Source: Minisyncoccota bacterium | GTDB lineage: Bacteria; Patescibacteriota; Minisyncoccia; Phycocordibacterales; SW-6-46-9 | Reading direction: 5' to 3' | Assembly: GCA_040905385.1 (NCBI GenBank) | Contig: JBBDRP010000002.1 | Location: 595,403-659,402, forward strand | DNA: 64,000 nucleotides | Notes under the pieces: generated by a model | Seen by the model: only the letters and a program-made list of their open reading frames with translations | Told to the model about the DNA's origin: nothing | Databases searched by the model: none | Part shown: positions 1-64,000 of the stretch, one piece after another | Position numbering within the stretch: position 1 is the first letter of the stretch | How the letters are laid out: each line of letters opens with the position of its first letter | Made by a program: the position numbers and the translations under genes

Positions 1-615
1 TTATCTATTTTTTGGATACTGGAACGATCAACGGTAGTCACTGAACTGACGACTGAGATCAGAACAATCAACGAAATTACTTTTACCGAGCTAGATACCA
101 TCACTATCACCCTCAAATCAGTGGCGCTTCATCATCGAGAGACCGGCTGGAAGACCATCTCTTACCCAAACAGAGACATTCCACTAAATACAGAGGTAAG
201 TACCAACCTTGATTCAGTATCTATCACAGAGGGGCAATACGATGCGGTACAGATAACCTTCTCCCAAGCTACTCTGCCCGAGGGTCGATCTAATACGGAA
301 ATATCCATACCTACAAAGCGCGTAGAAATCCCGGCCGACATCAACACCCTAAACGGCAGTCCGCAGCTAATAAAAATTACAATTGATGCCAAACATTCAC
401 TGTATAGATCAAACCAGGCCGAAAACGTATTCGTATTTCTCCCGCACATCTTATTTACATCCACTGTCGGAGATGCGATGTACACCAAAAACCATGTACA
501 TGTCACTGATGATGGAGATGTGCGCTACGGACGACCGTATATATTCACAGAGAGCAGTACTAACAGTCCTGCTGAAGAAGATACTTCATTAGAGAAGACT
601 AATTCTACTGAATAA
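1..615 (+). CDS. C-terminal portion of a larger protein (5' end lies upstream of window), hypothetical secreted/surface protein
   Basis: Frame 1 is open from nt 1 to the TAA at 613-615; the track ORF 121..615 only starts at an internal GTG; followed by a hairpin terminator at 649-668. Confidence 0.4.
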   Translation, partial: LSIFWILERSTVVTELTTEIRTINEITFTELDTITITLKSVALHHRETGWKTISYPNRDIPLNTEVSTNLDSVSITEGQYDAVQITFSQATLPEGRSNTEISIPTKRVEIPADINTLNGSPQLIKITIDAKHSLYRSNQAENVFVFLPHILFTSTVGDAMYTKNHVHVTDDGDVRYGRPYIFTESSTNSPAEEDTSLEKTNSTE

Positions 616-644
616 TAACTCATATGTTAATTATAAGTAGAACA

Positions 645-669
645 AAAAACCGGCAGGGCCGGTTTTTTG
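645..669. terminator. Bidirectional intrinsic terminator (ACCGGC-aggg-GCCGGT flanked by A5 and T6) between convergent genes
   Basis: Stem 649-654/658-663 with A-run 645-649 and T-run 663-668. Confidence 0.6.
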
Positions 670-694
670 CGATAAATATATTGTGTGTGGACGC

Positions 695-1621
695 TTATTC
701 CTGTGGAGTTGTCTCGGCTTCTGTTTCGGTTTCAATCTCAGACTCTTCTTCACCTTCAGCATCAGCTGCACCTTCTGTGGTTGGTGCTGACTGCGTCTGT
801 GTTGCCGGAGCCTGCTGCTGATTAATCTCAGCCGGGTAGCTTACGCCCTCAAGCAGTATCTCTATCTCGGCATTTTCACGTGCCTGATTTAGCAGATCAA
901 CGGCGATCTGTTGACGCTTCTGCTGAATAACTGCCTGCTCAATCTGCGGTCGCAGCTCTTCAAGTGATGGGGTCTGTACCTCCTGACCTTCTGGAGATGC
1001 CTGACCAATCTGTGCCGCATACTGCTGGTAAAGCTCATTAATTTCAGCCTCAGTAGCCGTGATTTCTCCACCGGCCTCCTGCTCGATATAGGCATTGATA
1101 AGAAGCTGGTTTCGTAGATCCTCTCGAACCTCCTCTTCAGTCACATCATTCTGCACCAGTCGATTCTCGAATTCATCGCGTCCAATCTGATCGATACTCG
1201 ACTGTAGCTGTGTCTCAACCTCTTCGTCACTGACTGTTACGCCGGCACCACGAGCTGCCTGAAGCTGTAGTTCGGTGTTTATGATTCCTTCCAGAAGCAC
1301 CTCCTGCTGATCTATATCAGAAAGATTATTAAACTGCTGTGCCTGTGGAGTATTCGCATTACGAAGACTTTGTAACTGTTCAGAGAGAACATCACCAGAA
1401 ATTTCTTCACCATTCACGATTGCTACCGGACCGCTTATATCACTTCCGCTTCCCACTTCAGACTGTGAAAAGTAGTATCCAGCCCCAACCAAGGCGGCTA
1501 CGATCACGACCGTTAAAATAGTACGCATAGCACCGCCACCGCCTGATTGACTCTCGGGCTTACTTTTACTCTGTGGTGCCTCCTGCTCATTTTGCTCTTC
1601 ATCTTTGCGTCGAATATCCAT
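695..1621 (-). CDS. Acidic periplasmic chaperone-like protein (SurA N-terminal/PpiD-like domain), N-terminal TM anchor
   Basis: TM segment TILTVVIVAALVGAGYY, then coiled acidic region with SurA-N-like pattern (NTELQLQAARGAGVTVSDEEVE...DLRNQLLINAYIEQ); start could instead be the internal MRTIL (1528). Confidence 0.4.
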   Translation of the reverse strand: MDIRRKDEEQNEQEAPQSKSKPESQSGGGGAMRTILTVVIVAALVGAGYYFSQSEVGSGSDISGPVAIVNGEEISGDVLSEQLQSLRNANTPQAQQFNNLSDIDQQEVLLEGIINTELQLQAARGAGVTVSDEEVETQLQSSIDQIGRDEFENRLVQNDVTEEEVREDLRNQLLINAYIEQEAGGEITATEAEINELYQQYAAQIGQASPEGQEVQTPSLEELRPQIEQAVIQQKRQQIAVDLLNQARENAEIEILLEGVSYPAEINQQQAPATQTQSAPTTEGAADAEGEEESEIETETEAETTPQE

Positions 1622-1704
1622 AGATTTGGGTTAAATAATTGATTAAAGGAACAACCGCTTGTTTATAACAACATAATATCACACTCCACAGAAAGGAAAG
1701 TGGA

Positions 1705-1875
1705 TTACTTCTTCTCTGTGTACAGTGTGTGTGTGCGAGCAACTGGATTATACTTCCGCATGGAAATCTTCTCCTTCAGCTTCGATTTGTTCTTTTTTGT
1801 ATAACGAATGTGCCCAGCGCCACGGCCGTTTTCGTCACCTTCTGATTCAAGTTTAATAATATTATTCTGTGACAT
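1705..1875 (-). CDS. rpmG: 50S ribosomal protein L33
   Basis: 56-aa ORF not in track (<60 aa): MSQNNIIKLESEGDENGRGAGHIRYTKKNKSKLKEKISMRKYNPVARTHTLYTEKK matches the L33 pattern (GTGHFYTTTKNKRT..KLELKKFDPVVRKHVLYKE). Confidence 0.75.
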   Translation of the reverse strand: MSQNNIIKLESEGDENGRGAGHIRYTKKNKSKLKEKISMRKYNPVARTHTLYTEKK

Positions 1876-1950
1876 TTTTTCTCTAAAATTAACCAGTAAG
1901 ATTGCGGGTTCCTTCTGATTATAGCGTTTTATACCGTTTCTGCAATAAGT

Positions 1951-2499
1951 CTAGTCTAAAAACGATCGTAGTGTTGCAGTACTCTCATCCGAAAGCGAGC
2001 TCTTCTCATCAGCACCGGATGCCGCTACAGCAATGATTGTACTCAGCTCGCCGGACACATCATCGTCCTCCAATGTGATCGTGATCGGAAGATACGTAAT
2101 TTCTTCCTTGGATGTCAGCGGCATAATGCGATGCTGTGTAGAGCGCGGAAGTTGTAGCTGGGTATCACACGGAATCTCTCGTAGACTATCACCCTGCATG
2201 TACGCTAACGTAATCTCGGGATAATCACAGGAGTAAGAAAGAAATTTCATTCTCACCGAGGATGCCGGATCACTGACGCCAATAGTTACAGTTTCACGAT
2301 GTGAGGCATTGCGATTATCAATCCGCACCGACATTGTTTGTCGCTGAGCTTCATATGGCGTGGTAAGAGAAAAAAGATCCGCCATATATGGAGCAATGTG
2401 TATTGGCAGGACCAAACCACCGACCGCAATAATTGCTACCAGAAGAGTCAACTCACCAGCCGTCGACAAAACTTTCCGCTTTTTTCCTTCCTTTTTCAT
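1951..2499 (-). CDS. Hypothetical membrane-anchored protein (N-terminal TM, extracytoplasmic domain)
   Basis: K-rich N-terminus then TM helix LTLLVAIIAVGGLVL; divergent from the sortase gene. Confidence 0.4.
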   Translation of the reverse strand: MKKEGKKRKVLSTAGELTLLVAIIAVGGLVLPIHIAPYMADLFSLTTPYEAQRQTMSVRIDNRNASHRETVTIGVSDPASSVRMKFLSYSCDYPEITLAYMQGDSLREIPCDTQLQLPRSTQHRIMPLTSKEEITYLPITITLEDDDVSGELSTIIAVAASGADEKSSLSDESTATLRSFLD

Positions 2500-2600
2500 G
2501 GGTAAAATATTACATTATTTTACTTATTTGTCAATTATTTCTTCTTATTAGTTCTATTATGTAGTTGACTAACGGATTATAATATTGTATCTTATTATAT

Positions 2601-3281
2601 ATGACAGCAACTATACCGCGTACAGGTAAAACAACGGTGCCTTTTTGGCAGAACCGCTATCTCTACGCCTACACCGTAGCCGGGATGATGGCGATTTTAT
2701 ACCTACTCTTCTACTTTCTTGGTCTCGTACCAGTTGATTTTCGTTACGAGCCCAGCACACCAAGCCGTAGAAATACCCCCGCAGTGAGCGCTCAAAGCAC
2801 CACTACGATCGATAATCTTTCACCGGCCGTTCCGCAGAATGAGCAGGCTAGCCACATCACTATCGACAAAATCGGCGTTGATACCCCGATCATGAATCCC
2901 GTAAGTACCAATATCCAGACGCTCAACAACTACCTCTCCGAAGGAGCCGTCCGCTACCCCACCTCTGGCACACCCGGCGACGGAAATCTCTTCCTGTTCG
3001 GGCACAGCTCAGGTCTTTCCAACATCATCAATCAGGCCTACAAGGCCTTCAATAACATTGGTGAGCTCGAAAAAGGTGATACAATAAAAGTAGAAACGTT
3101 CTCTGGAACCTACTACTACTCCGTTATTGATGTCGAGCTACACAAGGATGCGGAAATCTTCGTCCCGTTTGATACGGGCAAGGATATGCTGACCCTGTCA
3201 ACCTGCAACAACTTCGGAGCCAAGGAGGACCGATTTGTCGTTCGGGCCAAGTTTACCAACTATGTACCTTACGTACAGTAG
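2601..3281 (+). CDS. Sortase family transpeptidase
   Basis: N-terminal TM; catalytic His in LFLFGHSSG, Cys in TLSTCNNFG (TLXTC), Arg in FVVRAKF. Confidence 0.75.
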   Translation: MTATIPRTGKTTVPFWQNRYLYAYTVAGMMAILYLLFYFLGLVPVDFRYEPSTPSRRNTPAVSAQSTTTIDNLSPAVPQNEQASHITIDKIGVDTPIMNPVSTNIQTLNNYLSEGAVRYPTSGTPGDGNLFLFGHSSGLSNIINQAYKAFNNIGELEKGDTIKVETFSGTYYYSVIDVELHKDAEIFVPFDTGKDMLTLSTCNNFGAKEDRFVVRAKFTNYVPYVQ

Positions 3282-3374
3282 TAACTTGAGATGTCATTAA
3301 ATAATTGACATATTATTAAATTAAGGTATTATTAGAAAGTATTAAAAGCCCAAAGTCAATTAATTACAAACATT

Positions 3375-5216
3375 ATGAATATGCAAGCAATCACAAAAAT
3401 TCTCAGGTTCATGGCTGTCCTCTCACTCATGTTCACACCATCAGTGGCAAGTGCCTGGGTAGACCCGGAAATCAGAGACTTTACTATTGATTGTGAGGTG
3501 GATGATAATGTCCAAGCTAATCTTTACAGTGTCACCTACTATAAGCTCACCAACGTTTCCACAGGTGACATCATTGTGGAATGGGAGGATCGAAATCAAC
3601 CAGAACATGATGAGCTACCGATTTCGTTCAATCTAGAAGACGGTGACTATCGTTTGTATGTTGAAAACTACGACGGTGACAGCATCCCCCCAAAGAACTT
3701 TACGGTTGATTGTGATAAGCCAGAACCTGAACTGGAAATCAAGCACCTGTGTGTTGGAACCAGTGCAAATAGTGGTGAGCTTGAGGTAACTGCCCCAAAT
3801 GGTCTTGACTGGTATGAGCTCTTCCGTACAGATACCACTCCAAATACATTGATCTCATCTAGTACAAACGTAACCGCAGGTGACATTAATGACCCTAAAT
3901 TTAAAAACCTTTCTGACGGAAACTACAGTTTTACAGGTACTCTTGGAACCAACTTCGAGACAGATACTACTATTGAATTCGATTGCTACGAAGAACCAGC
4001 ACTAGAACCTATCTCCTGCCCCTTTGATTCTAGTGACGGAACTGTAATTAACTTCAGCGAAAAAAATCGCGTCCGTGCTGACCTGGGTGAAAATGCTTCA
4101 CGAACTAACGTCGAAAGCGTCAATCTTCCTGCCGGTACCTACCGAGTACAGCTATTCGGATATGATCAGCATGAAAACCGCAGTAGTCAGACACAGCCTC
4201 GTGAGACATTCTTCCTCTCCTTGCTAAACAATGGAGTAGAAATCACGCAGACTCCTGAATTTGTTGGCTCTAGTAATCTTGGCGACCTAGAAGACGGAGT
4301 AAACTCTGCTCAGGATACCTTTGTAGTTAATAACTTTGCGGTACCTGAAGATATTGATGCTGTTGTAGGTATTAGTGCCCCGTATACTGACGGTGAAACA
4401 GACAATGCTAACAGCATCGATCTATGTGCCGCTTTTGAGTTAATAGAGGAAGAGCCACAAGATGACTTTACTGGACAGTGTGTAGTATCCCCACGCAACG
4501 TAGAGACTGGTGAAGATGTCACCTGGTCTGCAAGCGCCTCCGGTGGAGACGGAACATACACCTACAGCTGGGATCTTGAAGGCAGCAACGACGATGACGA
4601 TACTCGAGAAATTACTACTTCCTACAACAACGAGGGAACGTTTAATGGAACAGTAGAAATTTCAGATGGTGATCTCGTAATTCAGCGCACCTGCAGCATC
4701 CGTGTCGAAGATGAAGACGATAACGGTGGTGGAGGAGGTGGAGATCGACTAGATCCACGGGACCCTGATGATGACGGAGAAGTTCGCGGTGACCGCGACG
4801 TCTTCGGCGTCCAGTGTCTCCCTGAGAAGTCTGCCTACCTGGTTGGTGAGGTCGTAACCTTTAACGCCACTGTTGATGGTGACATCGACGAAGATGATGC
4901 CGACTTCAGCTGGAGCGGACACAGCTCACTTGACGAAGACGACGAGCGTGCGACCGCCCAGTACACCACAACCGGTATTAAAGAGGTAGAGGTAGAAGCC
5001 GAGTACGATGGCGATGTAGAGCGCGATACCTGTTTCGTACAGATTGCCGGCGCTGGTGTAACCCTCGACCAGGTGCCATACACCGGTCCTGGAGACACCG
5101 CCAAGACCCTTGGATTCATCATGACACTGGTGCTTCTATCTGGTATCGGAGCTCACACCATGATCCGACGCCGCGAGGACAGCATTCCGGTCGGAATCCC
5201 AAACAAGTCTAACTAA
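3375..5216 (+). CDS. Large secreted surface protein with PKD-like repeats and a C-terminal sortase-type sorting signal (VPYTG + TM + RRRED)
   Basis: Signal peptide MAVLSLMFTPSVASA; two PKD-like repeats (..GEDVTWSASASGGDGTYTYSWDLEG.., ..FNATVDGDIDEDDADFSWSG..); Gly8 linker; C-terminus QVPYTGPGDTAKTLGFIMTLVLLSGIGAHTMIRRRED. Confidence 0.6.
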   Translation: MNMQAITKILRFMAVLSLMFTPSVASAWVDPEIRDFTIDCEVDDNVQANLYSVTYYKLTNVSTGDIIVEWEDRNQPEHDELPISFNLEDGDYRLYVENYDGDSIPPKNFTVDCDKPEPELEIKHLCVGTSANSGELEVTAPNGLDWYELFRTDTTPNTLISSSTNVTAGDINDPKFKNLSDGNYSFTGTLGTNFETDTTIEFDCYEEPALEPISCPFDSSDGTVINFSEKNRVRADLGENASRTNVESVNLPAGTYRVQLFGYDQHENRSSQTQPRETFFLSLLNNGVEITQTPEFVGSSNLGDLEDGVNSAQDTFVVNNFAVPEDIDAVVGISAPYTDGETDNANSIDLCAAFELIEEEPQDDFTGQCVVSPRNVETGEDVTWSASASGGDGTYTYSWDLEGSNDDDDTREITTSYNNEGTFNGTVEISDGDLVIQRTCSIRVEDEDDNGGGGGGDRLDPRDPDDDGEVRGDRDVFGVQCLPEKSAYLVGEVVTFNATVDGDIDEDDADFSWSGHSSLDEDDERATAQYTTTGIKEVEVEAEYDGDVERDTCFVQIAGAGVTLDQVPYTGPGDTAKTLGFIMTLVLLSGIGAHTMIRRREDSIPVGIPNKSN

Positions 5217-5238
5217 CTCCTCCCCAACACAAAGACAG

Positions 5239-5270
5239 AAACACCCGGCTTTATAGCTGGGTGTTTTTTT
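5239..5270 (+). terminator. Intrinsic terminator after the surface-protein gene
   Basis: AACACCCGGCT-ttat-AGCTGGGTGTT followed by T7. Confidence 0.65.
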
Positions 5271-5884
5271 GTACCGAAGCAAAGAATATGGCATGTTACT
5301 ATTCTCATATGCATACCAAACGAAACTATCTTGTCCTGGCCGGGATTATCGCCTTCTTAGGCGCCTGGAGCCTGCTCCTGTGGCACTTTCCACCCCAAGA
5401 GATAGTTGACTACCTCGGTGTTGAAAATGGGCTGATTATCGCCTTTCTGGTCGCACTCTTTGGTGGCTTCTCTAGCTTTACCTCTGTGTCTTACTACAGC
5501 GTTATCGTCATCCTGGCTGCCGGTGGTGTGAATCCGATCCTGCTCGGAATCTGTACCGGGGTTGGCCTGACCTTTGGTGACTCACTAGTTTATTATCTGG
5601 GAACCCAGAGCCATGAAGTCCTTGAGGGCAGAATGCTCGAGTGGTCAAATCGTGTCTCTGCCTGGGTGAATGACCAACACGAGCGCATGGTGCAGCTTTT
5701 TGTATTTATCTACACCGGTCTCACACCACTGCCAAATGATCTTCTTACTGCCTCGCTCGGGCTGGCCACCTACTCATATCGACACTTCCTGCCGGCGCTG
5801 CTGCTGGGAAATATTACACTGGCGATTCTTCTAGCTGAGTTTTCCAACCTAGACTTTATAAAAACACTGCTTGGTGTCCAGTAA
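5261..5884 (+). CDS. DedA/VTT-domain family membrane protein
   Basis: Multi-TM with the G-rich VTT-like core (GGFSSFTSVSYYSVIVILAAGG...GDSLVYYLG); the true start is probably internal (MHTKRNYLV, ~5312). Confidence 0.45.
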   Translation: MFFCTEAKNMACYYSHMHTKRNYLVLAGIIAFLGAWSLLLWHFPPQEIVDYLGVENGLIIAFLVALFGGFSSFTSVSYYSVIVILAAGGVNPILLGICTGVGLTFGDSLVYYLGTQSHEVLEGRMLEWSNRVSAWVNDQHERMVQLFVFIYTGLTPLPNDLLTASLGLATYSYRHFLPALLLGNITLAILLAEFSNLDFIKTLLGVQ

Positions 5885-5890
5885 GTTTTT

Positions 5891-6379
5891 TTAAATCGAC
5901 TGCTGCGTAAATGATCCATCCTCGGTATCGAAAATTCCCCACGACGGAGCACTGCCACGGTACGATATTGCCCCCGGATTCAGTACCCGCGCCCCTTTTA
6001 CCCGGCGGTCGGTAAACCGATGCGTGTGTCCATGAATGCACAGGTGATAAATCCCCGACTGTGCCTTAGCCGTTGCCTCCTGCGGATAGTGGTGCATAAA
6101 GATGCGTATACCCTTTCGCTGGATATCGCACACCTCACCGTGGTAAATAACGTTATCCGAGGCCGCTGCCGCGGCATGGATTTCATCCACCTCAAATTCA
6201 TTGTTACCAATTATGATATGCACCGGACCGAAAAACTCAGCTAGCGTCTCCACGCCCGCTGGCCGCACAAGATCACCAGCAAAAAACAGCACCTCACAAC
6301 TTTCATCACTCGCTGCAGCAACGGCGGCGGAGAGATCCTCCCAACTGTCATGGCTGTCTGAAAGTATTGCTATCTTCAT
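5891..6379 (-). CDS. Metallophosphoesterase (YfcE/MJ0936-like phosphodiesterase)
   Basis: MKIAILSDSHD...GDLV...GNNE...HGHTHRF metal-binding motifs. Confidence 0.7.
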   Translation of the reverse strand: MKIAILSDSHDSWEDLSAAVAAASDESCEVLFFAGDLVRPAGVETLAEFFGPVHIIIGNNEFEVDEIHAAAAASDNVIYHGEVCDIQRKGIRIFMHHYPQEATAKAQSGIYHLCIHGHTHRFTDRRVKGARVLNPGAISYRGSAPSWGIFDTEDGSFTQQSI

Positions 6380-6402
6380 AGATACTCAGTATACCAAGAG
6401 AT

Positions 6403-6438
6403 AAAAAACCCCCCACTTTTGAAAAGTGGGGGGTTTTT
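6403..6438. terminator. Bidirectional intrinsic terminator
   Basis: CCCCCCACT-tttgaaa-AGTGGGGGG flanked by A6 and T5. Confidence 0.65.
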
Positions 6439-6454
6439 AACTTTTAAGAGGCGC

Positions 6455-7105
6455 TTAGTACTGCGCTTCGGTTTCACCCTCAGTCTCGACCTCAACCTCA
6501 ACACCGGTTGCGGCGTCAGTCTCGTTGTCTACTTCTGCATCTGCGGACGTCGTAGCCGCTGTGTTGCTGTCTATCTCAACTTCTACCTCTGTGCCAGTTG
6601 CTGAATTCTCTTCAGTACCTGTTGTTTCGTTGGCAATCAAACGACAACCCTCAAAGACTACTTCTCCATCCTGTTCAATCACTGCCTCACCTTCCTGGCT
6701 TAGGAACGTGACATTGCCATCAGTAGATGAGTAGAGTGAGCCGTCGGCTCCTTCAACCTCGCTAAGTACCGCAACATCACCATTTGGTAGCGTTACCGAT
6801 GCTTCGCCGTCAACACTCATATCAGCCGTGATCTGCTCACCATCCTCACACCGAAATGTCTGCATATCCTCATCCATTTCTACCTGCTGTGTAGTTGTGG
6901 CTGAATCATTATCTTCTTCATCAGTATCTCCATTATTATTCGTAAGAAGTACTGCGCCACCACCAATTGCAATTGCCACAATAATAACGATAGCGATAGA
7001 GGAGATTCCATGATTTAGGTTCAAATTTCTATAATCCATAAACGTATATTTTAGGTTAAACATAATAATCTTAACTACGCTTCTCGACGCGGAGCGCATG
7101 TACAA
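6455..7105 (-). CDS. Secreted acidic low-complexity protein (N-terminal TM/signal)
   Basis: TM helix IAIVIIVAIAIGGGAVLL then a D/E/T-rich sequence. Confidence 0.4.
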   Translation of the reverse strand: MYMRSASRSVVKIIMFNLKYTFMDYRNLNLNHGISSIAIVIIVAIAIGGGAVLLTNNNGDTDEEDNDSATTTQQVEMDEDMQTFRCEDGEQITADMSVDGEASVTLPNGDVAVLSEVEGADGSLYSSTDGNVTFLSQEGEAVIEQDGEVVFEGCRLIANETTGTEENSATGTEVEVEIDSNTAATTSADAEVDNETDAATGVEVEVETEGETEAQY

Positions 7106-7124
7106 AGGTCTCTAACTAGTTTTT

Positions 7125-7328
7125 CTAAACCGATCCATTTCCATAACACTCTCCGGACGACTCGCTCCAGATATTTCCACTAGACAAGCACGTATCACGA
7201 TCAACTGTCGGAACAGATGTTCCAATGCCTGCTGATAAACTTACGAGTAGCAGCAAGAAAACAATGACGATCAAGGAGATGAGCGCCATCTGTTTTCGGG
7301 TTGTTGGCTTATTCGCTTTCTCACTCAT
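7125..7328 (-). CDS. Small membrane/secreted protein
   Basis: 67 aa with TM LISLIVIVFLLLLVSL and a Cys pair. Confidence 0.3.
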   Translation of the reverse strand: MSEKANKPTTRKQMALISLIVIVFLLLLVSLSAGIGTSVPTVDRDTCLSSGNIWSESSGECYGNGSV

Positions 7329-7368
7329 ACAATCAGAAATTCTCTACTACCGGCTACCATCATTATGC

Positions 7369-7647
7369 TTATTCCTCGACCTCTACGTGCTTGATCGTAA
7401 CGCCTTCAGACTCCATTTTCTCAGCGTCATCCTTTGAGAGGAACTTGAACATATTTCCGCCACAGTTTCCACACTCACCTCGTGCTGAGTAGCGTCCGCC
7501 CTTCTCCGTAACTTCAATATTATTCATCTCCTGAATCTGTTCCGCATTCTCATCGTGCTTGCACTTCATGCATAGAGCTGTAAGAGTTGCCATAAATTTA
7601 ATGTAATTACTTAATAAACTACGTATATAGTGCCATAAATCAGCCAA
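7369..7647 (-). CDS. Small zinc-ribbon protein (CxxC...CxxC)
   Basis: CMKCKH ... CGNCGG; the true start is probably MATLTAL. Confidence 0.35.
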   Translation of the reverse strand: MADLWHYIRSLLSNYIKFMATLTALCMKCKHDENAEQIQEMNNIEVTEKGGRYSARGECGNCGGNMFKFLSKDDAEKMESEGVTIKHVEVEE

Positions 7648-7694
7648 TATATAAAGAGATATAATTCAAAACAGACAAATATCCGAAAGGCAAG

Positions 7695-8258
7695 TTATTT
7701 TTGACAGATGTAGATAAATGCCGGTGGTAGATTACGCACGACACTCGTCTTCGTTACCTGGGTGAATATACGAGCAAGATTGGACCGAAATAATCTCCCT
7801 CGAGGCAGTTGATGGAACGGAACATACGAGAAGGTCAGAAATAATCCATCCTTATCCAACGCTGTGTATATCTGGCGCAGAAGATTCTGCTGCTTTTCAT
7901 CCGAAAAACTCGTCCACGGTAGACCTGATATCACTCGCTGACACGTATCATGACCATCCATAGACAGATACTCAACAATATTCTCAGCATCACCGTGATG
8001 AACCGTAATTTGTGGATACTGCTGTCGCAGATGCTGGACAAATTTTTCGTTTATCTCAATACCAACATACTGACTACTTTTCGAAATCCTGGCTCGTATG
8101 TTGTCGGTAAATGCACCGGTTCCGGGACCTATCTCAACCACCACATCATCCGCCGTAATCTCAGCAGAGTCGACCATTAATTTCGCTAGTTTCTTAGAGC
8201 TCGGCGCTATGGCTCCGATTTTCTTCGGGTGTGTAGCTATTTCCTTTAGAAATTTCAT
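7695..8258 (-). CDS. Class I SAM-dependent methyltransferase (rRNA adenine dimethylase-like fold)
   Basis: Motif I VVEIGPGTGAFT. Confidence 0.6.
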   Translation of the reverse strand: MKFLKEIATHPKKIGAIAPSSKKLAKLMVDSAEITADDVVVEIGPGTGAFTDNIRARISKSSQYVGIEINEKFVQHLRQQYPQITVHHGDAENIVEYLSMDGHDTCQRVISGLPWTSFSDEKQQNLLRQIYTALDKDGLFLTFSYVPFHQLPRGRLFRSNLARIFTQVTKTSVVRNLPPAFIYICQK

Positions 8259-8263
8259 CTTTT

Positions 8264-8902
8264 TTATGACTCGCTCTCAATTTTCACATCCTCAATAACA
8301 ATGTCATCAAGCGGCTTATCACGCGCGTCAGTTTCGACTGCTGCCACTTCATCCACCACATCCATTCCCTCGGTAACGTATCCAAAGATCGTGTAATTAA
8401 ACGGTAACTGCTGATCCTGGTGCATAATAAAGAACTGACTACCATTTGTGTTCGGTCCGCTGTTGGCCATGGCGACCGTACCGCGCTGGTAACCACGCTC
8501 AGCAGCTTTGGAATCTGAATTAAGCTCATCGGCAAAGGTATAGCCCGGACCACCGGTGCCCGTACCAGTTGGATCACCTCCCTGGATCATGAAGCCCTCA
8601 ATAACCCGGTGAAAAATAACACCTTCGTAGAAATCATCCTCGGCCAGTGTGCGAAAATTATCTACTGTATTCGGGGCACTGTCAGGGAAAAAAGCTAGTT
8701 CGATGTCTCCTTTTGATGTCTTGATGGTTGCTGTCATGGTTGCGTTATTGTTAGTACGAGAAATATTCTGCTCCTGCTGGGTCGTGGTGCCAGTATCAAC
8801 TTGCTCCTCCGGCTGCTCAGGGCTTCTATCATTTGCCACAAACAGCCAGATGCTAATACCGATAATGATTACCAGTCCAGTTATTAAAAGTGATTTATTC
8901 AT
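8264..8902 (-). CDS. Peptidyl-prolyl cis-trans isomerase, cyclophilin type, with N-terminal TM/signal
   Basis: FHRVIEGFMIQGGDP...ANSGPNTNGSQFFI cyclophilin signature; start taken at MNKSLL to avoid overlapping the upstream gene. Confidence 0.8.
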   Translation of the reverse strand: MNKSLLITGLVIIIGISIWLFVANDRSPEQPEEQVDTGTTTQQEQNISRTNNNATMTATIKTSKGDIELAFFPDSAPNTVDNFRTLAEDDFYEGVIFHRVIEGFMIQGGDPTGTGTGGPGYTFADELNSDSKAAERGYQRGTVAMANSGPNTNGSQFFIMHQDQQLPFNYTIFGYVTEGMDVVDEVAAVETDARDKPLDDIVIEDVKIESES

Positions 8903-8916
8903 AAGCTTAGTATACC

Positions 8917-9663
8917 TTACCGCTGCTGCCATCCGTAAAAGGCCACCGCTGTTGAGGCCGCTGCATTCAAGGGAAGTCTCTCATCAGTCGGAATCGAGAT
9001 CAACTTATCGCAGTGCTCCTGGGTCTTTTCGCGAATTCCCGTCGCCTCATTACCCAGCACAAAGACTGTTGGTGACGCAAAGTTCTGCTCCGGCAGCGTC
9101 TCCTCCGCCTCACCCTCCAGACCGTACACCCAGAAGTCGTGCTCCTTTAGCTGGCGGATGATTGTGTTAACGTTCCCAATCGAGACAAGCGGAATCCGAA
9201 AGGCTGTCCCAGCCGATACCTTCACCACCGTAGATGAGACCGGCGCCTGGTTGTGCTCCGGAATCAGTACGCCGCTGATCCCAAAAGCCGCCGCATTTCG
9301 AATCACCGCTCCGACATTATGCGGATCCTGCAGCTCGCCCAGGATAACTAAACCGGTATCCTCCGTCACGTCCAAATTCTCGATAAATTCCTTGTAGTCG
9401 ACCAGTAATTTCTCGGCATCAATCTGCGCAATCACACCCTGGTGCGCATCCTCGGGTGACACGCTGCCGGGTGGGTGCTTTTTGCTAAAGTAGTGAATCG
9501 GGATGTCTGTATTCTTCATTCGATCATGCAGCGAGTGCCCCTGATACTCGGATTCAAAAAACACCTGCCTGATAACATCAGGTCGGTGGGCCAGCGCTTC
9601 TTCCAGCGCGTGCTTTCCGTATATGTAGTCTTTTCGTGCGTCCATGTGGTGGCAGTATAGCAA
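8917..9663 (-). CDS. TrmH/SpoU family RNA 2'-O-methyltransferase (RlmB-like)
   Basis: SpoU motifs LVILGELQDPHNVGAVIRNAAAFG, VFVLGNE..G, IPT. Confidence 0.75.
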   Translation of the reverse strand: MLYCHHMDARKDYIYGKHALEEALAHRPDVIRQVFFESEYQGHSLHDRMKNTDIPIHYFSKKHPPGSVSPEDAHQGVIAQIDAEKLLVDYKEFIENLDVTEDTGLVILGELQDPHNVGAVIRNAAAFGISGVLIPEHNQAPVSSTVVKVSAGTAFRIPLVSIGNVNTIIRQLKEHDFWVYGLEGEAEETLPEQNFASPTVFVLGNEATGIREKTQEHCDKLISIPTDERLPLNAAASTAVAFYGWQQR

Positions 9664-9696
9664 CTGAAGGAGCTAAAGCCTAATACTTCCGCAACC

Positions 9697-10278
9697 TTAG
9701 CGCTCCTCTAATGTTGAGAGTATCGTCCTCACCGTATCAACGTAACCAACCTCATTCGGATCGGAAATATTCGCCGTGGCAACGTATACCTCATCTGAAC
9801 CAGCCGAAAGAATGTAGTAACGTATACCCGAGCCCATCGCCCCTTCGACGACGAATGTATGACCGGTATGATCACTAATCGTTACGCGTTGTGGTTGGGA
9901 CACGCCCTGAAGCCCTTGGGTCTGCTGCTCGTATTCCTGAGTCGCAAACTCCTGGATGGAAAGACCATCCGTCGACTGCGTGTAAATAGTAAGTGTAAAG
10001 CCGCCGGTTACTTCTGTCTGCGGTTCGCTGCCGGGGCCGATCAGCTGCGCCTTTACCCGCCCGGCCTCAACCGCTGTGTCGACCCGGTCCGGATACCGAA
10101 AGGTGAAATCAAAAGCCTCATTTTCGTACCCCTGCCAGTCAGTAGTATCAGGTGCTGCTGATTGTGTAGTAGAGGTGGCCTGATCGAACGTTATTGGTTG
10201 ATCCGTACGCGGCAAGAACCAGATACCGCCAGCCACCACCAGTATTATTAACAATGTAATGAAGAAAGTATGCTTCAT
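9697..10278 (-). CDS. Secreted hypothetical protein
   Basis: TM/signal MKHTFFITLLIILVVAGGIWF; the track start 10371 would overlap the upstream gene. Confidence 0.4.
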   Translation of the reverse strand: MKHTFFITLLIILVVAGGIWFLPRTDQPITFDQATSTTQSAAPDTTDWQGYENEAFDFTFRYPDRVDTAVEAGRVKAQLIGPGSEPQTEVTGGFTLTIYTQSTDGLSIQEFATQEYEQQTQGLQGVSQPQRVTISDHTGHTFVVEGAMGSGIRYYILSAGSDEVYVATANISDPNEVGYVDTVRTILSTLEER

Positions 10279-10318
10279 ATCTCTATAAGTTACATCTTGA
10301 TAATAACACAAAGCCTGG

Positions 10319-11479
10319 TTATCGAATGACGGTTGTACGTTCAGGATAACCTCCTGATTGAGACACATCAATAATATGAAAATTCCTTCGACTGATTATA
10401 CGACCGTCAGATGACTCCACAGTTACACGCCAGCGGCCCGGAAATACATTATGCTTCAGTGTATATCCGCGATACCCCTCATCCCGACCACCACGCAGAG
10501 GGAAACTGATTCGCCCAGCGTCAATCCAGGATCTACTCTCCCTATCAAAGTACTCCCAATGATGTGCAATCGAAAGTGTGAGATCCGTCGGAGCAAACAC
10601 GGATGAGAAAAAGTAAACGGGCTCTCCAGAACGTAGATGTATCTGATCCGGCACAAACGGCACCCATTCGGTCAGAAAATCATTGACTTGCGTATCATCC
10701 GGGATCTGAAGCTGGTACTGGTAATCATTGATCCGTTCAACCGAGTACGCAAGCTGGGTCTCCTGTATCGATAATGGTAGTGGCGGCAGCACCGCCGTAA
10801 AGTAAAAAATATTCATCAGTGCGAATATACCAAACACTGTTGAGAAAACAGCTGCTCTACACCCTTCCAGTAGATCCGGCGCCAGCCAACTCAGCCAGTA
10901 TATGTACAGAAAAATAAGAAGAAGGCTAAGAAGACCAGAAAGTATAAACATAATGCTCCCCATCTCCAAAAAAATAATCGGAAGAAAAAAGACGGAGAAG
11001 AGAAATACACAAAAGAAAAGAATTCCGACCTGCACAGAGAGCTTCTGATACGTATCACGAAACAACTCATTACCAATCGCTAGACCTACGAGGAGAAGAA
11101 TAAAAATCCAGCTAACCATAAAGGATCCAGCCTGGGAGTACAGCACCAGAAATACACTGAAAAGTCCTCCAAGGGCAAACTGAATGATAAATGGCGAGGT
11201 CAGACGCAGCCACATCAAGAGCTGCTCGCGACGAACATTTCCTACCGGCGCGGTCAGGCGACCACTGTCATACAGCTGCATTACTGCAATGGCGGCTGCG
11301 GCAATCAACATATACACAATAAGGAGAATGTTCTCGTACAGCCGATCAATCCGCGTCACCGTTAGTAAGTCAAAAATAAATCCACTCAGCAGCGCCAGTG
11401 GTAGTAATCGTCTTTCGTTTTGTATGTACCAGTCCTTCAGCGCCACTATGCGCTCTGATTGGATAATTTTATTCATCAT
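10319..11479 (-). CDS. Polytopic membrane protein with a C-terminal extracytoplasmic domain
   Basis: At least 8 predicted TM helices. Confidence 0.45.
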   Translation of the reverse strand: MMNKIIQSERIVALKDWYIQNERRLLPLALLSGFIFDLLTVTRIDRLYENILLIVYMLIAAAAIAVMQLYDSGRLTAPVGNVRREQLLMWLRLTSPFIIQFALGGLFSVFLVLYSQAGSFMVSWIFILLLVGLAIGNELFRDTYQKLSVQVGILFFCVFLFSVFFLPIIFLEMGSIMFILSGLLSLLLIFLYIYWLSWLAPDLLEGCRAAVFSTVFGIFALMNIFYFTAVLPPLPLSIQETQLAYSVERINDYQYQLQIPDDTQVNDFLTEWVPFVPDQIHLRSGEPVYFFSSVFAPTDLTLSIAHHWEYFDRESRSWIDAGRISFPLRGGRDEGYRGYTLKHNVFPGRWRVTVESSDGRIISRRNFHIIDVSQSGGYPERTTVIR

Positions 11480-11499
11480 AACAAGCTATTGATAGGAGA

Positions 11500-12168
11500 T
11501 TACAGTTGGCAAACAGGAACACACTGCGACGTGCATATCTCGGCGTTTTCCTGGTGTCGACAAGCCGAGGTACACTCCTGGAAATTTCCATCCTGCTGGC
11601 TGCACCACTGGCGAGATATATACTCACACTCCTTAGACTCAGCAAGCCAGGTACCACCGGCCGCACTGCAGGAGTTAGCCACTCCAACATCGTCTGGATT
11701 CGAGTCAGTAGTAGCCGGTGCCTCGGGTGTTACTGGCACAGCGGGATCCTGACTCAGCAGCACCAACAACGCGTCTACATCTTGGTTGGTAGTAACGTTT
11801 ACCTCTAGTCGTTCAGCGGTGTTATGAAGTAGCTGCACCAACCCCGCATCGGTTACGGTAGCGTCGGCTGATGTCTGCACCCCGGCTTCATTTAGATCCC
11901 CACGCGTCTGAGCACCTTCAAAATCCTCGGCGACCAATCCAGGATAGACATCCATGTACATCAACTGCTCCAGCCCCTCGATCGGATGGCCATCAAGTCG
12001 GTTCAACGTCTGCTGCTGGATCATATCCACAAAGTAGCGCTCGGATGGGGTAAAGGAGAGATCCTCAGGTTCGTCTAGAGAATCAGACCCCGCTGCCACA
12101 ATTAAAAGTGACAGGATCGCCAATACGACCAGCGACAGGATGATAATTATTTTTCGATTTAGCTGCAT
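11500..12168 (-). CDS. Secreted protein with a Cys-rich C-terminal tail
   Basis: Signal/TM IIIILSLVVLAILSLLIVAAG; C-terminus carries 10 Cys in 55 aa. Confidence 0.4.
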   Translation of the reverse strand: MQLNRKIIIILSLVVLAILSLLIVAAGSDSLDEPEDLSFTPSERYFVDMIQQQTLNRLDGHPIEGLEQLMYMDVYPGLVAEDFEGAQTRGDLNEAGVQTSADATVTDAGLVQLLHNTAERLEVNVTTNQDVDALLVLLSQDPAVPVTPEAPATTDSNPDDVGVANSCSAAGGTWLAESKECEYISRQWCSQQDGNFQECTSACRHQENAEICTSQCVPVCQL

Positions 12169-12217
12169 TAGCTACACCTTAGCATATAAATAACGCAGCT
12201 CCATAACCAAGATATAG

Positions 12218-12246
12218 TTGACATTTAAAGTACTAATACGTATAAT
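12218..12246 (+). promoter_or_regulatory. Consensus sigma70-type promoter TTGACA-17-TATAAT
   Basis: TTGACA at 12218-12223, 17-nt spacer, TATAAT at 12241-12246, 38 nt upstream of the ATG at 12285. Confidence 0.6.
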
Positions 12247-12284
12247 AGTTGCAGATAAAATCCCAACATTAAAAATCGAATATT

Positions 12285-12803
12285 ATGAGTAAAGACACAA
12301 AAACCATCTGGTTATTTCGCGGACCTGCACCCGATGTGTATGTAAACGCATATGAAGAAGAGACTCTTGAAAAAGTAGAAAACGAACGATCCATGTCAGT
12401 CAAGAGTGCCGTGGAGGGTATAAATCTAACCAAAAAATATTTACTTAGATTTAACCGGGTAATACTCGCCGGAAACACAAGAACAGAACAATGGGCTAAT
12501 ATTCTTTTGATAAATTCGGATAAACCACTTAGTAGTACTATGTACAACATAATGCCAGAAAGTGACCTGATTGCACGCATGTGCGTCGAGACAAGCAGAG
12601 AACATATTCTTGTTGTCTTTGGCAGAGAGCTAATTATAAACACCGCAGTCAAAATTACACAGGACCTCACAATTCGAAGCATTGATCTAGACTTCTGCGA
12701 GGGAATTAGAATCAATCTCCCCAACGGAGACTTTGAAAAAATCTCGCCAAATGCGAGGAAAAAATCACTTCATAATACTAACCCAAGCAGCCAGAATCAT
12801 TAG
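12285..12803 (+). CDS. Hypothetical protein (orphan plus-strand gene in a minus-strand context, AT-rich)
   Basis: 172-aa ORF with a perfect consensus promoter upstream and a hairpin terminator overlapping its stop. Confidence 0.45.
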   Translation: MSKDTKTIWLFRGPAPDVYVNAYEEETLEKVENERSMSVKSAVEGINLTKKYLLRFNRVILAGNTRTEQWANILLINSDKPLSSTMYNIMPESDLIARMCVETSREHILVVFGRELIINTAVKITQDLTIRSIDLDFCEGIRINLPNGDFEKISPNARKKSLHNTNPSSQNH

Positions 12804-12820
12804 ATTCCGGCTGCTTTTTT
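12785..12820 (+). terminator. Intrinsic terminator (AAGCAGCC...GGCTGCTT + T6)
   Basis: Stem 12785-12792/12809-12816; the stop codon lies in the loop. Confidence 0.55.
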
Positions 12821-12881
12821 ATACCTATATTTTATTGAAAAAATTAAGAATTTTTTTATATAATTAATTATATAAAAACTA

Positions 12882-13793
12882 CTACTGACTGTAATGGTCA
12901 AAAAGTGCCTTCACCCCAGCCAAATTACGACTCCACTCAATACTGTTGCGTGTCTCTAGCTCTACCGTCACGGCCGGGATCCCAATCGATGCCAGCCAGC
13001 CTTCAACATCACCCGTAATCGGATAAGCGTCAAAGGAAGCAACCGCATTATAACCTGCCGCCCTGGCGTAGGTATTCATGACCTCCATCGTCGCCGGCAG
13101 GACGCCGCTGTTGCATTCTGATCCGTACACCGTATTAGCCTGACTGTGCCAGAAGACGGCGGCCGTGATTGTCTGCTCCTGGACAAAGTCGCGAATAGCT
13201 CGCGCCTCCGGTTCCGAGAATACCCCGCTGCCGGCACTCACCATCTGTCCGCGCCAGGAGCTTTCTGGTGCCCAGTTACAGTCAAAGTTACGGTTCAGAT
13301 CAACACCGTTGGCATTAAACCTCCCCGTTCCGTCGTACACTAAATCTGCCGGAACCTCGACGGCCATAAAGCGACCTTCCTTTCCGATCACGTCATACAG
13401 GCCGTCCGGGTTAGCCGACGGAATGATTGTGACCGTTATATTAGCCGGAATTTCATCGGGATTTGCCTGCAAGTAATCCATCATGTTGTAGGCAAGTAGG
13501 ACACTGTTCCATTCGTACCCACCATGGATGCCACCCACAAAGAGCAGATGCGTCGGACCGCTGCCGTAGGTAAACGCCTGGATCTGGCGACCTTCTACCG
13601 AGGTGCCAACAACTTCATGATCCACCACAGCGGTGGTTGTTGCCACAGCTGGATCCGTTGAGGTAGCCGGATACCCCTGATCCAGCGATGATGCAGGGCC
13701 ACCAGAGAAAACGCCAAGTATAAACAAAGCAACCCCGACTGCTGCCGCAATCAGGATTGCAATTAATACATATCGTAAGACGCTGGGTGACAT
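12882..13793 (-). CDS. M14-family zinc carboxypeptidase (gamma-D-glutamyl-DAP peptidase-like), secreted
   Basis: VGGIHGGYEWNS, NGVDLNRNFDCNW, FWHSQANTVYGSEC motifs; N-terminal TM. Confidence 0.7.
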   Translation of the reverse strand: MSPSVLRYVLIAILIAAAVGVALFILGVFSGGPASSLDQGYPATSTDPAVATTTAVVDHEVVGTSVEGRQIQAFTYGSGPTHLLFVGGIHGGYEWNSVLLAYNMMDYLQANPDEIPANITVTIIPSANPDGLYDVIGKEGRFMAVEVPADLVYDGTGRFNANGVDLNRNFDCNWAPESSWRGQMVSAGSGVFSEPEARAIRDFVQEQTITAAVFWHSQANTVYGSECNSGVLPATMEVMNTYARAAGYNAVASFDAYPITGDVEGWLASIGIPAVTVELETRNSIEWSRNLAGVKALFDHYSQ

Positions 13794-13798
13794 AAGGT

Positions 13799-14737
13799 TT
13801 AGTTAGCGTAAAAGTCGAGTACGGCCTCGAGTCCGGCCTGGTTACGACTCCACTCAACATCCTGATGATTCGTAAGAAGCACGCTAATTGCTGGAATGTC
13901 CTCACCAGCCATCCAGTTCACCATATCTCCGTTTATAGGATATGCCGTAAACTCACCCTCAGCAGCGTATCCAGAGGCTGAGGCATATAGATTCATCAAC
14001 TCAATAGACTGGGTCGAAACCGGACCATCACAGCTGGATGAGTAGACACCACCGGCTGCGCTGTAAAACACCACGGCTGCATCTGGATTATTGGCTCTCA
14101 CATAATCACGAATTGCCTGAGATTCTGGCTCCGAAAACGGATCCTCACCACCACTGACAGTTCGTGTCTGCCAACTGCTTTGGCTCTGCCAGTTACAGTC
14201 AAAGTTACGGTTCAGGTCTACATTATTAGCATTGAATCGTCCAGGAATCGTCTCGCTCAGTGATGGCATATCGGCGGCGGTAAAGTCATCTCCTGTTGTG
14301 CCAGCAATCCGGTACAGTCCGTCTGGATTAAGAACCGGAATCACCGTCACGGATACATTGCTCGGCACGACACTCGGGTTGCTTTGGAGGTAATCGATAA
14401 TATCGTAGGAAAGCAGTGTGGTGTTGAACTCGTATCCACCATGGATACCGCCCACAAAAAGCAGCTCTGTCTCTCCGTCACCGAACTGATAGGCGGTAAT
14501 ATCCCGCCCATCTACGGACGTACCAATGACCGTCTGATTCGAGGCTGTGGTTGCTTCTTCATCAGTCTCGGTGGTCGTTGCTGATTCATCGGTTGACGTA
14601 GCTGGCGTATCGGTCGCCATCTCCTGGTCAGAGTCATCCGAAGCCACAAACTCTGACGAATCGCTAAACAGGTAGTACGCACCAACTCCAACGAGCAGCA
14701 GAACTATAATTGTAATAATTGATTTTGTGTTTTTCAT
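13799..14737 (-). CDS. M14-family zinc carboxypeptidase paralog (tandem duplicate)
   Basis: Same motifs (VGGIHGGYEFNT, NNVDLNRNFDCNW); about 45% identical to its neighbour. Confidence 0.7.
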   Translation of the reverse strand: MKNTKSIITIIVLLLVGVGAYYLFSDSSEFVASDDSDQEMATDTPATSTDESATTTETDEEATTASNQTVIGTSVDGRDITAYQFGDGETELLFVGGIHGGYEFNTTLLSYDIIDYLQSNPSVVPSNVSVTVIPVLNPDGLYRIAGTTGDDFTAADMPSLSETIPGRFNANNVDLNRNFDCNWQSQSSWQTRTVSGGEDPFSEPESQAIRDYVRANNPDAAVVFYSAAGGVYSSSCDGPVSTQSIELMNLYASASGYAAEGEFTAYPINGDMVNWMAGEDIPAISVLLTNHQDVEWSRNQAGLEAVLDFYAN

Positions 14738-14792
14738 GATAGGTCTATTTTAACACGCTGAATATCGCTTCACCATACATTTTTCAAGAGAT

Positions 14793-16358
14793 TTACATAC
14801 CGCCACCTATTGTATAACTTCCACAAACTTGATCCGAATCATTGAATGGAACCTCATCACCTTCAAACTGATTCGTGCCAACACAGTATCCGCTCTGATT
14901 TACCTCAATAATATAACCAGGTCCCTCTCCAGATGGATCTTCGGGAATCTCGTCAATAAAAACACTCTCTAACTCACCACCAGCTGCATCATGACAACTT
15001 TCATAACTACCATCATTAGCATTAGCACAAAGCTCGATGGCTGTACGGATCTGCTGCATATCAGATTGGCGCCGTGCATCTCGTGCATCCTGTCTAGCAT
15101 TTTCAGTAGCTTGTTGACTAAACTCTCCTGGCTCACCAGCAGCACCGCCCATAACGCCACCAAACATTCCGGACATGATTTCCTCTAGTGGTCGAGCATT
15201 TTCAGGTGCGGAAATATCCACCGGTTCATTGTGATCAGAGAAGCTCAACTCGATAAAGCCGTCAATTCCTGTAATGCCCGTGTAGTCTGTCTGGGGAGAC
15301 AGTTCACGTAACTCTTCTGCGGTAAATGATGAATCAATGCGGATCCGTTGGAAAAACAGTGTATCCTCGGCCACCCAGAAGGACAGGCTGTCGGCCACCT
15401 CTTCGATTCGAGCAATCGTCTCTTCGTAGGAAGCCGCCTGCTGCTGGAAGTCCCCATAGGCTGGAGAAGCCGCAAACTCCGGCTCATTCTCCTCGATAAT
15501 ACGCTGTATCTCAGTCAGCAGCGACGGAATAGCTGCGCTGTCAACTGCGATATCGTACCGATAGGCATCAACCCCCGCGTCGGTTCGAACCTGACGAACC
15601 TCCTCAATCGTAAATACATCCGAATCAGCCACGGCCGTAAAAATCTCTCGGTACGTCTCGTCAGATAGCTCAGTCTCGTCTGTCTCTAACTGATTCGGAG
15701 CCGTAAAATTGGAGGCTGGTGATTCTCCCAGTCCAATCCACTGGCCGGCAAATGACTGGAGCGGCAAGAAGGCAAGATTCGGTAGCGCTCTACCGTATAC
15801 GTAGCTTTCACCGGCCACCTGCCGGAACTCAATACCTATTACTTCATCAAGACTGTCAGCACCGACCGAGAAGGAGACGTCGAAGGCCACATCACTCTGT
15901 ACTTCAGTCTCCTGATCATCCGCTAGCGAGGCATTTCCCTCTATTGTGAGCCGTGTTGTTATCTCTTCTGGAATCTCTTCATCGGCAGAGATACCTAGAA
16001 CACTACCAAACAGCTGCCTGAGACTAGCTGCATCCTCTCTCGTTTCAAAGGCAGCCGGATCAAGTCCAATGACTGCTTCCAAAGCAAGCGTTGTCTGTAT
16101 CGTCTCCAGATCACCCTGTGCCTCCATTATTTCTGTAAATGACGGAGCGGAATCAGAATCAACCCCACCGCCAAGCTGTGAGTAAGCAAAAGCGCCACCA
16201 ATCAAAAGCAGTACAATTATCGCCACCGTAGCAACTAGGCTTCCTGCATGATGCTTTTCGGTTGACGGTTCAGGCGATGCAGTGGCCTTATCGTAATGCG
16301 GGTGCGGAATATCTCTGGAATTCTCCGCAGTATCAGGGCTGGTATCTTGATTTTCCAT
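14793..16358 (-). CDS. Membrane-anchored protein with a C-terminal type IV pilin-like domain
   Basis: TM VATVAIIVLLLIGGAFAY; C-terminal ARQDARDARRQSDMQQIRTAIELC resembles the post-TM region RQDARDARRFSDVNQIMIALELY of the pilin at 40178..40726. Confidence 0.45.
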   Translation of the reverse strand: MENQDTSPDTAENSRDIPHPHYDKATASPEPSTEKHHAGSLVATVAIIVLLLIGGAFAYSQLGGGVDSDSAPSFTEIMEAQGDLETIQTTLALEAVIGLDPAAFETREDAASLRQLFGSVLGISADEEIPEEITTRLTIEGNASLADDQETEVQSDVAFDVSFSVGADSLDEVIGIEFRQVAGESYVYGRALPNLAFLPLQSFAGQWIGLGESPASNFTAPNQLETDETELSDETYREIFTAVADSDVFTIEEVRQVRTDAGVDAYRYDIAVDSAAIPSLLTEIQRIIEENEPEFAASPAYGDFQQQAASYEETIARIEEVADSLSFWVAEDTLFFQRIRIDSSFTAEELRELSPQTDYTGITGIDGFIELSFSDHNEPVDISAPENARPLEEIMSGMFGGVMGGAAGEPGEFSQQATENARQDARDARRQSDMQQIRTAIELCANANDGSYESCHDAAGGELESVFIDEIPEDPSGEGPGYIIEVNQSGYCVGTNQFEGDEVPFNDSDQVCGSYTIGGGM

Positions 16359-16490
16359 ACTAAAAATTAGATTATGTGTGTAAATAACGCCTTATGGACG
16401 TATATTCAGCATATCACGAAATATATCGATAGATCGGCACCATGATCTGCGGTCTGCTGATGACTTGCAAAGCCTCCTGGCCCCCGTCAG

Positions 16491-18293
16491 CTACTTATCC
16501 GACTTAAGACGCCTGCCTTCGTCCAGAATCTTTTTTCGCAGCCGTGTGCTCTTTGGGGTTATTTCCAGATACTCATCGCTGGACATGATTTCCAGACCGC
16601 GCTCGATCGTTACCGGCGTCGGTGGGGCCAGGTCAACATTCTCATCCGATCCGCTAGCACGCATGTTGGTGAGATTCTTCCCCTTGGTTGGGTTGACCGC
16701 CATCTCATCACCCTTGGCCACGTTTCCGATCACCATGCCTTCATAGACATTCGTGTTCGGTGAAATGTAAAGCTCACCGCGCTGCTGCAGATTATTAAGC
16801 GCAAAAGCCAGCGCCTTACCGGACGACATCGAGGCCATTGATCCCACCGCGCGACGTGCCACCGCACCTGCATACGGCTTGAAACCAATCATCCGCGATG
16901 AGAGAATTCCGGCACCTTTCGTATCTACCACAAACTGACTACGGTATCCCAGCAGTCCTCGCGTCGGACCCTCAAAGGTCATCTGCACGCGTTCACCCGC
17001 CTGCTTCAGATCCTTCATGATGATTTGTCGGGCAGCCAACTTCTCAATAACCGTGCCCTGTGTCTCGGCCGGCGTATCTACGTTCACCTCCTCGAAAGGC
17101 TCCATCTTCTTACCATCCACCTCCTTCGTAATTGCCTGGGGCTGGGAAATCTGCAGCTCGTACCCCTCACGACGCATATTCTCCAAAAGAATGGCGATGT
17201 GCAGCTCACCACGGCCACGAACAACCATCTTCCCTTCGAGAAAATCAACATCCAGTCCAACATTAACCTCGATCTCCTTCTCCAGCCGCTCGCGGATCTG
17301 TCGGCCAGTTACGTAGTCACCCTCCTGCCCGGCAAAGGGCGAGTCATTTACTAAAAATTCTAGTGCAATCGTTGGCTCATCAATATGAATGGCCGGCAGT
17401 GGCTCGACATCCTCGCTGCCGGCAATTGTGTCACCAATATAGATATCCTCCAGCCCAGCGACCATTACAATGTCACCGGCCGTTGCCTCATCAACCTCGG
17501 TACGCTGAATCCCCTCGAAGGCAAAAAGCTTGGAGATTTTTCCTGGCTGTACACTGCCGTCAGGTTTTTCGACAAACACCTTCATGCCGGCGGCGAGAGA
17601 GCCTTCATACACACGTGCAATTGCCAGCCGACCCAGGAAATTATCATAGGCCAGATTAAACGGCTGTGCCTGTAGATCGGCGGACTCAGTCGAAACATCC
17701 TCTCCAGCCGCCGGTGGTACCTCCTTCAAGATTGTGTCCAAAAGTGGTGTCATATCAACCGGATCATCGGTCGTCTCATACATGGCTGCACCTTCAATCC
17801 CGATTGCATACAGGCTGGTAAACTCCAGCTGTGTCTCATCACCCTCTGTCTCAGCCACCAGGTCAAAGAAAAGCTCCAGCACCTCGTCCTGAACACGGTC
17901 GGGATCAGCCGCCGGCTTATCAATCTTGTTGATCACCACAATCGGCTTCAGCCCAAGCTCTAATGACTTTTTTAGTACAAAGCGCGTCTGTGGCATCGGC
18001 CCCTCCTGTGCATCCACAATTAGGAGTACTGCGTCAATACTGCGCAACACGCGCTCCACTTCCGAGCCGAAGTCGGCGTGTCCTGGTGTATCCACAATAT
18101 TAATCTTGGTATCCTTCCAGCGGACCGAGGTATTTTTGGAGTAAATCGTAATGCCTCGCTCCTTCTCTAGCATATCCGAGTCCATACTCGTATCATCCGT
18201 CACCGCGCCAGTCTGGCGCATGATGGCGTCGGTCAGCGTGGTCTTCCCATGATCCACGTGGGCAATTATGGCAATGTTTCTTATTTCAGACAT
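16491..18293 (-). CDS. typA: Translational GTPase TypA/BipA
   Basis: [24 protein letters not shown] GTPase motifs; 600 aa EF-G-like architecture. Confidence 0.9.
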
Positions 18294-18382
18294 GTATGTT
18301 TTATATTCAATGCATCTTTAAACCCAAAACTATTCGCACCGCCTGCCTGACGGCAGACAGGTAGCCGACAGCTCTAGCTGGC

Positions 18383-18566
18383 GTGGTACCGGGGTGGGCG
18401 ATTATGGCTATTTTCTAATTTCAGACATATAAATGTTATGTTTCCAACTAAATCATCAAACGACCACATCCCGCCGCGCGAAGCTCCTTTGTGCCTCCGA
18501 AGCTTTATGCGAAGGGGTATCGAGCGAAGTGAGGTGGGCTATAATTGCAATGTTTCTAATTTCCAT
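18383..18566. repeat. Two decayed tandem copies (~135-bp period) of the typA 5' end, start codon included
   Basis: Copies at 18393-18428 and 18533-18566, versus the genuine 18257-18293. Confidence 0.6.
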
Positions 18567-18667
18567 AGGTTTTCTATATAAAAGCAAAAGAGCCCTAACC
18601 GTCCAGGGATCTCATGCAGATGCGTGGCGTAGTATAGCACAGAAAATAGCTGAAAAGCTAGAGGAAA

Positions 18668-19549
18668 CTACTCGTCCAAAGCCTTACGTGCCAGCAACGC
18701 ACTTTTCTCTTTATCCTTTATCTCCAGCATAATATCAACATCCAGTCTGGTCTCGCGAATAGTCCGTAAAAATTCACGAAAATGATTCACATCAATATGC
18801 GTACGGTGCTTTCCCTTTCGTTCCTCGGGCTCCTGATCACTGTAATCAATCATCGGAATTCCGTCCTCCTTCTTCCAGGTCTCAGCCACCTCCTGAAGGG
18901 CCGCTTTCTCGTCCTCACCCTCATGCAGGCAGGCGTGATGAAGATTATCAAAAATAATCGGTATGCCGATCTCTTTATGAATCTCCAGACAGTCAGCCAC
19001 CGAATAGGAAACGTCATCATTCTCTATCACGAGCCGGTCCTGGATACGCTCGGGCAGCTTCTGGTACTGGGAGATAAAACGCTCCATAGCAGCTGGCTTG
19101 TCACCATACACACCACCTACATGAATCTGAATCTTGTGTCGACCATCCAGACCGAGTGCGTCCAGAACATCAGCGTGGTACTCGAGATCAGCCACTGCCC
19201 GACCGACCACCTCCTCGTCCTTAGCATTCAGCAGCGTATACTGCCCCGGATGCATCGAGATACGCATATCAGACGCAGATATAATCTCCCTAAGCGTTGT
19301 AAATTTATCCCTAAAATACGTAGCAAAATCAAAATCATGCACAGGATGAGAGCCGAACGGAATCAAATCCGAGGTAATTCGAAAAAAGAGCAGGTCATGC
19401 TCAACATTCCAGAGGAGGATCTTCTCGAGACAGTCCAGATTTCCGGATATCTTTTCTATCAGATACTCCTGGGAGTAGTTAGCCAGCCGAAAGGTTCGGG
19501 ATGGCCGGCAGTCAAATGCGTCATGTATGCATGGATATCCTATCTTCAT
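18668..19549 (-). CDS. uvsE: UV damage endonuclease UvdE
   Basis: MKIGYPCI... TIM-barrel UvdE pattern with conserved His/Glu. Confidence 0.75.
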   Translation of the reverse strand: MKIGYPCIHDAFDCRPSRTFRLANYSQEYLIEKISGNLDCLEKILLWNVEHDLLFFRITSDLIPFGSHPVHDFDFATYFRDKFTTLREIISASDMRISMHPGQYTLLNAKDEEVVGRAVADLEYHADVLDALGLDGRHKIQIHVGGVYGDKPAAMERFISQYQKLPERIQDRLVIENDDVSYSVADCLEIHKEIGIPIIFDNLHHACLHEGEDEKAALQEVAETWKKEDGIPMIDYSDQEPEERKGKHRTHIDVNHFREFLRTIRETRLDVDIMLEIKDKEKSALLARKALDE

Positions 19550-19558
19550 AATAATTTT

Positions 19559-20122
19559 TTACTCCTCACAAACTGCCCACAACCCGGTCCCTTCCTGACG
19601 CGCCGCCTCTTCAGCAGCCCGGAAGCTCTCCTGTTTCTCGTAGCCGTCACCAACTGTAAGCTCGCGCGCATACCCCTCCTCCAGCAGCGTCTGATTGATA
19701 AGCTCGCCATCGAGATACACGTAGGCCAGTCGGCGATCATACTCATCAACCGACGGCTGGCGAGGATCTCCCACCAAGCGCACCGTCTCACCCTCCAGCT
19801 TCCCGACCAAGAAATCCCGTGCCTCCCAGCCGAAACACGCTGCCTCTGGCCGGCCGGAGGCCTCCCAATCAATCTCTGGGGTATCAATACCAATCAAGCG
19901 AACAAAGTCAGACCCAGTCGCCACATCAATATTAATCGTATCACCATCCGTAATACGCCACACCGTTGCTGTCGCCGAGGTGGTTGTTACTACCTCTTCA
20001 TTCGCGTGATCTGCATCAGTATACATCCATCCAAACAGATCCAGTCCCATACCAAGGACAAGCACGGCGGCCACAACCAGCGCACCGATGGCACTGACTA
20101 AGTTTTTCTGCTGTGAGTTCAT
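19559..20122 (-). CDS. Secreted thermonuclease (SNase-like)
   Basis: N-terminal TM; RITDGDTINIDV...RLIGIDTPE; YARELTVGDGYE. Confidence 0.75.
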   Translation of the reverse strand: MNSQQKNLVSAIGALVVAAVLVLGMGLDLFGWMYTDADHANEEVVTTTSATATVWRITDGDTINIDVATGSDFVRLIGIDTPEIDWEASGRPEAACFGWEARDFLVGKLEGETVRLVGDPRQPSVDEYDRRLAYVYLDGELINQTLLEEGYARELTVGDGYEKQESFRAAEEAARQEGTGLWAVCEE

Positions 20123-20131
20123 AGAAATCCT

Positions 20132-20464
20132 TTAACTATCCTCCTCATTATTACTGTCAGAAATCTCTTCACGGATCACCTCTGGATACTCGGGAAAGAA
20201 GGTTTGAATATCAGACAGCGCGAAGCTCGACATTATATCAGCCGAGGACTCGCGCTGCAGCAGGAAGGAGAAGCTTGCCCAGACAAATCTTTTGGGTGTT
20301 ACGGCTTCATCCGTAAGCTCCTGGTAATAATCTCGGGAAAGCGTCACAGTATGCTTCGTGCCGGCCGGCGTCTCGACTGCGAACTCCCATCCAGCATCGG
20401 TTTCCTTTTTATCTGTAATGGTGATTGGAGACATCCCCTCTATTATTACATACCCCAGTACCAC
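20132..20464 (-). CDS. Hypothetical protein
   Basis: 110-aa ORF in an operon-like arrangement with the nuclease. Confidence 0.35.
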   Translation of the reverse strand: MVLGYVIIEGMSPITITDKKETDAGWEFAVETPAGTKHTVTLSRDYYQELTDEAVTPKRFVWASFSFLLQRESSADIMSSFALSDIQTFFPEYPEVIREEISDSNNEEDS

Positions 20465-20565
20465 GTCAGCTAAAGCTGTCGGCTACCTGTCAGCCGTCAG
20501 GAAGGCGAGGCAAGAAGTTTCCACTAATCTCAGTAATAAGACTGAAGACGTGTTGGAAACATAAA

Positions 20566-21129
20566 TCATGTCAGTTCACGCAGCGTGCGGTGATGAATCT
20601 GGTAGTCAGGTAGTATATCCTCGACAGCTGTCCAGAAATCGGCCGAGTGATTCGGATGCATCAGATGACACAGCTCATGCACCACCAGATAATCCTGCAG
20701 CTCATCAGGGAGAAAGAGTATTTTGTAATTAAAGTGCAGGTTCTTTTTTCCTGTACAACTTCCCCAACGAGTCTTCATGCGTCGAACCCTCACCTCGTTG
20801 AAGGACAGTTGGAGATCCACATTCCAGTAGTCAACCTTCTGCCGGGCCTGCTGGCAGGCCAGATCTTTGTGCTCGTCGTAGTGAGCCTTGGTATCCGTGG
20901 CAATATCCGGATACTGCTCTCTAGTTCGCAGCAGCTGGCGCCATTTATCCTGTATCCAGTCAGACTTCTCCTGTAGAAATGCCTCTACAGCACGTTCGGT
21001 CGTACCGGCCGGAACGGTCAGTGTAATCTCACCACCAGCCAGCGTCAGCCGGAGTCGTTTTGCTCGACTACTATCCCGGCGCTTTATGGTCGCCACGTCA
21101 CCGTTTGAGAGTGTACATTGATAGCTCAT
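20566..21129 (-). CDS. YgjP/DUF45-family metal-dependent hydrolase (HEXXH, UTP pyrophosphatase-like)
   Basis: YLVVHELCHLMHPNHSADFW signature. Confidence 0.7.
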   Translation of the reverse strand: MSYQCTLSNGDVATIKRRDSSRAKRLRLTLAGGEITLTVPAGTTERAVEAFLQEKSDWIQDKWRQLLRTREQYPDIATDTKAHYDEHKDLACQQARQKVDYWNVDLQLSFNEVRVRRMKTRWGSCTGKKNLHFNYKILFLPDELQDYLVVHELCHLMHPNHSADFWTAVEDILPDYQIHHRTLRELT

Positions 21130-21194
21130 AGATTAGATTCCAGGCTGTAAATAATTACATCATACCAGCTGCCAATACGCAGAGACTGGTAATA

Positions 21195-21226
21195 AAAAAC
21201 CCGCTCAAGCAAGCAGGTTTTTTATC
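21195..21226. terminator. Candidate bidirectional terminator (weak stem, A5/T6 flanks)
   Basis: AAAAACCCGCTcaagcaAGCAGGTTTTTT. Confidence 0.4.
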
Positions 21227-21472
21227 TTCGTATTATAAGCTTTTTAAAGACTTACCTTTCCGGCACCACCGCCACCACTGTGCTCACCGATAGAACTGAG
21301 AATCCCTCGAATGGTATCGCTGTCTGGCGTAGAGCTCAGGAAGCTGTACCACGGGTGATAAATTTATTTATACCTACAGCTATAGTAGCATGATTTAAAG
21401 ATAGAAATCAGACAACTGTGGAAAGAAAAAAGCCAATCCGAGTAACGGATTGGCTTGAAGAGAGGATGAGGA

Positions 21473-21835
21473 TTAATTTTTCATCATACACTTAAAAGAC
21501 CTAAATAATTCATCCATTTTTTCATTATATGGACTTTCTGCATCTAGCAGTCGAGCCGACATCGCTTGAAGCTTTTCAGTATCAGGATGAATGATGCCTA
21601 TTCCTTCTTGATCAGCTACGCCGTCCCCATCAGTATCTCGATAGTAGAAAGCGTTATCGAAACTTATAACAACCAGAATTTCTTGGTTATCAGGATTTTC
21701 AAAATACACATTGGTTACAATCAGAGATTCTGGTGAATCAAGTAGTCTATCGTTTGTGGGAATTTGCGCTGATACAACTTGCGCTGATACAATAATAAAT
21801 ACCGTAATGACTATCGTTACATATCGTGAAATCAT
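21473..21835 (-). CDS. Small secreted protein
   Basis: Signal VTIVITVFIIVSAQVVSAQ. Confidence 0.35.
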   Translation of the reverse strand: MISRYVTIVITVFIIVSAQVVSAQIPTNDRLLDSPESLIVTNVYFENPDNQEILVVISFDNAFYYRDTDGDGVADQEGIGIIHPDTEKLQAMSARLLDAESPYNEKMDELFRSFKCMMKN

Positions 21836-21932
21836 GCGACTCCTTTTTTAAAGTGAATGTTCGTGAATATCTATCTATATTTTAGTACTTTCAATAGTTT
21901 TGTCAAGTAATACGACGGCTCATTTCCATAAC

Positions 21933-21958
21933 AAAACCCAGCAGAAGCCGGGTTTTTT
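21933..21958. terminator. Intrinsic terminator
   Basis: AAAACCCAGC-agaa-GCCGGGTTTTTT. Confidence 0.55.
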
Positions 21959-21982
21959 GAGCATTTTTGTTAGGAAGTTTTC

Positions 21983-22582
21983 TTACTCCTCCTCTATAGA
22001 TGTAGTCGCACCTCCCTCTACCTCCACCTCAGCAGTGGATTCAGTCTCAGTTGAGGTTGCATCGTCATCCGATGTAGTAGCTGTCTGGTCGGTTGATGTT
22101 GTGGCCGTATCGTCCGTTTCGTTATCAGTTCCTTCCTCTGCGGTGAAGACCACCTCGATACTGTCACCATCGCGCCACTCGTAAAGAAAGCCTGCTTCTT
22201 CCCCATTGACCAGTACGGTAGTTTCGTATCCATCACGCTCAGTATCCTCACCCCAGACCGCAAAGAAATCAGCAAGTGTCAAAACAGTACTGCGGTTTGT
22301 GGATTCGATATGAATTTGTCCAGATGTGTTATGCGTGTGCACCTCGGCCATACACGAATGACTGATACCAGTATTGGCCGGAATGATCTGCTGCTGTCCG
22401 TCAACCAACACTTTAAGGTCAGCATGAATATGAAAGGCCAGGCTTTGGTGCCCACCCGGAATACAGGAGATATCCGTATCCTCCCAGTTACTTGCATTAC
22501 TGGACTGACTTCCCCAGAACATCAAACCGACGAGGCCAACAATCACAACCGTCCAGATAATTTTTGTCTTATGCTTCTTCAT
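21983..22582 (-). CDS. Secreted His/Cys-containing putative metal-binding protein with an acidic C-terminal tail
   Basis: Signal/TM; SCIPGGHQSLAFHIHADL...HSCMAEVHTHNTSGQIH. Confidence 0.4.
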   Translation of the reverse strand: MKKHKTKIIWTVVIVGLVGLMFWGSQSSNASNWEDTDISCIPGGHQSLAFHIHADLKVLVDGQQQIIPANTGISHSCMAEVHTHNTSGQIHIESTNRSTVLTLADFFAVWGEDTERDGYETTVLVNGEEAGFLYEWRDGDSIEVVFTAEEGTDNETDDTATTSTDQTATTSDDDATSTETESTAEVEVEGGATTSIEEE

Positions 22583-22650
22583 AGTAATTCGTGGTAATTT
22601 AATTTACTAATTACGCCTGGGTATTATAACAAATACTTCCCATTGTATTT

Positions 22651-23415
22651 CTAGAGATAATCAAGCAGTCCTTCGTAGTTGATAAAGTCGAGCCACTCGT
22701 AACCGTACTGAATCGTTAGTCCAAAATTATTTGTAACCAGAAGCAGCCCAAGCAGGATCAGGAAAACACCGCCAATGATTGAAATCCACTTTAAGTGCTT
22801 GGAAATCTTATCGATGTAAACCGTCGCCTTCGAGAAAGCGGCCGCAATAAGGAGAAACGGAATCGCTAAACCAAGCGAGAATATTGCTAGCATCAGCCCA
22901 CCCTGCATAACCGTACCCGACGTACCAGCCAGCAGTAAAATTGATCCCAGAATTGGGCCAACACACGGCGTCCACCCAACTGCAAACGTCCCTCCAATAA
23001 ACAATGAGCTGGATGGCTTCCCAAGTGTCAGCCAGCTTGGAATCGGAATCCGCTTATCCGTCTGAAAAAAGGAAATCTTGAAAAATCCCAGCATGTAGAG
23101 CCCAAAGATAATCACCAGCACACCACCGATGCGTGACATCCATATCTGATACGGCGCCAGAGCAGTACCAGCCAGCCCGGCCAGCATTCCGAAAGCGATA
23201 AACACGAGCGAGAACCCCCCGATAAACGCCAGGCCGTTAAGGAATATTCGCCTTCGTGCCGCGGTGGCTGTCGCTGGGTCCTTCAGCTTCTCCTGATCTA
23301 CACCACTGATAAAACCAAGATAGGCCGGTACCAGCGGCAGTGTACACGGCGCCAGAAAGGTAAGAATTCCGGCGATAAAGGCTGATATTGCAAGACCGAT
23401 ACTTACTTCAATCAT
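22651..23415 (-). CDS. Cytochrome c biogenesis/thiol-disulfide transporter CcdA/DsbD-like membrane protein
   Basis: LAPCTLPLVPAYLGFISG and a second conserved Cys in a TM (GWTPCVGPILGSIL). Confidence 0.75.
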   Translation of the reverse strand: MIEVSIGLAISAFIAGILTFLAPCTLPLVPAYLGFISGVDQEKLKDPATATAARRRIFLNGLAFIGGFSLVFIAFGMLAGLAGTALAPYQIWMSRIGGVLVIIFGLYMLGFFKISFFQTDKRIPIPSWLTLGKPSSSLFIGGTFAVGWTPCVGPILGSILLLAGTSGTVMQGGLMLAIFSLGLAIPFLLIAAAFSKATVYIDKISKHLKWISIIGGVFLILLGLLLVTNNFGLTIQYGYEWLDFINYEGLLDYL

Positions 23416-23425
23416 AAATTATTAT

Positions 23426-23950
23426 TTAGTTACGGATAATCTTCTCTACATGCTCCTGCATTTCATCCAGCTCCATTGGACCACGTTTATGCACCACAAT
23501 CTCACCAGCCGCATTCACAAAGATGGTCTCCGGCATCGAGAAACCACCAATCTTCTGATAGAAAGTATCACTATCATCAAGCAGGAAAAGCATCCTATCG
23601 GTTACATCAATCTCATCGGTATACCCCTCCGCACGCTCGCGCGATTCGCGTCTGTCAATCGCCATTACCACAACGTCCTGAGCCTCATACTGCTGCTGCA
23701 GTCGCGCAAAATCAGGCAGCTCCGCCCGGCAGAAAGGACACCAGGTCGCCCAGCTGTTTATCACCAACGGCTGTCCATGAAACTCCTCCAGCGTTCGCTC
23801 ATTCCCCTCGTAATCAAGAAGTGTAATATCAGCGAAGACATCAAAATCACTACCACTATCCGATTCAGTAGATGGCCCGGAAAGGACAATGAATCCAATC
23901 AGGACGGCTCCACCAACAGCAATAAGTGTGTAAATGAGAGATTTGTTCAT
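23426..23950 (-). CDS. TlpA/ResA-like periplasmic thioredoxin
   Basis: WATWCPFCRAE thioredoxin-fold active site; N-terminal TM. Confidence 0.75.
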   Translation of the reverse strand: MNKSLIYTLIAVGGAVLIGFIVLSGPSTESDSGSDFDVFADITLLDYEGNERTLEEFHGQPLVINSWATWCPFCRAELPDFARLQQQYEAQDVVVMAIDRRESRERAEGYTDEIDVTDRMLFLLDDSDTFYQKIGGFSMPETIFVNAAGEIVVHKRGPMELDEMQEHVEKIIRN

Positions 23951-23955
23951 AGAAG

Positions 23956-24684
23956 TTAATTATTACGAGCGTACTCCACCACAGTAGTAACCTGATCATA
24001 CGGCAGCGCCCCACTAAACGGAATAATATTCCCTTCTGGAGTCAGCACCACAACAAAGGGCGTTCCACGGCCGCCGAGTGATGTCACTTCATCCAGATCA
24101 TCCTGCACCGCTTGTGCTACCTCGCCATCTTCTAGACAAGAGGCAAAGGCGTCCAGAGAAATATCAGCAGTGACGGCCTGAGACGCAAAGAAGGACTCAC
24201 CAATCCCGCGCTGGTTAGCAAAGGATGCATCAGCAAAGTTCCAGAATGAATCATTATCACTCAAGAGGGCAATACACTCAGAAGCGACAGCAGCGGAAAA
24301 AGCATTGGAGTGTGAGCTAAGCGGAAAATGTCGATACGTCCAAGCAACATCATCTGTCTCTTCAGTGATTCGCGACAGCGTCGGATGTAGTCGCCCACAA
24401 AACGGACACTCGAAATCACTATACTCGACAATCATTACCGGCGCATCGGCGTCACCACGAATGTGGTCATCGGCGACTGTTGGCATCCGGAACCAGTCCG
24501 GAATCGGCTGGTCCAGCGGCTCATCCGCTGCTGCCTGCTGAGACTGGTCATTCATCTGACCCTGGTGGTCACTACCAGCTACCGTCTTGTCTCCACCAGA
24601 AAAGAGCAACGCTGAGCCAATTAATCCGCCGGCTACGATAACCGCTGCTGCAATAATGTAGTTGTTTGTCGAATTATTTTCCAT
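23956..24684 (-). CDS. DsbA-like thioredoxin-fold oxidoreductase
   Basis: FECPFCGRLH active site; N-terminal TM. Confidence 0.65.
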   Translation of the reverse strand: MENNSTNNYIIAAAVIVAGGLIGSALLFSGGDKTVAGSDHQGQMNDQSQQAAADEPLDQPIPDWFRMPTVADDHIRGDADAPVMIVEYSDFECPFCGRLHPTLSRITEETDDVAWTYRHFPLSSHSNAFSAAVASECIALLSDNDSFWNFADASFANQRGIGESFFASQAVTADISLDAFASCLEDGEVAQAVQDDLDEVTSLGGRGTPFVVVLTPEGNIIPFSGALPYDQVTTVVEYARNN

Positions 24685-24686
24685 AC

Positions 24687-24923
24687 TTAGGCAATTTCAA
24701 GCAGCGACTTCAGCTTCGCCTCATTAAATCCAATTACCATTTCTTCATCTACAAAGATAACCGGTACACCTGTCTGCTCGCTACGATCAAGCATCTCCTG
24801 ACGCTTCTTGACATCCTCAGCCACATTGTGATCTGTATACTCGATATCGTTATCTGTAAAAAACTTCTTGGCGTGCTGACAATGAATACAACCTGGTGTT
24901 GAATAAATTTCCACTTTTTTCAT
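24687..24923 (-). CDS. Glutaredoxin-like protein (NrdH/Grx family)
   Basis: KVEIYSTPGCIHCQHAKKFF CxxC; start taken at MKKVEIY. Confidence 0.65.
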   Translation of the reverse strand: MKKVEIYSTPGCIHCQHAKKFFTDNDIEYTDHNVAEDVKKRQEMLDRSEQTGVPVIFVDEEMVIGFNEAKLKSLLEIA

Positions 24924-24955
24924 AATAGTTTTAATTAAGACTTTTAAGTAATTTT

Positions 24956-25990
24956 CTATTGGTACAGCTCGCTTTCCGGGTGCACGGCTACCCAAGAAAA
25001 CCAGAAGCCCGGGATTGACGACAGTGACTCGCCGTCAGCCGAGAAGGACACCTCGCCAATATCACTCTTGGTGATGGTAATCTCGCTGCCAGCAAACTGA
25101 TCAATAGTGGTTCCTACCGCCAGCGCATCGTGATGGTACGCCTTAAACTGACCATCAATCTCTACACCGTGAACAAGATCCTTGGGATGCAGACGATCAT
25201 CGGTAAATTCAGCCCCAAAGGAAACCGAATCACTGCTGTAGTAACCACCGTACGGATCACGACCGTAATTTCGTGAGGCTCCAGTATCGCGCGACAGCAC
25301 CGTTGTGTCTGGATTTCTCTCTATCCAGTCACCAAACTGAACAATGTCTGATCGTATAATTGGTAGCCGCTCGCCGGTATTTGGTCCTACCACTGCCTCG
25401 CCCAGTACCTGCGACCACAGCGACTCTTCATCTTCGCTGTCAGCTCGGTTGTACATCAGAAGATTCGACTGCCACAACCGACCAGAGACGCCGAACTCCT
25501 GCACCTCACCGGCAACCTTACGTTCAAACACAATTCCGGTGGCACACAGCGGACAGTACGTTACCATGACCGGCTCACCGGCCAGCGTATCGTTGACAAT
25601 CTCATGCCAGACAAGAATCTTGTATGGGTAAAAGCGGCTCTCTCCCTCTATCGTTAATCCTAAACCGATGTCATCAGCGACCAGAAAGTCTGCTTCGTCT
25701 GGCGAGATAAACTTCGGATCATCAATTGACGGGATACCGTCCTTTCCGGGACCACCAGAAAGGATTTCATCAAGCGGAATCGAGTGGCGAGTTCCGTCGG
25801 TAATCCGAATGTCTCGCCCTCCGCCGACAGAAGCAGTCTGCTCAAAAGTTGATTCCACGTCTTCATCCGAAGTCTCCTCTACCGAGACCGACTCACCAGA
25901 CGGCAGCGGAAAATCGGCACGCTGGAGATACCAAGCGGCAGCAACAGCCGCCAGAAGAAGGACAATTACCACAATGTAAGATACTTTCAT
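24956..25990 (-). CDS. DUF3179-like secreted protein (CPLC motif)
   Basis: N-terminal TM; VTYCPLCATGIVFERKV; the family assignment is from memory of the motif. Confidence 0.45.
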   Translation of the reverse strand: MKVSYIVVIVLLLAAVAAAWYLQRADFPLPSGESVSVEETSDEDVESTFEQTASVGGGRDIRITDGTRHSIPLDEILSGGPGKDGIPSIDDPKFISPDEADFLVADDIGLGLTIEGESRFYPYKILVWHEIVNDTLAGEPVMVTYCPLCATGIVFERKVAGEVQEFGVSGRLWQSNLLMYNRADSEDEESLWSQVLGEAVVGPNTGERLPIIRSDIVQFGDWIERNPDTTVLSRDTGASRNYGRDPYGGYYSSDSVSFGAEFTDDRLHPKDLVHGVEIDGQFKAYHHDALAVGTTIDQFAGSEITITKSDIGEVSFSADGESLSSIPGFWFSWVAVHPESELYQ

Positions 25991-25997
25991 GGCCAGA

Positions 25998-26303
25998 TTA
26001 TTCTAATGAATTAATTACGTGAGCAATTTTGTCCGTAAGGCTGGTATCTGTCGGTACATAACACTTCGTTCGCCCATCACGGACCCCTCTAACGACACCA
26101 TATGCCTCCAAATTTGCCAACTGATGTGAGGTGGCCGACTGCGAGATACCAACCGCCTGAGACAACTCATACACACACAGATCCTCATCTGCATTAAGAA
26201 GAAGCTGCATAATCGCAAAGCGATTTTTATTATTCAGTATCTTTAGTACCACTGCTGCCTCCTTGCCAACACCGGTGGTTGTGTTATATGATGATGTTGT
26301 CAT
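25998..26303 (-). CDS. ArsR/SmtB-family HTH transcriptional regulator
   Basis: LCVYELSQAVGISQSATSHQLANLEAYGVV HTH. Confidence 0.7.
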   Translation of the reverse strand: MTTSSYNTTTGVGKEAAVVLKILNNKNRFAIMQLLLNADEDLCVYELSQAVGISQSATSHQLANLEAYGVVRGVRDGRTKCYVPTDTSLTDKIAHVINSLE

Positions 26304-26384
26304 ATATTCATATGTTATCCGTAAGGTAATGTATTGTCAAATATCTTGTGCTGATATGATGTATACAAGTTAAAAAAAATAATT

Positions 26385-27152
26385 ATGAAAATTTTTACCA
26401 ACGTACAGAAAACACAAAAAGAGCAGTCGAAGGGTGATATCGTGCTCGTTCACGGGTCCTGGGGCTCATCGGAGATGTGGATGACGTACATAAAGCAGCT
26501 AGCTGAAAAAGGCTGGAATGTGTACGCCCCGGATCTTCGCGGTCACGGAAAAAGTGACGGACAAATTGCTGGCACAACCATGGATGATTATGTCGAGGAT
26601 ATCCACACCAGTGTCACCGACCATGATCTAGAAAATCCGGTGGTGATTGGCCACTCCATGGGTGGATTGGTCGCACTCATGTACGCCAGAGACCATAATC
26701 CCGCTGCCGTTGTTGCTATCGACCCCAGCCCAACTGTGGAGGTGCAAGGAAGCGCCGAAAAGTCATACCCGGACGAGTACACAGCAGTCGATGCGGGGAT
26801 GCCAACGGATCCACAAGCCGTCATGCAGGCCTTTCCGGACATTTCCCAAGACATGCTTATGAAGCTCAAGAATATGCTCGGCCCTGAATCTGGAGCCGCC
26901 CGCACCCAGCGCAAACGCGGTATCTCCGTTACCAAAGAGGAGCTATCGATGCCCACACTGTTTGTCGGTGGTGAGCTCGGAGAATCCGTTGATTTTGGCA
27001 TCGGTATTCAGACCGCTACCGAGATGGCCGACTACTACGAAAAGGATGTGATCGAGATAGCCGGTGCGTCACACCCCGGAATCCTGGTCGGTGAAAACGC
27101 TCCTGCAGCAGTCAAGAAGATTGATGAGTGGCTTACTCGTAACCTTAACTAA
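26385..27152 (+). CDS. Alpha/beta-fold hydrolase
   Basis: GHSMGG nucleophile elbow; HGSWGS; C-terminal catalytic His region. Confidence 0.7.
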   Translation: MKIFTNVQKTQKEQSKGDIVLVHGSWGSSEMWMTYIKQLAEKGWNVYAPDLRGHGKSDGQIAGTTMDDYVEDIHTSVTDHDLENPVVIGHSMGGLVALMYARDHNPAAVVAIDPSPTVEVQGSAEKSYPDEYTAVDAGMPTDPQAVMQAFPDISQDMLMKLKNMLGPESGAARTQRKRGISVTKEELSMPTLFVGGELGESVDFGIGIQTATEMADYYEKDVIEIAGASHPGILVGENAPAAVKKIDEWLTRNLN

Positions 27153-27155
27153 TCT

Positions 27156-27554
27156 ATGTTTGACCTTATCCCTCTTGCCTCATTTACGGATACTATCCTG
27201 CTCTTGCTTCGAGTTATTGCCGGTAGTGTGATGATCTACTACGGCTGGCCAAAGATAAAGGACCTACGAAAAAATACCAAGGACTTCGAAGAGATGGGCT
27301 TCAAGCCCGGCTGGCTGCACGGCAGTATCGTTGCCGCCGTGGAGTTTCTCGGTGGTCTGGGAATCCTGCTTGGCATCCTCACTTGGATTCCGGCGGCAGC
27401 GTTTGGGTTCGAGATGCTGCTTGGTGCCGGCTGGAAGATTACAAAAACCGACAAACCCTTTACCGACTGGTCGTATGACCTGCTGCTACTTGCATTGATG
27501 CTGGTACTACTTGCCTTTGGTCCGGGCGCTTACGCAGTTAACGCACTAATATAA
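27156..27554 (+). CDS. DoxX-family membrane protein
   Basis: 4-TM DoxX-like pattern (RVIAGSVMIYYGWPKI...). Confidence 0.6.
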   Translation: MFDLIPLASFTDTILLLLRVIAGSVMIYYGWPKIKDLRKNTKDFEEMGFKPGWLHGSIVAAVEFLGGLGILLGILTWIPAAAFGFEMLLGAGWKITKTDKPFTDWSYDLLLLALMLVLLAFGPGAYAVNALI

Positions 27555-27558
27555 CGCT

Positions 27559-27720
27559 ATGAATATATCTAAAGATGAACTTGTCAGACTTCTTCAAAAG
27601 GCTCAGGGGGCTCATCACGAGTACGAAAAAACCCTGGATAAACCAGATGATGATTGGGCTAGTTGGTACGCCAACTACATCGAGGATCACGTCGCTACCG
27701 ACGAAGGAAGCTGCTGCTAA
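27559..27720 (+). CDS. Small hypothetical protein (53 aa, untracked)
   Basis: ATG 27559, TAA 27718-20: MNISKDELVRLLQKAQGAHHEYEKTLDKPDDDWASWYANYIEDHVATDEGSCC; sits 4 nt after doxX. Confidence 0.3.
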   Translation: MNISKDELVRLLQKAQGAHHEYEKTLDKPDDDWASWYANYIEDHVATDEGSCC

Positions 27721-27781
27721 AGACCGTATGGAGACAGAAGCGTTATAATACCAATCAGAGGTGCAAAATAGGATAAGATTT

Positions 27782-29560
27782 TTATCCGCTTGAATCTTTT
27801 GCTATATCCTTCAGGTCTTTCTTTATTGTTTTTTCAACTTTATCCAGATCCTTTTTTAATTTTTTGATAACCTCCTTCTCCTTTTTGGTGAACTTCTTCT
27901 TACCTTTAATACCCTCCAGACTCTCTAGTCGTTTCATTAACTTCTCCTTAAAGTCATCCAAAGATTCATGTAAGTCACCTTCTGTTTTTCGAAGATTTTT
28001 TCCTAATTGTTTCTTTATAAGTATAACTTTTCGCCAACCGTAGAACAGGATGATAATGAGAGCCAACAGCAGGGAAGCTATTATGATAAATGTTGTCAGT
28101 AGATCAATTGCCCAGTTACCAATTCTTACTATTGCGTGCTTCTCTACGATGATAGTAAGCTCTTTGCTCAACTCGCTCTTTGCTCCACGGCTATCAATAA
28201 CTCTCGCCTGCAGGCTGTAAACACCATCCTCCAATCCAGTATCAGAAACAAAGCTAAAGGAACCGTCGCTTTCTACAGTGACCTCGTGGTATTCCCCATC
28301 ACTTTCATCTTCTTCTTGTAGCTGAATCTCTACTTTCGAATCAGGATAATCAGTTTCTCCTTTGATGATAAATATCTCATCATTTCGAAGCGTACGAGGA
28401 TATTCAGTAATAACTGGTGCATTTAGTGGCTCAACCTCAAAATCTGCAGTATCTGCTATGGAGTTTCCGGCCTTATCAACCGCCCGCACTATCATAGTGT
28501 ATGCACCTGGCTCCAGGGCTTCGGTTTCATACCTGCCGCTTCCATCATCTCTCCATATTGACGAGTACTCATTGATGATCTGGATATCGTAATGATCTAT
28601 GCCTGAGGTTCCATCCTCAGCAGCGAAGATAAACGCTACTTTTGGGTCGGTCATGTCAGCTCTCTGTACCTCCTTAATTTCGAATCGACTTGGCTGTTCC
28701 GTGTCAATCTGGATTCGTGTATGAGAAATATCTCCCCATCCATACCCATTACGAAACTGCGCATGAAGATACCATGCTCCATCAGACAAATCTTCGATTA
28801 CTCTCTCGCTTATCGGTGGTGTGTGCTCTACTGATGGTACGCTCTCAGAAGAGTTATCTAAAAGTAAGCGGACAGATGTCACGCCGGAAGGTACGGACCA
28901 GGAAACATGAGCATCCTTCTCGGAGTACCACCCATTAGGGTCTGGATGAGACGAGGACGTAACATCTGGAGCGGCTGGTGTGTTCGCTGAAGGAGCGGGA
29001 GTAGGACTCGGTGTTGGTGTTGGAGTAGGGGTAGGTGTTGGTGTTGGGGTAGGACTAGCTTCGCCGAGCACAAAACGAGACGACCTCATTCCATCCAGAA
29101 TATTAGTCCCTTGTCCATCATTAGCAAGAACCGAACCACCGGAAAAATTAACTGCTGCTTCACCGGTAGACTTTACCCGAAAATTTAACGTTGCTATTTC
29201 ACCTCTATTACCCGAAAAACCCGGGTTCGGAATTACACCCTCGAAATTAACTGTTCCAGAAGTATTTGAAAATGCTGGTTCCTGAACCCAGAATGAAAGT
29301 ATTGAGTTCTGTCTTGAGATAGAGGTAATCTCAAGTAAATTCTGAGGAAAAGAGATTTCACCAGAAGCGGCGTTCATTGCCTGATCCAGGTTTGTTACAT
29401 CAATACTGACCGAAATATTGCTACCTACAGGATACGATCCTGATGACGGGCTTAGCTCCAGTGTGGCAGCATCAGCGGTCGTGAATGCCATTACAGCAAA
29501 GAGTATGCAGAATATTGTTAAAAACCCTCGAATTTTACTGATTACATCTGCCATATGCAC
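27782..29560 (-). CDS. Surface protein with an N-terminal cohesin-like domain, (PT)n linker, Ig/FN3-like domains, C-terminal TM and K-rich cytoplasmic tail
   Basis: Signal; cohesin-like block ...EISFPQNLLEITSISRQNSILSFWVQEPAFSNTSGTVNFEGVIPNPGFSGNRGEIATLNFRVKSTG...; PTPTPTPTPTPTPSPTPAP; TM IIIASLLLALIIILFYGW then a K/E-rich tail. Confidence 0.5.
   Translation of the reverse strand: MHMADVISKIRGFLTIFCILFAVMAFTTADAATLELSPSSGSYPVGSNISVSIDVTNLDQAMNAASGEISFPQNLLEITSISRQNSILSFWVQEPAFSNTSGTVNFEGVIPNPGFSGNRGEIATLNFRVKSTGEAAVNFSGGSVLANDGQGTNILDGMRSSRFVLGEASPTPTPTPTPTPTPTPSPTPAPSANTPAAPDVTSSSHPDPNGWYSEKDAHVSWSVPSGVTSVRLLLDNSSESVPSVEHTPPISERVIEDLSDGAWYLHAQFRNGYGWGDISHTRIQIDTEQPSRFEIKEVQRADMTDPKVAFIFAAEDGTSGIDHYDIQIINEYSSIWRDDGSGRYETEALEPGAYTMIVRAVDKAGNSIADTADFEVEPLNAPVITEYPRTLRNDEIFIIKGETDYPDSKVEIQLQEEDESDGEYHEVTVESDGSFSFVSDTGLEDGVYSLQARVIDSRGAKSELSKELTIIVEKHAIVRIGNWAIDLLTTFIIIASLLLALIIILFYGWRKVILIKKQLGKNLRKTEGDLHESLDDFKEKLMKRLESLEGIKGKKKFTKKEKEVIKKLKKDLDKVEKTIKKDLKDIAKDSSG
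28995..29060. repeat. GGTGTTGG-type simple tandem repeat encoding the (PT)n linker
   Basis: ggtgttggtgttggagtaggggtaggtgttggtgttggggtagg. Confidence 0.6.
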
Positions 29561-29597
29561 CTAAAAGAAGAATTATAAAAGCTGTGTACATTATACC

Positions 29598-30389
29598 TTA
29601 AAAACTCGCATCCTCGCTCGAAGCCGCTGCTGGAGCGATAATTTCGATTCGTTCATTACCAGCATTATCAATTGCCTTTACATAGATATGACTTTTCAGG
29701 TCCTGATCACGCAGCAAATAAGGGCTGCTTGCCTCCTGCCAAGCCGATAAAAACCTTAAAAACGTAAATCGAACCTCCTTAACCTCATACCGATCTATAC
29801 CCGAACCTTTATCCTGCGTTTCGAATACAAGAACTGCATTATTGTCAAAAAGCCTATGACGCTGCACGACCTCTGGGCTAAATGATTGTGGGCTTATACT
29901 ATCCACTCCAGCATCCGTATTGATCTCTGTTTTGTTTTCAGACCTAACCAAGGACAGCTGTACATCGGCCGGCGTTCCGGATCCGTCATTTAGTAAGGCC
30001 ACAAAGTCTTCTACTCTTATCTGATCCTCACCTCCCCCTAAAGTCTCGAAGGTAACAGAGAATATCACTCCTCTATCACCGTAGTATCCACCAGGGGTAA
30101 TCCCGGAAAAAGCTATCATTCCGTCCGTTACTTGCGGTTTCTCTATCCATAAGTTAACAAAGGAACTACCGCTATTTATACGTTTCACCTGCAAAGAATC
30201 ATCCGCGTACAGAATCTCACCCTGGACAGCATTGATGGTTTCGCCTTGCGTGTCGACAATGACATCAACACTAAACCTCTGCTCATCATCCAAAAAGTCC
30301 GGAAATATCCCTATCACGTGTAGCAACAAGGCAATAAAAACAATCCCGGTAAGTGTACTGTATGAAGTTATTCTGCTTTTATAATTCAT
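29598..30389 (-). CDS. Membrane-anchored cohesin-like domain protein (paralog of the N-terminal half of 27782..29560)
   Basis: N-terminal TM; INAVQGEILYADDSLQVKRINSGSSFVNLWIEKPQVTDGMIAFSGITPGGYYGDRGVIFSVTFETLGGG parallels the cohesin-like block of its neighbour; shared GSGIDRYEV / YVKAIDNAGN block. Confidence 0.5.
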   Translation of the reverse strand: MNYKSRITSYSTLTGIVFIALLLHVIGIFPDFLDDEQRFSVDVIVDTQGETINAVQGEILYADDSLQVKRINSGSSFVNLWIEKPQVTDGMIAFSGITPGGYYGDRGVIFSVTFETLGGGEDQIRVEDFVALLNDGSGTPADVQLSLVRSENKTEINTDAGVDSISPQSFSPEVVQRHRLFDNNAVLVFETQDKGSGIDRYEVKEVRFTFLRFLSAWQEASSPYLLRDQDLKSHIYVKAIDNAGNERIEIIAPAAASSEDASF

Positions 30390-30398
30390 GTTTTAAAA

Positions 30399-31451
30399 TT
30401 AACCGGTCCAGTGGAAGGCCATGATACTAAAGTCAGTTAAATCAACCTGCCCATCACGCTTTAAATCAGCAATATCTGGCGGTGAAGGCCGGTTGTACCA
30501 GTACGCAAGAATTGAGAAGTCAATCAAGTTCACGTTACCGTCTTCATTAACATCACCAATTAACCCAGTTTCCGTGGTTTCTCTGTACACATCCCTTGTC
30601 CCGACAGAGAAATTAACAGATTTACTGAATGGACTTATATCTTCGTCATGAATGGATCTTGATCTGGTTAAGTGATCACCTGTCTCTAAAAGAGAAGTAT
30701 CAAGATTATACAGATAGATACCATCATCATCAGCAGTAGCATTAGCAAAAATCTGATGCTCAGAATTTATGGTTATTGAGATATTTGACTCCGGTGTACT
30801 CTGACCAAAAATTACTAAGTTATTACCACGACGAACTTCTCTTTTATCCGTTGTTAACGTCGGCGCAAGAAAGACTCCTGATATATCAACTGATGAATCC
30901 TCAGTTACACTAACAGGGAACGTCTTTAAGGATGAGCGCTCCCCATTAATATCCTCACTGTATACTGAGAAAATATACCCTCCGAGTTCTAGGTCAGAAA
31001 CCCGCATCGAGAAGGTTGCATCCTGACTAGCCTGCGTAGTAGCTATTATCCTTGCGTCCTGAAGCAGAGTTACTGTTTCTCCTGGATAAGCCTTACCTGA
31101 TATTCTCACCTCCGCTTCATCATCGTCATCATCACCACCTCCACCGCCACCACCACCGCCGTCATCTGATGAAGGTGGTGGAGCAATACATTCAGACGTA
31201 TCGAAAGAGCAATCAGAACTACAGCTTAACGTACCACCTTCATAATCGAGCGTTGAGCACGTTTGACCATTAAGATCACCATTATCACACTGCTCACCAC
31301 CTTCCTTTACGTTATTACCACAAATACTTACCTTGACGGTGGTATCAATTGACGCCGTGCTCGCCCACACAGTCGCCACACCATAGGCAGCAAAGCTACC
31401 TAGTAATAAAAAAACCGTAGTTATACGCCAGCATGATATTTGTAAGTTCAT
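30399..31451 (-). CDS. Secreted Cys-rich protein with a C-terminal dockerin-like repeat pair
   Basis: Signal; 11 Cys in the N-terminal region; G9D5 linker; C-terminal DVNEDGNVNLIDFSILAYWY and DLKRDGQVDLTDFSIMAFHW (Ca-binding loop plus hydrophobic helix, dockerin type I pattern). Confidence 0.6.
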   Translation of the reverse strand: MNLQISCWRITTVFLLLGSFAAYGVATVWASTASIDTTVKVSICGNNVKEGGEQCDNGDLNGQTCSTLDYEGGTLSCSSDCSFDTSECIAPPPSSDDGGGGGGGGGDDDDDEAEVRISGKAYPGETVTLLQDARIIATTQASQDATFSMRVSDLELGGYIFSVYSEDINGERSSLKTFPVSVTEDSSVDISGVFLAPTLTTDKREVRRGNNLVIFGQSTPESNISITINSEHQIFANATADDDGIYLYNLDTSLLETGDHLTRSRSIHDEDISPFSKSVNFSVGTRDVYRETTETGLIGDVNEDGNVNLIDFSILAYWYNRPSPPDIADLKRDGQVDLTDFSIMAFHWTG

Positions 31452-32056
31452 TATTTACGCTGAACACCTATCGAGAAGGAGAATCGTCGCTTTATATACA
31501 CAACAAGCAACGTAGTTACAATAATCGCCAGGAGTGAGTACGACCACGGACTATAACGCTCTAAGATACTGAGCGTACGATAATAAACACCCTGGATGAA
31601 GTTAGCCGGCGCGACCGAGAAATTCAGCTTGGACGCCGCGGCAATCCCAATACTGGTACCACCGGACTCAGACGTACTGACCGGCCGCGCCTCCAGAAAG
31701 GCGAAGTACTCGCCCGGAACTGTTTTGATCGGGATATCCAGCTGAATACCCACCGCCCGTGTCTGGCCGGGCTCAAGCGTAAACGTCTCTGGCGAGAAAA
31801 CAAACCACTCTTCCGGCGGGCGCATCTCCTCCTGGTTCTCATGATACTCAATAGACATGGTGTAGCCGGAGGTCTCATCACCAGTATTGATAACCATCAC
31901 GGATGGCAGTGTATTCACCGCTCCGGGATTCAGCGGCTTGTCTACCTGAATCTTGCCGGTGCCGACCCCCACCCCGATCGCTCCAAACGTAACGACCGGA
32001 AGCGAGAGGAGTAAAAGGATGGCTGTAAGCTGGATTGTACGGGTAAGTACGTTCAT
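31451..32056 (-). CDS. Surface beta-sandwich protein with a C-terminal TM anchor and short basic tail
   Basis: Signal peptide; C-terminal TM LLAIIVTTLLVVYI + KRRFSF; its stop overlaps the downstream start (TAATG). Confidence 0.4.
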   Translation of the reverse strand: MNVLTRTIQLTAILLLLSLPVVTFGAIGVGVGTGKIQVDKPLNPGAVNTLPSVMVINTGDETSGYTMSIEYHENQEEMRPPEEWFVFSPETFTLEPGQTRAVGIQLDIPIKTVPGEYFAFLEARPVSTSESGGTSIGIAAASKLNFSVAPANFIQGVYYRTLSILERYSPWSYSLLAIIVTTLLVVYIKRRFSFSIGVQRK

Positions 32057-32125
32057 GCAAAAAAACCTTACGAAAAAGAGCTTCTTAACCTGCTCTTCTT
32101 TATGTTCACGATATCACAACCCGGA

Positions 32126-32641
32126 TTAGTTGGCGACCGCCTGTACCGTCACATCAGCATTTTTCTGATCCGTATCAGTAGAGCTAGTTGGAGTAGTGAT
32201 CTCCAGATCAAATGTCTGAGTGCCGGAGGAAGCTATTGCGGTTGCTAGTGTTTGGTAGCTGGTGGTGAGGGCCGTCCAGCTACTACCGGTATCAGTAGAG
32301 AATTTATGAACATACTGATCAGCTGCCGGAGTTGCAGCTAGTGTCCAGTCCGTTCCACTTCCTGATGCAGCATTCTGACCCTGAATATTGAGATCTATGG
32401 TGGTGTTTCCATCGTTGGTGGCAGTCTGCTGGTCTCCGAGAGTTTGTGTGTCCTCGGTTGTACTAGCCGACAGTACACCGTAATCGATAGCCCCATCAGC
32501 AACAGAGACAGAGATATTCTGAAACTGCACCGTTGCCGCTACGGTAGCTGAGTCCTGAGCAACTGCATAAGAGGCGACCATTAGGCCGGCAATTATAGGA
32601 ATAACGAATAGTAAAGAGGTTTTTTGCATATACTGTTTCAT
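32126..32641 (-). CDS. Secreted surface-subunit-like protein (short paralog)
   Basis: Signal; about 120-aa domain shared with 32755..34176 (IDYG..TIDLNI.GQ..WTLAAT...DQYVH.FSTD.G..WTALTT..QTLAT.IA..GTQ.FDL....DVTVQAV). Confidence 0.45.
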   Translation of the reverse strand: MKQYMQKTSLLFVIPIIAGLMVASYAVAQDSATVAATVQFQNISVSVADGAIDYGVLSASTTEDTQTLGDQQTATNDGNTTIDLNIQGQNAASGSGTDWTLAATPAADQYVHKFSTDTGSSWTALTTSYQTLATAIASSGTQTFDLEITTPTSSTDTDQKNADVTVQAVAN

Positions 32642-32754
32642 ATTATGTATGTACTGATAAGATAAATTCGTACCTTTACTCTAGATTAGCACAGGAAATA
32701 AGAATATTTATGTCAAACGGTGTGGAAAACTTTCAGGGCAGTATTACGTGTAAA

Positions 32755-34176
32755 TTACTGCTGTACGGCCTGCACCGTCACATCCACCGACTGCTCGGTG
32801 TCACAGGATGAATCGGTCGGTGAAGTAAGCTGGAGGTCAAAATCCTGGGTGCCGGCGGCGGCAATACCAGTAGCTAAGGTTTGATTGGTAGTAGTTAGCG
32901 CCGTCCAGACGCCGCCGCTGTCGGTAGAGAACTCATGCACATACTGGTCAGTACCAGCCGTGGCGGCCAATGTCCATGGACATGCGGTATCCTGGCCGAC
33001 AATATTAAGATCAATGGTGACGTCTCCAGTGTTAGTGACTGTCTGGGTATCTCCAAGCGATATGGTGTCATTGGTATTTCCGGCCTGCACCCCACCGTAA
33101 TCAATCGATCCGTCGGATACAGTAATGGAAATCGTGGCAGCGGTGGTAAAGGAGTAGCACAGCCCCGAATCGGTAAAGGTGCCGCTGCCGTCCGGATCCA
33201 GTGCCGAGGCCTCCCACCAGTACTGGGTACCAGCCGTTAAGGCATCGCCAGACTGGACGGTAAAATCTCCCTGCGTGCCAGATGTGTAGCAGCTGGTGGG
33301 GCTATTTGTACAGGTGGCATCGGTGCCGGCCCAGCCGGTGGAATCAACCGACTGATCATGGGTCTGTACCACGGTTGAACAGCCAGAATCCGAATAAATT
33401 GTAGTCTTGTAGCCAAGATTATCACCGTCCGGATCCGTCGTCGTCATCAGGAAATTCGGGGTTTTACTGACGTCAGTCGCACCATCAGTAGGCGCATCCT
33501 GGGATGGTGCATTCGGGGGCTGGTTGGGCGGTGTGTACTCAACCGTTACTCGCACCCGATACACGCTCACAAGCTGAGGTGGGCCTCCGGTATCTTTTAT
33601 GTACCGCAGTATGACCCCGAAATTTGCCGAGGTAACATCCGCCTGTGTCAGCCCAGCTCCCCACCCATCCGCAGATCCGCCGTAGGTTTGTATTGTCTTG
33701 GTTGTTTGTGATAGATTACCTGCTTTATTATCACCTACCCCGTTACTTCCATCAGTGGTGAGCTGAACCGTATCATCAGACACAGAAGTATCCTGGGTCA
33801 GCCACTCTACCTCAACCGTTACGCCATCAATTGTCGAGTCAGCGGGAATATCTGTGGATGTAAAGCCAAAGTTTGTAGCCGACAGCACACTGGTGAAGGA
33901 ACCATTTCCACCCAGGTCACAGGTGGTGGCCGTGTCGGTGGTATCGCCAGTGGCATTACCAATATTTTCCCAAGAACACTTATTTGTCACCACCTCCGTT
34001 GCCGTGCCGGTATAGTAGGTACTGGTCGTATCGGCGGAGGCAACCTGCGGCTGCGGCGGAATATCCGGATTCGAGGATAGCTGCGGCCAGCCGGAAAAGA
34101 TCCACAAAAGTGCGACTAATGTAGCTATTGCTGGGGTAAGATACTTCACGGTACATATTATACTACACATTTTCAC
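32755..34176 (-). CDS. Secreted surface-subunit-like protein (long paralog with a T/D-rich N-terminal extension)
   Basis: Signal; the C-terminal domain is homologous to the 32126..32641 product. Confidence 0.45.
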   Translation of the reverse strand: MKMCSIICTVKYLTPAIATLVALLWIFSGWPQLSSNPDIPPQPQVASADTTSTYYTGTATEVVTNKCSWENIGNATGDTTDTATTCDLGGNGSFTSVLSATNFGFTSTDIPADSTIDGVTVEVEWLTQDTSVSDDTVQLTTDGSNGVGDNKAGNLSQTTKTIQTYGGSADGWGAGLTQADVTSANFGVILRYIKDTGGPPQLVSVYRVRVTVEYTPPNQPPNAPSQDAPTDGATDVSKTPNFLMTTTDPDGDNLGYKTTIYSDSGCSTVVQTHDQSVDSTGWAGTDATCTNSPTSCYTSGTQGDFTVQSGDALTAGTQYWWEASALDPDGSGTFTDSGLCYSFTTAATISITVSDGSIDYGGVQAGNTNDTISLGDTQTVTNTGDVTIDLNIVGQDTACPWTLAATAGTDQYVHEFSTDSGGVWTALTTTNQTLATGIAAAGTQDFDLQLTSPTDSSCDTEQSVDVTVQAVQQ

Positions 34177-34225
34177 TCACAAATACGGCTTATAAGATAC
34201 AACTCATCACGAAACGCTGGATAAT

Positions 34226-34262
34226 AAAAACACCTCATCGAACAGTATGTTCGATGAGGTGT
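34226..34262 (-). terminator. Intrinsic terminator of the lipoprotein gene
   Basis: Perfect 13-bp stem CACCTCATCGAAC-agtat-GTTCGATGAGGTG; T5 on the transcribed strand. Confidence 0.7.
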
Positions 34263-34280
34263 CTGAGTTAATGATTTCAG

Positions 34281-34856
34281 TTAGTTTCCTACATAATTTT
34301 CCGGTCGCACCAGGTTTCCTTGACCACTTACGGTATACGTATGGAACTCCCAGGTATTCCAAATAGCCCAGTCCGAGTTACCGGTATAACGCGGATCAGT
34401 TTCGTGCACGATGACGTAATTGTAGGTTCCGTTATTATCGTAGCCAGAGCACTTGATGTCGTTGATGATCCAGCCTGAGTCCAGGAACGGATCATTTTCG
34501 AAGGATCCGCGATACTGAACTTGATAATCACACACGGTAAGTGTGGATTGATCTAGTTCATCGACAGAGTTAACTGTTCCTTGCTCACGACCATCTCCGA
34601 GATCCAAGTACCAGTCTCCAGCGGCATCATACGCATACAGTGCTGTGTACTTTCCGGTCACGACCTCTCCTTCATCAGGAATACCGTTATCATCCTCGTC
34701 CTTGAAATTACTTTTAACGGTAGAGTTCTGGTTTTCCGTAACCTCAGCAAGATCATAGGTGTCTGCGTCTGGTGCTGTTGGTACCTCTGTAGAATCACAT
34801 CCCATCATGATTATCATGAAAAAGATGATACTGAAAATACTAATTGACTTTGTCAT
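34281..34856 (-). CDS. Putative lipoprotein
   Basis: Signal with lipobox-like IIMMGC. Confidence 0.5.
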   Translation of the reverse strand: MTKSISIFSIIFFMIIMMGCDSTEVPTAPDADTYDLAEVTENQNSTVKSNFKDEDDNGIPDEGEVVTGKYTALYAYDAAGDWYLDLGDGREQGTVNSVDELDQSTLTVCDYQVQYRGSFENDPFLDSGWIINDIKCSGYDNNGTYNYVIVHETDPRYTGNSDWAIWNTWEFHTYTVSGQGNLVRPENYVGN

Positions 34857-35010
34857 TTAGTCTCCGTTTTTTTGGTTTTGATTTGTTAAGTAGCAATTAA
34901 GCCGATGAGTATCTTTACATAAAATAGTTTATTTGTCAACTAAAATAAAAAGTATTGAAACGACGAGTATCTATACACCTCAAATCTCCTTAAAGTAGCT
35001 GATCCTAGGT

Positions 35011-35046
35011 GAATAAGGCCAAAAGCTAAATAACTCACCCGGATGA
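35011..35046. terminator. Hairpin GCTAAATAACTCA-cccgga-TGAGTTATTTAGC, a terminator-like element that recurs at 56038-56069
   Basis: Perfect 13-bp inverted repeat; A4/T4 flanks. Confidence 0.5.
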
Positions 35047-35116
35047 GTTATTTAGCCCGTCGGTCGGTTCATAACCTTTACGAATTTTCTATCTTCTTCT
35101 TGGCGACCACCAGGAA

Positions 35117-35485
35117 CTAAGCCGGTAACACATCATGCACCTCCTCGGGAGTTATCTTCAGCAGGGCACTGACGGTACGATCGGGAAACTCCTCGGCTGC
35201 CCAGTCCTGAATCTCCTCGAACTCATCTCCGGCTGTAACGTACTCGACCTCTCCTTTTATCTGGTAGGCCGTCTCAAAACCAGTCCAGCAGGTAAGGGCA
35301 ACACGAGCATCACTTTGTATATTTTCGGCAGTCTTTTTAAAGAAATAGTTAACCAGCCAGATCTGCCCATCACGTACAAACACCGTCGAGACCGGAACGG
35401 CGTTAACTCCGTGAGGACCGGTCGTGGCCAGCACCTTGCTTTCAGCAGATAAAATTGCATCGGTGACCTTCTGTGTAAGTTTCAT
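35117..35485 (-). CDS. Pyridoxamine 5'-phosphate oxidase-like FMN-binding split-barrel protein
   Basis: About 120-aa PNPOx-like pattern (ATTGPHGVNAVPVSTVFVRDGQIWL). Confidence 0.55.
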   Translation of the reverse strand: MKLTQKVTDAILSAESKVLATTGPHGVNAVPVSTVFVRDGQIWLVNYFFKKTAENIQSDARVALTCWTGFETAYQIKGEVEYVTAGDEFEEIQDWAAEEFPDRTVSALLKITPEEVHDVLPA

Positions 35486-35486
35486 A

Positions 35487-36512
35487 TTATGAATTAGTTA
35501 TTTTACTCTTAGCAACCACCAGCATACTTTCCGACCAGCCGAGTGGATTATTCTCATTCGGCTCGTCAGTGTTTGAGTAGTACAGCTCCGGAACGCCGGC
35601 CTCGGTGACCGTCTCCTCGGCCTGCTCCAGCCAGTACCGGGCCGCCTCGTCATCACCACGCTCATGGTGAATGATTGCCAGCCACGGGAAGCCGAAGCAC
35701 CACTCGGCTTCCTCGGAAAAGCCGTCCTCGTTGCGGTTGTAGTAGTGATCATTCTTGTAGCGCACCACCCCGCGCCGCCGGGCCAGATGATACTCCAGCC
35801 GCTCCAGGATAATGTCGCCAACCGTCTCATCCACGAGATTGTACGGATAGAAAAGCGACAGCTGCGCGAGGTCACAAAACTTGCTTTCCGACTCCCGTGG
35901 CAAGAGATCTGCTAGCGCCGCCTCGCCCTGAGTAATCAGCTCATCCGGAACATGGATAAAATCAAGCCGGGCAACCTGCCGCAACCCAGCCACACAGGCA
36001 CCGACTGATGATGCATGCACCTCCTCGTACTCCTCCCAGACACCATTGTCGGGATCATGCCAGTACTCAATCGAGGCCAGGTAATCTACGAGTCTTTGGA
36101 TCGTCTCCTGATCCTCTGGCTGTATAACACCGTAGCCGGTCGCCTCCAGATCACCCAGCTTGTATAGGATTGCGCCGACCGCATCATTCTGCTTGTTGCC
36201 CCACTCCTCCCAAAACTCCTCGAAGGTCTCTGGATGATAACGCGCATGAATGTACTGCCAGCTTTCGTGTGGGCGATGCTCTGCCGCCCAGTCAATCTTG
36301 TCGCGATGCTTGTTGAAAATCTCCAGAATTGCCCGCCACATCGCCTCAACCAGCTCCCATTCACCGGCTGCTTCCAAGCCGAGTGATATATAAAAGTTAT
36401 CTCGCAGCCAGGCCTTGTCATAGCCGGTCTCTACCCCTTGTGACGAGGCCAGGAAAAGCCCACCGTTAGAACGAAGCTTTTTGATATTCTCAACATGTTG
36501 GTTAATGTCCAT
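35487..36512 (-). CDS. Glycoside hydrolase family 15-like (glucoamylase/glucodextranase-related) protein
   Basis: AWLRDN motif; alpha/alpha-toroid-like W-rich sequence. Confidence 0.5.
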   Translation of the reverse strand: MDINQHVENIKKLRSNGGLFLASSQGVETGYDKAWLRDNFYISLGLEAAGEWELVEAMWRAILEIFNKHRDKIDWAAEHRPHESWQYIHARYHPETFEEFWEEWGNKQNDAVGAILYKLGDLEATGYGVIQPEDQETIQRLVDYLASIEYWHDPDNGVWEEYEEVHASSVGACVAGLRQVARLDFIHVPDELITQGEAALADLLPRESESKFCDLAQLSLFYPYNLVDETVGDIILERLEYHLARRRGVVRYKNDHYYNRNEDGFSEEAEWCFGFPWLAIIHHERGDDEAARYWLEQAEETVTEAGVPELYYSNTDEPNENNPLGWSESMLVVAKSKITNS

Positions 36513-36515
36513 ATA

Positions 36516-37037
36516 CTAAGCAGCCACCTTCATATCTTTATGTGCCCGGGCCAGATCCGGATGCTGCAGCTTCAGTCCAATATTCTTGGCAGCCAGATCG
36601 GCGTCCAGTTGCTGGATGTCGGTAATCCGACCCCACATCTGTGCCTCGAAATAAGAGATCGTCTCCTCGTCCGTGCCCGGATCCGTTTCCTGATTTTTTA
36701 GTAGTGACTTCTCCAGCTGATCCTGCAGTAGTTGTAGCTTTTTTTGCATCAGTGCAACGCCGAGATACTCCTCAGGAAGCTCATCAGCACTCCATTCTCG
36801 ACCCTTGAGCCGAACCGTCCAGCCCTCCTCAAGCTGCTCACTAAACTCATCCAGATCAGCAACCACCTTCTGCTCGGCAACTTCGAATGCCTCCTCGGAT
36901 GAGATACGCTCTCGACCACCATTCTCTGCCTTTTCGTTCGTATTACCCTCCGCTGATATGTTGTTGAACTGTTCAAAGGATGGTGCCATGGAATGATATA
37001 TAAGCGAATAATGTTCCTCTATAATAGCACGGTTCAT
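36516..37037 (-). CDS. Hypothetical acidic protein (first gene of the 3-gene operon with GH15-like and PNPOx-like)
   Basis: 4-nt gap to the next gene; coiled-coil-like. Confidence 0.4.
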   Translation of the reverse strand: MNRAIIEEHYSLIYHSMAPSFEQFNNISAEGNTNEKAENGGRERISSEEAFEVAEQKVVADLDEFSEQLEEGWTVRLKGREWSADELPEEYLGVALMQKKLQLLQDQLEKSLLKNQETDPGTDEETISYFEAQMWGRITDIQQLDADLAAKNIGLKLQHPDLARAHKDMKVAA

Positions 37038-37148
37038 CTGCCTGCAACCGAACTACCAGACTATCCGAATATTTCGTTAAATAAAAAACTTCTTTTCCTC
37101 CGGACAAATTGGTATCATGTAGCCAATACTAGCTAAAATCTAAAAAAT

Positions 37149-38018
37149 ATGACTTATATTCAAGATAAAAATCACGGGTCCACAATCGGCGTTATTATTT
37201 TTATCATCGCGATTCTCGCACTGGGTGCATTTCTCCTGTTCAGTAGTGATAACCCGAATGGTGACGCAGGCGATTCTACGGCTACCATCAGTCAATCTGA
37301 ATTTATCTCTGTGAAAACTCCCGGAAGTGGCGATCAAATCTCCAGCCCACTGACCGTCTCTGGTAAAGCCCGCGGCCAGTGGTACTTCGAGGCCGACTTT
37401 CCGGTCGAGGTTGTAGACAACGCCGGCAATTCTCTTGGTATGGCCCCAGCCACCGCCGACGGTGAATGGATGACCGAAGACTTTGTCCCCTTCAGTGGCC
37501 AAGTCAATTTTGACGCCAGCGCAGCCGAAACAGCTGACGGTCGCGTAATTTTCCATCGCGCCAACCCGTCCGGTCTCGAGGAGAATGCTGACTCCATCGA
37601 GGTTCCAGTAACCTTCAGTGACGAGGAAGCTGCTACCACCACCGTCAAGGTTTTCTGGAGTAATGACGCCGCGGCCGTCGCTGGTGACTGCTCGGTCGTC
37701 GGGAGTTTCGAGCGAGAGATTCCGGCCACACAAGCCGTCGGCCAAGCAGCCCTGAGTCAGCTACTAGCCGGACCTACTGCTACAGAAGTATCTGACGGCT
37801 TCTCTACCAACATCCCTGATGGAGTCTCAGTAAATAGCCTTCGTATTGAGGACGGAGTAGCCTACGTCGATTTCTCTGCCGAACTTAATCAGATTGGCGG
37901 ATCCTGTCGCGTCACCGCAATCTACAATCAGATACATAAAACGCTGCTGCAGTTTTCATCCGTTGATGAGGTAGAGATCTCCGTTGACGGAGAAACCGAA
38001 GCCATTCTGCAGCCATAA
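37149..38018 (+). CDS. Secreted Gmad2 Ig-like + GerMN domain protein
   Basis: N-terminal TM; SPLTVSGKARGQWYFEADFPVEVVDNAGN (Gmad2-like) and a C-terminal GerMN-like block (AALSQLLAGPT...VAYVDFSAEL...). Confidence 0.6.
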   Translation: MTYIQDKNHGSTIGVIIFIIAILALGAFLLFSSDNPNGDAGDSTATISQSEFISVKTPGSGDQISSPLTVSGKARGQWYFEADFPVEVVDNAGNSLGMAPATADGEWMTEDFVPFSGQVNFDASAAETADGRVIFHRANPSGLEENADSIEVPVTFSDEEAATTTVKVFWSNDAAAVAGDCSVVGSFEREIPATQAVGQAALSQLLAGPTATEVSDGFSTNIPDGVSVNSLRIEDGVAYVDFSAELNQIGGSCRVTAIYNQIHKTLLQFSSVDEVEISVDGETEAILQP

Positions 38019-38373
38019 AGTTTATTTACAGAATTCAAAAATCCTACTGTAACAGCAAAAGTACATCCCGTACACGAAAAAATGCCAATTTCAATCCCTT
38101 TACTGTGGATTTATCTGTGCATAATATGTGTATAGTAATGGTGTTCTGAAATAGTAATCAGAACTGTCAATAGATACGTCGAAAGCATCCCCTGGGGCAC
38201 CTGTTTTCCAGAGAAACCACATTTACTACTTGACATCTACGTATTGTGGATTACTTGGCTGGAAAAACATATCGTAATCTAGTGCAACTTACTACAATAA
38301 AACTACGTCCGTGTGAAGAGGGAGACTGTGCTCTTTTACAAGCCTAATATTACTAGTTTTAAGCCACTATATC

Positions 38374-38574
38374 ATGACCAAAGCTCATCTGGGTTCAACA
38401 CAACGATCTCAGCATCTTGGTTACGGATTCAAGCCACGCAGTAAGCTGGATTTATTTAATCCAGGTCTGGACAAGGAGGCCAACGAAGAGGTTGTTGCCT
38501 TTCTCAAGTGGATGGATAGGCAGGACCACAGCGGTACTGCCACCAATGATCTGAGACACTCAGCGCAAGCATAA
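38374..38574 (+). CDS. Small hypothetical protein
   Basis: 66-aa ORF inside a 690-bp otherwise non-coding stretch. Confidence 0.25.
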   Translation: MTKAHLGSTQRSQHLGYGFKPRSKLDLFNPGLDKEANEEVVAFLKWMDRQDHSGTATNDLRHSAQA

Positions 38575-38610
38575 ATGATAAAACTTATCATTACAACTTG
38601 CCTGGCTACG

Positions 38611-38640
38611 TAAAGCCACAGAAGACAGCTGTGGCTTTAC
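38611..38640 (+). terminator. Hairpin terminator-like element AAAGCCACAG...CTGTGGCTTT
   Basis: 10-bp stem with T3. Confidence 0.4.
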
Positions 38641-38706
38641 TATGAATTTTTATACTCAAATTTACCGGGACGCAGAAGAGAATAAAAGTACGGTATACTA
38701 AAAAAT

Positions 38707-39480
38707 ATGAAAAAAACGCTGCAGATCGGAAACATTCTATCAGTCATCTGGGCCATCACAGCCAACGCTATTGTTTCTACCAGCTACGGGCTACCGGACA
38801 TTCGTCTCGTCTCCGAGCGCTCGGAAACGCTTCTAAACCCGGCTACTTACGCCTTCTCTATCTGGACGCTCATCTATCTGGGAATTTTTATACTTGCACT
38901 GTACCAAGCGCGCGACTTCTTCTCTCCGGACAAACACAACACACTGCCCTGGCAGCTGTCCGGCTGGTTTATGCTGGCTAATATTCTCAATGGACTCTGG
39001 ACGTATATTTTTATCAGCGGCTACATTGCCCTTTCAGTAATCATCATTAGCACGCTGCTCTTTTCATTAATGGTCCTACTCTGGCGACTACGAATCGCCA
39101 TCTACGACGCCGCCATTACGACCATCTCCATGGTTTGGTGGCCACTGCTGCTGTACACCGGCTGGGTACTGGTCGCCACGGTTGTAAACACCGCTTCACT
39201 GCTGGCTGCTTGGGGATTCATCTTGTCAGCACCTCTGGCTGCAACGGTCATTATTGCACTCGGTATTTCTCTTTCAATATTTTTAGAAAAACGCAACGTT
39301 CGCTTGTTAGTTTTAGGAAGCGTCTGGGGAATTGCTGCCGTTGCCGTCGCGCAGTACGGCGTTACACCAACAGTATGGATTACGGCGGCTGGGGTCAGCT
39401 TCCTCCTACTAATTCACGTATGTATTCACGCCTACCGGAAGCGTGCTACGAATCCGCTGGTAAGACTGATTAGAAAATAA
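38707..39480 (+). CDS. TspO/MBR-like tryptophan-rich membrane protein (extended)
   Basis: Trp-rich multi-TM; NPATYAFSIWTLIYLGIFILALY resembles the TspO N-terminal region. Confidence 0.4.
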   Translation: MKKTLQIGNILSVIWAITANAIVSTSYGLPDIRLVSERSETLLNPATYAFSIWTLIYLGIFILALYQARDFFSPDKHNTLPWQLSGWFMLANILNGLWTYIFISGYIALSVIIISTLLFSLMVLLWRLRIAIYDAAITTISMVWWPLLLYTGWVLVATVVNTASLLAAWGFILSAPLAATVIIALGISLSIFLEKRNVRLLVLGSVWGIAAVAVAQYGVTPTVWITAAGVSFLLLIHVCIHAYRKRATNPLVRLIRK

Positions 39481-39484
39481 CACC

Positions 39485-39874
39485 TTACTCCAGCTCCCCT
39501 GTGCTCGTGGTCTGCCGCAGGTAATCATCTTGCGTCTTACAAAGTGTAATCTCGCCTGCGTTGTTCAAGTCTCCCTGCACCGATACAGTGTCACCAACTT
39601 CCAGCTCAAATGGGTCAGTAATATTATCCTTGGCCGGACAGAGATTAAAGCCAAAGGATGGGACAGTCACTGTCTGCATACCAGTATCTGTTTCTATCTC
39701 GATAACAATCGGTCCATCTAGTGCCGTCGCCGAAGTATCGACGTTGGTCACAACACCACGTGTAGAGACGAGATCAGATGCTTCTTCATCAGAAGTACGC
39801 TGACCCAGCGCAAACCACAAGCCAAGCGCAAGCAGCACTATTATAAGTATGGTAATGATAATTGATTTTTTCAT
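39485..39874 (-). CDS. Small secreted protein
   Basis: Signal/TM IIITILIIVLLALGLWFALG. Confidence 0.4.
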   Translation of the reverse strand: MKKSIIITILIIVLLALGLWFALGQRTSDEEASDLVSTRGVVTNVDTSATALDGPIVIEIETDTGMQTVTVPSFGFNLCPAKDNITDPFELEVGDTVSVQGDLNNAGEITLCKTQDDYLRQTTSTGELE

Positions 39875-39935
39875 ATAATATTAAATTAACGCAGATAATG
39901 ACGAGACTGCGGTTTGTATATTACAAACTAAATCA

Positions 39936-40169
39936 CTACTGAGAGTACTCATCAAAACTACGAGCATACTCATCTTCACCTTCACTACCAGATCCTGGAT
40001 GATGGTAGTAATATCCGCCAACTAATAAGAGCAGTACCAGAGACACTGCTCCGAGAATAATCCACTTCGTTACACTTGATGCACCAGCAAACTCACTTTC
40101 TGGCACCTGGTCTGCATGGGCATAAAGGGCAGTGAAAAGTAGAATAAATGTTGAGATAAAGTAATTCAT
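39936..40169 (-). CDS. Small membrane protein
   Basis: Two TM helices, 77 aa. Confidence 0.35.
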   Translation of the reverse strand: MNYFISTFILLFTALYAHADQVPESEFAGASSVTKWIILGAVSLVLLLLVGGYYYHHPGSGSEGEDEYARSFDEYSQ

Positions 40170-40177
40170 AAGAAAAA

Positions 40178-40726
40178 TTAATCACGTAAAGCTGTACAAT
40201 CAGCTGGATAACCCTGGTTGTATGGATCCGAGCAGTTCAGTGGGCCAGGATAAAAGATATGACAATGGTGGTCATTGACCCGTCGGCCGCTGAACGGACA
40301 GTCTCCTGTCTCAAGCTCCTTTTCGGTATAAATACCTATATAAGCAATCTGACAACACGGTCCACCGGGCGTATTCTTAAACGAACTATACTCATAAAAA
40401 TACGTACTATCTCCAATCGGGTCAGTCGGCATGCTCGGAAGATAACCGCCGTCAATCAAATCGTCAAGAAAATCACCGTCATGACTTTCCTCCACCCCGT
40501 TTCCTTCTGGGAATCGTCCGACATCAGAGTAGTACAACTCCAGAGCTATCATGATCTGATTGACGTCACTAAATCGCCGAGCATCACGAGCATCCTGCCG
40601 TACCGTCACCAGAGATGCCATCATCGTACTGGCAATAATGCCAATGATAGCAATTACCACCAGAAGCTCAATAAGTGTGAAGCCACGTGAAGGTATGACG
40701 GTATTTGGAAAGTTAATTAGATGCAT
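40178..40726 (-). CDS. Type IV pilin-like protein (prepilin-type N-terminal cleavage/methylation domain)
   Basis: RGFTLIELLVVIAIIGIIAS class III signal; Cys-rich C-terminal domain. Confidence 0.75.
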   Translation of the reverse strand: MHLINFPNTVIPSRGFTLIELLVVIAIIGIIASTMMASLVTVRQDARDARRFSDVNQIMIALELYYSDVGRFPEGNGVEESHDGDFLDDLIDGGYLPSMPTDPIGDSTYFYEYSSFKNTPGGPCCQIAYIGIYTEKELETGDCPFSGRRVNDHHCHIFYPGPLNCSDPYNQGYPADCTALRD

Positions 40727-40745
40727 AGAAAAAACTACGGTGATA

Positions 40746-43514
40746 CTACTCCATTACCGGGCGCTTTTCTCGACCTCGACGGACGAACTTCCACAGCTCA
40801 TCCACGGCGATCACTGATAGAGCGGTCGGGATAATTATTAACCAGTCAAAAAGTGCAATCGGCACAAACTCCAGTAGTCCAGACATGGCTGGAATATACA
40901 GTGCTGACAAGTGCAGTCCAACAACTAAAAGAAAGGCCCAGAGGAGATACTTGTTGTTTCCCATACTTTCGGAGAAAACTGAGTGGTAATCCGATCGACA
41001 GGTCCAGATCTTTGTCCACTGAAAGGCCGCCATCGTCGTCACTGCCACCGTAATCGCGTACTCAAGTGGTGCGTGAGAAAGTGTGTACACAAAGACGGCA
41101 ATTGTCCCTACCGTCATGGTTCCACCCTTTAGAAACATTCGCTGCAGCATGTACTTTTCGACCACCCACTTGCTCGGTTTCGGGAACCACTTGCCGAGAA
41201 GCCCCTTTTCTTTGGGCTCCATTGCCAGCGCGGCGTCCAGAAAGCCGTCGGTTACAAAGTTCAGCCAGATGATCTGAGCAGCCGTAATCGGAAGTGGCAG
41301 GCCGGCCAGAATCGCCGTAATAATAATCATAATCTCACCAAAGCTGGTAGAAAAAAGGAATAGCATCACCTTCTTGATATTCTGGTGAATCCCACGTCCT
41401 TCCTCTAGCGCCGCCACGATACTGGAGATATGATCATCCATCAGTACCAGATCAGCCGACTCCTTGGCCACATCCGTACCACGCTTCCCCATCGAGATAC
41501 CGAGATTAGCCGCTGCAAGCGACAGCGCATCGTTAACTCCATCGCCGGTCATCGCAATCGTCTCGTCACGGGACTGAAAGGCATCAATGATGCGCAGCTT
41601 ATGATGCGGCGATACCCGCGCAAACACACTGATATGCTCGACACGACGCGATAATTCTTCGTTATCCATCGCGTCTATATCAGTCCCTTCAACCACTACA
41701 TCTCCTGGCTCATATATTCCCGCCTCCTCGGCAATGGCCCGAGCTGTTACCCGATGATCACCGGTGATCATCACCATCCGCAGACCGGCCTGCTTTATCT
41801 GAGCAACCGCCTCTGGTATCCCGTCACGTAGCCCATCCCGCATGGCGTACAGTCCCTCAAACACACAGTCAGTTATATCTGTATCCTCAATCAGATCCGT
41901 TTCCATCTTCCGGCTAGCAAACATCAGTACTCGGTATCCACGACCAGACAGCTCACGCACCTTCTCTAGTACCGTACGACGCGTATTTATCTCATCCAGT
42001 GGTACCGTCTCGCCGTTAATCTTCTGGTGATTACACCGCTCCAGTACAATCTCTGGGGCACCAACCACTAGAAGCTCTTTTGTTGAATCATCCATCTGAT
42101 GCAGCATGGCGGAGTACTTTGCCTCGGAGGTGAACGGAATTTCATCGATCAATGGATACTGTTGCAGCAATGCATCCTTATCATCTACCCCAACCTTTTC
42201 TCCAAATACCTTCATGGCACCCTCGGTCGGATCCCCTCGCACCACCCACTCATCCTCATCCTTGTCGTATGAAATCACCGCGTCCGCTGCCAACATCCCG
42301 ACCAAACCGGCCCGGCCCAGCTGTTCATCCGCCAACGGATTGGCCACTTCAGTACCGTCAATGGTAATCACCCCTTCCGGGACGTAACCATTGTTTTCAA
42401 CCGTGTAGGACTGTCCACCTACCACCAGCTGCTCTACTACCAAGGTATTGCGGGTAATCGTACCGGTCTTATCTACCGCAACAACATCGGCCTCGCCCAG
42501 TGCCTCAACTGCCTGCAGCTGCTTAATAAGTACGTTACTTTTTCCCAGCCGCCAGACCCCGGTCGCCAGTACCAGCGTAATCACCACCGGCAACCCCTCA
42601 GGAATGGCCGAAACAATCACCGACACTCCAATACCAAAAATATGCTCAAAAGGAAGGTCAGCCAGCAGACCAAACACCACAATCAAGGCAGCCAGTGAGA
42701 CAACCACCCCGGCAATCACATGTGACAGTCGGCGAATATTCTCCTTGAGTGGAATCTTCATCTCGATGTCCACCACCTCGGTCGATATCTTGCCGATCTC
42801 GGTCAACGGGCCGGTCATTGTCACCACTGCTACCCCTTTTCCAGACACAACATTCGTTCCCCGGTACAGTATGTTCTTGCGATCACCCAGCGGTGCTGCC
42901 TCATTATCGATTTTTTCTATCTCCTTGCTGATCGGTTCCGACTCTCCGGTCAGCGCCGCTTCCTTGACATGTAAATTTCGCTCCGAAATCAGCCGCGCAT
43001 CAGCCGGTACCTTGTCTCCCTCGCCCAATATAACAATATCTCCTGGCACCAGCTCCCAGTCCTCAAGTATATGCTCAACGCCGTCGCGGCGCGTCGTAGC
43101 GTACGTCTTAGCAAAGTCGCGCAGTGCCTGCAACGTATTCTGTGCCTTCTTGGCCTGCACCGTTCCAATCACCGCATTGAAAAGCAGAATAAAAACGATA
43201 ATTCCCCCGTCAAAGTACTCTCCCATTGCCAAAACCGTCACGGCTGCTACCAAGAGTAGGTAAATCAGCGGACTCTTGAACTGCCGGATAAAAATATCAA
43301 AATATGTATCAGTCTTTGCGTCCGGCAGCGTGTTGGTACCGTACTTCTCGCGCCGGGTCTCCACGGCATCCTTTGTCAGTCCGCCAGTATCAACCGACAA
43401 TTTCTCCAGTACTGCCTCCACCGACAACGTATGCCAGGCAGTTGTTTCTTCCTGGTTATCGGGTTCGGTCTTTGCGTCCTTATTCATGCCTTTCAGTATA
43501 CCAAAGGATGTCAA
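40746..43514 (-). CDS. Cation-transporting P-type ATPase (type II, Ca2+/Mg2+-like)
   Basis: AVDKTGTITRN phosphorylation site, TGDGVNDA, AIPEGLPVVIT; 922 aa with 10 TM. Confidence 0.9.
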   Translation of the reverse strand: MTSFGILKGMNKDAKTEPDNQEETTAWHTLSVEAVLEKLSVDTGGLTKDAVETRREKYGTNTLPDAKTDTYFDIFIRQFKSPLIYLLLVAAVTVLAMGEYFDGGIIVFILLFNAVIGTVQAKKAQNTLQALRDFAKTYATTRRDGVEHILEDWELVPGDIVILGEGDKVPADARLISERNLHVKEAALTGESEPISKEIEKIDNEAAPLGDRKNILYRGTNVVSGKGVAVVTMTGPLTEIGKISTEVVDIEMKIPLKENIRRLSHVIAGVVVSLAALIVVFGLLADLPFEHIFGIGVSVIVSAIPEGLPVVITLVLATGVWRLGKSNVLIKQLQAVEALGEADVVAVDKTGTITRNTLVVEQLVVGGQSYTVENNGYVPEGVITIDGTEVANPLADEQLGRAGLVGMLAADAVISYDKDEDEWVVRGDPTEGAMKVFGEKVGVDDKDALLQQYPLIDEIPFTSEAKYSAMLHQMDDSTKELLVVGAPEIVLERCNHQKINGETVPLDEINTRRTVLEKVRELSGRGYRVLMFASRKMETDLIEDTDITDCVFEGLYAMRDGLRDGIPEAVAQIKQAGLRMVMITGDHRVTARAIAEEAGIYEPGDVVVEGTDIDAMDNEELSRRVEHISVFARVSPHHKLRIIDAFQSRDETIAMTGDGVNDALSLAAANLGISMGKRGTDVAKESADLVLMDDHISSIVAALEEGRGIHQNIKKVMLFLFSTSFGEIMIIITAILAGLPLPITAAQIIWLNFVTDGFLDAALAMEPKEKGLLGKWFPKPSKWVVEKYMLQRMFLKGGTMTVGTIAVFVYTLSHAPLEYAITVAVTTMAAFQWTKIWTCRSDYHSVFSESMGNNKYLLWAFLLVVGLHLSALYIPAMSGLLEFVPIALFDWLIIIPTALSVIAVDELWKFVRRGREKRPVME

Positions 43515-43533
43515 TTAGTGAGATATGTAGTTT

Positions 43534-43561
43534 AAAACCCTCATCTTATACAAGATGAGGG
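43534..43561 (-). terminator. Intrinsic terminator hairpin CCCTCATCTT-atac-AAGATGAGGG
   Basis: Perfect 10-bp stem, T-run on the transcribed strand. Confidence 0.55.
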
Positions 43562-43589
43562 TGGTTATAATTTTTGTGTATTGTTCTTA

Positions 43590-44327
43590 TTACTTACGGG
43601 ATAACGAAATCAACCGAAGTAATGATTTTCGAATAATTGGTAAAGTAGTGGCCTTAAATGAAGCCGGAATACGAGATGAGACAGCAGCAAGCGACTCGGA
43701 TGGACTCAGAAAAACACTGTTATTTCTCCGATGATCATCATCTACATGTCTGTACAGATCTACGGTCACATTATTCCGCATCGTAATGAAGTTAGAGACA
43801 TCCGTAGACTCGCCAACCTTCTCAACATAACGTTTGTAGCTAAAAATCTGGCTTCTCGTCACATTATTGACATCACGGTAATGAACGAACAGTAGACCAG
43901 ATAAAGAGTTAAGCCATAATCCGCGTATAGAGAAACGGAGATCATTCGTTACCTGCAGGGAAAGTGGTTCACCTTTCTTAACCAAATCAGCATACTGCTT
44001 ATTCAGCCAGGCTGTGAAATTAAGCAGTGTATTCAGATTATCAGCGGTTCGCACCTGTTTCAGGTCAGTCGGCTGATACAGTTTTCGTAATACATCGATC
44101 TGATCGACGCTACCAATACTGTTAAAGATAAGCCAGATATGATCCTGTTTTATCAGAACCTTCTTGCAGCGAAGCGCGGTTTCGTACACAACCATCAGCT
44201 CCGGGAACAGCTCCTTGGCAGCAAACTTTTCCTGAGCCTGCCTTATTCCAGCCAGCACTTCAAGCTCTACTTTTTCATTGTCATCCAAAATATCAGGAAG
44301 GGGAAGAGAGGAAGTGGAAATCATCAT
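43590..44327 (-). CDS. Hypothetical protein
   Basis: 245-aa ORF with no recognisable motif. Confidence 0.4.
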   Translation of the reverse strand: MMISTSSLPLPDILDDNEKVELEVLAGIRQAQEKFAAKELFPELMVVYETALRCKKVLIKQDHIWLIFNSIGSVDQIDVLRKLYQPTDLKQVRTADNLNTLLNFTAWLNKQYADLVKKGEPLSLQVTNDLRFSIRGLWLNSLSGLLFVHYRDVNNVTRSQIFSYKRYVEKVGESTDVSNFITMRNNVTVDLYRHVDDDHRRNNSVFLSPSESLAAVSSRIPASFKATTLPIIRKSLLRLISLSRK

Positions 44328-44444
44328 AGTACCTCCGTTTTTTGAAAGAAGTTACAGTTTCTATCTTTCAGTATGGCAGGATTGTTAGAAGACGCAAGTT
44401 AGAAAAGAGCTTTACAGCTGGCTCTGTACATCAGCAGATGATCA

Positions 44445-44894
44445 CTACGTGGAAAAGTCTTTATCGCAACGACTGCCATCCTGCAGATATATATGTGCCT
44501 CGGTAAAAAATTCCTGTGAATTATCTGACAGTAGCTTCAGCGCCTCCTTAAAGGTGACAACCCGGTAACGGGTAAACTCATCATTAAGCTCTATCACCGC
44601 CTCCTTCGGCACTGGTGCCAGCCAGTAGGTGTTGGACTTCTCGACCGCGCCAGACTCATCGGTGTACGTATACGTCTCCTGAAAAGATCGCTCAGTGATC
44701 ACGTCAGCCGGATCAATCTGAACACCAATCTCCTCGTGCGTCTCGCGCAGCGCCGTCTGTATATCGGTCTCGCCGGCTTCCTTGTGTCCCTTGGGAAACT
44801 TCCAGTACCCTTCCGGCCCGGAGCGTTGGCCGATCAGATACCGCGTCTCTTCATCCTGGTAAAACGGAATAATTCCATAGGCGCGATTCTTCAT
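44445..44894 (-). CDS. NUDIX hydrolase
   Basis: Nudix box GHKEAGETDIQTALRETHEEIGV. Confidence 0.75.
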   Translation of the reverse strand: MKNRAYGIIPFYQDEETRYLIGQRSGPEGYWKFPKGHKEAGETDIQTALRETHEEIGVQIDPADVITERSFQETYTYTDESGAVEKSNTYWLAPVPKEAVIELNDEFTRYRVVTFKEALKLLSDNSQEFFTEAHIYLQDGSRCDKDFST

Positions 44895-44981
44895 ACGTAT
44901 ATTATATCGTACATAACACTGGTATTATTCTCTGAATTTAACCAGGTATTTTTTTGACTTTTGACTTTTAACTAGTTGACC

Positions 44982-45587
44982 CTACATCTCATTAGCTTCT
45001 ATCATCCGCTTGATGCGCTCCAGCAGTTCATCGCGGACCTCTCTCAGCTCTTCGTCCGTCTGCGGATCTCCTATCAGCCACTCGGAAAATTTATCCTCCG
45101 GAAACAGTGATGGCACCAAGCAGCCAAAGGAGATGATTTTATCAGCTCGCTCAATCATCTCGGTCGTAATCAGCTTGGGTCGTAGGGGACCAACATCGGT
45201 AATACCAACCTCTTTTAGAACCTCCGGAACTCGGGGATCTATCTGATCGGCCGGAATAGTACCGGCGCTCATTGCGATGGTCGAGCTAGCATAATGGTTA
45301 AAGATCGCCTCGGCAAGCTGGCTGCGCTTACTATTCTCTGCGCAGGCGAACAGGACCGTGTCAGCCGGCAGCCAGCGACGAATATGCTTTGTGAAATTAA
45401 CGTTATCAGCAAAAATCTCACCAATTATCGCAAAAGGAATCGCAATCAGTACTACAATCCCGATAACACCCCAGGTAATCGGCTCGCCAGTAACAACCTT
45501 TACTGCTATCACATCCTCGACGACGCCAATCACAATTCCGAATATCAGAAACTCTAGCACCACCTCAATTTTCTTGGCTTTATTCAT
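44982..45587 (-). CDS. Membrane-anchored low-molecular-weight phosphotyrosine phosphatase/ArsC-like (CX5R) protein
   Basis: Two N-terminal TM helices, then VLFACAENSKRSQLAEAIF P-loop (CX5R). Confidence 0.6.
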   Translation of the reverse strand: MNKAKKIEVVLEFLIFGIVIGVVEDVIAVKVVTGEPITWGVIGIVVLIAIPFAIIGEIFADNVNFTKHIRRWLPADTVLFACAENSKRSQLAEAIFNHYASSTIAMSAGTIPADQIDPRVPEVLKEVGITDVGPLRPKLITTEMIERADKIISFGCLVPSLFPEDKFSEWLIGDPQTDEELREVRDELLERIKRMIEANEM

Positions 45588-45668
45588 ATGTACACATTAT
45601 GCCATAGTCAGAAGCCGAAAAATGCCTATCAGCGTCAGCCCTGTAATTTAGTAGCGAAAACTTCCTAT

Positions 45669-46322
45669 CTAAGTCTCCCTAATCTCTTCCTTCTCTTCTT
45701 CTAGAAGTTGGAGCAGTCGTTGTAGATACTGTCGACACTTTTCTTTCGTTTTCTCATCTGAAAGTTCTTCTATAGATTCTCTCAACGTCTCCTCATTAAA
45801 AAGCACTTCCAGGTCATCGGGGTCAACCACATCTTTTTGCCAAGGTTTAAATGTTTCTAGGTAGTATACGTTGCCTTCATTGTCCTTGGAATAATTACCA
45901 ACATTTGCCTCAATATTAAAACCGAGGCCGATTCTCTCAAGCTCCAAATCAACTTCCCACATATCTTCTCCTATATCTTCAACAATCTTCTCGCGTGCAG
46001 ATTCCTCATCTTCCCCTTTCATTCTCTGCGCCTGCAGCAAACTGTGTTCTTTACTATGTGAAATACGTTCTGCATCGACTTCTTGCTGTCCAGATTCAAA
46101 TTCTCGTACTTGGTAAATATCGGGAACCTTCTTAGGAAGCAAGAGGTGAGCAATCTTTGTTAGGTAGTATCGACCCTTTAGCTGACGCGGAGTGTCTTTT
46201 TCAGCCGTTTCTTTTAGCTGAGATATTATCTTGTCTTCATCATCGGGATTAATAAAAGTTCTCTTATCCTCTCCTTCTCCTAAAGGTTTATTCTCTTGTG
46301 ATTCAAATGAAGAAAATCTCAT
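45669..46322 (-). CDS. Hypothetical acidic protein
   Basis: E/D/K-rich 217 aa. Confidence 0.35.
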   Translation of the reverse strand: MRFSSFESQENKPLGEGEDKRTFINPDDEDKIISQLKETAEKDTPRQLKGRYYLTKIAHLLLPKKVPDIYQVREFESGQQEVDAERISHSKEHSLLQAQRMKGEDEESAREKIVEDIGEDMWEVDLELERIGLGFNIEANVGNYSKDNEGNVYYLETFKPWQKDVVDPDDLEVLFNEETLRESIEELSDEKTKEKCRQYLQRLLQLLEEEKEEIRET

Positions 46323-46379
46323 ATTATTATATTAATACACTCGCAAGACATAAGCAAAGGTAATGAAACCCGAGATCCA

Positions 46380-47063
46380 CTACCGAATCAGGGTGCCTCG
46401 AAACTCCTCACCATCAAGATACTTCCCCAGCTCAGACAGGTTGTCGCCGTTGATGCAGGCCACCTCCATCTCCTTCGCTTCGGCCTCCCGAGCTGCTACC
46501 GGGTCAAACGGCGACGACAGTCCCGGATCCCAGTCTTCTGGAAGCAGCTTACGGAAGTCACTCCAGGTGGTTTCCGAAATCGGCTCGGCATCAGGATCGA
46601 TCTCTGGATCGGCGGTATATACGTAATCAATATTTGAAAGATTCACAACCTTCGTGGCGCCGACCCGCTCGGCCATCTGCACCGCCCGCAGGTCCGTCGA
46701 GCAACCAGGCCGATACCCGGCCGCGATAATCAGCGGATTCCCTTTCGGGACATCAAGGATGTCGTCTGGATTCTCAATCATGATTGGGTAGGCCAGCTCC
46801 TTAAAAATCGTTCGCAGCAGATGACCATTCAGCCGTGTGGCGTGAATGCCGATCCAGTCTAGGTCATCGGGTGCTAGCTCGTGCACCGCATCAGCCGCCT
46901 GCTGATAGCGGCGAGCTGTCTGGCCACCACCGGCGATAATAACAAAACGGCGACCGTTGCCGATCGCCGTTTGGATAAATGCTTTTAACTTCTTGAGAAA
47001 TGCCGTATCTACCTGGTCAGGCACAATCAGCGATCCACCAACTGACATCACGATAGTTTCCAT
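46380..47063 (-). CDS. pyrH: Archaeal-type UMP kinase (amino acid kinase family)
   Basis: MSVGGSLIV, FVIIAGGGQTARRY, GIHATRLNG, AGYRPGCSTD, IDYVYTADP align block-by-block with archaeal PyrH; start taken at METIVMSV. Confidence 0.65.
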   Translation of the reverse strand: METIVMSVGGSLIVPDQVDTAFLKKLKAFIQTAIGNGRRFVIIAGGGQTARRYQQAADAVHELAPDDLDWIGIHATRLNGHLLRTIFKELAYPIMIENPDDILDVPKGNPLIIAAGYRPGCSTDLRAVQMAERVGATKVVNLSNIDYVYTADPEIDPDAEPISETTWSDFRKLLPEDWDPGLSSPFDPVAAREAEAKEMEVACINGDNLSELGKYLDGEEFRGTLIR

Positions 47064-47138
47064 TACTGAAAAGTATACCACACGTCTGTTACCTACCAGC
47101 GTGTCATATTACTCTAGCTCGCGTACCATTCACCTCCG

Positions 47139-47348
47139 CTACCACAGCGCTATTCCCTGCGTAGTCAGGTAGTAACCAAACGCTAGGACAAGCACAAGGT
47201 AGTAGACCGTCCAGCCCCGGGCCATCGGCAACCAGCGCGACATTATCCGAAAGTGTCGGTGATACCAACGCTTGCCACGCGTCCACGCCAGCACGTTAGC
47301 TGCTACTGAATCTACCAGCAAAATGTAAAAAACGATTACTTCAATCAT
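47139..47348 (-). CDS. Small membrane protein
   Basis: 69 aa, 2 TM. Confidence 0.3.
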   Translation of the reverse strand: MIEVIVFYILLVDSVAANVLAWTRGKRWYHRHFRIMSRWLPMARGWTVYYLVLVLAFGYYLTTQGIALW

Positions 47349-47366
47349 GTATATATCGTAGCACGA

Positions 47367-48443
47367 CTACATCTTTATCACCCGTTTAGCAAACAGCTTC
47401 TGGGCAAACCCAACATTTGATACCACCCAGCCGACCAGCTTGAGACCGCCAGCTATCAGCGGATTATTGGTTAGCACCAGCTTGCGGGCTCGCTCGGTGC
47501 CGTCTATTACACGCTTCGCTTTGGCTCGCCTGGTTACTGCGTACGTGCTGATCGTGTTATCAACGATCGCCGCGACAACCGCCTGCCCGTCATCAATCCC
47601 CAGGTTCATCCCCCGACCACCCACCGGCGAGTGCGCGTGCGCCGCATCACCGGCCAAAACTACGCGCCCTTTTACATAGTCGTGAGCCTGGCGCACCGAA
47701 ATTTGGAAGGTTCCGGTATGCAGCACTTCTTTGATGTCCAGATCTATCGGCAGTACCGCCAGACTGTCCGGCGTAGAAGAAACCAGCCGTACGCGATTGG
47801 GTGCCATCGGGAACATCACCATAGCATCGCGCTGATCACGATCGCCATCCAGCATCCAGGCGGTGATTTTGTGGGTATCATAGGCGCCCTCCTCCAGCTG
47901 GAGATCAGCAATCGACCAGGTCTCCGGCAGCTCGTAGCCAGCGTAGTCTATGCCCATCGTATCGCGTACCGCCGAGTTGACCCCGTCGGCACCGATGATC
48001 CAGTCGTAGCTGCGGCGGCTTCCATCGGCAAAGGTAGCGGAGGCAGACGCTTTATCAGTCTGGACATCCGTTACCTTCCTACCGTACTGCACCTGCACAC
48101 CCAGCTCGGCCAGCTTCTGGCTCATGATTGTCTCGGTTTTATCCTGCGGCAGACCGATAATAAACTCAGACGGCGCAAAGAACTGATCAACATCAACATC
48201 GATCAGCCGCTTGCCGTCGCGGTAGATGTTGACGCGGCGGACATCCATACCCGCCGCTACCACCTGGTCACCGACACCGGTACGATTCATGATATCGATA
48301 CTTTTCGGTAGGATACCCACCGCCCGCGATAGCGGCGACGGCTGATCCTTAGCATCAACAATCTCCGGGGTAATCCCGCGGCGCGCCAGCTCTAACGCAG
48401 TTGTCTGGCCGGTCGGCCCGGCCCCGACGATTAGTATATTCAT
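47367..48443 (-). CDS. FAD-dependent monooxygenase (UbiH/PheA-class)
   Basis: MNILIVGAGPTGQTTALELARRG dinucleotide-binding motif; GDAAH; start at MNIL. Confidence 0.75.
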   Translation of the reverse strand: MNILIVGAGPTGQTTALELARRGITPEIVDAKDQPSPLSRAVGILPKSIDIMNRTGVGDQVVAAGMDVRRVNIYRDGKRLIDVDVDQFFAPSEFIIGLPQDKTETIMSQKLAELGVQVQYGRKVTDVQTDKASASATFADGSRRSYDWIIGADGVNSAVRDTMGIDYAGYELPETWSIADLQLEEGAYDTHKITAWMLDGDRDQRDAMVMFPMAPNRVRLVSSTPDSLAVLPIDLDIKEVLHTGTFQISVRQAHDYVKGRVVLAGDAAHAHSPVGGRGMNLGIDDGQAVVAAIVDNTISTYAVTRRAKAKRVIDGTERARKLVLTNNPLIAGGLKLVGWVVSNVGFAQKLFAKRVIKM

Positions 48444-48492
48444 ACCTTTATTATGACACGGCATTCGCTTGTTTACAGGCTGGTGTGTTTAT

Positions 48493-48726
48493 GCTACTTT
48501 TATTTTAGATTTCATTAATTTATACGTGCAGGGTTTGCTCAGTTACTGCCATGCTGTGATTTTCCTGCACGTCCTGAAGGTGGGGGTTCCGATGCACTCC
48601 ACCAGGTCGGCTGTCATTAAGACGGTCGACCTTTTTTATTTCCTCTCCAGCATCTGCTGGCGACGGACAATCGTAAACGTACCAACACACGAACCTACGC
48701 TAAATAGCGTGGGTTCATGCTTCTAA
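48493..48726. repeat. Copy A of a twice-occurring ~200-bp intergenic module (hairpin-rich candidate sRNA + remnant of the 3' end of the 51171..51479 gene)
   Basis: 48493-48650 matches 50900-51050 at about 75%; 48636-48700 encodes on the minus strand ...GTFTIVRRQQMLERK*, mirroring the C-terminus of the 51171..51479 product. Confidence 0.6.
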
Positions 48727-48746
48727 AATTTAATATAATCAGTTTC

Positions 48747-49706
48747 CTACTCAGCGTCATCACGAAGTGTTCGCTCCACACCTTCCTCCTCAACAGAGAT
48801 CATCACGTCATGATCTGCCCGCAGACGAGCTGTTAGTTGTGCAAAGATATTTTCATCAACCTTCTGAGCTAAGAAGCTGTACCACGGATAATCCACAGTC
48901 ACCTCACCATTACTGGTGGCTCGGGCTGTTGCTGTCGCTTGCGTTGGAATAAAACCAAACAAACGCAGACGTGTTTTGTAGCGCACCTCGGTCGTCTCCT
49001 TGTCAGACGCAATATCAACCACGTCTTCGTTATCTAGCGCAGCCGATGCTACGCGCAGACCAAAGTCATTAGCGGTAGTTATCTCACTCGCGGCCTGTAA
49101 TCGAGACCGGACTTCTTCCTTCTGCTCCTCGCTCCATCCACGAACATCATCACCAGAAACCCGAATAGAAACATCAGCGCGTGTTGGTGGTTGGTTTGTG
49201 TCATCGTCATCATCACAATCATCTCCTGTACACACATCACCACGGACGCGAATCTCTACCCCTACATTCTGCAGTGGACTGTTTTCATCAATTGAAAGGG
49301 CTTCTATGAGTTTTGGTGTAGTTTTGTCAATCCGCTTCCCGGCTCTGGAAGTGCCATCAATAATCCCATCGTCATCACTATCAGCATCATTCGGATCAAT
49401 GGCTGCTGAAGTAGTGCTGTTTGATCGAGCATCAGCACCATCCGCTGCCCGTACATCACTATATCCATCGCCATCGGTATCTCCGTCATCTCTGACCGTC
49501 GACCGGTTAGAGCGAGAATTGTTATAATTAGCCTCTTGCTGTTCCGATGTTTGCTCGTCATCAGCCGTATCTGTATCACCCTCACTACGCACCTCTGTCT
49601 GCTGCTGCGCTTCAACACGAACATCTGTCTGTGCCTGCGTGATAAATGCACCCGTCAGAAAAACGGCGATAGTAAGTGCGGTAGTTATGATTAGTTTATT
49701 TTTCAT
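48747..49706 (-). CDS. Secreted acidic protein with Asp-rich Ca-binding-like repeats (TSP type 3-like)
   Basis: Signal; DDGDTDGDGYSD, DPNDADSDDDGIIDG, CTGDDCDDDDD. Confidence 0.45.
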   Translation of the reverse strand: MKNKLIITTALTIAVFLTGAFITQAQTDVRVEAQQQTEVRSEGDTDTADDEQTSEQQEANYNNSRSNRSTVRDDGDTDGDGYSDVRAADGADARSNSTTSAAIDPNDADSDDDGIIDGTSRAGKRIDKTTPKLIEALSIDENSPLQNVGVEIRVRGDVCTGDDCDDDDDTNQPPTRADVSIRVSGDDVRGWSEEQKEEVRSRLQAASEITTANDFGLRVASAALDNEDVVDIASDKETTEVRYKTRLRLFGFIPTQATATARATSNGEVTVDYPWYSFLAQKVDENIFAQLTARLRADHDVMISVEEEGVERTLRDDAE

Positions 49707-49823
49707 ATAAATAGTATATTTAAATCCATTAATTAGTCTTCCTTTATAGTAGCACGTATCTACTCGGGTGTTATAGACTTACTGGATTTTTTCTGGATCT
49801 GCTAGCCAGTATGGAGTAACCAT

Positions 49824-49854
49824 CAAAAAACCCACGCCATGTGGCGCGGTTTTT
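49824..49854. terminator. Bidirectional intrinsic terminator
   Basis: AAAAAACCCACGCCatgtGGCGCGGTTTTTT. Confidence 0.55.
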
Positions 49855-49886
49855 TGAGTCCTTGATATCCTTTATCAGAACTAACT

Positions 49887-50738
49887 CTAGCGACTATCCA
49901 TTCCCGTGTTAACAAACTTAATACACAGCCCCTGGTTCTTGAAGCCGTAATCTTCCCAACCACCCTTCATACAGTCCTCTTTCGTCTGCGGATTCAGCTG
50001 ACCAACATGCCAATGGGCAGCATAATCTCCGTTATCAAGGTTCGGGAATGTATCTTCACCATAGTTGTAGCTGTTCAGGAAGAACTCACGTAGGAAGTTT
50101 TCACCACCTGGTCCGCGAGCAACCTCGTCACCGTTGATGTAGAAGACGTACTCTTCAGTACTGGTAGCCAACTCGATGCCAAGCGTTACCCACTCGCCGT
50201 AGGTAAAGTCGGTGTCAAGGTTAGTCCAGCCGTTGGCTGAATCCCACACACGCCAGCCCTCGTGATCACCTTCAGCTGAGTCACCGGAATCACTTGGTTC
50301 CAGATTAACAAACTCGATAATGCCAAACCAGTTATCGCGGTTTCCAGCACCTTCATCACCAACCGTCCAGAATCCAGCGCGAACGGCCTGGTCCTGCCAG
50401 TCCTCATCAATATACAGGTCAACCTGCATAGCTGTACCAAAGTTTTGTATTTCATCTGCAGCCGTCTTTATTCCTTCTGTACGCTGGAATGTCCCCGGTG
50501 CAGTTTCTGAACTATCAATACCAATTCGCGCCACGTCATCACGCGCAAATGCCGACACCGAAGTCACACCATCAGTCGGAAATGCACGATCCGCTTCCCA
50601 GTCATTATCAAGCTCACTTTGCGTAAATTAATCTAACATCCCGAAATGACTGCTAGCCGCCACATACCCCACTCCAAACAATAAGAGAGTGGCAATAGCG
50701 GCCACTGTCACGGTCGTAGATCGTAATGCTGTTGTCAT
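49887..50738 (-). pseudogene. Secreted beta-sandwich (lectin/glycosidase-like) protein gene with an in-frame TAA between the signal peptide and the mature domain
   Basis: ATG at 50738 encodes MTTALRSTTVTVAAIATLLLFGVGYVAASSHFGMLD, then TAA at 50628-50630, then the same frame continues FTQSELDNDWEADRAFPTDGV-TSVSAFARDD... (track ORF 49887..50567 starts at a GTG). Confidence 0.5.
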
Positions 50739-50899
50739 AAATTATAGTAATGTTATTAGTAAAGAACACTCTTGGTGGTGATTACAGCTCCACCGTACTA
50801 GTTATTATAGTACCTTTTAAGAAAGAAAGGGTTGTATTTGTGGAAAAAACAACTTCCAAGGTAACTACTCTGGATTTATTTACAACTGTATCTATTTTT

Positions 50900-51050
50900 G
50901 CTACTTTTGATTTAGATTTCATTAATTTATGCGTGTGGGTTTTCCTTGGTTATTCCCCTTTGGCTGAGGTTTTTCTGCACGTTGTAAGGTGGGGTTTTAT
51001 CTCCGCCTCACCGGGTCGGCTGCCGAATTCTCGGTAGTCGACTTTTTTTA
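50900..51050. repeat. Copy B (part 1) of the twice-occurring intergenic module
   Basis: Homologous to 48493-48650; ends in a hairpin + T7 (51020-51050). Confidence 0.6.
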
Positions 51051-51140
51051 TTTTCAAGCAAGCACTTCTGTGCTAAATTACACGCAGATCTGTACCACTT
51101 TCCTTTGAGCGGTAAGAGCCATACCTTGCTTACCGATCAG

Positions 51141-51172
51141 GGCCACCTGGTTGCACAGGTGGCCTTTTTTTT
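51141..51172 (+). terminator. Strong plus-strand intrinsic terminator GGCCACCTG-gttgca-CAGGTGGCC + T8
   Basis: Perfect 9-bp GC-rich stem, 6-nt loop, T8; no plus-strand CDS upstream, which suggests a non-coding transcript. Confidence 0.65.
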
Positions 51173-51479
51173 ATTTCCTCTCCAGCATCTGCTGGCGGCG
51201 GACAACTATAAATGTACCAACCCACGAGCCCATCACCAACGGCACGAGGTATAGAATATTTTCCGTAAACGAAAAGATTCCAAAAGCGATGATTATGTAC
51301 ACCACCGCGCCGGATGTCGCTGCCGCCACTGGGCGCTTGTCGGCCACGGCGCTCGTATAGTAGGTATTCAGAGCATCAATGACGATATACGCGATAAAAA
51401 TCAGCAGTGCAATCAAGAAACTGAACTCAGCCCACAGCACCGGCAGCGATACGTCGATAAAATGAGTTACGTAATCCAT
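51171..51479 (-). CDS. Small membrane protein
   Basis: 3 TM; the C-terminus ...GTFIVVRRQQMLERK is duplicated as a remnant at 48636-48700. Confidence 0.4.
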   Translation of the reverse strand: MDYVTHFIDVSLPVLWAEFSFLIALLIFIAYIVIDALNTYYTSAVADKRPVAAATSGAVVYIIIAFGIFSFTENILYLVPLVMGSWVGTFIVVRRQQMLERK

Positions 51480-51535
51480 GTCGACATTATGCCATAAGCT
51501 AAGTTCGGCTCGAGTTTTCGGCGGTCTCGTCTATA

Positions 51536-52261
51536 ATGGACAGCGCAGAGATACCGACACATATGGAAACAATGCCGCTACAAAAGTACCTCGCCCACAA
51601 TGGTTACGGCTCGCGTCGCGACAGCGAAGAGCTGATTCGTGATGGCCGCGTACTGGTCAATGGATCAGTCGCCGAACTGGGCGCCTACGTCGACCCGACA
51701 GACACCGTCGAGGTACCCGACTTCGTCCCCCGCGAGCCCGAGACCTGGGCCTTCTACAAACCCCGCGGAATTGTGACGGTAAATGCCCAGCGCGATAACA
51801 AAGAAATAGCCGACATCACTGACCTGCCCGATGATGTGGTGCCGATCGGCCGACTAGACAAAGACTCCGAGGGCCTGATTCTACTTTCAAACAACAGCCG
51901 CCTGCCGCAGCAGATCCTCGGCTCCGGTGTCGAGAAGGAGTACTTTGTCGAGGTAGACAAAAAGATCACCCACGGCTTCCTGGTCGAGGTTAGAGGCGGC
52001 GTCAGCATCAAGATTCCGGACCGTGGCGGCAATATGCACTGGTACACCACGAAAAAGACCAAGGCCCGCCGCACCAGCCAGACGAGCTTCGAGATCATCC
52101 TGACCGAAGGTAAGAACCGCCAGATCCGTCGCATGTGCGCCGCACTTGGCTACGGCATCCGCACGCTGCGACGCTTCCGCATCGGCGACATTCGCCTCGA
52201 CGGCCTCCAGTCTAGCGAGATGCGAAAGCTTGATTTAGATACAGAGGATAGGGTGTTTTAA
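51536..52261 (+). CDS. rRNA pseudouridine synthase (RsuA/RluB/RluF family)
   Basis: S4-like N-terminus (LQKYLAHNGYGSRRDSEELIRDGRVLVNG) and catalytic GRLDKDSEGLILLSNN. Confidence 0.8.
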   Translation: MDSAEIPTHMETMPLQKYLAHNGYGSRRDSEELIRDGRVLVNGSVAELGAYVDPTDTVEVPDFVPREPETWAFYKPRGIVTVNAQRDNKEIADITDLPDDVVPIGRLDKDSEGLILLSNNSRLPQQILGSGVEKEYFVEVDKKITHGFLVEVRGGVSIKIPDRGGNMHWYTTKKTKARRTSQTSFEIILTEGKNRQIRRMCAALGYGIRTLRRFRIGDIRLDGLQSSEMRKLDLDTEDRVF

Positions 52262-52847
52262 AGCTCGACTGCTTCGGTGTTATATAAGAAAAGAGTGTGC
52301 GAGGTAATAGACAAAGGCGCCGAGTGAACCCCACCAGCCGATGATGGAGATAATGAAGCTCGCTATAATCTTGTGCTGAAGTGGTTGCGGAAGCAGTTCT
52401 GTATCCTTTCCTTTCTTCTCTTGTTTGATGAGATACGGACTTACTACAAAAGACAGAAATAGACCGTTGAGTATCAGCACTACCGCGGCGATGGCATGCG
52501 TATACACCATCCACGAGACCGGCTGCGTACTGTAGAAAATTACGCCGCCAATAATACCCAAGGTGATACCAAGCCAAATGAGCGGCTTAGTTACCTTGTG
52601 CGCCCGGATGGTCGCTTTCGTCCAGTAACCGGACGTACGTGCTAAAAATCCATGCACATCAATCACCGTTACCGCTCCAAGGCCGATGATATAGCCGGCG
52701 AGAAGTATAAAGAGACCGATAAATTCTAAAGAAATATCTAGTGTCATGATTTTTTATTATAGCATTTCTTAAACTACAGCCCGCCGGTCTCCAGCCGGCG
52801 AGATACGCAAGCTGGATTTAGATACAGAGGATAGGGTGTTTTAAGGC
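52224..52847. repeat. 41-bp direct repeats (52224-52264 and 52807-52847) flanking a 540-bp insert that carries gene 52280..52747
   Basis: gaaagcttgatttagatacagaggatagggtgttttaaagct vs gcaagctggatttagatacagaggatagggtgttttaaggct; the first copy is the 3' end of the pseudouridine synthase gene. Confidence 0.65.
52280..52747 (-). CDS. Membrane protein (4-5 TM) carried on the insert between the direct repeats
   Basis: 155 aa, hydrophobic. Confidence 0.4.
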   Translation of the reverse strand: MTLDISLEFIGLFILLAGYIIGLGAVTVIDVHGFLARTSGYWTKATIRAHKVTKPLIWLGITLGIIGGVIFYSTQPVSWMVYTHAIAAVVLILNGLFLSFVVSPYLIKQEKKGKDTELLPQPLQHKIIASFIISIIGWWGSLGAFVYYLAHSFLI

Positions 52848-52905
52848 TTAAACTCTTAAATATCTGCAATAGAAGCAACTTTCATTGCTCTCCTGTACCC
52901 ATTGT

Positions 52906-54366
52906 TTATAAGGCTGAAGATGTGAAAATATCGCCCGATGGCAAGAACTCCAACCGATACTCGCGACCAAGTCCTCGAAACTCTTCGGATTCTTCATGAA
53001 TCAAAAGCGAGCTAAAATCCTCTTCCCACTTTACGCCGTCACAGCCCGAATCAAACGGAAATCCATTCAGCACAATCTGTCGCTTCTCTTGTGGGTTCAA
53101 AAGCAGTACCTCACAAGCCTCGCCGTCTTCAATCGTGTTAGCCACTGCCAACCATGGCTTGCCCTCGGTAACATCAGCCCCAAGTTCGCTGGTTGTCATC
53201 GGGTTATACTCACCGCCGTTGAAACGATCATGGGGTACAGTGATCGGCTGTATCTTCTGTTCTTCCGTATCATAAACCCGCATATTTTTACTATAAATAT
53301 TAACTAGCAGAGCGTGCTCATTATCAAGCCAGCGGATCATTCGGCCGGGGTTAGAAAACGTCTTGGCTTCTCTGGTAGTAGCATCATAAACAAATAAGTC
53401 TTCGCACAAACCATCTATAGACAGCTGGCTAGCATACTTTGTGTTATCTGGGGAAAATGTCCTTGGCGCACTGAAGTCATATGTGCAGACATTACTACTT
53501 TCAGCCAAAACCTCCCCAGAACTGTCACGAAATTGAACATACGTTTCGCCAGTTACTGAATTATCATATATGAAAAATTCACCATCAACGTCTGCTGATT
53601 TTGGCACCACAGTTAAGCCAGATGTACCCGGCCGTTGATTATTTCGGGACGCTGAACTTCCGCCATTGAAATGATACAGACGGCTTGCAGTGCCGGTAAA
53701 CTGCACATTGAAAATATCCGAATGCTCTGACACATCATACGTTACCGACGTTATCTCACCTTCGGCCGCTCGACGTTCTATACCACCCTGAATAATGGCC
53801 GGTGCACTTAGAAGATATCCCAAAAGCGGCCATATCATTATCGCCAGCACAGCTGCTAGCAACGAATGCATCACACGACTCTTGCTCAAGTACCGATACA
53901 CTGGAAGCAGCCACCAAGAGATGAGCCAGGACATCCCACCAGCAGTAATCATAGCAAAAAATGGAATGATGAAGAGAGCTCCTGCGAGACCACTTTGCGG
54001 AAATAGTGTGGCCGTAATGTCATTTCCGACCAAGCTAAAGAAATGACCGTAAAAAAGTAGAAAAGAACCAATTGTCATCAGTGCAGCTAGGCAGATAAAG
54101 AATCGTGTGTAACCATTCTTCCATCGCCGGCGAACATAAATAGCAATTGCAGAAACCACCACACCTATAGCTAGCAAAATCAACCCGGTAGTGAAGGCAT
54201 CTTCCAGCCCAACAAGATTCTCTACGAAAAATGGAAAGCCAAAGTAAGGTACGACAAAGGCTCCGATCAAAAAGATACCCACTACAATAGTGCGAACGAT
54301 AGGAAAATTAGCCTTGTCCGATTGATTGGCTAATTCCGGAGCCTGTTGTGCATCTGGTGTATTCAT
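52906..54366 (-). CDS. Large membrane protein: N-terminal polytopic domain + C-terminal beta-propeller-like periplasmic domain
   Basis: About 10 TM then a TolB/WD40-like low-complexity pattern (YDVSEHSDIFNVQF...VYDTEEQKIQPI...). Confidence 0.4.
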   Translation of the reverse strand: MNTPDAQQAPELANQSDKANFPIVRTIVVGIFLIGAFVVPYFGFPFFVENLVGLEDAFTTGLILLAIGVVVSAIAIYVRRRWKNGYTRFFICLAALMTIGSFLLFYGHFFSLVGNDITATLFPQSGLAGALFIIPFFAMITAGGMSWLISWWLLPVYRYLSKSRVMHSLLAAVLAIMIWPLLGYLLSAPAIIQGGIERRAAEGEITSVTYDVSEHSDIFNVQFTGTASRLYHFNGGSSASRNNQRPGTSGLTVVPKSADVDGEFFIYDNSVTGETYVQFRDSSGEVLAESSNVCTYDFSAPRTFSPDNTKYASQLSIDGLCEDLFVYDATTREAKTFSNPGRMIRWLDNEHALLVNIYSKNMRVYDTEEQKIQPITVPHDRFNGGEYNPMTTSELGADVTEGKPWLAVANTIEDGEACEVLLLNPQEKRQIVLNGFPFDSGCDGVKWEEDFSSLLIHEESEEFRGLGREYRLEFLPSGDIFTSSAL

Positions 54367-54425
54367 ATATTTATTGTAGCGTAGTTTTTGGTGTTACATA
54401 ATAGCTACTAGTAGCTATTTTATGA

Positions 54426-55043
54426 TTATTTATCTTGAGACAATTCTCTAAATTCAGCAATAATTTCATCCGGACCTTCCTCGCGAGCAATCTCCAGAGC
54501 ACGGAAATAATCGGTTGCCTCTTTATAAATTGTATCCTTAACATCAATATCAGGAGCCAAGTCACCGAGTATCCGTATCAAAAGCGCATAAATAATTATG
54601 TGATTCTGGGTCAACTTTGATTCATCTACCCATTTCTCGCGTACCTTACTCCAGTAATTTCCTACGCAGGGTACAGCTTCTCTGTCACCGGCAAACCGAT
54701 GTAGAAGCTCATGAATTACCAACTCCGTACGCTTGTCACGACCTTGCCCTTCCAGTGACATCACCGGCAGGATAAGTGGTGTCGACATAGCTCCCAATCC
54801 ACCACCAATCACAAAAACCTCAATATCACGTGGGTACGTAATACCAGTAATATCAATTATCTTTTTTATAACGGAGTCGTCTTTATTTATTTCAGACCAC
54901 AACTCTCGCCAAATCTGCACTTCCTTATTTACTCTTTTCTTACTTGGGTACCCTTCAAGATCTTTCCGCTTGAAAAGCTGCCGCCGATTACGATCCAGCG
55001 GATAGGCATACTTGAATACAACTTGTGGGATACGTTCTGACAT
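54426..55043 (-). CDS. Hypothetical protein with an HEXXH motif (possible metallopeptidase-like)
   Basis: TELVIHELLHRF. Confidence 0.35.
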   Translation of the reverse strand: MSERIPQVVFKYAYPLDRNRRQLFKRKDLEGYPSKKRVNKEVQIWRELWSEINKDDSVIKKIIDITGITYPRDIEVFVIGGGLGAMSTPLILPVMSLEGQGRDKRTELVIHELLHRFAGDREAVPCVGNYWSKVREKWVDESKLTQNHIIIYALLIRILGDLAPDIDVKDTIYKEATDYFRALEIAREEGPDEIIAEFRELSQDK

Positions 55044-55073
55044 ATACCCATTATGACATAGCTTACTTGGGTC

Positions 55074-55108
55074 TGTTATATAACAGATTTTTTGGTGTTA
55101 TATAACAA
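55074..55108. promoter_or_regulatory. Two tandem copies of the 12-bp palindrome TGTTATATAACA (operator-like) upstream of gene 54426..55043
   Basis: 55074-55085 and 55097-55108; a third copy at 57285-57296 and a near-copy at 52278-52289. Confidence 0.5.
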
Positions 55109-55123
55109 AATTTACGTATTATC

Positions 55124-55363
55124 TTAATCATCATATTTTGCTTCTGCCCAGGCTTTTATTTTATTGACCGTATCAAACCCATCACCATCAAGGTTATCAA
55201 CGAGATTTTTCAGCGTGATGGTGTACTCCATGCCGTCAGCCGTAAAATAAAATTTGTTTTTCGAATACTGAAACTGAACTCCGGCTTCAGCCCCGCTTAA
55301 ATTCTTCTCACGTGCTTCATCGTACATTTCCAGCAACGCCTCGGCCTTCTGTTTGTTATACAT
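55124..55363 (-). CDS. Small hypothetical protein
   Basis: 79 aa. Confidence 0.35.
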   Translation of the reverse strand: MYNKQKAEALLEMYDEAREKNLSGAEAGVQFQYSKNKFYFTADGMEYTITLKNLVDNLDGDGFDTVNKIKAWAEAKYDD

Positions 55364-55405
55364 ATTTTATGTAGTTATATTAAAACTTGTAGAATTTTGA
55401 TTCAT

Positions 55406-55927
55406 TTACATGTCAGAGCCGTCTTCAGAGACAGCTGCGCGTATACTCTCTGAGATACTGGCTACATCAAAGCTTCCGTGATTTTCAATACGTAGTAGCG
55501 GTAGACCTACCTCATCGAGAATCCGCTCAACCTCCTCATCACGGGCGATACGGTCTTTGCGACTGTGGCTTTTGTCATCTAACTCAATCACCAAACGTGG
55601 TGAAAGGTAATCTTTGTCACATAGTACAAAATCAACTGACTTACGATCAATATGAGCTAACGCGCCCTGCCAGTTTTGACCTTTCACTTTATGATCAATA
55701 ATTGTAGATAGATGTACCTGCGGAAAAATAACATAGTCATCCGCCACTGCATCCTGAAGCACATCGTAAAAATCATGCTCCGCTCGAGTCATGAAGTATT
55801 TCTTGCGCTGATAGTTATAGGATGCCACCTCTTTCTCTTTTCTCTTGCCTCCGTTCTCAATATACTGCTTCGCATATCCAATTAAAATAATAACCGCAAC
55901 GAGAACAAATATTGTAATTATATCCAT
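55406..55927 (-). CDS. DUF2726-like (restriction endonuclease-fold) protein with N-terminal TM
   Basis: FMTRAEHDFYDVLQDAVADDYVIFPQVHLSTI...IDRKSVDFVLCDKDYLSPRLVIELDDKSH...GLPLLRI matches the DUF2726 pattern from memory. Confidence 0.55.
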   Translation of the reverse strand: MDIITIFVLVAVIILIGYAKQYIENGGKRKEKEVASYNYQRKKYFMTRAEHDFYDVLQDAVADDYVIFPQVHLSTIIDHKVKGQNWQGALAHIDRKSVDFVLCDKDYLSPRLVIELDDKSHSRKDRIARDEEVERILDEVGLPLLRIENHGSFDVASISESIRAAVSEDGSDM

Positions 55928-56037
55928 GATTTAAGTTATGAACGTAACTAAATCATACCATCATTCTGAAGGCTTTCAGTGGCTAATACCTTGATATACG
56001 AATCTCTTGCCCTTATTTTAGGGCTAATATTAGGCTC

Positions 56038-56069
56038 GCTAAATAACTCAACCGGTTGAGTTATTTAAC
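56038..56069. repeat. Second copy of the GCTAAATAACTCA...TGAGTTATTTA hairpin (compare 35015-35046)
   Basis: GCTAAATAACTCAA-ccgg-TTGAGTTATTTAAC, overlapping the stop of 56061..56360. Confidence 0.5.
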
Positions 56070-56360
56070 CTCGTAGTGGACAGAGCGGCCAGAGGTGCCA
56101 ATCTGCTCGATTAGGTCCTCGGCTTCGAGCGCGTCCAAATATCGGGTCGCCGTCGCGTGTGATAAATCCAAAAGTGCCTCGACATCATCATTAGTGATAG
56201 TGTCATGATCATCCAGGTACGCGACCAGCCGCTCGATATTATCTTTCTTCTCTGTCTGGCTGCGCTGGATCAATGACGCATCTTCGCTGGCACCGTTAAC
56301 CTGCAAATATATGAGCGCACCACCAACCCCGACAATTATTCCCATGAGAAAGTAAAGCAT
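56061..56360 (-). CDS. Membrane-anchored winged-helix DNA-binding protein
   Basis: N-terminal TM (YFLMGIIVGVGGALIYL) + C-terminal wHTH (TNDDVEALLDLSHATATRYLDALEAEDLIEQ). Confidence 0.5.
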   Translation of the reverse strand: MLYFLMGIIVGVGGALIYLQVNGASEDASLIQRSQTEKKDNIERLVAYLDDHDTITNDDVEALLDLSHATATRYLDALEAEDLIEQIGTSGRSVHYEVK

Positions 56361-56375
56361 AATAATTTTATTATA

Positions 56376-56867
56376 TCAGTTTAAAATATTCCGAAATGTT
56401 TCTAACATTTTAGCGGAGAAGTCAGTTCTATAAAATATGCTTCTTTCACCGTATCTCCACCCTACCTTGTTGTCATTTCTCTCTAGTATTGGCAAAGCAA
56501 AGAAGCCGTATTTATAGTTATCATTCATCTTTTCATGTTTAGCAAGAGGTATCCTAACTTCTCTTATTTCTTGATAAAGAGAGTTGTATTCATCTTTATT
56601 GCCGAATGTCTTTAGTATTCGTAAGATCTCATTAGCATCTACTATCCATAGATAAGAATGATATACCAAATTATTTAACTTATATGGATCCGACTGAAAA
56701 ACATTTAGAGATGCATCTTGCTCACGGTGAATTAAGTCAGCATCAAATCGTCCTAAATTCTGAATTCGTGCCATTATATGAGGATCTGGAGAAGATGACT
56801 GATTAAAATCAGCGAACTCATGAGACAATTCTATCCAATATTTTTCTATTGTTTTTGGTTTATTCAT
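56376..56867 (-). CDS. Hypothetical protein co-transcribed with the TM-wHTH gene (15-nt gap)
   Basis: 163 aa, no recognised motif. Confidence 0.4.
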   Translation of the reverse strand: MNKPKTIEKYWIELSHEFADFNQSSSPDPHIMARIQNLGRFDADLIHREQDASLNVFQSDPYKLNNLVYHSYLWIVDANEILRILKTFGNKDEYNSLYQEIREVRIPLAKHEKMNDNYKYGFFALPILERNDNKVGWRYGERSIFYRTDFSAKMLETFRNILN

Positions 56868-56965
56868 TAAATTCTGTATGTGTCCAGCTTTTTATTTTAC
56901 TAACTTCATCGTAACCATCTCCCTCTAGCCAGTTTATCACCACAAACTCATGTTACTATTTACAT

Positions 56966-57172
56966 ATGGAAACTTCTCAAACCTTAAGCAAGTGGCTGAT
57001 TCGCGTCTACGTGCTGGCTATTCTGGTTATAGTAGTGGGCAATATTCTTGAGGGCGCCGTCTTTACGATCATCATTACGCTACTGGGTATACTGATAATC
57101 ACCCAGACATTCCTGCTGCCGAAGCGTAAAACTGAGCCGAGCAAAGAGAGCGAAGAAACAAAACACCACTAA
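56966..57172 (+). CDS. Small membrane protein
   Basis: 68 aa, 2 TM. Confidence 0.3.
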   Translation: METSQTLSKWLIRVYVLAILVIVVGNILEGAVFTIIITLLGILIITQTFLLPKRKTEPSKESEETKHH

Positions 57173-57346
57173 GCAACTAAACGAGTGGTGAAATGAAGAT
57201 CTCAACTGAGCGACACTCGATGTTGCACAGCTTCGAGAGATATCCCTAGGCTTTGGCCCAGGGATCTTTTAGCACCTCCTCGTCTGTTATATAACAAAAC
57301 TTTTTCTTAAGTGATCTCCTTTAAATATTAGAAACTTTGAGACTTA

Positions 57347-57811
57347 CTAAGCATTTACCCTGATTTTTTCTGCTAATGTAGCTAATTTATCATCAGAAAC
57401 TTTATCTGAGTCATGAGAAGATACGTATCCTGGATACCTTTCGAAGTACGTATTTATATCAGACTTTATTTCTCGCCATTCTTCCATATCAGCTGTTCCG
57501 TGCATTGGTACTAACTTGGCATGAAGATAATCAACGCCGAAACCCTCAAATATCATCCCAACTCTACCGACATCATCTAAACCATCTTCCAGTACTCGAG
57601 CCACCTTTTTAGCCGCCTTAATGAGAGAGAATAAAGGTTCATCATCAACCTCAGCAAAATAACTAGGTTGATACTGCTTCGGTATTAATACCGTAAACCC
57701 TTCCGTGTTTGGAAAAGGAGTAAGGAATGCTAGGTGATCCTCGTCCTCCCAAACCTTATAACAAGGTGCCTCTCCTTTTACTATTTTATGAAAAACTGTT
57801 TCTTGACTCAT
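57347..57811 (-). CDS. HIT-like (histidine triad superfamily) protein
   Basis: ETVFHKIVKGEAPCYKVWEDEDHLAFLTPFP...IPK and a C-terminal His cluster (DYLHAKLVPMHG); start placed at MSQ because the TAAAAT -10 box sits immediately upstream. Confidence 0.45.
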   Translation of the reverse strand: MSQETVFHKIVKGEAPCYKVWEDEDHLAFLTPFPNTEGFTVLIPKQYQPSYFAEVDDEPLFSLIKAAKKVARVLEDGLDDVGRVGMIFEGFGVDYLHAKLVPMHGTADMEEWREIKSDINTYFERYPGYVSSHDSDKVSDDKLATLAEKIRVNA

Positions 57812-57881
57812 AATTATTTTTTCCATTTTACCATCCACAGCCACTACAGAGAAAGATTGGCTTAGAAGCCTGTCATATGCA

Positions 57882-58121
57882 TTATAGAAGACCTTGAAAC
57901 TGACCGAGATAGCTATCAAGAAACATCGGTATCAGGATGACGGCCGCGATCAGCGGTATGACAACCATGGCGATGCTAACAATCATTGAAATCAGGAAGT
58001 ACTTGCGGGTCTTTTCGACTGATTGGTAAATATCATCAAGCCGCCGTGCATTCGCGGCAATCTGCTCGCGAACACTCCCGGGGCTTGGTGGGGTTTCGTT
58101 TGATTGATGCGCTTCATTCAT
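57882..58121 (-). CDS. Small membrane protein
   Basis: 79 aa, 1-2 TM; leaderless start 8 nt after a TAAAAT box. Confidence 0.35.
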   Translation of the reverse strand: MNEAHQSNETPPSPGSVREQIAANARRLDDIYQSVEKTRKYFLISMIVSIAMVVIPLIAAVILIPMFLDSYLGQFQGLL

Positions 58122-58187
58122 ATACCTATTTTACCATCTACATCAGCCTCCAATCTATTCAGTGATTTCTGGGTATTAGATATAAAT

Positions 58188-58541
58188 CTATTGGTTATTA
58201 AATTCTCTGAATTTAGCAGCATCAGCATCCCGACCCAAAAGCAACAGCGCCTGATTAAACAGCTTCTGGTCTGACAACACCGCTGGAGTCATACCGTTAA
58301 TCTTATCATCTACAGAATTCTTTTCCCTAAGATAGGAGTAGGTTTTTACGAGCCTGTCTGTGGCTTCGATGTCAGCATTCTCTGCCATTGAATTAGCCTG
58401 AGAAAGACTAGCTCGAGAAAACTCTAGCTCTGGGTTTACATCAGCCAGCTCTTCTATGAGCTCAACTGCTTCTGGAGCGAGCTCGCCATTCGACTTCTGA
58501 GGAGACTCTTCTCCGTTTGTAGGTTCTTCAAAATTTATCAT
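58188..58541 (-). CDS. Hypothetical protein
   Basis: 117 aa, acidic N-terminus. Confidence 0.35.
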   Translation of the reverse strand: MINFEEPTNGEESPQKSNGELAPEAVELIEELADVNPELEFSRASLSQANSMAENADIEATDRLVKTYSYLREKNSVDDKINGMTPAVLSDQKLFNQALLLLGRDADAAKFREFNNQ

Positions 58542-58610
58542 ATTGCTTAATTCTTATTAATTAACCTCTCTATTTCCTCTATAATATCTTTATTCCCTAT
58601 ACATTATATC

Positions 58611-58690
58611 TTACCATCCACACAGCACGTAAAGAAGTGCGACTGTGGGCGCAAGGCACACAGCCGCCGGGAATGTTGGCCAAAGAACAT
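58611..58690 (-). promoter_or_regulatory. Intergenic cassette copy 1: GC-rich imperfect palindrome (58637-58668) + CTTCTTT + GTGTGGATGGTAAGATATAAT promoter box
   Basis: About 85% identical over ~77 bp to copy 3 (59975-60046). Confidence 0.55.
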
Positions 58691-58774
58691 CCACCACCCG
58701 CACCCCTGTTTTGCAAGAAGCACGTCCTTGCAAATACATCACCCAAAAAGAAGCTGGACGGTGCGCATAGACCG

Positions 58775-59290
58775 CTACACTTCCACTATTTCCAGATCAC
58801 TCGTATCAATACTACCTTTGTAAAGAATGTGCGGTACGCGGACAAACAATAACGGTCGCTCTCCTTTTTGTTTCATTTCTTGATAATACTCCTTGGTTGC
58901 TTCGGGGAGCTGCGCATACTGCTCTATACTGTCTGGATTATACTGCGTGAAATTCTTTTTGTTCATCTTCAGCGCAGTGTCTTTGTATTGATAGAGATAT
59001 ACAACCGTCTTCTCCATATCAAGAGAATGTGGATTGATTACAAACGCTTTGAAATTTCTCTCTGTACTTAAGGCTTCCTTGATGTCTCTTGGATGCACAG
59101 CAGTAAGGTGAAGCACGTCATTCCAAAGGCAGTTTAAGAAAGGAATACGCTGTCGCATCACCGCTTCTCTCCCTTCGTATTTAGATTTTTCTACTTCGTA
59201 TCTATCTGGATACACATTCTTAAGCTCATTCAGAGGATAGAGGGCCTCTCCCTGCATATTTCTTGGAACAAAATGATAGAGATTAGACAT
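58775..59290 (-). CDS. Hypothetical protein
   Basis: 171 aa; leaderless-type start 7 nt after a TAATAT box. Confidence 0.4.
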   Translation of the reverse strand: MSNLYHFVPRNMQGEALYPLNELKNVYPDRYEVEKSKYEGREAVMRQRIPFLNCLWNDVLHLTAVHPRDIKEALSTERNFKAFVINPHSLDMEKTVVYLYQYKDTALKMNKKNFTQYNPDSIEQYAQLPEATKEYYQEMKQKGERPLLFVRVPHILYKGSIDTSDLEIVEV

Positions 59291-59297
59291 GCCCTTA

Positions 59298-59360
59298 TAT
59301 TACCACCCATAAAGAAGGCGGCTGTGTGCACAAAGCACACAGCCGCCAGGTATTTTTACC
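59298..59360 (-). promoter_or_regulatory. Intergenic cassette copy 2: perfect 13-bp inverted repeat GGCGGCTGTGTGC-acaaa-GCACACAGCCGCC (59317-59347) + TGGTAATAT extended -10 box
   Basis: The palindrome sits at the -35 position relative to the box; the ATG at 59290 follows 7 nt after the box. Confidence 0.55.
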
Positions 59361-59412
59361 GACTTTACTTTACAAAGTTACTGGATTATAATAGCTATGT
59401 ATCAAGACAAAA

Positions 59413-59447
59413 AGGGATCCGAACGGCCCCGTGCCTAAGGAGCCCTT
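59413..59447 (-). terminator. Intrinsic terminator of the NYN gene (hairpin + T5 on the transcribed strand)
   Basis: AAGGGATCC...GGAGCCCTT with an A5 run at 59408-59412 on the plus strand. Confidence 0.45.
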
Positions 59448-59449
59448 TT

Positions 59450-59962
59450 TTATTGCCTATACTCTATCTTTTTTCTAACATCCTTCTTATCAAGATGATC
59501 AAAGTACTCACTACCAAGACTTTTATACAAAGACGAAGAAAATTCAAGATTGGGAAAAAGAATCTTAGCTAATTCGTCACGTTTAATCAGAAAATCAACA
59601 AGCTTCTTATAATCTCCGTCACCAGATACAAGGATAATATTATCAAACTCAACGCCTTGAATGATTTTCTTCATGACTGAGAAGATGAGGTCTGAATCAA
59701 CATTTCCCTTCTTCTTGCCTTTGAGTGCAGACGAATGCTCACGAAACGACAAAATAAAGCCCGCCCGCTGCAGATTGTCGTACAAATCCTGCTCGCTTTC
59801 AGAAACATAGCCCATAAAATAGTAAGCCTCCTGGACATCATATTTATCCTTTAGATACGTGCGAAACTTACCGTAGTCAATCTTCCAGCCTTTCTCCTTT
59901 ACACCAAGATACAAGTTCTGACCGTCTATAAAAGCTAAATTGTTAGTATTTTTGTCGCTCAT
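59450..59962 (-). CDS. NYN-domain (PIN-like, LabA-like) protein
   Basis: LAFIDGQNLY...ILVSGDGDY pattern of NYN/LabA nucleases. Confidence 0.7.
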   Translation of the reverse strand: MSDKNTNNLAFIDGQNLYLGVKEKGWKIDYGKFRTYLKDKYDVQEAYYFMGYVSESEQDLYDNLQRAGFILSFREHSSALKGKKKGNVDSDLIFSVMKKIIQGVEFDNIILVSGDGDYKKLVDFLIKRDELAKILFPNLEFSSSLYKSLGSEYFDHLDKKDVRKKIEYRQ

Positions 59963-59974
59963 GTTGGTTAAATA

Positions 59975-60046
59975 TTACCATCCACACCTTCCGAAAAGAA
60001 GGCGGCTGTGGGCGCAAGGCACACAGCCGCCAAGAATTGGCCTAAA
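59975..60046 (-). promoter_or_regulatory. Intergenic cassette copy 3: GGCGGCTGTGGGCGC-aag-GCACACAGCCGCC (60000-60030) + CTTCTTTTCGG + GTGTGGATGGTAATAT
   Basis: Begins about 10 nt after the stop of 60056..60823 and ends 13 nt before the ATG of the NYN gene. Confidence 0.55.
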
Positions 60047-60055
60047 GCGACAGCA

Positions 60056-60823
60056 TCAGACACCTTCCGCCTTCATAAGTGAAAACGCGCCGTACAGACC
60101 CGACTGATCACCCAGCTTCGTCAACGCGGCTTTTATATCAAGTTTGCTTAAAGTCTCTTCGAAAGCAAGGCGAGGACACAAAGAAATGGCGACACCACCA
60201 CCAACTACCATAGTAGTAAAACTATAGTGTCGTGCGAGTCCTGGGACACACTGCGATACATCCTCTAAAACGACATCCCATTCGGCATTGGTGAGATCTT
60301 CGGCTAATTTACCGAATCGTGATTCAAGACTTTTCCCACCAATTTTTTCTTCGAGGTTATGCAAAGGTTGTTTATCCTCTGGTTGACTCACCGAAGCAAC
60401 CCCGCTCTGGCAAGTTACTTGTGCAAAACCAACACCAGTACCCCACGTAAGATAGACAAAATCCATCATCGCGTGCTCACCAAAATAGGCTTCTCCGAAT
60501 GCACCCATTTCTGCATCATTTCTTATATATACCGGGCAGTCGAACGTTTCGTCAAGCGTCGTTTGCAGCGGTTTATTCACCCAATCAGGCAGGTTTGTGG
60601 AACGAATGAGTTCACCGTCATCATTCACGCTACCAGGTACACCGATAGCAATTGCGTCAACCGACATACTGAGAGATTTAATTGTAGATACCATTTCCTC
60701 GATCCCAGTCGCAAAATCAAGTGGAGTTGGAAAGGTAACAGCGTCCTTAAAAGTGATCTTTTCAAGTGACGAAGCGGTAGCAATACGAGTATGTGTGCCA
60801 CCCATATCAATTCCAATAAACAT
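60056..60823 (-). CDS. ROK/BadF-type sugar kinase (glucokinase-like)
   Basis: MFIGIDMGGTHTRIA...VYLTWGTGVGFAQV ROK-like motifs. Confidence 0.55.
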   Translation of the reverse strand: MFIGIDMGGTHTRIATASSLEKITFKDAVTFPTPLDFATGIEEMVSTIKSLSMSVDAIAIGVPGSVNDDGELIRSTNLPDWVNKPLQTTLDETFDCPVYIRNDAEMGAFGEAYFGEHAMMDFVYLTWGTGVGFAQVTCQSGVASVSQPEDKQPLHNLEEKIGGKSLESRFGKLAEDLTNAEWDVVLEDVSQCVPGLARHYSFTTMVVGGGVAISLCPRLAFEETLSKLDIKAALTKLGDQSGLYGAFSLMKAEGV

Positions 60824-61003
60824 AAAATCAATGTATCACGGTGTAGTATGTTCTTCAAATAAATACGGAGTAGATGAAGCATCCTTGCAGGCGGTATTTG
60901 TCCTTAAAACCACATTTGCTAATTACGTTATAATAAAAGTCCAACGAGCCCGGTCGAAAACTGGCCGGGAGATCATTATTACTATAACTAACCAATACAT
61001 ACC

Positions 61004-61372
61004 ATGAATAAAAATGACAAAATTTTAATTGTCTTAATGGCTGATACCTCTACACATGAAAATCAGGGCCGAGCGTTGCACGCGCTCCTGTTTGCAAAGC
61101 AGGCACATGAAGCCGGAAGTGATGTAAAGCTTATTTTTGATGGCGGTGGTGTCGAATGGGCTAAGCAGCTTCCTGAGCATGAAAAATTGTCTGATCTATA
61201 CCAAGAACTAAAAGAGGAAGACATCATCGGTGGTGCGTGCGAGTTCTGTTCCGGAGCCTTCGGGGTGAAGGATGAGCTGGAGCTAGCTGACGCCAACCTT
61301 CTCGATGAGGCAGATGGTCATCCGAATATCGGCAAACGTGTGGCCAACGGCTGGACCCCGATAATTCTGTAG
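61004..61372 (+). CDS. DsrE/DsrF-like family protein
   Basis: KILIVLMADTSTHENQGRALHALLFAKQAHEAGSDVKLIFDGGGV. Confidence 0.45.
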   Translation: MNKNDKILIVLMADTSTHENQGRALHALLFAKQAHEAGSDVKLIFDGGGVEWAKQLPEHEKLSDLYQELKEEDIIGGACEFCSGAFGVKDELELADANLLDEADGHPNIGKRVANGWTPIIL

Positions 61373-61420
61373 CAGCCGTCCATTTTTAAAAATTTCCGTC
61401 CGGCTTATTACCCCTCTCCG

Positions 61421-61453
61421 TCTTGCAAGGATAATATCCTTGCAAGACTTTTT
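61421..61453 (+). terminator. Intrinsic terminator: perfect 12-bp stem TCTTGCAAGGAT-aat-ATCCTTGCAAGA + T5
   Basis: Palindrome 61421-61447 followed by CTTTTT. Confidence 0.65.
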
Positions 61454-61474
61454 AAACATTAAAATAGGCAGGCC

Positions 61475-62020
61475 TTACAGCGCCACCAGAGCGTTCGCGT
61501 AAATCTCCAGATCAGCCTGGGTGTACAGGACGAATCGCACCGTCTCGATATGCTGTAGCTCGGGAAGCGTCGCTGCCACCTGTTGGAGGCTGACAGTGGC
61601 GGCTTCTTCTGTCGGGTAGCCGAAGGCGCCGGTCGAGATGGCCGGAAAGGCCAGGCTGGTGATCTCATGCTCGTCGGCCAGACGAAGCGCATTATCAAAG
61701 CAGTCGGCCAGAAGCTGATCAGCCGGCTCGTTGATTCCGTAGCGCGGGCCCAGACAGTGTAGAACATACTCATTCGGAAGATTGAAGGCCGGCGTGATAA
61801 CACACTCGCCCACCGCGATGGGCGCAAACGTGCGGCCGGCTTTCGCCAGCTTGGGCCCGGCGGCCCGGTGTAGTGCGCCGGCCACCCCACCACCCGGCGC
61901 CAGGTGCTTGTTGGCGGCGTTAACCACCGCCTGCATATCATCTTGGGAGGCAATATCACCCTGTACACACTCGACGGTGACACCGGCAATCTGCTTTTGT
62001 ATCTTATCAGGATTGATCAT
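61475..62020 (-). CDS. Macro-domain protein (ADP-ribose binding/O-acetyl-ADP-ribose deacetylase-like)
   Basis: VECVQGDIASQDDMQAVVNAANKHLAPGGGVAGALHRAAG macro signature. Confidence 0.75.
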   Translation of the reverse strand: MINPDKIQKQIAGVTVECVQGDIASQDDMQAVVNAANKHLAPGGGVAGALHRAAGPKLAKAGRTFAPIAVGECVITPAFNLPNEYVLHCLGPRYGINEPADQLLADCFDNALRLADEHEITSLAFPAISTGAFGYPTEEAATVSLQQVAATLPELQHIETVRFVLYTQADLEIYANALVAL

Positions 62021-62080
62021 GTATGTAATTGCTTTATCTACCCCCTGCGTCGGTGATAAGGTTTGATGATAATTTATTCA

Positions 62081-62311
62081 TTAACAGGAACATGTATCGT
62101 CATCATCAGTTGTGGCAGTTGGACATTTTTGATCAGCGTATTCGCAGACAACACAGCAATTACTGCTTTCCTTTGGTACTTCTATCGTCTCATCGCATTG
62201 CTCGCACTGATGAAAAGCAAGGCAGCGATCGGTTGGAACGTCCACTGACTGCTCGGCTGAGCAGTGTGGACAGGTTAATGTTGCTATTTTTTTCGTTTTT
62301 TTGTCTGTCAT
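62081..62311 (-). CDS. Small Cys-rich zinc-binding protein
   Basis: 76 aa with 11 Cys (CPHC, CEQC, CCVVCEY, CSC). Confidence 0.4.
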   Translation of the reverse strand: MTDKKTKKIATLTCPHCSAEQSVDVPTDRCLAFHQCEQCDETIEVPKESSNCCVVCEYADQKCPTATTDDDDTCSC

Positions 62312-62330
62312 ATGGTTTTTTATATTACTC

Positions 62331-63020
62331 CTATGCTACGTCGGTGATAAGGCTTACGGATTGCATCTCGCACACTACACAAGCGGGCATTGATTCGGAT
62401 GGGCAGGGTTCTCTGCTCAGCTTCTCGATAATCGGCTTCTTCTCGCTACCGACTGCATATACGAGCGCCTCCGAAACCGCGGTGCGTAAAAACGTCTGCG
62501 TAACCGTGATTCGTTTTGTATGTGGATTAACTGATGGCGACACTTCGTAAGCAGCCACCCACGACCGGCCGGAAAACTCGGCCTTGTAATCACCAGGAAG
62601 GATGCCGGCGGTGTGACCATCGGCACCGATCCCCATCGTAGCTATCACCACCCCATCAGGATGCTGGTCCTTCCACGCTCGCAAAGCAGCCTCGAAGCGA
62701 TCACCAACCGCTGCAAGCGTGTCACCTTCAGCGGTAGTGGTGTCTATCACTGATGCGCCACTCGCTTGGGCTGTATGGTAAAAGGCGGTCGCCTGAATCT
62801 GGGCAAAGTTTTGTGCAGACGGATCAGTCGAGAAACGCTCATCAAGCGTCGTGATTGTAAGCTGCGGGCCAAGCATCTCTGGGGATACATGATCAAGCAG
62901 CGAAAGGGCCGACCCACCCGAAAGCAACAGCAGCGTTGGTGTATCCTTATGTGCCAACAACATATCGCTTAGTTTTTCGCCAGCAGTTTCCGCCGGAGTT
63001 TTGCTTTTAATGATTTTCAT
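62331..63020 (-). CDS. pgl: 6-phosphogluconolactonase
   Basis: LLLSGGSALSLL and downstream NagB/Pgl-fold pattern; adjacent to gnd. Confidence 0.65.
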   Translation of the reverse strand: MKIIKSKTPAETAGEKLSDMLLAHKDTPTLLLLSGGSALSLLDHVSPEMLGPQLTITTLDERFSTDPSAQNFAQIQATAFYHTAQASGASVIDTTTAEGDTLAAVGDRFEAALRAWKDQHPDGVVIATMGIGADGHTAGILPGDYKAEFSGRSWVAAYEVSPSVNPHTKRITVTQTFLRTAVSEALVYAVGSEKKPIIEKLSREPCPSESMPACVVCEMQSVSLITDVA

Positions 63021-63982
63021 TACTCTTCTTTTTCAATTGTTTTATGACCACCAAATTGATTTCGCATCGCTGCAATTAGCTTGCCAAAATAAGAGGGGTT
63101 ATCACGGGTGGCCTTTCGCTGCGCGAGCGCCGCCGCAAGCACCTTGGTCTCGCCAATTGTGGTGATGTGCTCCATCTCTGACTCGGTTTCACCAGTCGGG
63201 ACCTCGCCTTTTATAAGATCGATCTGGCCTTCATCATAGGCTTCACGCAGCCAGGAGACCAACTTACTGGAAATGATACTTTCATGCTCGTACGGCTTGA
63301 AGACAGCGTGCAGGTCAATATCAAACTCGTCTTCGTGCTCATGCAGCACATTCACGCCTTCTGCTATCGCACCCATCATCCCGTACTCTATGCCGTTGTG
63401 AACCATCTTTACAAAATGACCTGCACCCGCCTTTCCTACCCGCGCATAGCCGTCCGGTGCCGCCAGCGCGGCGAATACATCTTCGTATTTTTCGAAGGTA
63501 TCTGCATCGCCACCAATCATAATTGACGCCCCGTGGCGAGCTCCGGTTATACCACCTGATGTTCCCACATCCAGGAATCCGAGCTCTTTTTCTGCTAGTT
63601 TCTGGTGGCGCTCGAGCGAGTCCTTATAAAAACTATTCCCGCCATCAATAACCGTATCACCCGGTGACAGGTGCGGCACGAGCTCATCAAGCGCACTGTC
63701 AACAAACTGGCTTGGCACCATCAGCCACAGGAGGCGCTCTGATTCCAGCTCGTCGGCCATTTCCTCGTATGATTCCACCACCTCTACCCCGACCTCGCGG
63801 GCGGCTTTCTGGGCCTCCTTGTCCGGGTCAATACCAATCACTCGATACCCTTGCTCTACTAAATGCTCTGTCATGTTGAGCCCCATCCGTCCTAGCCCAG
63901 CAAATGCTAATTCCTTTTTCATAATTAATATATGATTACGTATTACTAATATCATCCGTTGGCCCAGCCGAGCCTTTTTCAT
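63020..63982 (-). CDS. gnd: 6-phosphogluconate dehydrogenase (decarboxylating), short NAD-type form
   Basis: LAFAGLGRMGLNMTEHL Rossmann motif; GGNSFYKDS; MVHNGIEYG. Confidence 0.75.
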   Translation of the reverse strand: MKKARLGQRMILVIRNHILIMKKELAFAGLGRMGLNMTEHLVEQGYRVIGIDPDKEAQKAAREVGVEVVESYEEMADELESERLLWLMVPSQFVDSALDELVPHLSPGDTVIDGGNSFYKDSLERHQKLAEKELGFLDVGTSGGITGARHGASIMIGGDADTFEKYEDVFAALAAPDGYARVGKAGAGHFVKMVHNGIEYGMMGAIAEGVNVLHEHEDEFDIDLHAVFKPYEHESIISSKLVSWLREAYDEGQIDLIKGEVPTGETESEMEHITTIGETKVLAAALAQRKATRDNPSYFGKLIAAMRNQFGGHKTIEKEE

Positions 63983-64000
63983 ATGGTTGCAACGGAAGTT

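What the first reader, a model, noticed from the sequence alone, without database searches (positions are those of the whole stretch)
2601..5276. Sortase with adjacent substrate bearing a non-canonical VPYTG sorting signal
The sortase (TLSTC, conserved His/Arg) is immediately followed by a 613-aa PKD-repeat surface protein. Its C-terminus is QVPYTG-PGDTAKT + hydrophobic helix + RRRED. That matches the sortase sorting-signal architecture but with VPYTG in place of LPXTG, and an unusually long 15-aa tail after the charged cluster. This suggests a lineage-specific sortase specificity.
Basis: partly seen in the sequence, partly recalled or inferred. Interest (0 to 1): 0.5.

Follow-up and report, generated by a model that had tools for sequence, protein, structure and literature searches.

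The report
Dedicated sortase with VPYTG-signal surface protein
An uncultured ultra-small bacterium (Paceibacterota) encodes a cell-surface protein next to its own attaching enzyme (sortase); the protein carries a VPYTG tag instead of the textbook LPXTG, and this pairing and tag recur across the whole bacterial group but match no curated family model that was searched.

Summary
Window 2601-3281 encodes a 226-aa membrane-anchored sortase: Pfam PF04203, His135/Cys202 (TLSTC)/Arg211, and a predicted sortase barrel. Window 3375-5216 encodes a 613-aa secreted, acidic protein built from a string of beta-sandwich domains, two of them PKD-like. It ends in VTLDQ-VPYTG, a 7-aa spacer, a 19-aa membrane segment and RRREDSIPVGIPNKSN.

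Among 80 species-level genomes with a sortase of this clade, 58 encode exactly one protein with the same signal. All 58 are on the same strand, and 57 lie downstream. Only 9 of the 22 loci without one have 3 kb or more of downstream sequence. The consensus is V-Y-L-[SN]-Q-[VI]-P-Y-T-G, with Leu rare at the first motif position.

The reverse test also holds. Of 34 metagenome loci seeded from signal-bearing proteins, with 3 kb or more of upstream sequence, 33 contain this sortase clade.

No NCBIfam sortase class model comes near its cut-off. No curated LPXTG-anchor model matches the signal.

The part after the membrane segment is conserved. In relatives it grows into a cytoplasmic domain of 76-344 aa with no known family match, which is unlike classical sorting signals.

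Verdict: a new variant of a known kind. Cleavage and the attachment target are inferred, not shown.

The parts
2601..3281 (+). Sortase gene (226 aa), a type-II membrane-anchored cysteine transpeptidase of a Patescibacteria-specific clade
   Evidence: ORF. Pfam PF04203 E=1.5e-21. Generic TIGR01076 scores 41 bits against a 39.35 cut-off, and no class model passes. AlphaFold pLDDT is 81.6, and Foldseek matches class A, C, D and E sortases at E about 1e-10.
2655..2720 (+). N-terminal membrane anchor of the sortase (about residues 19-40)
   Evidence: Predicted helix H19-40 in the model. The 19-residue window with the highest Kyte-Doolittle hydropathy starts at residue 25.
3003..3005 (+). Codon of catalytic His135 (FLFGHSS)
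   Evidence: Invariant column in alignment A1. Coordinates.
3204..3206 (+). Codon of catalytic Cys202 (TLSTC)
   Evidence: Invariant column in alignment A1. Coordinates.
3231..3233 (+). Codon of catalytic Arg211 (EDRFVV)
   Evidence: Invariant column in alignment A1. Coordinates.
3305..3332 (+). Promoter-like site (TTGACA-16-TATTAT, 11 of 12 matches) in the 93-bp gap before the substrate gene
   Evidence: Consensus scan and the sequence itself. This is a consensus match only, and function is not shown.
3375..5216 (+). Substrate gene: a 613-aa secreted, very acidic surface protein (123 D+E against 36 K+R) built from several beta-sandwich domains
   Evidence: ORF. It is 100% identical to an NCBI 'PKD domain-containing protein' of a Candidatus Paceibacterota MAG. 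Composition. The model shows five beta-sandwich modules, and Foldseek gives only generic matches to Ig-domain arrays.
3375..3455 (+). Predicted Sec signal peptide (residues 1-27, ...SVASA|W)
   Evidence: Read directly from the sequence: K8 and R11, a hydrophobic core, and A-S-A. Helix 3-19 in the model. No signal-peptide predictor was available.
3462..4445 (+). Variable N-terminal beta-sandwich modules (residues about 30-357). The content of this region differs between close orthologues.
   Evidence: Alignment A2 shows insertions, deletions and domain swaps here, while the C-terminal 250 aa stay conserved (coverage pattern). Secondary structure.
4470..4709 (+). PKD domain 1 (residues about 366-445)
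   Evidence: Pfam PF00801 E=6.6e-8 at residues 371-433. Model strands span 366-445.
4713..4802 (+). Disordered Gly/Asp-rich linker (residues 447-476) containing the invariant GDRD (RGD at 471-473)
   Evidence: pLDDT below 50 for residues 447-476. Invariant G453-G456 and G472-D475. RGD position.
4806..5045 (+). PKD-like domain 2 (residues about 478-557)
   Evidence: 32% identical to domain 1, E=1e-5. Model strands span 478-557. Pfam does not call it.
5058..5087 (+). Extended sorting motif V562-T-L-D-Q-V-P-Y-T-G571. The inferred scissile bond is T570|G571.
   Evidence: V562, L564 and V567-P572 are invariant in the orthologues. Family-wide consensus is V(50/59) Y(41/59) L(59/59) [SN] Q(52/59) [V40 I16 L3] P Y(48/59) T G. 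The same pattern appears in 140 independent library hits. The cleavage site is inferred from the general sortase mechanism.
5109..5165 (+). Hydrophobic membrane-spanning segment (L579-I597)
   Evidence: The 19-residue window with the highest hydropathy in the protein starts at residue 579. Model helix 575-590.
5166..5213 (+). Cytoplasmic tail RRREDSIPVGIPNKSN (16 aa) with a conserved PVGIP
   Evidence: P605-V-G-I-P609 is invariant in 8 orthologues, although the membrane segment itself varies.

Best explanation
This is a dedicated sortase-substrate gene pair of Paceibacterota (CPR/Patescibacteria).

Proposed mechanism:
1. The 613-aa protein is exported by Sec through its N-terminal signal peptide.
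2. It is held in the membrane by its C-terminal hydrophobic segment and basic tail.
3. This presents the juxtamembrane element V-T-L-D-Q-V-P-Y-T-G to the neighbouring, N-terminally anchored sortase.
4. Cys202, assisted by His135 and Arg211, cleaves between Thr570 and Gly571 and forms a thioacyl intermediate.
5. The intermediate is resolved by an amine nucleophile, most likely a peptidoglycan precursor. The acidic multi-Ig/PKD ectodomain becomes covalently fixed on the cell surface.
6. The fragment G571-N613, comprising the membrane segment and the conserved PVGIP tail, stays in the membrane.

The specificity ([VI]-P-Y-T-G with an upstream V-x-L-x-Q extension) is a property of a whole Patescibacteria sortase clade that lies outside the curated classes.

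Shown here: the domain identities, the catalytic residues, the signal architecture, the conservation of the motif, and reciprocal genomic coupling.

Inferred: cleavage, the scissile bond, the nucleophile, and surface display.
For: Enzyme:
- Pfam Sortase E=1.5e-21.
- The His/Cys/Arg triad is invariant in 22 relatives.
- The predicted sortase barrel matches solved class A, C, D and E sortases at E about 1e-10, and PDB sequence profiles match at 3e-14.

Signal:
- It has xPxTG, a 7-aa spacer, a 19-aa hydrophobic segment and RRR.
- It is the only such element in 64 kb.

Coupling, starting from sortases:
- 58 of 80 species-level genome loci carry exactly one signal protein.
- All 58 are on the sortase strand, 57 are downstream, and 44 of those 57 lie within 300 bp.
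- 13 of the 22 loci without a signal protein are truncated, with less than 3 kb downstream.

Coupling, starting from signal proteins of a different subfamily:
- 33 of 34 metagenome loci with 3 kb or more upstream carry a sortase of this clade, scoring 170-210 bits.

Motif:
- L at -3 in 59/59, V at -5 in 50/59, Q at -1 in 52/59 and Y at the X position in 48/59. None of these positions was imposed by the search pattern.
- The pattern is reproduced in 140 library hits: VPYTG 111, IPYTG 19, LPYTG 2.

Synteny and inheritance:
- Sortase, substrate and VTT gene are kept in order in orthologous contigs.
- The pair is also kept in a distant genome with different neighbours.
- Elsewhere the neighbours are housekeeping genes (thrS, gyrB, dnaE, pheT), so the pair is inherited vertically.
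- Motif variants (IPYTG, P[AD]TG) group with the sortase tree.
Against: - There is no biochemical evidence for cleavage in any CPR organism.
- Curated LPXTG-anchor models do not recognise the signal.
- The post-membrane tail is conserved (PVGIP invariant). In 26 of 62 relatives it is a cytoplasmic domain of 76-344 aa. That is unlike a disposable sorting signal. It could mean the membrane segment is a permanent anchor.
- 9 of 67 loci with enough sequence have a sortase but no adjacent signal protein.
- The rest of the 784-kb genome could not be scanned, so 'one substrate' is shown only for 64 kb.
- The signal HMM was trained on the loci in which it was then counted. The metagenome and window tests are independent of that training.
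Confidence: 0.7

Rival explanations
1. Bipartite or signalling reading. The sortase does cleave at VPYTG, but wall anchoring is not the only purpose. Cleavage splits the protein into a surface ectodomain and a functional membrane-plus-cytoplasmic remnant. That remnant is the conserved PVGIP tail here, and the 76-344-aa domains in relatives. It would report or regulate surface display, comparable to the C-peptide of streptococcal adhesins that signals to a histidine kinase.
For: - The tail is more conserved than the membrane segment in the orthologues.
- Other subclades have their own conserved tail ends, FKxxNMxKKGxI and IDPFIxSQIxR.
- 22 loci carry conserved cytoplasmic modules A and/or B after the signal. 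These modules occur nowhere else in the loci or the window.
- There is a precedent for a signalling C-peptide (PMC11502775).
Against: - No partner is identified. The genes between sortase and substrate are not conserved, and no kinase or regulator lies consistently nearby.
- The cytoplasmic modules match no family of known function.
- The 16-aa tail of the window protein may only tune membrane retention.
Confidence: 0.2
2. Uncleaved type-I membrane protein. VPYTG plus the membrane segment is simply a conserved juxtamembrane region of a membrane-anchored surface protein. The neighbouring sortase acts on something else, or has another role.
For: - Many relatives carry large cytoplasmic domains after the membrane segment.
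- LPXTG-anchor HMMs do not match.
- The tail is conserved.
Against: - P, T and G are invariant at the canonical spacing of about 6 aa before the membrane segment.
- Sortase and signal protein co-localise reciprocally: 58 of 67 and 33 of 34.
- No alternative candidate substrate is seen in any locus.
- A sortase without a substrate would be unexplained.
Confidence: 0.07
3. Pilus-type polymerisation. The sortase acts like a class C enzyme and joins copies of the substrate head-to-tail into a fibre through a lysine side chain.
For: - V or I at motif position 1 resembles the pilin signals IPQTG and VPDTG (PMC5640630).
- The substrate is a string of Ig-like domains.
- Some relatives carry SpaA_2 or Cna_B-type domains typical of Gram-positive pilins.
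- Each substrate has its own sortase.
Against: - No conserved pilin-motif lysine is present. The single PKN at residue 106 is not conserved in the orthologues.
- There are only 12 Lys in 613 aa.
- The sortase ends right after its last strand, so it has no C-terminal membrane helix. No lid segment is evident.
- The class C model scores 45.5 bits against a cut-off of 160.
- There is a single substrate gene, with no separate tip or base pilins.
Confidence: 0.03

Closest known systems
Class D and class E sortases with their specialised substrates (e.g. Clostridium perfringens SrtD, PDB 4d70; Bacillus anthracis SrtC/D, PDB 2ln7; Streptomyces SrtE with LAXTG)
   Same: - They are the best sequence-profile matches: 4d70 at E=3e-14, and the NCBIfam SrtD and class E/D models are the top partial hits.
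- They share the N-terminal membrane anchor, the single catalytic domain and the His/Cys/Arg triad.
- They likewise serve a small, specialised set of substrates with a variant pentapeptide (established knowledge of these classes).
   Different: - Scores are about 45-50 bits against class cut-offs of 140-165.
- Identity to solved structures is 18-26%, and class A, C, D and E match equally well by fold.
- The clade has its own signature HS[ST]xxxxVxNQAYKxFN after the catalytic His.
- The motif is [VI]PYTG with an upstream VxLxQ, not LPxTA or LAxTG.
Pilin sorting signals of class C sortase systems (RrgB IPQTG, RrgC VPDTG, RrgA YPRTG of Streptococcus pneumoniae)
   Same: - Position 1 of the pentapeptide is a residue other than Leu (V or I), and it is read by a dedicated sortase encoded next to the substrate (PMC5640630).
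- The substrates are Ig-like domain strings.
   Different: - There is no pilin-motif lysine, no lid, no C-terminal sortase anchor and no multi-pilin operon.
- Tyr at the X position and the VxLxQ extension are conserved across the clade.
Class GN ('marine') sortase TIGR03784 with its single partner protein in Proteobacteria
   Same: - It has the same logic of one sortase with one adjacent dedicated target outside the classical Gram-positive phyla. This rests on my own knowledge of the TIGR03784 system.
- 19 of 22 clade members give weak hits to this model.
   Different: - The window protein gives only a weak match, 15.8 bits against a cut-off of 158.
- The motif, the substrate family and the phylum all differ.
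C-peptide signalling after sortase A cleavage in Streptococcus gordonii (as cited in PMC11502775)
   Same: The membrane-embedded remnant left after cleavage has a function of its own. This offers a rationale for the conserved tails and domains seen here.
   Different: Nothing here shows a kinase partner. The remnants here can be full cytoplasmic domains of up to 344 aa, far larger than a C-peptide.

Membership tests
Sortase superfamily (Pfam PF04203 / TIGR01076; MEROPS C60) | Match to the sortase domain model above the curated cut-off | tested here: met
   PF04203 scores 76.9 bits against 26.6. TIGR01076 scores 41 bits against 39.35.
Sortase superfamily (Pfam PF04203 / TIGR01076; MEROPS C60) | Catalytic His, Cys (TLxTC) and Arg | tested here: met
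   H135, C202 (TLSTC) and R211 are invariant in 22 sequences.
Sortase superfamily (Pfam PF04203 / TIGR01076; MEROPS C60) | Eight-stranded beta-barrel sortase fold | tested here: met
   The AlphaFold model has pLDDT 81.6. 136 PDB matches have E<=0.001, and all 50 listed matches are sortases.
Sortase superfamily (Pfam PF04203 / TIGR01076; MEROPS C60) | Transpeptidase activity on a sorting signal | not testable with these tools
   Needs a peptide cleavage or ligation assay.
Curated sortase classes (NCBIfam models for classes C, D, E, F and GN, plus the LPxTATN-specific SrtD model) | Score at or above the class model cut-off | tested here: not met
   The best score for the window protein is 46.5 bits (SrtD, cut-off 140). 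Class C scores 45.5/160, class E 44.2/160, class D 43.7/165, class F 19.8/166 and class GN 15.8/158. The best E-value among 22 clade members is 5.7e-14. No class A or class B model appeared at E<=0.001.
Class C (pilus-polymerising) sortase system | Lid over the active site, a C-terminal membrane helix on the enzyme, and a pilin-motif Lys in the substrate | tested here: not met
   The enzyme ends at residue 226, directly after the last strand. The linker at residues 53-69 is disordered, and no lid was recognised; this was judged by inspection only. No conserved YPKN-type lysine is present.
LPXTG cell-wall sorting signal (TIGR01167 / Pfam PF00746 Gram_pos_anchor) | Match to the curated anchor models | tested here: not met
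   No hit appeared in Pfam or NCBIfam even at E<=10. The one exception is NF033073 LPXTG_double, at 12.6 bits against a cut-off of 48.
LPXTG cell-wall sorting signal (TIGR01167 / Pfam PF00746 Gram_pos_anchor) | Tripartite architecture: xPxTG pentapeptide, hydrophobic segment, positively charged tail at the C-terminus, plus an N-terminal signal peptide | tested here: met
   VPYTG at 567-571, hydrophobic segment at 579-597, RRR at 598-600, and a signal peptide at 1-27 judged by inspection. The tail is 16 aa, longer than usual. In 26 of 62 relatives the element is internal rather than C-terminal.
LPXTG cell-wall sorting signal (TIGR01167 / Pfam PF00746 Gram_pos_anchor) | Leu at position 1 of the pentapeptide | tested here: not met
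   The window has V. Across the family the counts are V 40, I 16, L 3 of 59, and in library hits VPYTG 111, IPYTG 19, LPYTG 2.
PKD domain proteins (Pfam PF00801) | PKD model above cut-off | tested here: met
   PF00801 scores 32.9 bits against 23.5 at residues 371-433. A second copy is found by internal homology.

The most novel reading that the evidence does not exclude
The [VI]PYTG-plus-membrane-segment element is a Patescibacteria-wide module in which sortase cleavage produces two functional products. One is a wall-linked ectodomain. The other is a membrane-tethered cytoplasmic remnant: the conserved PVGIP tail here, and uncharacterised helical domains of 76-344 aa in relatives. Sortase processing would then double as a transmembrane signalling or assembly step, an arrangement not described for any sortase system.
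Probability: 0.2. Interest if true: 0.75.

Novelty: new variant of a known kind. Interest (0 to 1): 0.55.

Why it matters
CPR/Patescibacteria are thought to live attached to other microbes, yet almost nothing is known about how their surface proteins are displayed. Earlier work noted only that more than half of CPR genomes contain a sortase family (PMC6744442).

This locus and its relatives define the following:
- A sortase clade outside the curated classes.
- Its likely recognition sequence, VxLxQ[VI]PYTG, which current LPXTG models miss. Such surface proteins are therefore not flagged as wall-anchored in annotations.
- A simple rule that the substrate is the next gene, which identifies the probable main sortase-displayed protein in each genome.

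The variable N-terminal modules on a conserved stalk fit an adhesin under diversifying pressure. A Tyr-specific, extended-motif sortase could also be useful as an orthogonal ligation enzyme. The conserved cytoplasmic extensions raise a testable question about what happens to the remnant after cleavage.

Tried and rejected
- Short-profile database search. A 46-aa profile of the signal run against the word-indexed 5.8-billion-protein database gave only 3 hits, because short queries collect few candidates. The exhaustive representative search replaced it.
- Literature. No paper in the held library mentions VPYTG or IPYTG in a sortase context. Searches for CPR plus sortase gave only general statements.
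- Identity of the cytoplasmic modules in relatives. Pfam, NCBIfam and PDB sequence profiles gave nothing significant. There were only faint hints to clamp-loader lid regions (DnaX TIGR02397 E=0.022; RFC5 E=1.3). I do not claim this relationship.
- Third conserved component. Neighbours around the sortases are housekeeping genes. The genes between sortase and substrate in the metagenome loci do not form a conserved family.
- Specificity-determining residues. Sortase positions 203-204, next to Cys202, differ between the Tyr-motif and non-Tyr-motif groups (TCNT against TCDS). The comparison is confounded by phylogeny and is not used as evidence.
- Fold search of the substrate gave only generic Ig-array matches with low TM-scores.
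- One top library hit, P0139, is a repetitive artefact-like sequence and was discarded.
- Rfam found no RNA elements in the window.


Full report
**What is in the window.** The window comes from a Candidatus Paceibacterota (CPR/Patescibacteria) metagenome-assembled genome. The substrate protein is 100% identical to an NCBI entry on a 784-kb contig.

At 2601-3281 (+) lies a 226-aa ORF, and at 3375-5216 (+) a 613-aa ORF. The finding's end coordinate, 5276, runs 60 nt past the stop codon into the next gene. That gene is a VTT/DedA-domain membrane protein at 5261-5884.

**The enzyme.**
- The first ORF matches Pfam Sortase (E=1.5e-21) and just passes the generic TIGR01076 model.
- His135 (FGHS), Cys202 (TLSTC) and Arg211 are invariant in an alignment of 22 relatives sharing 37-74% identity.
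- An N-terminal helix (residues 19-40) and a disordered linker precede a confidently predicted barrel (pLDDT 81.6).
- The barrel matches solved class A, C, D and E sortases about equally, at E about 1e-10 and 18-26% identity. PDB sequence profiles put a C. perfringens class D enzyme first, at 3e-14.
- No NCBIfam class model comes near its cut-off: 45 bits against 140-166. This holds for the window protein and for all 22 relatives.
- The clade has its own invariant stretch after the catalytic His, N144-x-A146-Y147-x-x-F150.

It is therefore a true sortase that belongs to none of the curated classes.

**The substrate.**
- By inspection, the second ORF has a signal peptide (residues 1-27).
- Three N-terminal beta-sandwich modules follow.
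- Next come a Pfam-supported PKD domain (371-433), a disordered Gly/Asp linker, and a second PKD-like domain that is 32% identical to the first.
- The protein is very acidic and poor in lysine.
- It ends in GVTLDQ-VPYTG-PGDTAKT-(19 hydrophobic residues)-RRREDSIPVGIPNKSN.
- The tail is 16 aa in total, with 11 aa after RRRED.
- In eleven orthologues the C-terminal 250 aa are conserved, while the N-terminal modules are swapped, inserted or deleted.
- Within the signal, V562, L564, V567-P572, K577, T578 and F581 are invariant. So is P605-V-G-I-P609 in the tail. The membrane segment between them varies.

**Is the pairing meaningful? Test 1, starting from sortases.** The order sortase, substrate, VTT gene is kept in orthologous contigs. 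A distant relative with different neighbours also has a sortase followed by an ...AQVPYTG protein.

I then scanned one genome per species (185,579 species) with the sortase alignment. This gave 271 relatives, of which the best 80 were kept. All 80 are from records labelled as Patescibacteria, or as uncultured bacteria with no further name.

Results for the 80 loci:
- 58 loci have exactly one ORF matching a signal HMM.
- All 58 are on the sortase strand.
- 57 are downstream, with a median gap of 52 nt, and 44 lie within 300 nt.
- Of the 22 loci without a match, 13 have less than 3 kb of downstream sequence.

The residues not imposed by my search pattern are strikingly conserved: L at -3 in 59/59, V at -5 in 50/59, Y at -4 in 41/59, Q at -1 in 52/59, and Y at the X position in 48/59. 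Position 1 is V 40, I 16 and L only 3.

**Test 2, starting from signals.** Among the listed hits the counts are VPYTG 111, IPYTG 19 and LPYTG 2, with L at -3 in 140/140.

Most of these hits belong to a different family of about 300 aa. These proteins have low-complexity ectodomains, and about 60 aa follow the membrane segment.

Seeding a metagenome scan with that family gave 80 loci. Of the 34 loci with 3 kb or more of upstream sequence, 33 contain a sortase of the same clade on the same strand, scoring 170-210 bits.

The coupling therefore holds in both directions and across unrelated ectodomains. This is what a sorting signal, rather than a shared domain, predicts.

**Within the window.** The signal HMM hits only this ORF (60.6 bits; the next best scores 9.3). 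Another surface-type protein at 27782-29560 (Big_13 and Cohesin domains) lacks the signal. The enzyme therefore looks dedicated to one substrate, at least within these 64 kb.

Elsewhere, the conserved neighbours of the pair are housekeeping genes: thrS, gyrB, dnaE and pheT. This points to a vertically inherited core feature rather than a mobile island. Motif variants (IPYTG; P[AD]TG) follow the sortase tree.

**Unexpected feature.** The part after the membrane segment is not the short, disposable tail of textbook signals. In the 62 signal proteins from the sortase loci it ranges from 4 to 344 aa.
- 26 of the 62 have 76 aa or more.
- They contain two conserved modules (A...LISxDAxxxI...EDGWLLLNKEKV; B: FVxWLxxGD...ELDxAYRxR...VDQSYxS..G.KLALMR). 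These modules occur only in these proteins.
- The modules match nothing in Pfam, NCBIfam or PDB sequences beyond faint clamp-loader-lid hints.
- Short tails are also conserved within subclades: PVGIP here, FKxxNMxKKG in one subclade and IDPFIxSQIxR in another.

So either the remnant left after cleavage has a function of its own, or in some members the segment is a permanent anchor. A precedent exists for a functional post-cleavage C-peptide in streptococci (PMC11502775).

**Mechanism and rivals.**
- The best-supported model (0.70) is classical sortase chemistry with a clade-specific, extended recognition element and a single neighbouring substrate. Cleavage at T570|G571 and attachment to a wall precursor are inferred, not shown.
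- The bipartite or signalling variant (0.20) keeps the cleavage but gives the remnant a role.
- An uncleaved membrane protein (0.07) is disfavoured by the invariant P, T and G at canonical spacing and by the reciprocal coupling.
- Pilus polymerisation (0.03) is disfavoured. There is no conserved pilin lysine, no lid or C-terminal anchor on the enzyme, and only a single substrate gene.

**Comparison with what is known.**
- CPR genomes were already known to be rich in a sortase family (PMC6744442).
- V or I at position 1 is known from the pilin signals IPQTG and VPDTG (PMC5640630).
- I found three things neither in the curated model libraries nor in the searchable literature. These are the clade itself, its VxLxQ[VI]PYTG element with conserved Tyr, and the cytoplasmic extensions.

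I therefore rate this a new variant of a known kind, of moderate interest (0.55). The finding would become more interesting if the remnant proves functional.

**Limits.**
- The rest of this genome could not be scanned.
- The signal HMM was trained on the genome loci in which it was then counted. The window and metagenome tests are independent of that training.
- The signal peptide and the absence of a lid were judged by inspection.
- The promoter-like site at 3305-3332 is only a consensus match.

Noticed in passing
L013:7824-11039, L029:7670-10486, L033, L045, L063, L066, L076 and others (22 loci); also P0012: In many relatives the VPYTG-plus-membrane-segment element is internal. It is followed by 76-344 aa of conserved cytoplasmic sequence in two modules. 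Module A is about 70 aa and ends in EDGWLLLNKEKV. Module B is about 110 aa and contains ELDxAYRxR and VDQSYxS..G.KLALMR. These modules match no Pfam, NCBIfam or PDB family. The only hints are faint ones to clamp-loader lid regions.
   Followed up: partly
P0148-P0179 and L087-L166 (metagenome loci): There is an abundant family of proteins of about 300 aa. Each has a Tyr/Pro/Ser/Asn-rich low-complexity ectodomain, PYVSLSxVPYTGLDLGPVGT, a Trp-rich membrane segment, KRVQNK, and a tail of about 60 aa ending in IDPFIxSQIxR. The family sits 0.5-3.8 kb downstream of the same sortase clade, and three loci have two copies.
   Followed up: partly
window 5166-5213: The cytoplasmic tail motif P605-V-G-I-P609 is invariant in 8 orthologues, while the preceding membrane segment varies. 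A more distant homologue (L007) keeps VGIP, and P0134 has IGIP.
   Followed up: partly
window 4713-4802: The Gly/Asp-rich disordered linker between the two PKD-like domains contains an invariant G-D-R-D. It reads as an RGD tripeptide (residues 471-473) in the window protein and in 6 of its 7 aligned orthologues.
   Followed up: no
window 3305-3332: A near-consensus sigma-70-type promoter-like site (TTGACA-16-TATTAT) lies between the sortase and the substrate gene. It suggests the substrate may be transcribed separately and strongly.
   Followed up: no
window 3462-4445 compared with P0002-P0011: The N-terminal beta-sandwich modules of the substrate are shuffled, duplicated or deleted between close orthologues, while the C-terminal 250 aa stay 80% identical. 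This is a pattern typical of adhesins under diversifying pressure.
   Followed up: partly
window 27782-29560 (-): A 592-aa protein with Big_13 and Cohesin-like domains is another probable surface protein, but it lacks the VPYTG signal.
   Followed up: no
window 6455-7105 (-) and 695-1621 (-): An MliC-like (lysozyme-inhibitor) domain protein and a SurA-N-like chaperone flank the sortase pair. Both neighbours are kept in the orthologous contig L001, and the SurA-like gene is also kept in L002 and L003.
   Followed up: no
window 1951-2499 (-): A 182-aa membrane protein with no family match is transcribed divergently from the sortase. It is conserved at that position in L001-L003 but not in distant loci.
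   Followed up: partly
sortase residues 203-204 (window 3207-3212): The two residues after the catalytic Cys differ between sortases paired with Tyr-motif substrates (mostly TC-N-T) and those paired with P[ADSEQ]TG substrates (mostly TC-D-S). The window enzyme has N-N. The comparison is not corrected for phylogeny.
   Followed up: partly

Follow-up and report, generated by a model that had tools for sequence, protein, structure and literature searches.

The paralogous genes at 32126..32641 and 32755..34176 are part of a six-gene cassette that occupies positions 27782-34176, on the minus strand, of the window, the 64,000-nucleotide stretch of Minisyncoccota DNA analysed here. The cassette is not confined to this genome but represents a widespread CPR family. 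In our view, its products are best read as a fibre held together by donor-strand complementation, in which the chaperone is tethered to the membrane, an usher is lacking and a cohesin–dockerin pair forms the base; we infer the polymerisation, and we give this reading as a whole an even chance of being right. The features concerned are listed below, from upstream to downstream.

34228..34264, minus strand: terminator-like hairpin with a 17-bp stem and a T-rich tail, between the lipoprotein gene and BL
32755..34176, minus strand: BL, the long paralogue, 473 aa, with a hydrophobic leader, a variable T/D-rich region and the C-terminal shared domain
32755..33132, minus strand: shared pilin-like domain of BL, residues 349-473, at the extreme C-terminus, with 60% identity to Bs
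32126..32641, minus strand: Bs, the short paralogue, 171 aa, with a signal peptide, a conserved N-terminal strand and the shared domain
32516..32557, minus strand: N-terminal extension of Bs, residues 29-42, QDSATVAATVQFQN (family consensus TATVTATVTVQN), the candidate donor strand
31451..32056, minus strand: A, 201 aa, with a signal peptide, a predicted PapD-like β-sandwich, an amphipathic helix, a TM helix and a basic tail
30399..31451, minus strand: DOC, 350 aa, secreted, combining a Cys-rich module similar to DUF4215 and Big_6 Ig domains with a type I dockerin at the C-terminus
29598..30389, minus strand: COH1, 263 aa, anchored by a TM segment at the N-terminus and carrying a cohesin-like domain
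27782..29560, minus strand: COH2, 592 aa, a signal-peptide protein in which a cohesin, a PT linker and Ig-like domains (Big_13, Y_Y_Y) are combined with a TM helix at the C-terminus and a tail rich in Lys and Glu

Extent and conservation of the cassette

The cassette is found in about 80 CPR species genomes, with both the Microgenomates and the Parcubacteria branches represented. It also occurs in MAGs labelled Gammaproteobacteria, Saccharibacteria and Bathyarchaeia, labels that may not be right. Its gene order is BL, Bs, A (a membrane-anchored sandwich protein of ~200 aa), DOC, and one or two COH genes. Synteny was followed at 83 loci, each from a different species. A adjoins Bs in 77/79 loci, BL is present in 53/57, DOC in 69/76, and COH in 60 of the 69 loci with enough flank; a second cohesin gene, typical of Parcubacteria-type cassettes, occurs in 28. 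Median intergenic gaps are 91 nt for BL–Bs, 29 nt for Bs–A, 7 nt for A–DOC and 3 nt for DOC–COH, and these five are the only neighbour classes conserved across loci. Given the frequencies of DOC and COH and their tight spacing to A, the cohesin and dockerin genes are conserved cassette members and not mere neighbours.

The four open reading frames that the initial annotation had grouped together, the paralogous pair with A and a lipoprotein, are all present on the minus strand. The lipoprotein (34281..34856), which has a plausible lipobox (..MMGC, read by eye from the sequence), nevertheless lies outside the system. The strong terminator-like hairpin separates its gene from BL and marks the upstream boundary of the cassette, and the gene is not conserved at the loci of relatives; we therefore rejected it as a component. 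A sigma-70 promoter scan gave nothing above background. Searches of the literature on CPR with cohesin/dockerin, donor strand or PapD turned up no account of the cassette.

The shared C-terminal domain

BLASTP aligns residues 43-169 of the 171-aa protein with residues 349-471 of the 473-aa protein, with 60% identity and 76% positives over 127 residues (E = 3e-44), a relationship far beyond chance. The shared C-terminal domain of ~120 aa that had been noted from the sequence is thus real, and DVTVQAV does lie near both C-termini, which read ..VQAV(AN/QQ); only the estimate of about 50% identity was too low. A profile of the family matches 1508 cluster representatives, which divide by length into two classes, the short forms (160-190 aa) and the long forms (270-1581 aa). 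In the long forms the domain is always at the extreme C-terminus, and in 138/140 family members the protein ends 3-6 residues past VDVTVQ. The family has an invariant W99-T-L101 motif, its single W-x-L.

The AF2 monomer of Bs is a confident β-sandwich (mean pLDDT 84), in which the shared domain may be a complete sandwich, a point that would weigh against strand exchange. The initial annotation had left room for a generic low-complexity region and for loss of synteny in relatives. Neither was found: the confident sandwich and the 1508 profile matches argue against low complexity, and synteny is very strong. In a fold search with the Bs model, the predicted fold best matches chaperone-usher pilins, which head the Foldseek results with probabilities up to 0.99, E-values of only 5e-3 to 0.1 and TM scores of 0.35-0.5. 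By sequence, Pfam and NCBIfam hold no family for the domain (searched with both paralogues and, for Pfam, 45 family members), and Fimbrial, SCPU and similar Pfam models gave zero matches in the same set. Scans of individual members against Pfam gave the Bs family no consistent assignment. PDB sequence searches with Bs, the Bs-family profile, the A profile and BL returned nothing useful save a short Fn3/PKD-like match of BL. The sequence links of the cassette to PapD and pilins are weak, with E-values of 1e-4 to 5e-3 in single comparisons.

Short and long forms

Bs is 50-60% identical across CPR lineages, also between distant classes. Its N-terminal strand, with five alternating small/hydrophobic positions, is conserved in 162 short forms as V (93%), A (93%), T (96%), V (95%), T (91%), Q (88%) and N (85%). 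In the AF2 monomer this strand is undocked, with pLDDT ~50-59. E. coli pilins have an N-terminal extension to which that of Bs can be aligned, though the signal is weak: in the hhalign comparison of the Bs family with 18 of these pilins, the aligned stretch comprises only 29 N-terminal columns, and the single-sequence comparison of Bs with FimA was not significant. The signal peptide of Bs is of the ordinary AxA type, and the protein has no class III signal or N-methylation motif of type IV pili; the N_methyl pilin gene found at 40178-40726 is unrelated. We also considered the hairpin and T-run after Bs as an attenuator yielding an excess of the major subunit, and rejected it, as the folding is no better than that of shuffled sequence.

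The Bs-type strand is lacking in 53 long forms, whose pre-domain sequence is unrelated. In its place the long forms carry variable domains, 230-1800 aa in size, and in this they are like tip adhesins. BL itself has a BL-specific motif, WIFSGWPQLSSNPDIPPQPQVASA, in its N-terminal hydrophobic leader, and its variable region, which had been noted as a T/D-rich extension, includes an Fn3/PKD-like stretch at about residues 217-257. The early suggestion of a major/minor (tip) pair is supported, in that the strand occurs in short forms only and the domain is always C-terminal in long forms. We propose that Bs is the major subunit and BL the tip or adhesin subunit.

The anchored protein A

That A is a TM-anchored β-sandwich protein, as first described, agrees with its signal peptide and with its AF2 model (pLDDT 85), which has a β-sandwich and a C-terminal TM helix. 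The mature N-terminus, IGVGVGTGKI, is invariant, and the protein also has a strand IGIAAA(A/S)KL(Y/N)F. As modelled, A has a PapD-like fold, with a single sandwich domain that is followed by the TM helix and no PapD_C; Pfam PapD_N matches, in 16/50 members, are weak and below threshold. Against a profile of 7 E. coli chaperones, hhalign gives A an E-value of 2e-4 when signal peptides are included and 4.6e-3 for mature domains (score 22.1 vs 13.0 +/- 2.7 in 100 column shuffles), a drop that makes the signal suggestive only. The single-sequence comparison of A with FimC was not significant. In the end-to-end alignment, the near-invariant lysines K35 and K143 of A align with chaperone R8 and K112, respectively. 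In PapD and FimC, these two residues hold the free C-terminus of the subunit.

The PapD-like character of A points to an assembly route, which the initial annotation had called unclear, and suggests that it is chaperone-assisted donor-strand complementation. We propose A as a membrane-tethered chaperone and/or base.

Dockerin and cohesin proteins

The cohesin/dockerin trio reported downstream holds for two of its three members at the Pfam thresholds: DOC matches Dockerin_1 with 33.3 bits (cut-off 22.9) and COH2 matches Cohesin with 34.8 bits (cut-off 24.1) and Big_13 at 1e-13, while the 263-aa COH1 stays below the Cohesin threshold (15.7 bits, E 0.018). COH1 is nevertheless a paralogue of COH2 and of the cohesin proteins encoded at other loci. 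The DOC start codon and the A stop codon share 1 nt. The mature N-terminus of DOC (..SIDTTVKVSI) resembles the N-terminal strand of Bs, in register with the cleavage site, with a score of 17.5 vs 7.6 +/- 1.9 and 0/100 shuffles.

The cohesin–dockerin pair is apparently the cell anchor of the cassette. The arrangement recalls cellulosome-type anchoring, with a type I dockerin on a secreted protein beside membrane-anchored cohesins, although binding in the cassette is predicted. Unlike in the cellulosome, DOC carries no enzyme; it has Ig domains, a Cys-rich module and an N-terminus that resembles a strand. The pair, moreover, has a fixed place in a cassette whose other genes are pilin-like and chaperone-like.

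Proposed assembly

The system that the cassette most resembles in fold is that of the chaperone-usher pili (type 1/Fim, P/Pap and archaic Csu). In common with these are the predicted pilin-like Ig fold of the subunit (Foldseek); a major-type subunit, here Bs, with a conserved N-terminal extension of alternating small/hydrophobic residues; an adhesin-type subunit, here BL, made of N-terminal binding domains and a C-terminal pilin domain without extension; the position of the pilin domain, always at the extreme C-terminus; and a partner of predicted PapD-like fold, here A, with two conserved basic residues at the R8 and K112 positions. There are also differences. Chaperone-usher pili belong to diderms, whereas this cell has no outer membrane and the cassette no usher. 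The six cassette proteins have no match to Pfam Usher, and the cassette lacks Fimbrial and PapD_C matches as well. There is just one short and one long subunit per locus, and the cassette is consistently accompanied by genes for a dockerin protein and membrane-bound cohesins. A is single-domain and TM-anchored, while the known chaperone has two domains; this and the missing usher count against the model. As likely as not, in our view, the cassette encodes a CPR-wide cell-surface assembly that is built by β-strand complementation and is akin to chaperone-usher pili, both in its fold and in its logic, but suited to cells that lack an outer membrane.

It is tempting to propose the following pathway. 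All components would be exported by Sec, in keeping with the signal peptides visible in the sequences. A, held in the membrane by its C-terminal TM helix, would capture the pilin-like domain of newly exported Bs and BL through two conserved strands, its first (GVGVGTGKI) and its last (AAAAKLYF), and K35 and K143 would hold the free C-terminus of the subunit in the manner of R8 and K112 in PapD/FimC. The strand TATVTATVTVQN of an incoming Bs would then displace the chaperone strand in the preceding subunit. Since BL has the domain and no donor strand, it could only accept a strand and would sit at the distal end, displaying its variable adhesin-like N-terminal domains. DOC would close the base, its mature N-terminus mimicking the Bs strand, and its dockerin would plug into the membrane-anchored COH proteins, fastening the assembly to the cell. 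Strand insertion and the A–Bs and DOC–Bs contacts, like the polymerisation, are what we infer from these features.

Alternative readings

The closest known operon logic, by analogy, is that of the WxL/WxLIP (Csc) cluster of Firmicutes. In Lactobacillales, small WxL, large WxL and WxLIP proteins have been proposed to form a strand-complemented surface platform, in which a TM-anchored Ig-like partner is predicted to donate the strand that completes the sandwich of the domain (PMC10599100, PMC9772566). The WxL/WxLIP systems of Lactobacillales and Bacillales share with the cassette a monoderm cell and a W-x-L motif. Moreover, the WxL-type gene set (small domain-only protein, large protein with the domain at its C-terminus, TM-anchored partner) is found here in 77/79 and 53/57 loci. 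Thus, one BL, one Bs and one A might form a non-polymeric, strand-complemented envelope platform, with BL displaying binding domains and no fibre; the main difference from the fibre is the copy number of Bs. The identical operon logic and the invariant W-T-L motif speak for such a complex. However, the cassette proteins belong to none of the WxL (PF13731), DUF916 and DUF3324 families, with no match in 45 + 50 members even at E <= 5; the shared domain has one W-x-L motif where WxL has two; and A has one sandwich domain, not two. The cassette occurs in CPR and not in Firmicutes, and cohesin/dockerin genes replace the small LPXTG protein. In addition, chaperone-usher pilins are favoured by the ranking in Foldseek, Bs has just the homotypic strand-plus-domain design that a polymer would need, and DOC and COH would be left without a role. 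We regard this platform as rather unlikely, though a serious contender.

A plainer explanation is that the shared domain is an envelope-anchoring module, binding peptidoglycan, an S-layer or A with no strand exchange, so that Bs would be abundant and associated with the wall, while BL would be an adhesin held by the same module. Its C-terminal position and high conservation fit such a role, and WxL domains are reported to bind peptidoglycan (PMC9772566). It would leave unexplained that the most conserved segment of Bs is its N-terminal strand, unfolded in the model and missing from BL, that DOC has a similar strand, and that the C-terminal tail is fixed at 4 residues. We consider it improbable.

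Fibres of TasA (B. subtilis) and the archaeal bundling pili or threads resemble the proposed fibre in that their cells lack an outer membrane and their subunits use N-terminal donor-strand complementation. There, an accessory protein (TapA/AbpB) supplies or accepts a strand. A matrix fibre of this kind, chaperone-free, self-assembling and secreted with an accessory protein, appears very unlikely here. Subunits of those fibres are jelly-rolls of the TasA family, whereas the Bs family has no sequence match to them, including none to Pfam Peptidase_M73/TasA (PF12389), and the structural matches rank below chaperone-usher pilins (Foldseek). The cassette has no SipW-type peptidase, and its conserved PapD-like partner and its cohesin–dockerin genes have no counterpart in those systems. 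Finally, a Gram-positive-type pilus built by the sortase at 2601..3281 is next to inconceivable: that gene does encode a sortase (Pfam Sortase, 1.5e-21), as annotated, but it is ~29 kb away and not syntenic in other loci, and we reject the route because neither Bs nor BL has a sorting signal, both lacking, as first noted, an LPXTG-like motif and also a C-terminal TM segment or charged tail, and ending 4 residues past the last strand.

Possible implications for attachment in CPR bacteria

The CPR/Patescibacteria make up a large share of bacterial diversity, and the majority are believed to spend their lives on the surface of, or otherwise attached to, host cells. To our knowledge, almost nothing is known of this attachment beyond type IV pili. 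Few multi-gene surface systems besides the cassette are conserved in both of the major CPR branches, and an unusually conserved short subunit combined with hypervariable outer domains of the long subunit is the pattern expected for a conserved shaft with host-specific adhesins. Taking the fibre reading further, we suggest, tentatively and with less than even confidence, that most Microgenomates and Parcubacteria carry one conserved surface organelle: an usher-independent pilus with a membrane-tethered single-domain PapD homologue, a hypervariable adhesin tip, and a donor-strand-bearing dockerin adaptor on transmembrane cohesins. Such an organelle would be either a monoderm relative of the chaperone-usher pathway or its ancestral form, and the WxL system would be its sister. 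It would also be a prime candidate for the structure by which these episymbionts attach to their hosts.

If the donor-strand mechanism is true, chaperone-assisted pili of this kind would extend to bacteria without an outer membrane and would be linked to the poorly understood WxL clusters of Firmicutes, and cohesin–dockerin pairs would gain a structural anchoring role outside cellulosomes.

Gene content and conservation of the cassette

All open reading frames of the region lie on the minus strand, and those of the anchored sandwich protein and the dockerin protein overlap by one base (stop codon of the former, start codon of the latter). In transcription order, the region contains:

34856..34281, minus: D, lipoprotein-like, 191 aa
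34264-34228: terminator-like hairpin, 17-bp stem, between D and BL
34176..32755, minus: BL, long paralogue, 473 aa
32641..32126, minus: Bs, short paralogue, 171 aa
32056..31451, minus: A, anchored sandwich protein, 201 aa
31451..30399, minus: DOC, dockerin protein, 350 aa
30389..29598, minus: COH1, cohesin-like protein, 263 aa
29560..27782, minus: COH2, cohesin protein, 592 aa

D carries a plausible lipobox (..MMGC; 34281-34856, minus) and has no family match. The initial annotation counted it as a member of the gene set; we place it outside the unit, since its gene is not conserved beside the cassette in loci of other genomes and the hairpin separates it from BL.

Exact-protein look-ups gave four loci, including WS6 and Daviesbacteria, with the same order: a long form, a short form, an A-like protein, a small Cys-rich protein with a dockerin-like end, and a cohesin-like TM protein. 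When one genome per GTDB species was scanned, 145 genomes carried an A relative, and 80 loci were fetched. HMMs of four protein classes were mapped onto their six-frame ORFs, and counts were taken only from loci with enough flank. The initial annotation had looked to synteny in relatives, and it holds: the short form lies directly upstream of A in 77/79 loci, a long form is present in 53/57, DOC follows A in 69/76, and COH is present in 60/69, with two COH genes in 28 loci. Median intergenic gaps are 91 nt (BL-Bs), 29 nt (Bs-A), 7 nt (A-DOC) and 3 nt (DOC-COH). The five- to six-gene cassette, dockerin and cohesins included, is strictly conserved. Named lineages among the genomes with an A relative include Wildermuth-, Davies-, Shapiro-, Nomura-, Moran-, Vogel-, Levy-, Veblen-, Collier- and Dojkabacteria, as well as Komeili-, Uhr-, Ames-, Pace-, Kaiser-, Falkow- and Woesebacteria, WWE3 and Minisyncoccales.

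Two types can be recognized. In the Microgenomates type, DOC measures ~200 aa and the single COH ~340 aa, the latter with a Cys4 motif and three TM segments; the Parcubacteria type, to which the window belongs, has a DOC of ~350 aa with Ig domains and two COH proteins of ~300 and ~580 aa. Some loci hold two A-type, PapD-like copies (L006, 5793-6428 and 8509-9144; L023, 6308-6907 and 6926-7537), and L063 and L067 apparently have two short-form genes each, so that subunit and chaperone numbers vary between lineages. The record titles of many cassette-bearing MAGs (L008, L012, L024, L025, L029, L039, L056 and others) name Gammaproteobacteria, Pseudomonadales, Bdellovibrionales, Saccharibacteria or Bathyarchaeia; these third-party labels are probably unreliable in view of the gene content.

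The short and long forms

BLASTP aligns Bs with BL at 60% identity over 127 residues (E = 3e-44), a match that takes in all of Bs past residue 42 and the final 125 residues of BL. The similarity of the common C-terminal domain is thus real and stronger than claimed, and the earlier figure of ~50% identity was too low. At 100% identity, the window's Bs matches a hypothetical protein in a Candidatus Paceibacterota MAG, which places the source organism in the CPR (Patescibacteria). Bs has no sequence match in Pfam, NCBIfam or PDB. Despite this absence the family is very widespread. A first search gave 227 close relatives, 50-60% identical and labelled WS6, WWE3, Uhrbacteria, Daviesbacteria or Minisyncoccia, and a profile search of 1.84 billion representatives gave 1508 proteins at E <= 1e-3 and 860 at E <= 1e-10. 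Two classes stand out: short members (160-190 aa) match the profile over its full length, and long members (270-1581 aa) invariably carry the domain as their last element. The protein ends 3-6 residues (usually 4) past VDVTVQ in 138/140 members with that motif.

The key difference between the forms is the segment directly ahead of the domain. Across 162 short forms, the stretch of 12 residues after the signal-peptide cleavage site is near-invariant (consensus TATVTATVTVQN; V 93%, A 93%, T 96%, V 95%, T 91%, Q 88%, N 85%), with five alternating small/hydrophobic positions and threonines between them. In 53 long forms, the residues just before the domain are unrelated to this strand.

About a third of BL proteins, including those of the window, L003, L005, L021, L025, L035, L064 and others, carry a leader, W(I/V/L)FSGWP..P.(I/F)PP(K/E)I..A.A. 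In the window it lies at 34033-34107 (residues ~24-48 of the 473-aa protein), after the N-terminal hydrophobic segment. Among ~3800 ORFs in 87 loci it is confined to BL proteins and one fragment, probably a split BL. Its AxA site falls ~20 residues past the hydrophobic core, a spacing atypical for signal peptidase I, and the leader may serve specifically in sorting or processing.

Links to chaperone-usher proteins

The initial annotation likened the pair to subunits of a surface fibre, and structure prediction with a fold search is consistent with this. From a 45-sequence alignment, AlphaFold2 predicts Bs as a confident beta-sandwich (mean pLDDT 84; >90 over most of residues 50-170), with the conserved N-terminal strand at only ~50-59 and not assigned as a strand. 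In Foldseek searches of the PDB, ~40 of the best 50 matches are chaperone-usher pilins or adhesin pilin domains, among them FimA, FimG, FimF, PapA, PapE, CsuA/B, CS17, CupB6, CsuE and FocH, at probability 0.9-0.99, modest E (5e-3 to 0.1) and TM-scores of 0.35-0.5. The model of A (50 sequences; mean pLDDT 85) starts with a signal peptide and low-confidence residues 22-31, followed by an eight-strand sandwich and two helices, the first amphipathic and the second TM. The predicted folds are pilin-like for Bs and PapD-like for A.

At the sequence level, the links to the chaperone-usher system are weak but consistent. PapD_N (Pfam) matches 16/50 A-family members below threshold (best E 1.4e-3), alongside NPCBM_assoc (29/50) and fn3_5 (20/50), and JGI annotates some members as 'P pilus assembly chaperone PapD'. 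We aligned seven chaperones and 18 pilins of E. coli K-12 as profiles for hhalign. The A family matches the chaperone profile over 166 columns (E = 2e-4, probability 47%), a score to which signal peptides add; for mature domains only, E = 4.6e-3 with a score of 22.1, against 13.0 +/- 2.7 in shuffled controls, and 0/100 column shuffles reach 22.1. The alignment runs end to end (125 vs 121 residues), placing A IGVGVGTGKI on FimC GVALGATRVIY and A AAAAKLYF on SRIKLYYRP. The near-invariant K35 and K143 of A fall on R8 and K112, which in PapD/FimC anchor the carboxylate at the pilin C-terminus. Bs matches the pilin profile over 29 columns only, the N-terminal extension and first strand (E = 1.2e-4).

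The N-terminus of DOC resembles the Bs strand. In mature DOC proteins it reads ..V-x-A-T-V-K-I-S-V, then CGNG (consensus), with the alternation seen in Bs and at an equal distance from the cleavage site. Against DOC N-terminal regions, hhalign aligns Bs at E = 4.4e-7 and A at E = 0.042, the latter through the signal peptide only. Without signal peptides, a 12-column match of Bs and DOC scores 17.5 vs 7.6 +/- 1.9, and 0/100 column shuffles reach that score.

Proposed assembly and comparison with known systems

It is tempting to propose that the cassette functions in the manner of chaperone-usher pili, with A capping subunits and the Bs strand displacing this cap and linking them. Since BL would be unable to donate a strand, it would be distal, displaying variable adhesin domains. 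The last subunit would receive the Bs-like strand of DOC, and DOC would also dock on the membrane cohesins. CPR cells have no outer membrane, so an usher would not be needed in this design, and the membrane tether of the putative chaperone A would keep assembly at the cell surface. COH2 (27782-29560, 592 aa) bears a Lys/Glu-rich tail of ~90 residues besides its C-terminal TM helix, and Microgenomates-type cohesin proteins (L001 9691-10755, L003 10008-11024) have three TM segments and CxxC...CxxC. Such elaborate non-extracellular parts hint that the surface assembly may be connected to the inside of the cell.

The main rival is a single Bs per assembly, with which the model becomes a WxL-like ternary complex. 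In the WxL clusters of Firmicutes, a WxLIP strand is predicted by AlphaFold to complete the WxL sandwich (PMC10599100, PMC9772566), and PDB entries 9i1y and 9i25 hold WxLIP alone and bound to long WxL; the cassette differs in sequence families, motif number and the domain count of the partner. TasA/ABP fibres have the donor-strand principle in common with it but give lower structural matches and no family match. Sortase and type IV pili are ruled out by missing signals.

The sortase gene noted earlier is present (2601-3281, plus; Pfam Sortase 1.5e-21), but no cassette protein has a sorting signal. Another gene, type IV pilin-like (40178-40726, minus; N_methyl 1.4e-08, T2SSG 5.6e-05, Pfam), lies 6 kb upstream and represents a conventional pilus system distinct from the cassette. 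The plus strand at 37149-38018 encodes a secreted protein whose Gmad2 and Germane (GerMN) domains are usually mentioned in connection with spore germination.

In full-text literature searches, neither the cassette nor any PapD-like or pilin-like CPR protein was found described. One paper notes Pfam TasA homologues in Patescibacteria, and in a metatranscriptome study the most expressed Paceibacteria genes include some for unnamed, secreted Ig-like proteins, which could not be tied to the Bs/BL domain family.

The chaperone-usher system is closest to the cassette in predicted fold and proposed mechanism, although the cassette has no usher and no second chaperone domain and lies below sequence-family thresholds. 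The cassette would be new in building a strand-complemented surface assembly that dispenses with an usher, relies on a chaperone of one domain tethered to the membrane and stands on a cohesin-dockerin base, and also in doing so in a new, very large lineage, the CPR.

Follow-up and report, generated by a model that had tools for sequence, protein, structure and literature searches.

Neighboring paralogous small RNA (sRNA) genes are exemplified by OmrA/OmrB of Escherichia coli and PrrF1/PrrF2 of Pseudomonas. In several type I toxin-antitoxin pairs, such as txpA/RatA and bsrG/SR4 of Bacillus subtilis and fst/RNAII of Enterococcus, the antisense RNA is convergent with the toxin gene and overlaps it at the 3' end; the toxins are usually hydrophobic and shorter than 60 amino acids. 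Foreign DNA that inserts at tRNA, tmRNA, or sRNA loci can leave a partial direct repeat of its target, and the ryeA/ryeB locus of Salmonella is a hot spot for insertion. A full-text literature search turned up no account of regulatory small RNAs in CPR/Patescibacteria.

The locus analyzed here belongs to an uncultured Paceibacterota (CPR) bacterium and is marked by diverged direct repeats, copy A at 48469 to 48697 and copy B at 50876 to 51232 of the window, the whole 64-kb stretch of DNA that was analyzed. With its two copies, strand-specific fold, own terminators, and convergent partner gene, it is a concrete and testable CPR sRNA candidate. We consider it probable that the copies are two plus-strand sRNA genes that converge on a gene designated Z and that were joined by recombination of diverged versions. 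As with OmrA/OmrB and PrrF1/PrrF2, there are two nearby copies of a (here predicted) RNA of about 100 nt, every copy carries a rho-independent terminator and a promoter (here putative) of its own, and the ends are conserved while the center has diverged. Unlike those RNAs, to which they have no sequence or Rfam relationship, the copies described here lie 2.4 kb apart with two genes between them and belong to a CPR host.

A preliminary description of this DNA had proposed an intergenic module present in two copies, and this proposal was borne out. Pairwise comparison gave repeat segments at 48469 to 48550 versus 50876 to 50957 (74% identity), 48577 to 48613 versus 50986 to 51022 (73%), and 48632 to 48695 versus 51167 to 51230 (64 nt, 89%), and the copies were collinear in a MAFFT alignment, with a block of approximately 123 nt exclusive to copy B. 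Exact and near-exact probes detected two copies of the module in the 64 kb, where none is expected by chance. The copies face the same way and flank a 2.4-kb pair of inserted genes; two same-facing copies within the window do not make up the many dispersed copies of a REP or MITE element. Each copy comprises a 37-nt AT-rich block, a body of approximately 110 nt, and the last 20 codons of gene Z on the minus strand, and the identity between copies is 92% in the block, approximately 67% in the RNA body, and 88% in the Z 3' end. Logan contigs of SRR27977661, an independent assembly, matched the window at 100% from 48633 to 51196 and from 51168 to 52717, including the inter-copy DNA (48699 to 50875).

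Gene Z (51171 to 51479, minus strand) is intact and encodes a small hydrophobic protein of 102 amino acids, probably a membrane protein; it converges on the module, has no Pfam or NCBIfam match, and belongs to a family with 356 clusters at E ≤ 0.001. Its last 20 codons form the right end of the repeat; the earlier suggestion that the module and the 3' end of this gene were copied as one piece was confirmed. The corresponding remnant in copy A (48636 to 48698, minus strand), recognized by translation and from the 89% repeat, reads GSCVGTFTIVRRQQMLERK, compared with GSWVGTFIVVRRQQMLERK at the C-terminal end of Z. A gene-end remnant had been predicted at this position and is present, but it covers the last 20 codons including the stop, not 15. 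The remnant and Z are 88% identical and differ by three synonymous and three nonsynonymous codon changes.

Between the copies, both on the minus strand, are gene X (48747 to 49706), whose acidic product has a hydrophobic segment at the N terminus and matched no family, and gene Y (49887 to 50738), which belongs to a widely conserved Patescibacteria family and is itself interrupted by an in-frame TAA at 50628 to 50630. A minus-strand monooxygenase gene starts at 48443, 49 nt from the conserved block of copy A, and a plus-strand pseudouridine synthase gene lies beyond Z, at 51536. The interval from 48.46 to 54.43 kb is a variable region, because in a related contig the U205 homologue is found directly upstream of the monooxygenase gene.

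The plus strand of each copy folds into three hairpins. In copy A these are P1 (48524 to 48572), with the outer stem ACGUGCAGG(G)/(U)CCUGCACGU and an inner stem-loop; P2 (48579 to 48603), GGUGGGG...CUCCACC, with the conserved AAGGUGGGG just before it; and P3 (48604 to 48637), a predicted intrinsic terminator of 12 pairs (7 G-C) followed by T6. The copy B hairpins are P1 (50931 to 50982), P2 (50988 to 51012), and P3 (51013 to 51049), the last again a predicted intrinsic terminator, with 14 pairs and T7. P1 and P2 were defined from the minimum-energy fold and the consensus structure, and P3 was defined from the terminator scan and the fold. The inverted repeats originally reported, CGTGCAGG/CCTGCACG and GGTGG/CCACC, proved to form the stems of P1 and P2 when the minimum-energy folds were computed. 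Four outer-stem and two inner-stem pairs of P1 are changed in copy B relative to copy A, all of them G·U.

The minimum free energies of the plus-strand RNAs were -54.9 kcal/mol (A; z = -6.0) and -57.2 kcal/mol (B; z = -7.9), and 0 of 200 shuffled sequences folded as well. Folding of the minus strand gave z values of -2.7 (A) and -2.0 (B), and folding of the plus strand with single-stranded-DNA parameters gave z values of -4.3 (A) and -3.0 (B), weaker than those of the RNA, especially for copy B. The plus-strand unit measures roughly 115 nt, and the likely RNA would be about 110 to 125 nt long and would consist of P1 and P2 followed by P3 and its T-run terminator; the RNA candidate put forward in the preliminary description stands, whereas the length of approximately 150 nt given for it is probably too great.

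The structure has been conserved through substitutions on one strand, as is expected of an sRNA gene, in a comparison of two sequences. None of the 33 consensus pairs is lost in either copy, the consensus having been derived from the same two copies; 12 pairs show a one-sided change, mostly to G·U and never to A·C on the plus strand, and, since there are only two sequences, a single pair is fully compensatory (U-A to C-G). When the 34 substitutions between A and B were placed at random, with their types preserved, 0.08% of trials left at least 33 of the 36 copy A pairs intact (0.02% when the run was repeated); judged by energy, the test on the copy A fold gave p ≤ 0.0002. The reverse direction gave p = 0.011 for pairs and p = 0.0004 to 0.0006 for energy. 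The same randomization showed no conservation of the minus-strand fold (p = 0.10 and 0.93), since each G·U of the plus strand is a C·A mismatch there. P1 alone, with the terminator excluded, retained its pairing at p of about 0.01 in both directions; conservation of P3 alone was not significant (p = 0.06 to 0.19). A covariance model of the module scored the two copies at 132 and 130 bits, and the next match in the window scored 12.7 bits. The z scores, the pairing conserved on the plus strand only, and the 92% identity of the promoter-like block all support a plus-strand noncoding RNA, as had been suggested.

The absence of an upstream plus-strand coding sequence, as previously asserted, also holds: the mechanical plus-strand open reading frames (48469 to 48726 and 50750 to 51037) are not conserved as protein. 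They share 50% amino acid identity over 40 residues, less than at the nucleotide level, and beyond a 1-nt indel the resemblance is lost; therefore, they were judged to be noncoding. A small-protein or type I toxin reading frame inside the RNA was rejected as well, the AUG after AAGGUGGGGG in copy A being AUC in copy B.

The conserved AT-rich block upstream of the fold looks like a promoter belonging to the module itself. The copies share a promoter-like consensus, (A/T)TGCTA-N17-ATTAAT. In copy A, the putative element (48491 to 48519, plus strand), as read from the sequence, comprises ATGCTA at 48491 to 48496, a 17-nt spacer, and ATTAAT at 48514 to 48519; in copy B (50898 to 50926, plus strand), where the alignment was also used, it comprises TTGCTA at 50898 to 50903, a 17-nt spacer, and ATTAAT at 50921 to 50926. 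The copy A element sits within the 37-nt block (48492 to 48528), and a probe for this block matched the two copies only. The element failed a strict sigma-70 scan because its second hexamer, ATTAAT, has no A at position 2, where a -10 hexamer usually has one; CPR promoters are, to our knowledge, poorly known and without established rules. The start site predicted from the assigned -10 falls inside the first P1 pairs; this, like the atypical hexamer, counts against our preferred reading.

A scan of 47 to 53 kb found 15 terminator-like sites, compared with 4.5 expected. The three strongest (48604 to 48632, 51013 to 51044, and 51139 to 51166) are all on the plus strand and serve no plus-strand gene, as is the case for free-standing sRNA terminators; they correspond to the hairpin and T-run described earlier for each copy and to the additional copy B terminator, all of which were thus recovered as top-scoring sites. 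In copy A, the T-run of P3 overlaps the stop codon of the Z remnant. The segment found only in copy B (51050 to 51172, plus strand), delimited by repeat search, alignment, and terminator scan, lies between TTTTTTTATTT(T/C)C direct repeats; at its end is the region's strongest terminator, in which the stem at 51139 to 51166 is followed by T8. This segment has a fold z of -4.5 and, as read from the sequence, a putative promoter-like TTTTCA-N17-TGcTAAATT at 51051 to 51079; it may give rise to a second small transcript or may, by read-through, lengthen that of copy B.

Taken as an sRNA gene, the module would be a self-contained plus-strand transcription unit, with a promoter-like block, an RNA comprising P1 and P2, and the P3 terminator. 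No minus-strand terminator-like site was found between 51171 and 50738, i.e., from Z to Y, or between 48747 and 48443, i.e., from X to the monooxygenase gene; therefore, the minus-strand mRNAs should read through the modules, and the plus-strand RNAs would be perfectly complementary antisense RNAs to those intergenic or 3'-untranslated stretches. We infer that the RNAs would most likely act in cis, as antisense regulators of how stable the convergent mRNAs are or how far they read through. RNAduplex target prediction against 105 start regions in the window gave unrealistic energies and was uninformative.

Copy B adjoins an intact gene Z, and copy A retains the last 20 codons of another Z. Most likely, already diverged versions of one locus were brought together by recombination, either through single-crossover (Campbell-type) integration of a DNA circle or through homology-anchored insertion of foreign DNA, and this event would have put genes X and Y between the copies. 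Recombination or horizontal transfer of diverged versions fits better than duplication in place, because the RNA body is approximately 67% identical whereas the noncoding Z remnant is 88% identical, with half of its differences synonymous.

An Rfam scan of the copies, proposed in the preliminary description, identified no known RNA family: Rfam 15 gave no match in the whole window at the gathering threshold, and at E ≤ 10 the matches in 48300 to 51400 were terminator driven only (15 to 19 bits, against thresholds of 37 to 57), with none on the P1/P2 body and those in the copy B-only segment covering the terminator alone. Pattern scans of genomes, metagenomes, and viral contigs required exact matches, so that diverged relatives would escape them. 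The 38 matches to the RNA-body pattern in the genome collection were unrelated and mostly from GC-rich hosts, and were judged to be chance matches by host rather than one by one; the single metagenome match to the promoter-block pattern was a chance match at an enterobacterial-type catalase locus; and eight viral-contig matches were rejected by the covariance model. A blastn search of phages and plasmids found no homologue of the module. The covariance model, with filters off, was also run on contigs carrying homologues of Z (two contigs), the monooxygenase (three; 62 to 71% amino acid identity), and Y (four; 75 to 78%), and no module was found beside these homologues (53 to 78% amino acid identity overall). 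The best match in this search, downstream of a Y homologue, scored 16.7 bits (E = 0.04) and was not credible; a 19-nt stretch resembling the AT-rich block, located upstream of that contig's Y homologue (E = 0.14), was absent from two other Y contigs and was treated as chance. As a candidate for a new sRNA, the module is credible, but in no other genome searched was it detected; its significance is limited to that of a predicted sRNA known so far from a single MAG.

An unlikely alternative is that the repeat is a decaying footprint of recombination or duplication without RNA function, its hairpins being no more than plus-strand terminators, leftover or still of use, that keep antisense transcription out of the minus-strand genes. 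Such a footprint would account for the presence of only two copies, with no homologue in the searches made, for the RNA body being the most diverged part of the repeat, for the lack of significant conservation of P3 alone, and for the G·U pairs of copy B (12 of 33), which decay by transitions might give. However, P1 contains no terminator and keeps its pairing in both directions, the one-sided stem changes give G·U on the plus strand and never A·C, and the upstream block is far more similar than would be expected under neutral decay at the level of the body. Moreover, a terminator needs transcription, for which the module is the only candidate source on the plus strand.

A further, tentative and rather unlikely proposal is that the module and the Z stop codon region serve as a homology anchor for the integrase-free gain and loss of small gene cassettes. 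Integration would occur through a single crossover of a DNA circle that carries a diverged sRNA/gene-end junction, with excision possible at the 31-nt exact repeat. Nearby, the signature recurs: a second gene-3'-end remnant (52798 to 52848; 51 nt, 92% identity, with mostly synonymous differences) flanks the inserted gene at 52280 to 52747. Under this proposal the sRNA would be evolving fast while retaining its fold, as an antisense partner specific to its own copy might be expected to do.

It is distinctly unlikely that the minus strand is the functional one, the module being either an intergenic or 5'-untranslated processing or stabilizing structure of a minus-strand operon or a promoter or operator in the AT-rich block. 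Each copy does lie upstream of a minus-strand gene (the monooxygenase gene for A, with its start close to the block, and Y for B), and the absence of minus-strand terminators between the genes means that the module is probably transcribed in the antisense direction too. However, the minus-strand fold is weak and unconserved, the downstream gene is 49 nt away for copy A but about 160 nt away for copy B, gene Y has its own upstream region containing TATAAT (50740 to 50830), and no such element is found upstream of the monooxygenase or Y homologues.

Very unlikely is an orphaned cis-regulatory leader (attenuator or riboswitch) of a lost plus-strand gene, or the source of a long leader that crosses Z in antisense and reaches the pseudouridine synthase gene. 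Attenuators have a similar layout of promoter, structured leader, and terminator, and the plus strand after copy B does run antisense to Z and then into that gene; however, the 2.4 kb after copy A contain no plus-strand open reading frame, no Rfam leader or riboswitch approaches its threshold, the folds contain no alternative antiterminator pairing, and two or three strong serial terminators argue for termination rather than regulation. A single-stranded-DNA recombination site for cassette insertion, of the integron attC or IS200/IS605-end type, would suit copies that flank inserted genes, strand-specific pairing (DNA hairpins tolerate G·T), and a second gene-end duplication nearby, but it is scarcely credible here, given that the open reading frames of 36 to 64 kb include no recombinase, integrase, Y1 transposase, or mobile-element gene, that the single-stranded-DNA fold is much weaker than the RNA fold, that no GTTRRRY cores are readable and only two copies occur in 64 kb, and that the hairpins are followed by canonical T-runs, which suggest termination of transcription.

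Two plus-strand sRNA genes converging on gene Z, the reading that we prefer, invite comparison with type I toxin-antitoxin loci. Unlike type I toxins, Z has 102 amino acids and several predicted hydrophobic segments and belongs to a large family rather than being a short lineage-specific peptide, and, unlike in the overlapping pairs, the copy B RNA and Z are separated by about 120 nt and a second terminator. As in those pairs, a small structured RNA gene, here a candidate, converges on a gene for a small hydrophobic, probably membrane, protein, and the copy A RNA terminator abuts a Z stop codon; the RNA and Z appear to travel together, the module belonging to the same repeat unit as the Z 3' end.

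The arrangement is also reminiscent of insertions of the ryeA/ryeB type. Unlike in those insertions, there is no integrase or mobile-element gene, and the repeats are approximately 230 nt long and diverged (67 to 92%) rather than short, exact att sites. As in those insertions, the inserted genes are flanked by direct repeats of a (here candidate) small-RNA locus and adjacent sequence, in a region that is variable relative to a related genome. Together with the nearby gene-end remnant, which likewise flanks an insert, the two copies provide a small, datable example of gene acquisition in reduced genomes.

Copies A (48469-48697) and B (50876-51232) of the module were recovered by both a repeat finder and MAFFT alignment as collinear direct repeats. 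Probes from the conserved blocks matched these two copies only (0 chance matches expected), and a covariance model trained on both copies gave them 132 and 130 bits, against 12.7 bits for the runner-up in the window; together, these results bear out the two-copy repeat proposed in the preliminary description. Identity between the copies is 57% in the outer 23 nt of the unit, 92% in a 37-nt AT-rich block (48492-48528 and 50899-50935) that includes, as read from the sequence, (A/T)TGCTA-N17-ATTAAT, ~67% with three small indels in a folded body of ~103 nt, and 88% in the T-run and the final 20 codons of gene Z (51171-51479, minus strand). Independently assembled Logan contigs (run SRR27977661) were 100% identical to positions 48633-51196 and 51168-52717; therefore, the repeat sequence itself is not an artefact, although the linear order in which the copies are placed depends on the MAG assembler. 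All contig ends that reached a copy stopped within an exact 31-mer common to both (48632-48662 and 51167-51197), as, we infer, would be expected of an assembly graph with k = 31.

The neighbours of copy A are the start of an FAD-dependent monooxygenase gene (true start, 48443) and a remnant of a gene Z homologue (48636-48698, minus strand); those of copy B are gene Y (49887-50738, minus strand) and the intact gene Z. The remnant, GSCVGTFTIVRRQQMLERK versus GSWVGTFIVVRRQQMLERK in gene Z, is present as originally described but is 20 codons long, not 15; its homology to gene Z ends upstream of this stretch. The gene Z product is a hydrophobic, probably membrane protein of 102 aa, whose family comprises 356 clusters; no Pfam or NCBIfam model matches it. 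Gene Y, from a Patescibacteria family (~265-300 aa) that is strongly conserved, carries an in-frame TAA (50628-50630) between its N-terminal hydrophobic segment and its conserved body. Homologues from several Patescibacteria lineages (≤78% identical) are uninterrupted, at 265-300 aa; since the TAA was also found in the independent Logan assembly, gene Y is probably a pseudogene or split. Just upstream of gene Y (50745-50800, minus strand), a hairpin, GGTGG...CCACC, is followed by TGTTCTTTA; Y homologues on contigs L047 (about 1080-1150) and L048 are preceded by a similar hairpin and motif, possibly a 5' leader conserved in this gene family.

Three hairpins make up the plus-strand fold of the body: P1 is long and interrupted by internal loops, P2 is rich in G+C, and P3 is a terminator hairpin with 12-14 pairs and a T-run (T6 or T7) directly after it. 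For copies A and B, respectively, the folding z-scores were -6.0 and -7.9 for the plus strand and -2.7 and -2.0 for the minus strand as RNA, and -4.3 and -3.0 (plus) and -3.2 and -0.4 (minus) as single-stranded DNA. All 33 consensus pairs form in each copy; 12 have changed on one side yet remain paired, mostly from A-U or G-C to G·U, and one is compensatory (U-A to C-G). The inverted repeats reported earlier form the P1 and P2 stems. Because the consensus came from those same two sequences, a stricter test was run, in which the 34 observed substitutions, their types kept, were placed randomly on the minimum-energy structure of one copy. From A to B, 33 of 36 copy A pairs survived in copy B, a value that random placement reached in 0.08% of 5,000 trials (0.02% when the test was repeated), with p ≤ 0.0002 for energy; from B to A, the pair count gave p = 0.011 and the energy p = 0.0004-0.0006. 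The same randomisation of the minus strand gave p = 0.10 and 0.93. These z-scores and substitution tests show that a single-stranded structure on the plus strand, for which RNA is the best model, was kept while the sequence drifted. The main rival explanation, that the module is a functionless footprint whose hairpins survive solely as terminators, is in our judgement improbable: although pairing conservation was not significant for P3 alone, P1 alone, which is not a terminator, gave p ~0.01 in both directions. The Rfam scan suggested at the outset matched the copies to no family, its sub-threshold hits being to the terminator only.

A riboswitch or attenuator would have no gene to regulate, since no real plus-strand gene lies downstream of either copy. 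Plus-strand ORFs over the copies were rejected as coding (50% amino acid identity over 40 residues, below the nucleotide identity, with similarity wholly lost past a 1-nt indel), and the absence of a plus-strand CDS stands, these overlying ORFs being mechanical and not conserved as protein. No minus-strand terminator-like site was found in the Z-Y interval or in that between gene X (48747-49706, minus strand) and the monooxygenase gene, and transcripts from the minus strand probably continue through the modules, antisense to them.

Copy B alone contains a segment of ~120 nt (51050-51172), which lies between TTTTTTTATTT(T/C)C direct repeats, includes a promoter-like site (TTTTCA-N17-TGcTAAATT) and is closed by the strongest terminator of the region (a 9-11-bp G+C-rich stem, then T8). 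This segment could form a distinct RNA of ~85 nt; given the ~12-nt flanking repeats, copy B may have gained it by insertion, or copy A may have lost it through slippage.

The preliminary description also held that the module was copied together with the 3' end of gene Z. The remnant is indeed part of the repeat unit; however, a simple duplication in place fits the identities badly, since the noncoding remnant should then have diverged no less than an RNA under constraint, and the opposite was observed (88% versus ~67% in the RNA body). Its six codon differences, three synonymous and three non-synonymous, resemble those expected from comparing two versions of one locus that are both functional and evolve separately. 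Recombination with diverged DNA probably joined the two module versions, possibly through a circle integrating by single crossover or through illegitimate insertion anchored by homology, and the event that juxtaposed copies A and B would have inserted genes X and Y; if so, the pairing of module and gene Z existed in two lineages. On the related contig L045 (9331-11080; monooxygenase 62% identical), a homologue of gene 54426-55043 lies directly upstream of the monooxygenase gene, 43 nt away, whereas the two are separated by six genes and both modules in the window (48464-54426); judged from this gene order, 48.46-54.43 kb is a variable, island-like insertion zone without a recombinase gene. The last 14 codons and stop of a pseudouridine synthase gene (51536-52261; 52215-52265) recur 583 bp downstream, at 52798-52848, as EIRKLDLDTEDRVF versus EMRKLDLDTEDRVF in the gene (92% identity; two synonymous changes and one replacement). 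Gene end and remnant flank gene 52280-52747 (155 aa, hydrophobic, probably membrane), giving a second insertion bordered by a 3'-end remnant, <2 kb from the first.

No module relative was found by pattern scans of genome, metagenome and viral contigs, which required exact matches, by blastn against phages and plasmids, or by covariance-model searches of ~60 kb around homologues of Z, Y and the monooxygenase; the closest relatives searched were 53-78% identical at the protein level, and this result is absence of evidence, not evidence of absence.

Nearly all window genes are on the minus strand, GC skew is negative throughout, and proteins encoded there are identical to MAG entries for a Candidatus Paceibacterota bacterium (locus tags WD335_033xx) from a 784-kb contig. 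No tRNA genes or Rfam families were detected in the 64 kb, and no recombinase genes are encoded within 36-64 kb. Other repeats were also observed. A G+C-rich hairpin, GGCGGCTGTG...CACAGCCGCC, occurs in three copies (58623-58675, 59302-59354 and 59986-60038; 64-83% identical, ~680 nt apart), each after a tandem minus-strand gene, one of which has an NYN domain; this resembles a tandem array of genes with a terminator conserved among them. Inverted repeats at 18327-18395 and 20452-20520 (69 nt, 86% complementary, enclosing ~2 kb), with more short direct repeats at 18258-18563, may be mobile-element ends or an inverted duplication. A 33-nt perfect-palindrome hairpin, GCTAAATAACTCA.CCGG.TGAGTTATTTAGC, is found at 35025-35057 and 56038-56070, 21 kb apart (91% identity).

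In conclusion, we favour, with some reserve, the view that copies A and B are two versions of a candidate small-RNA gene on the plus strand that converges with gene Z and probably acts in cis, as antisense to read-through minus-strand mRNA. The module matches no described RNA family, yet it is a familiar kind of element.
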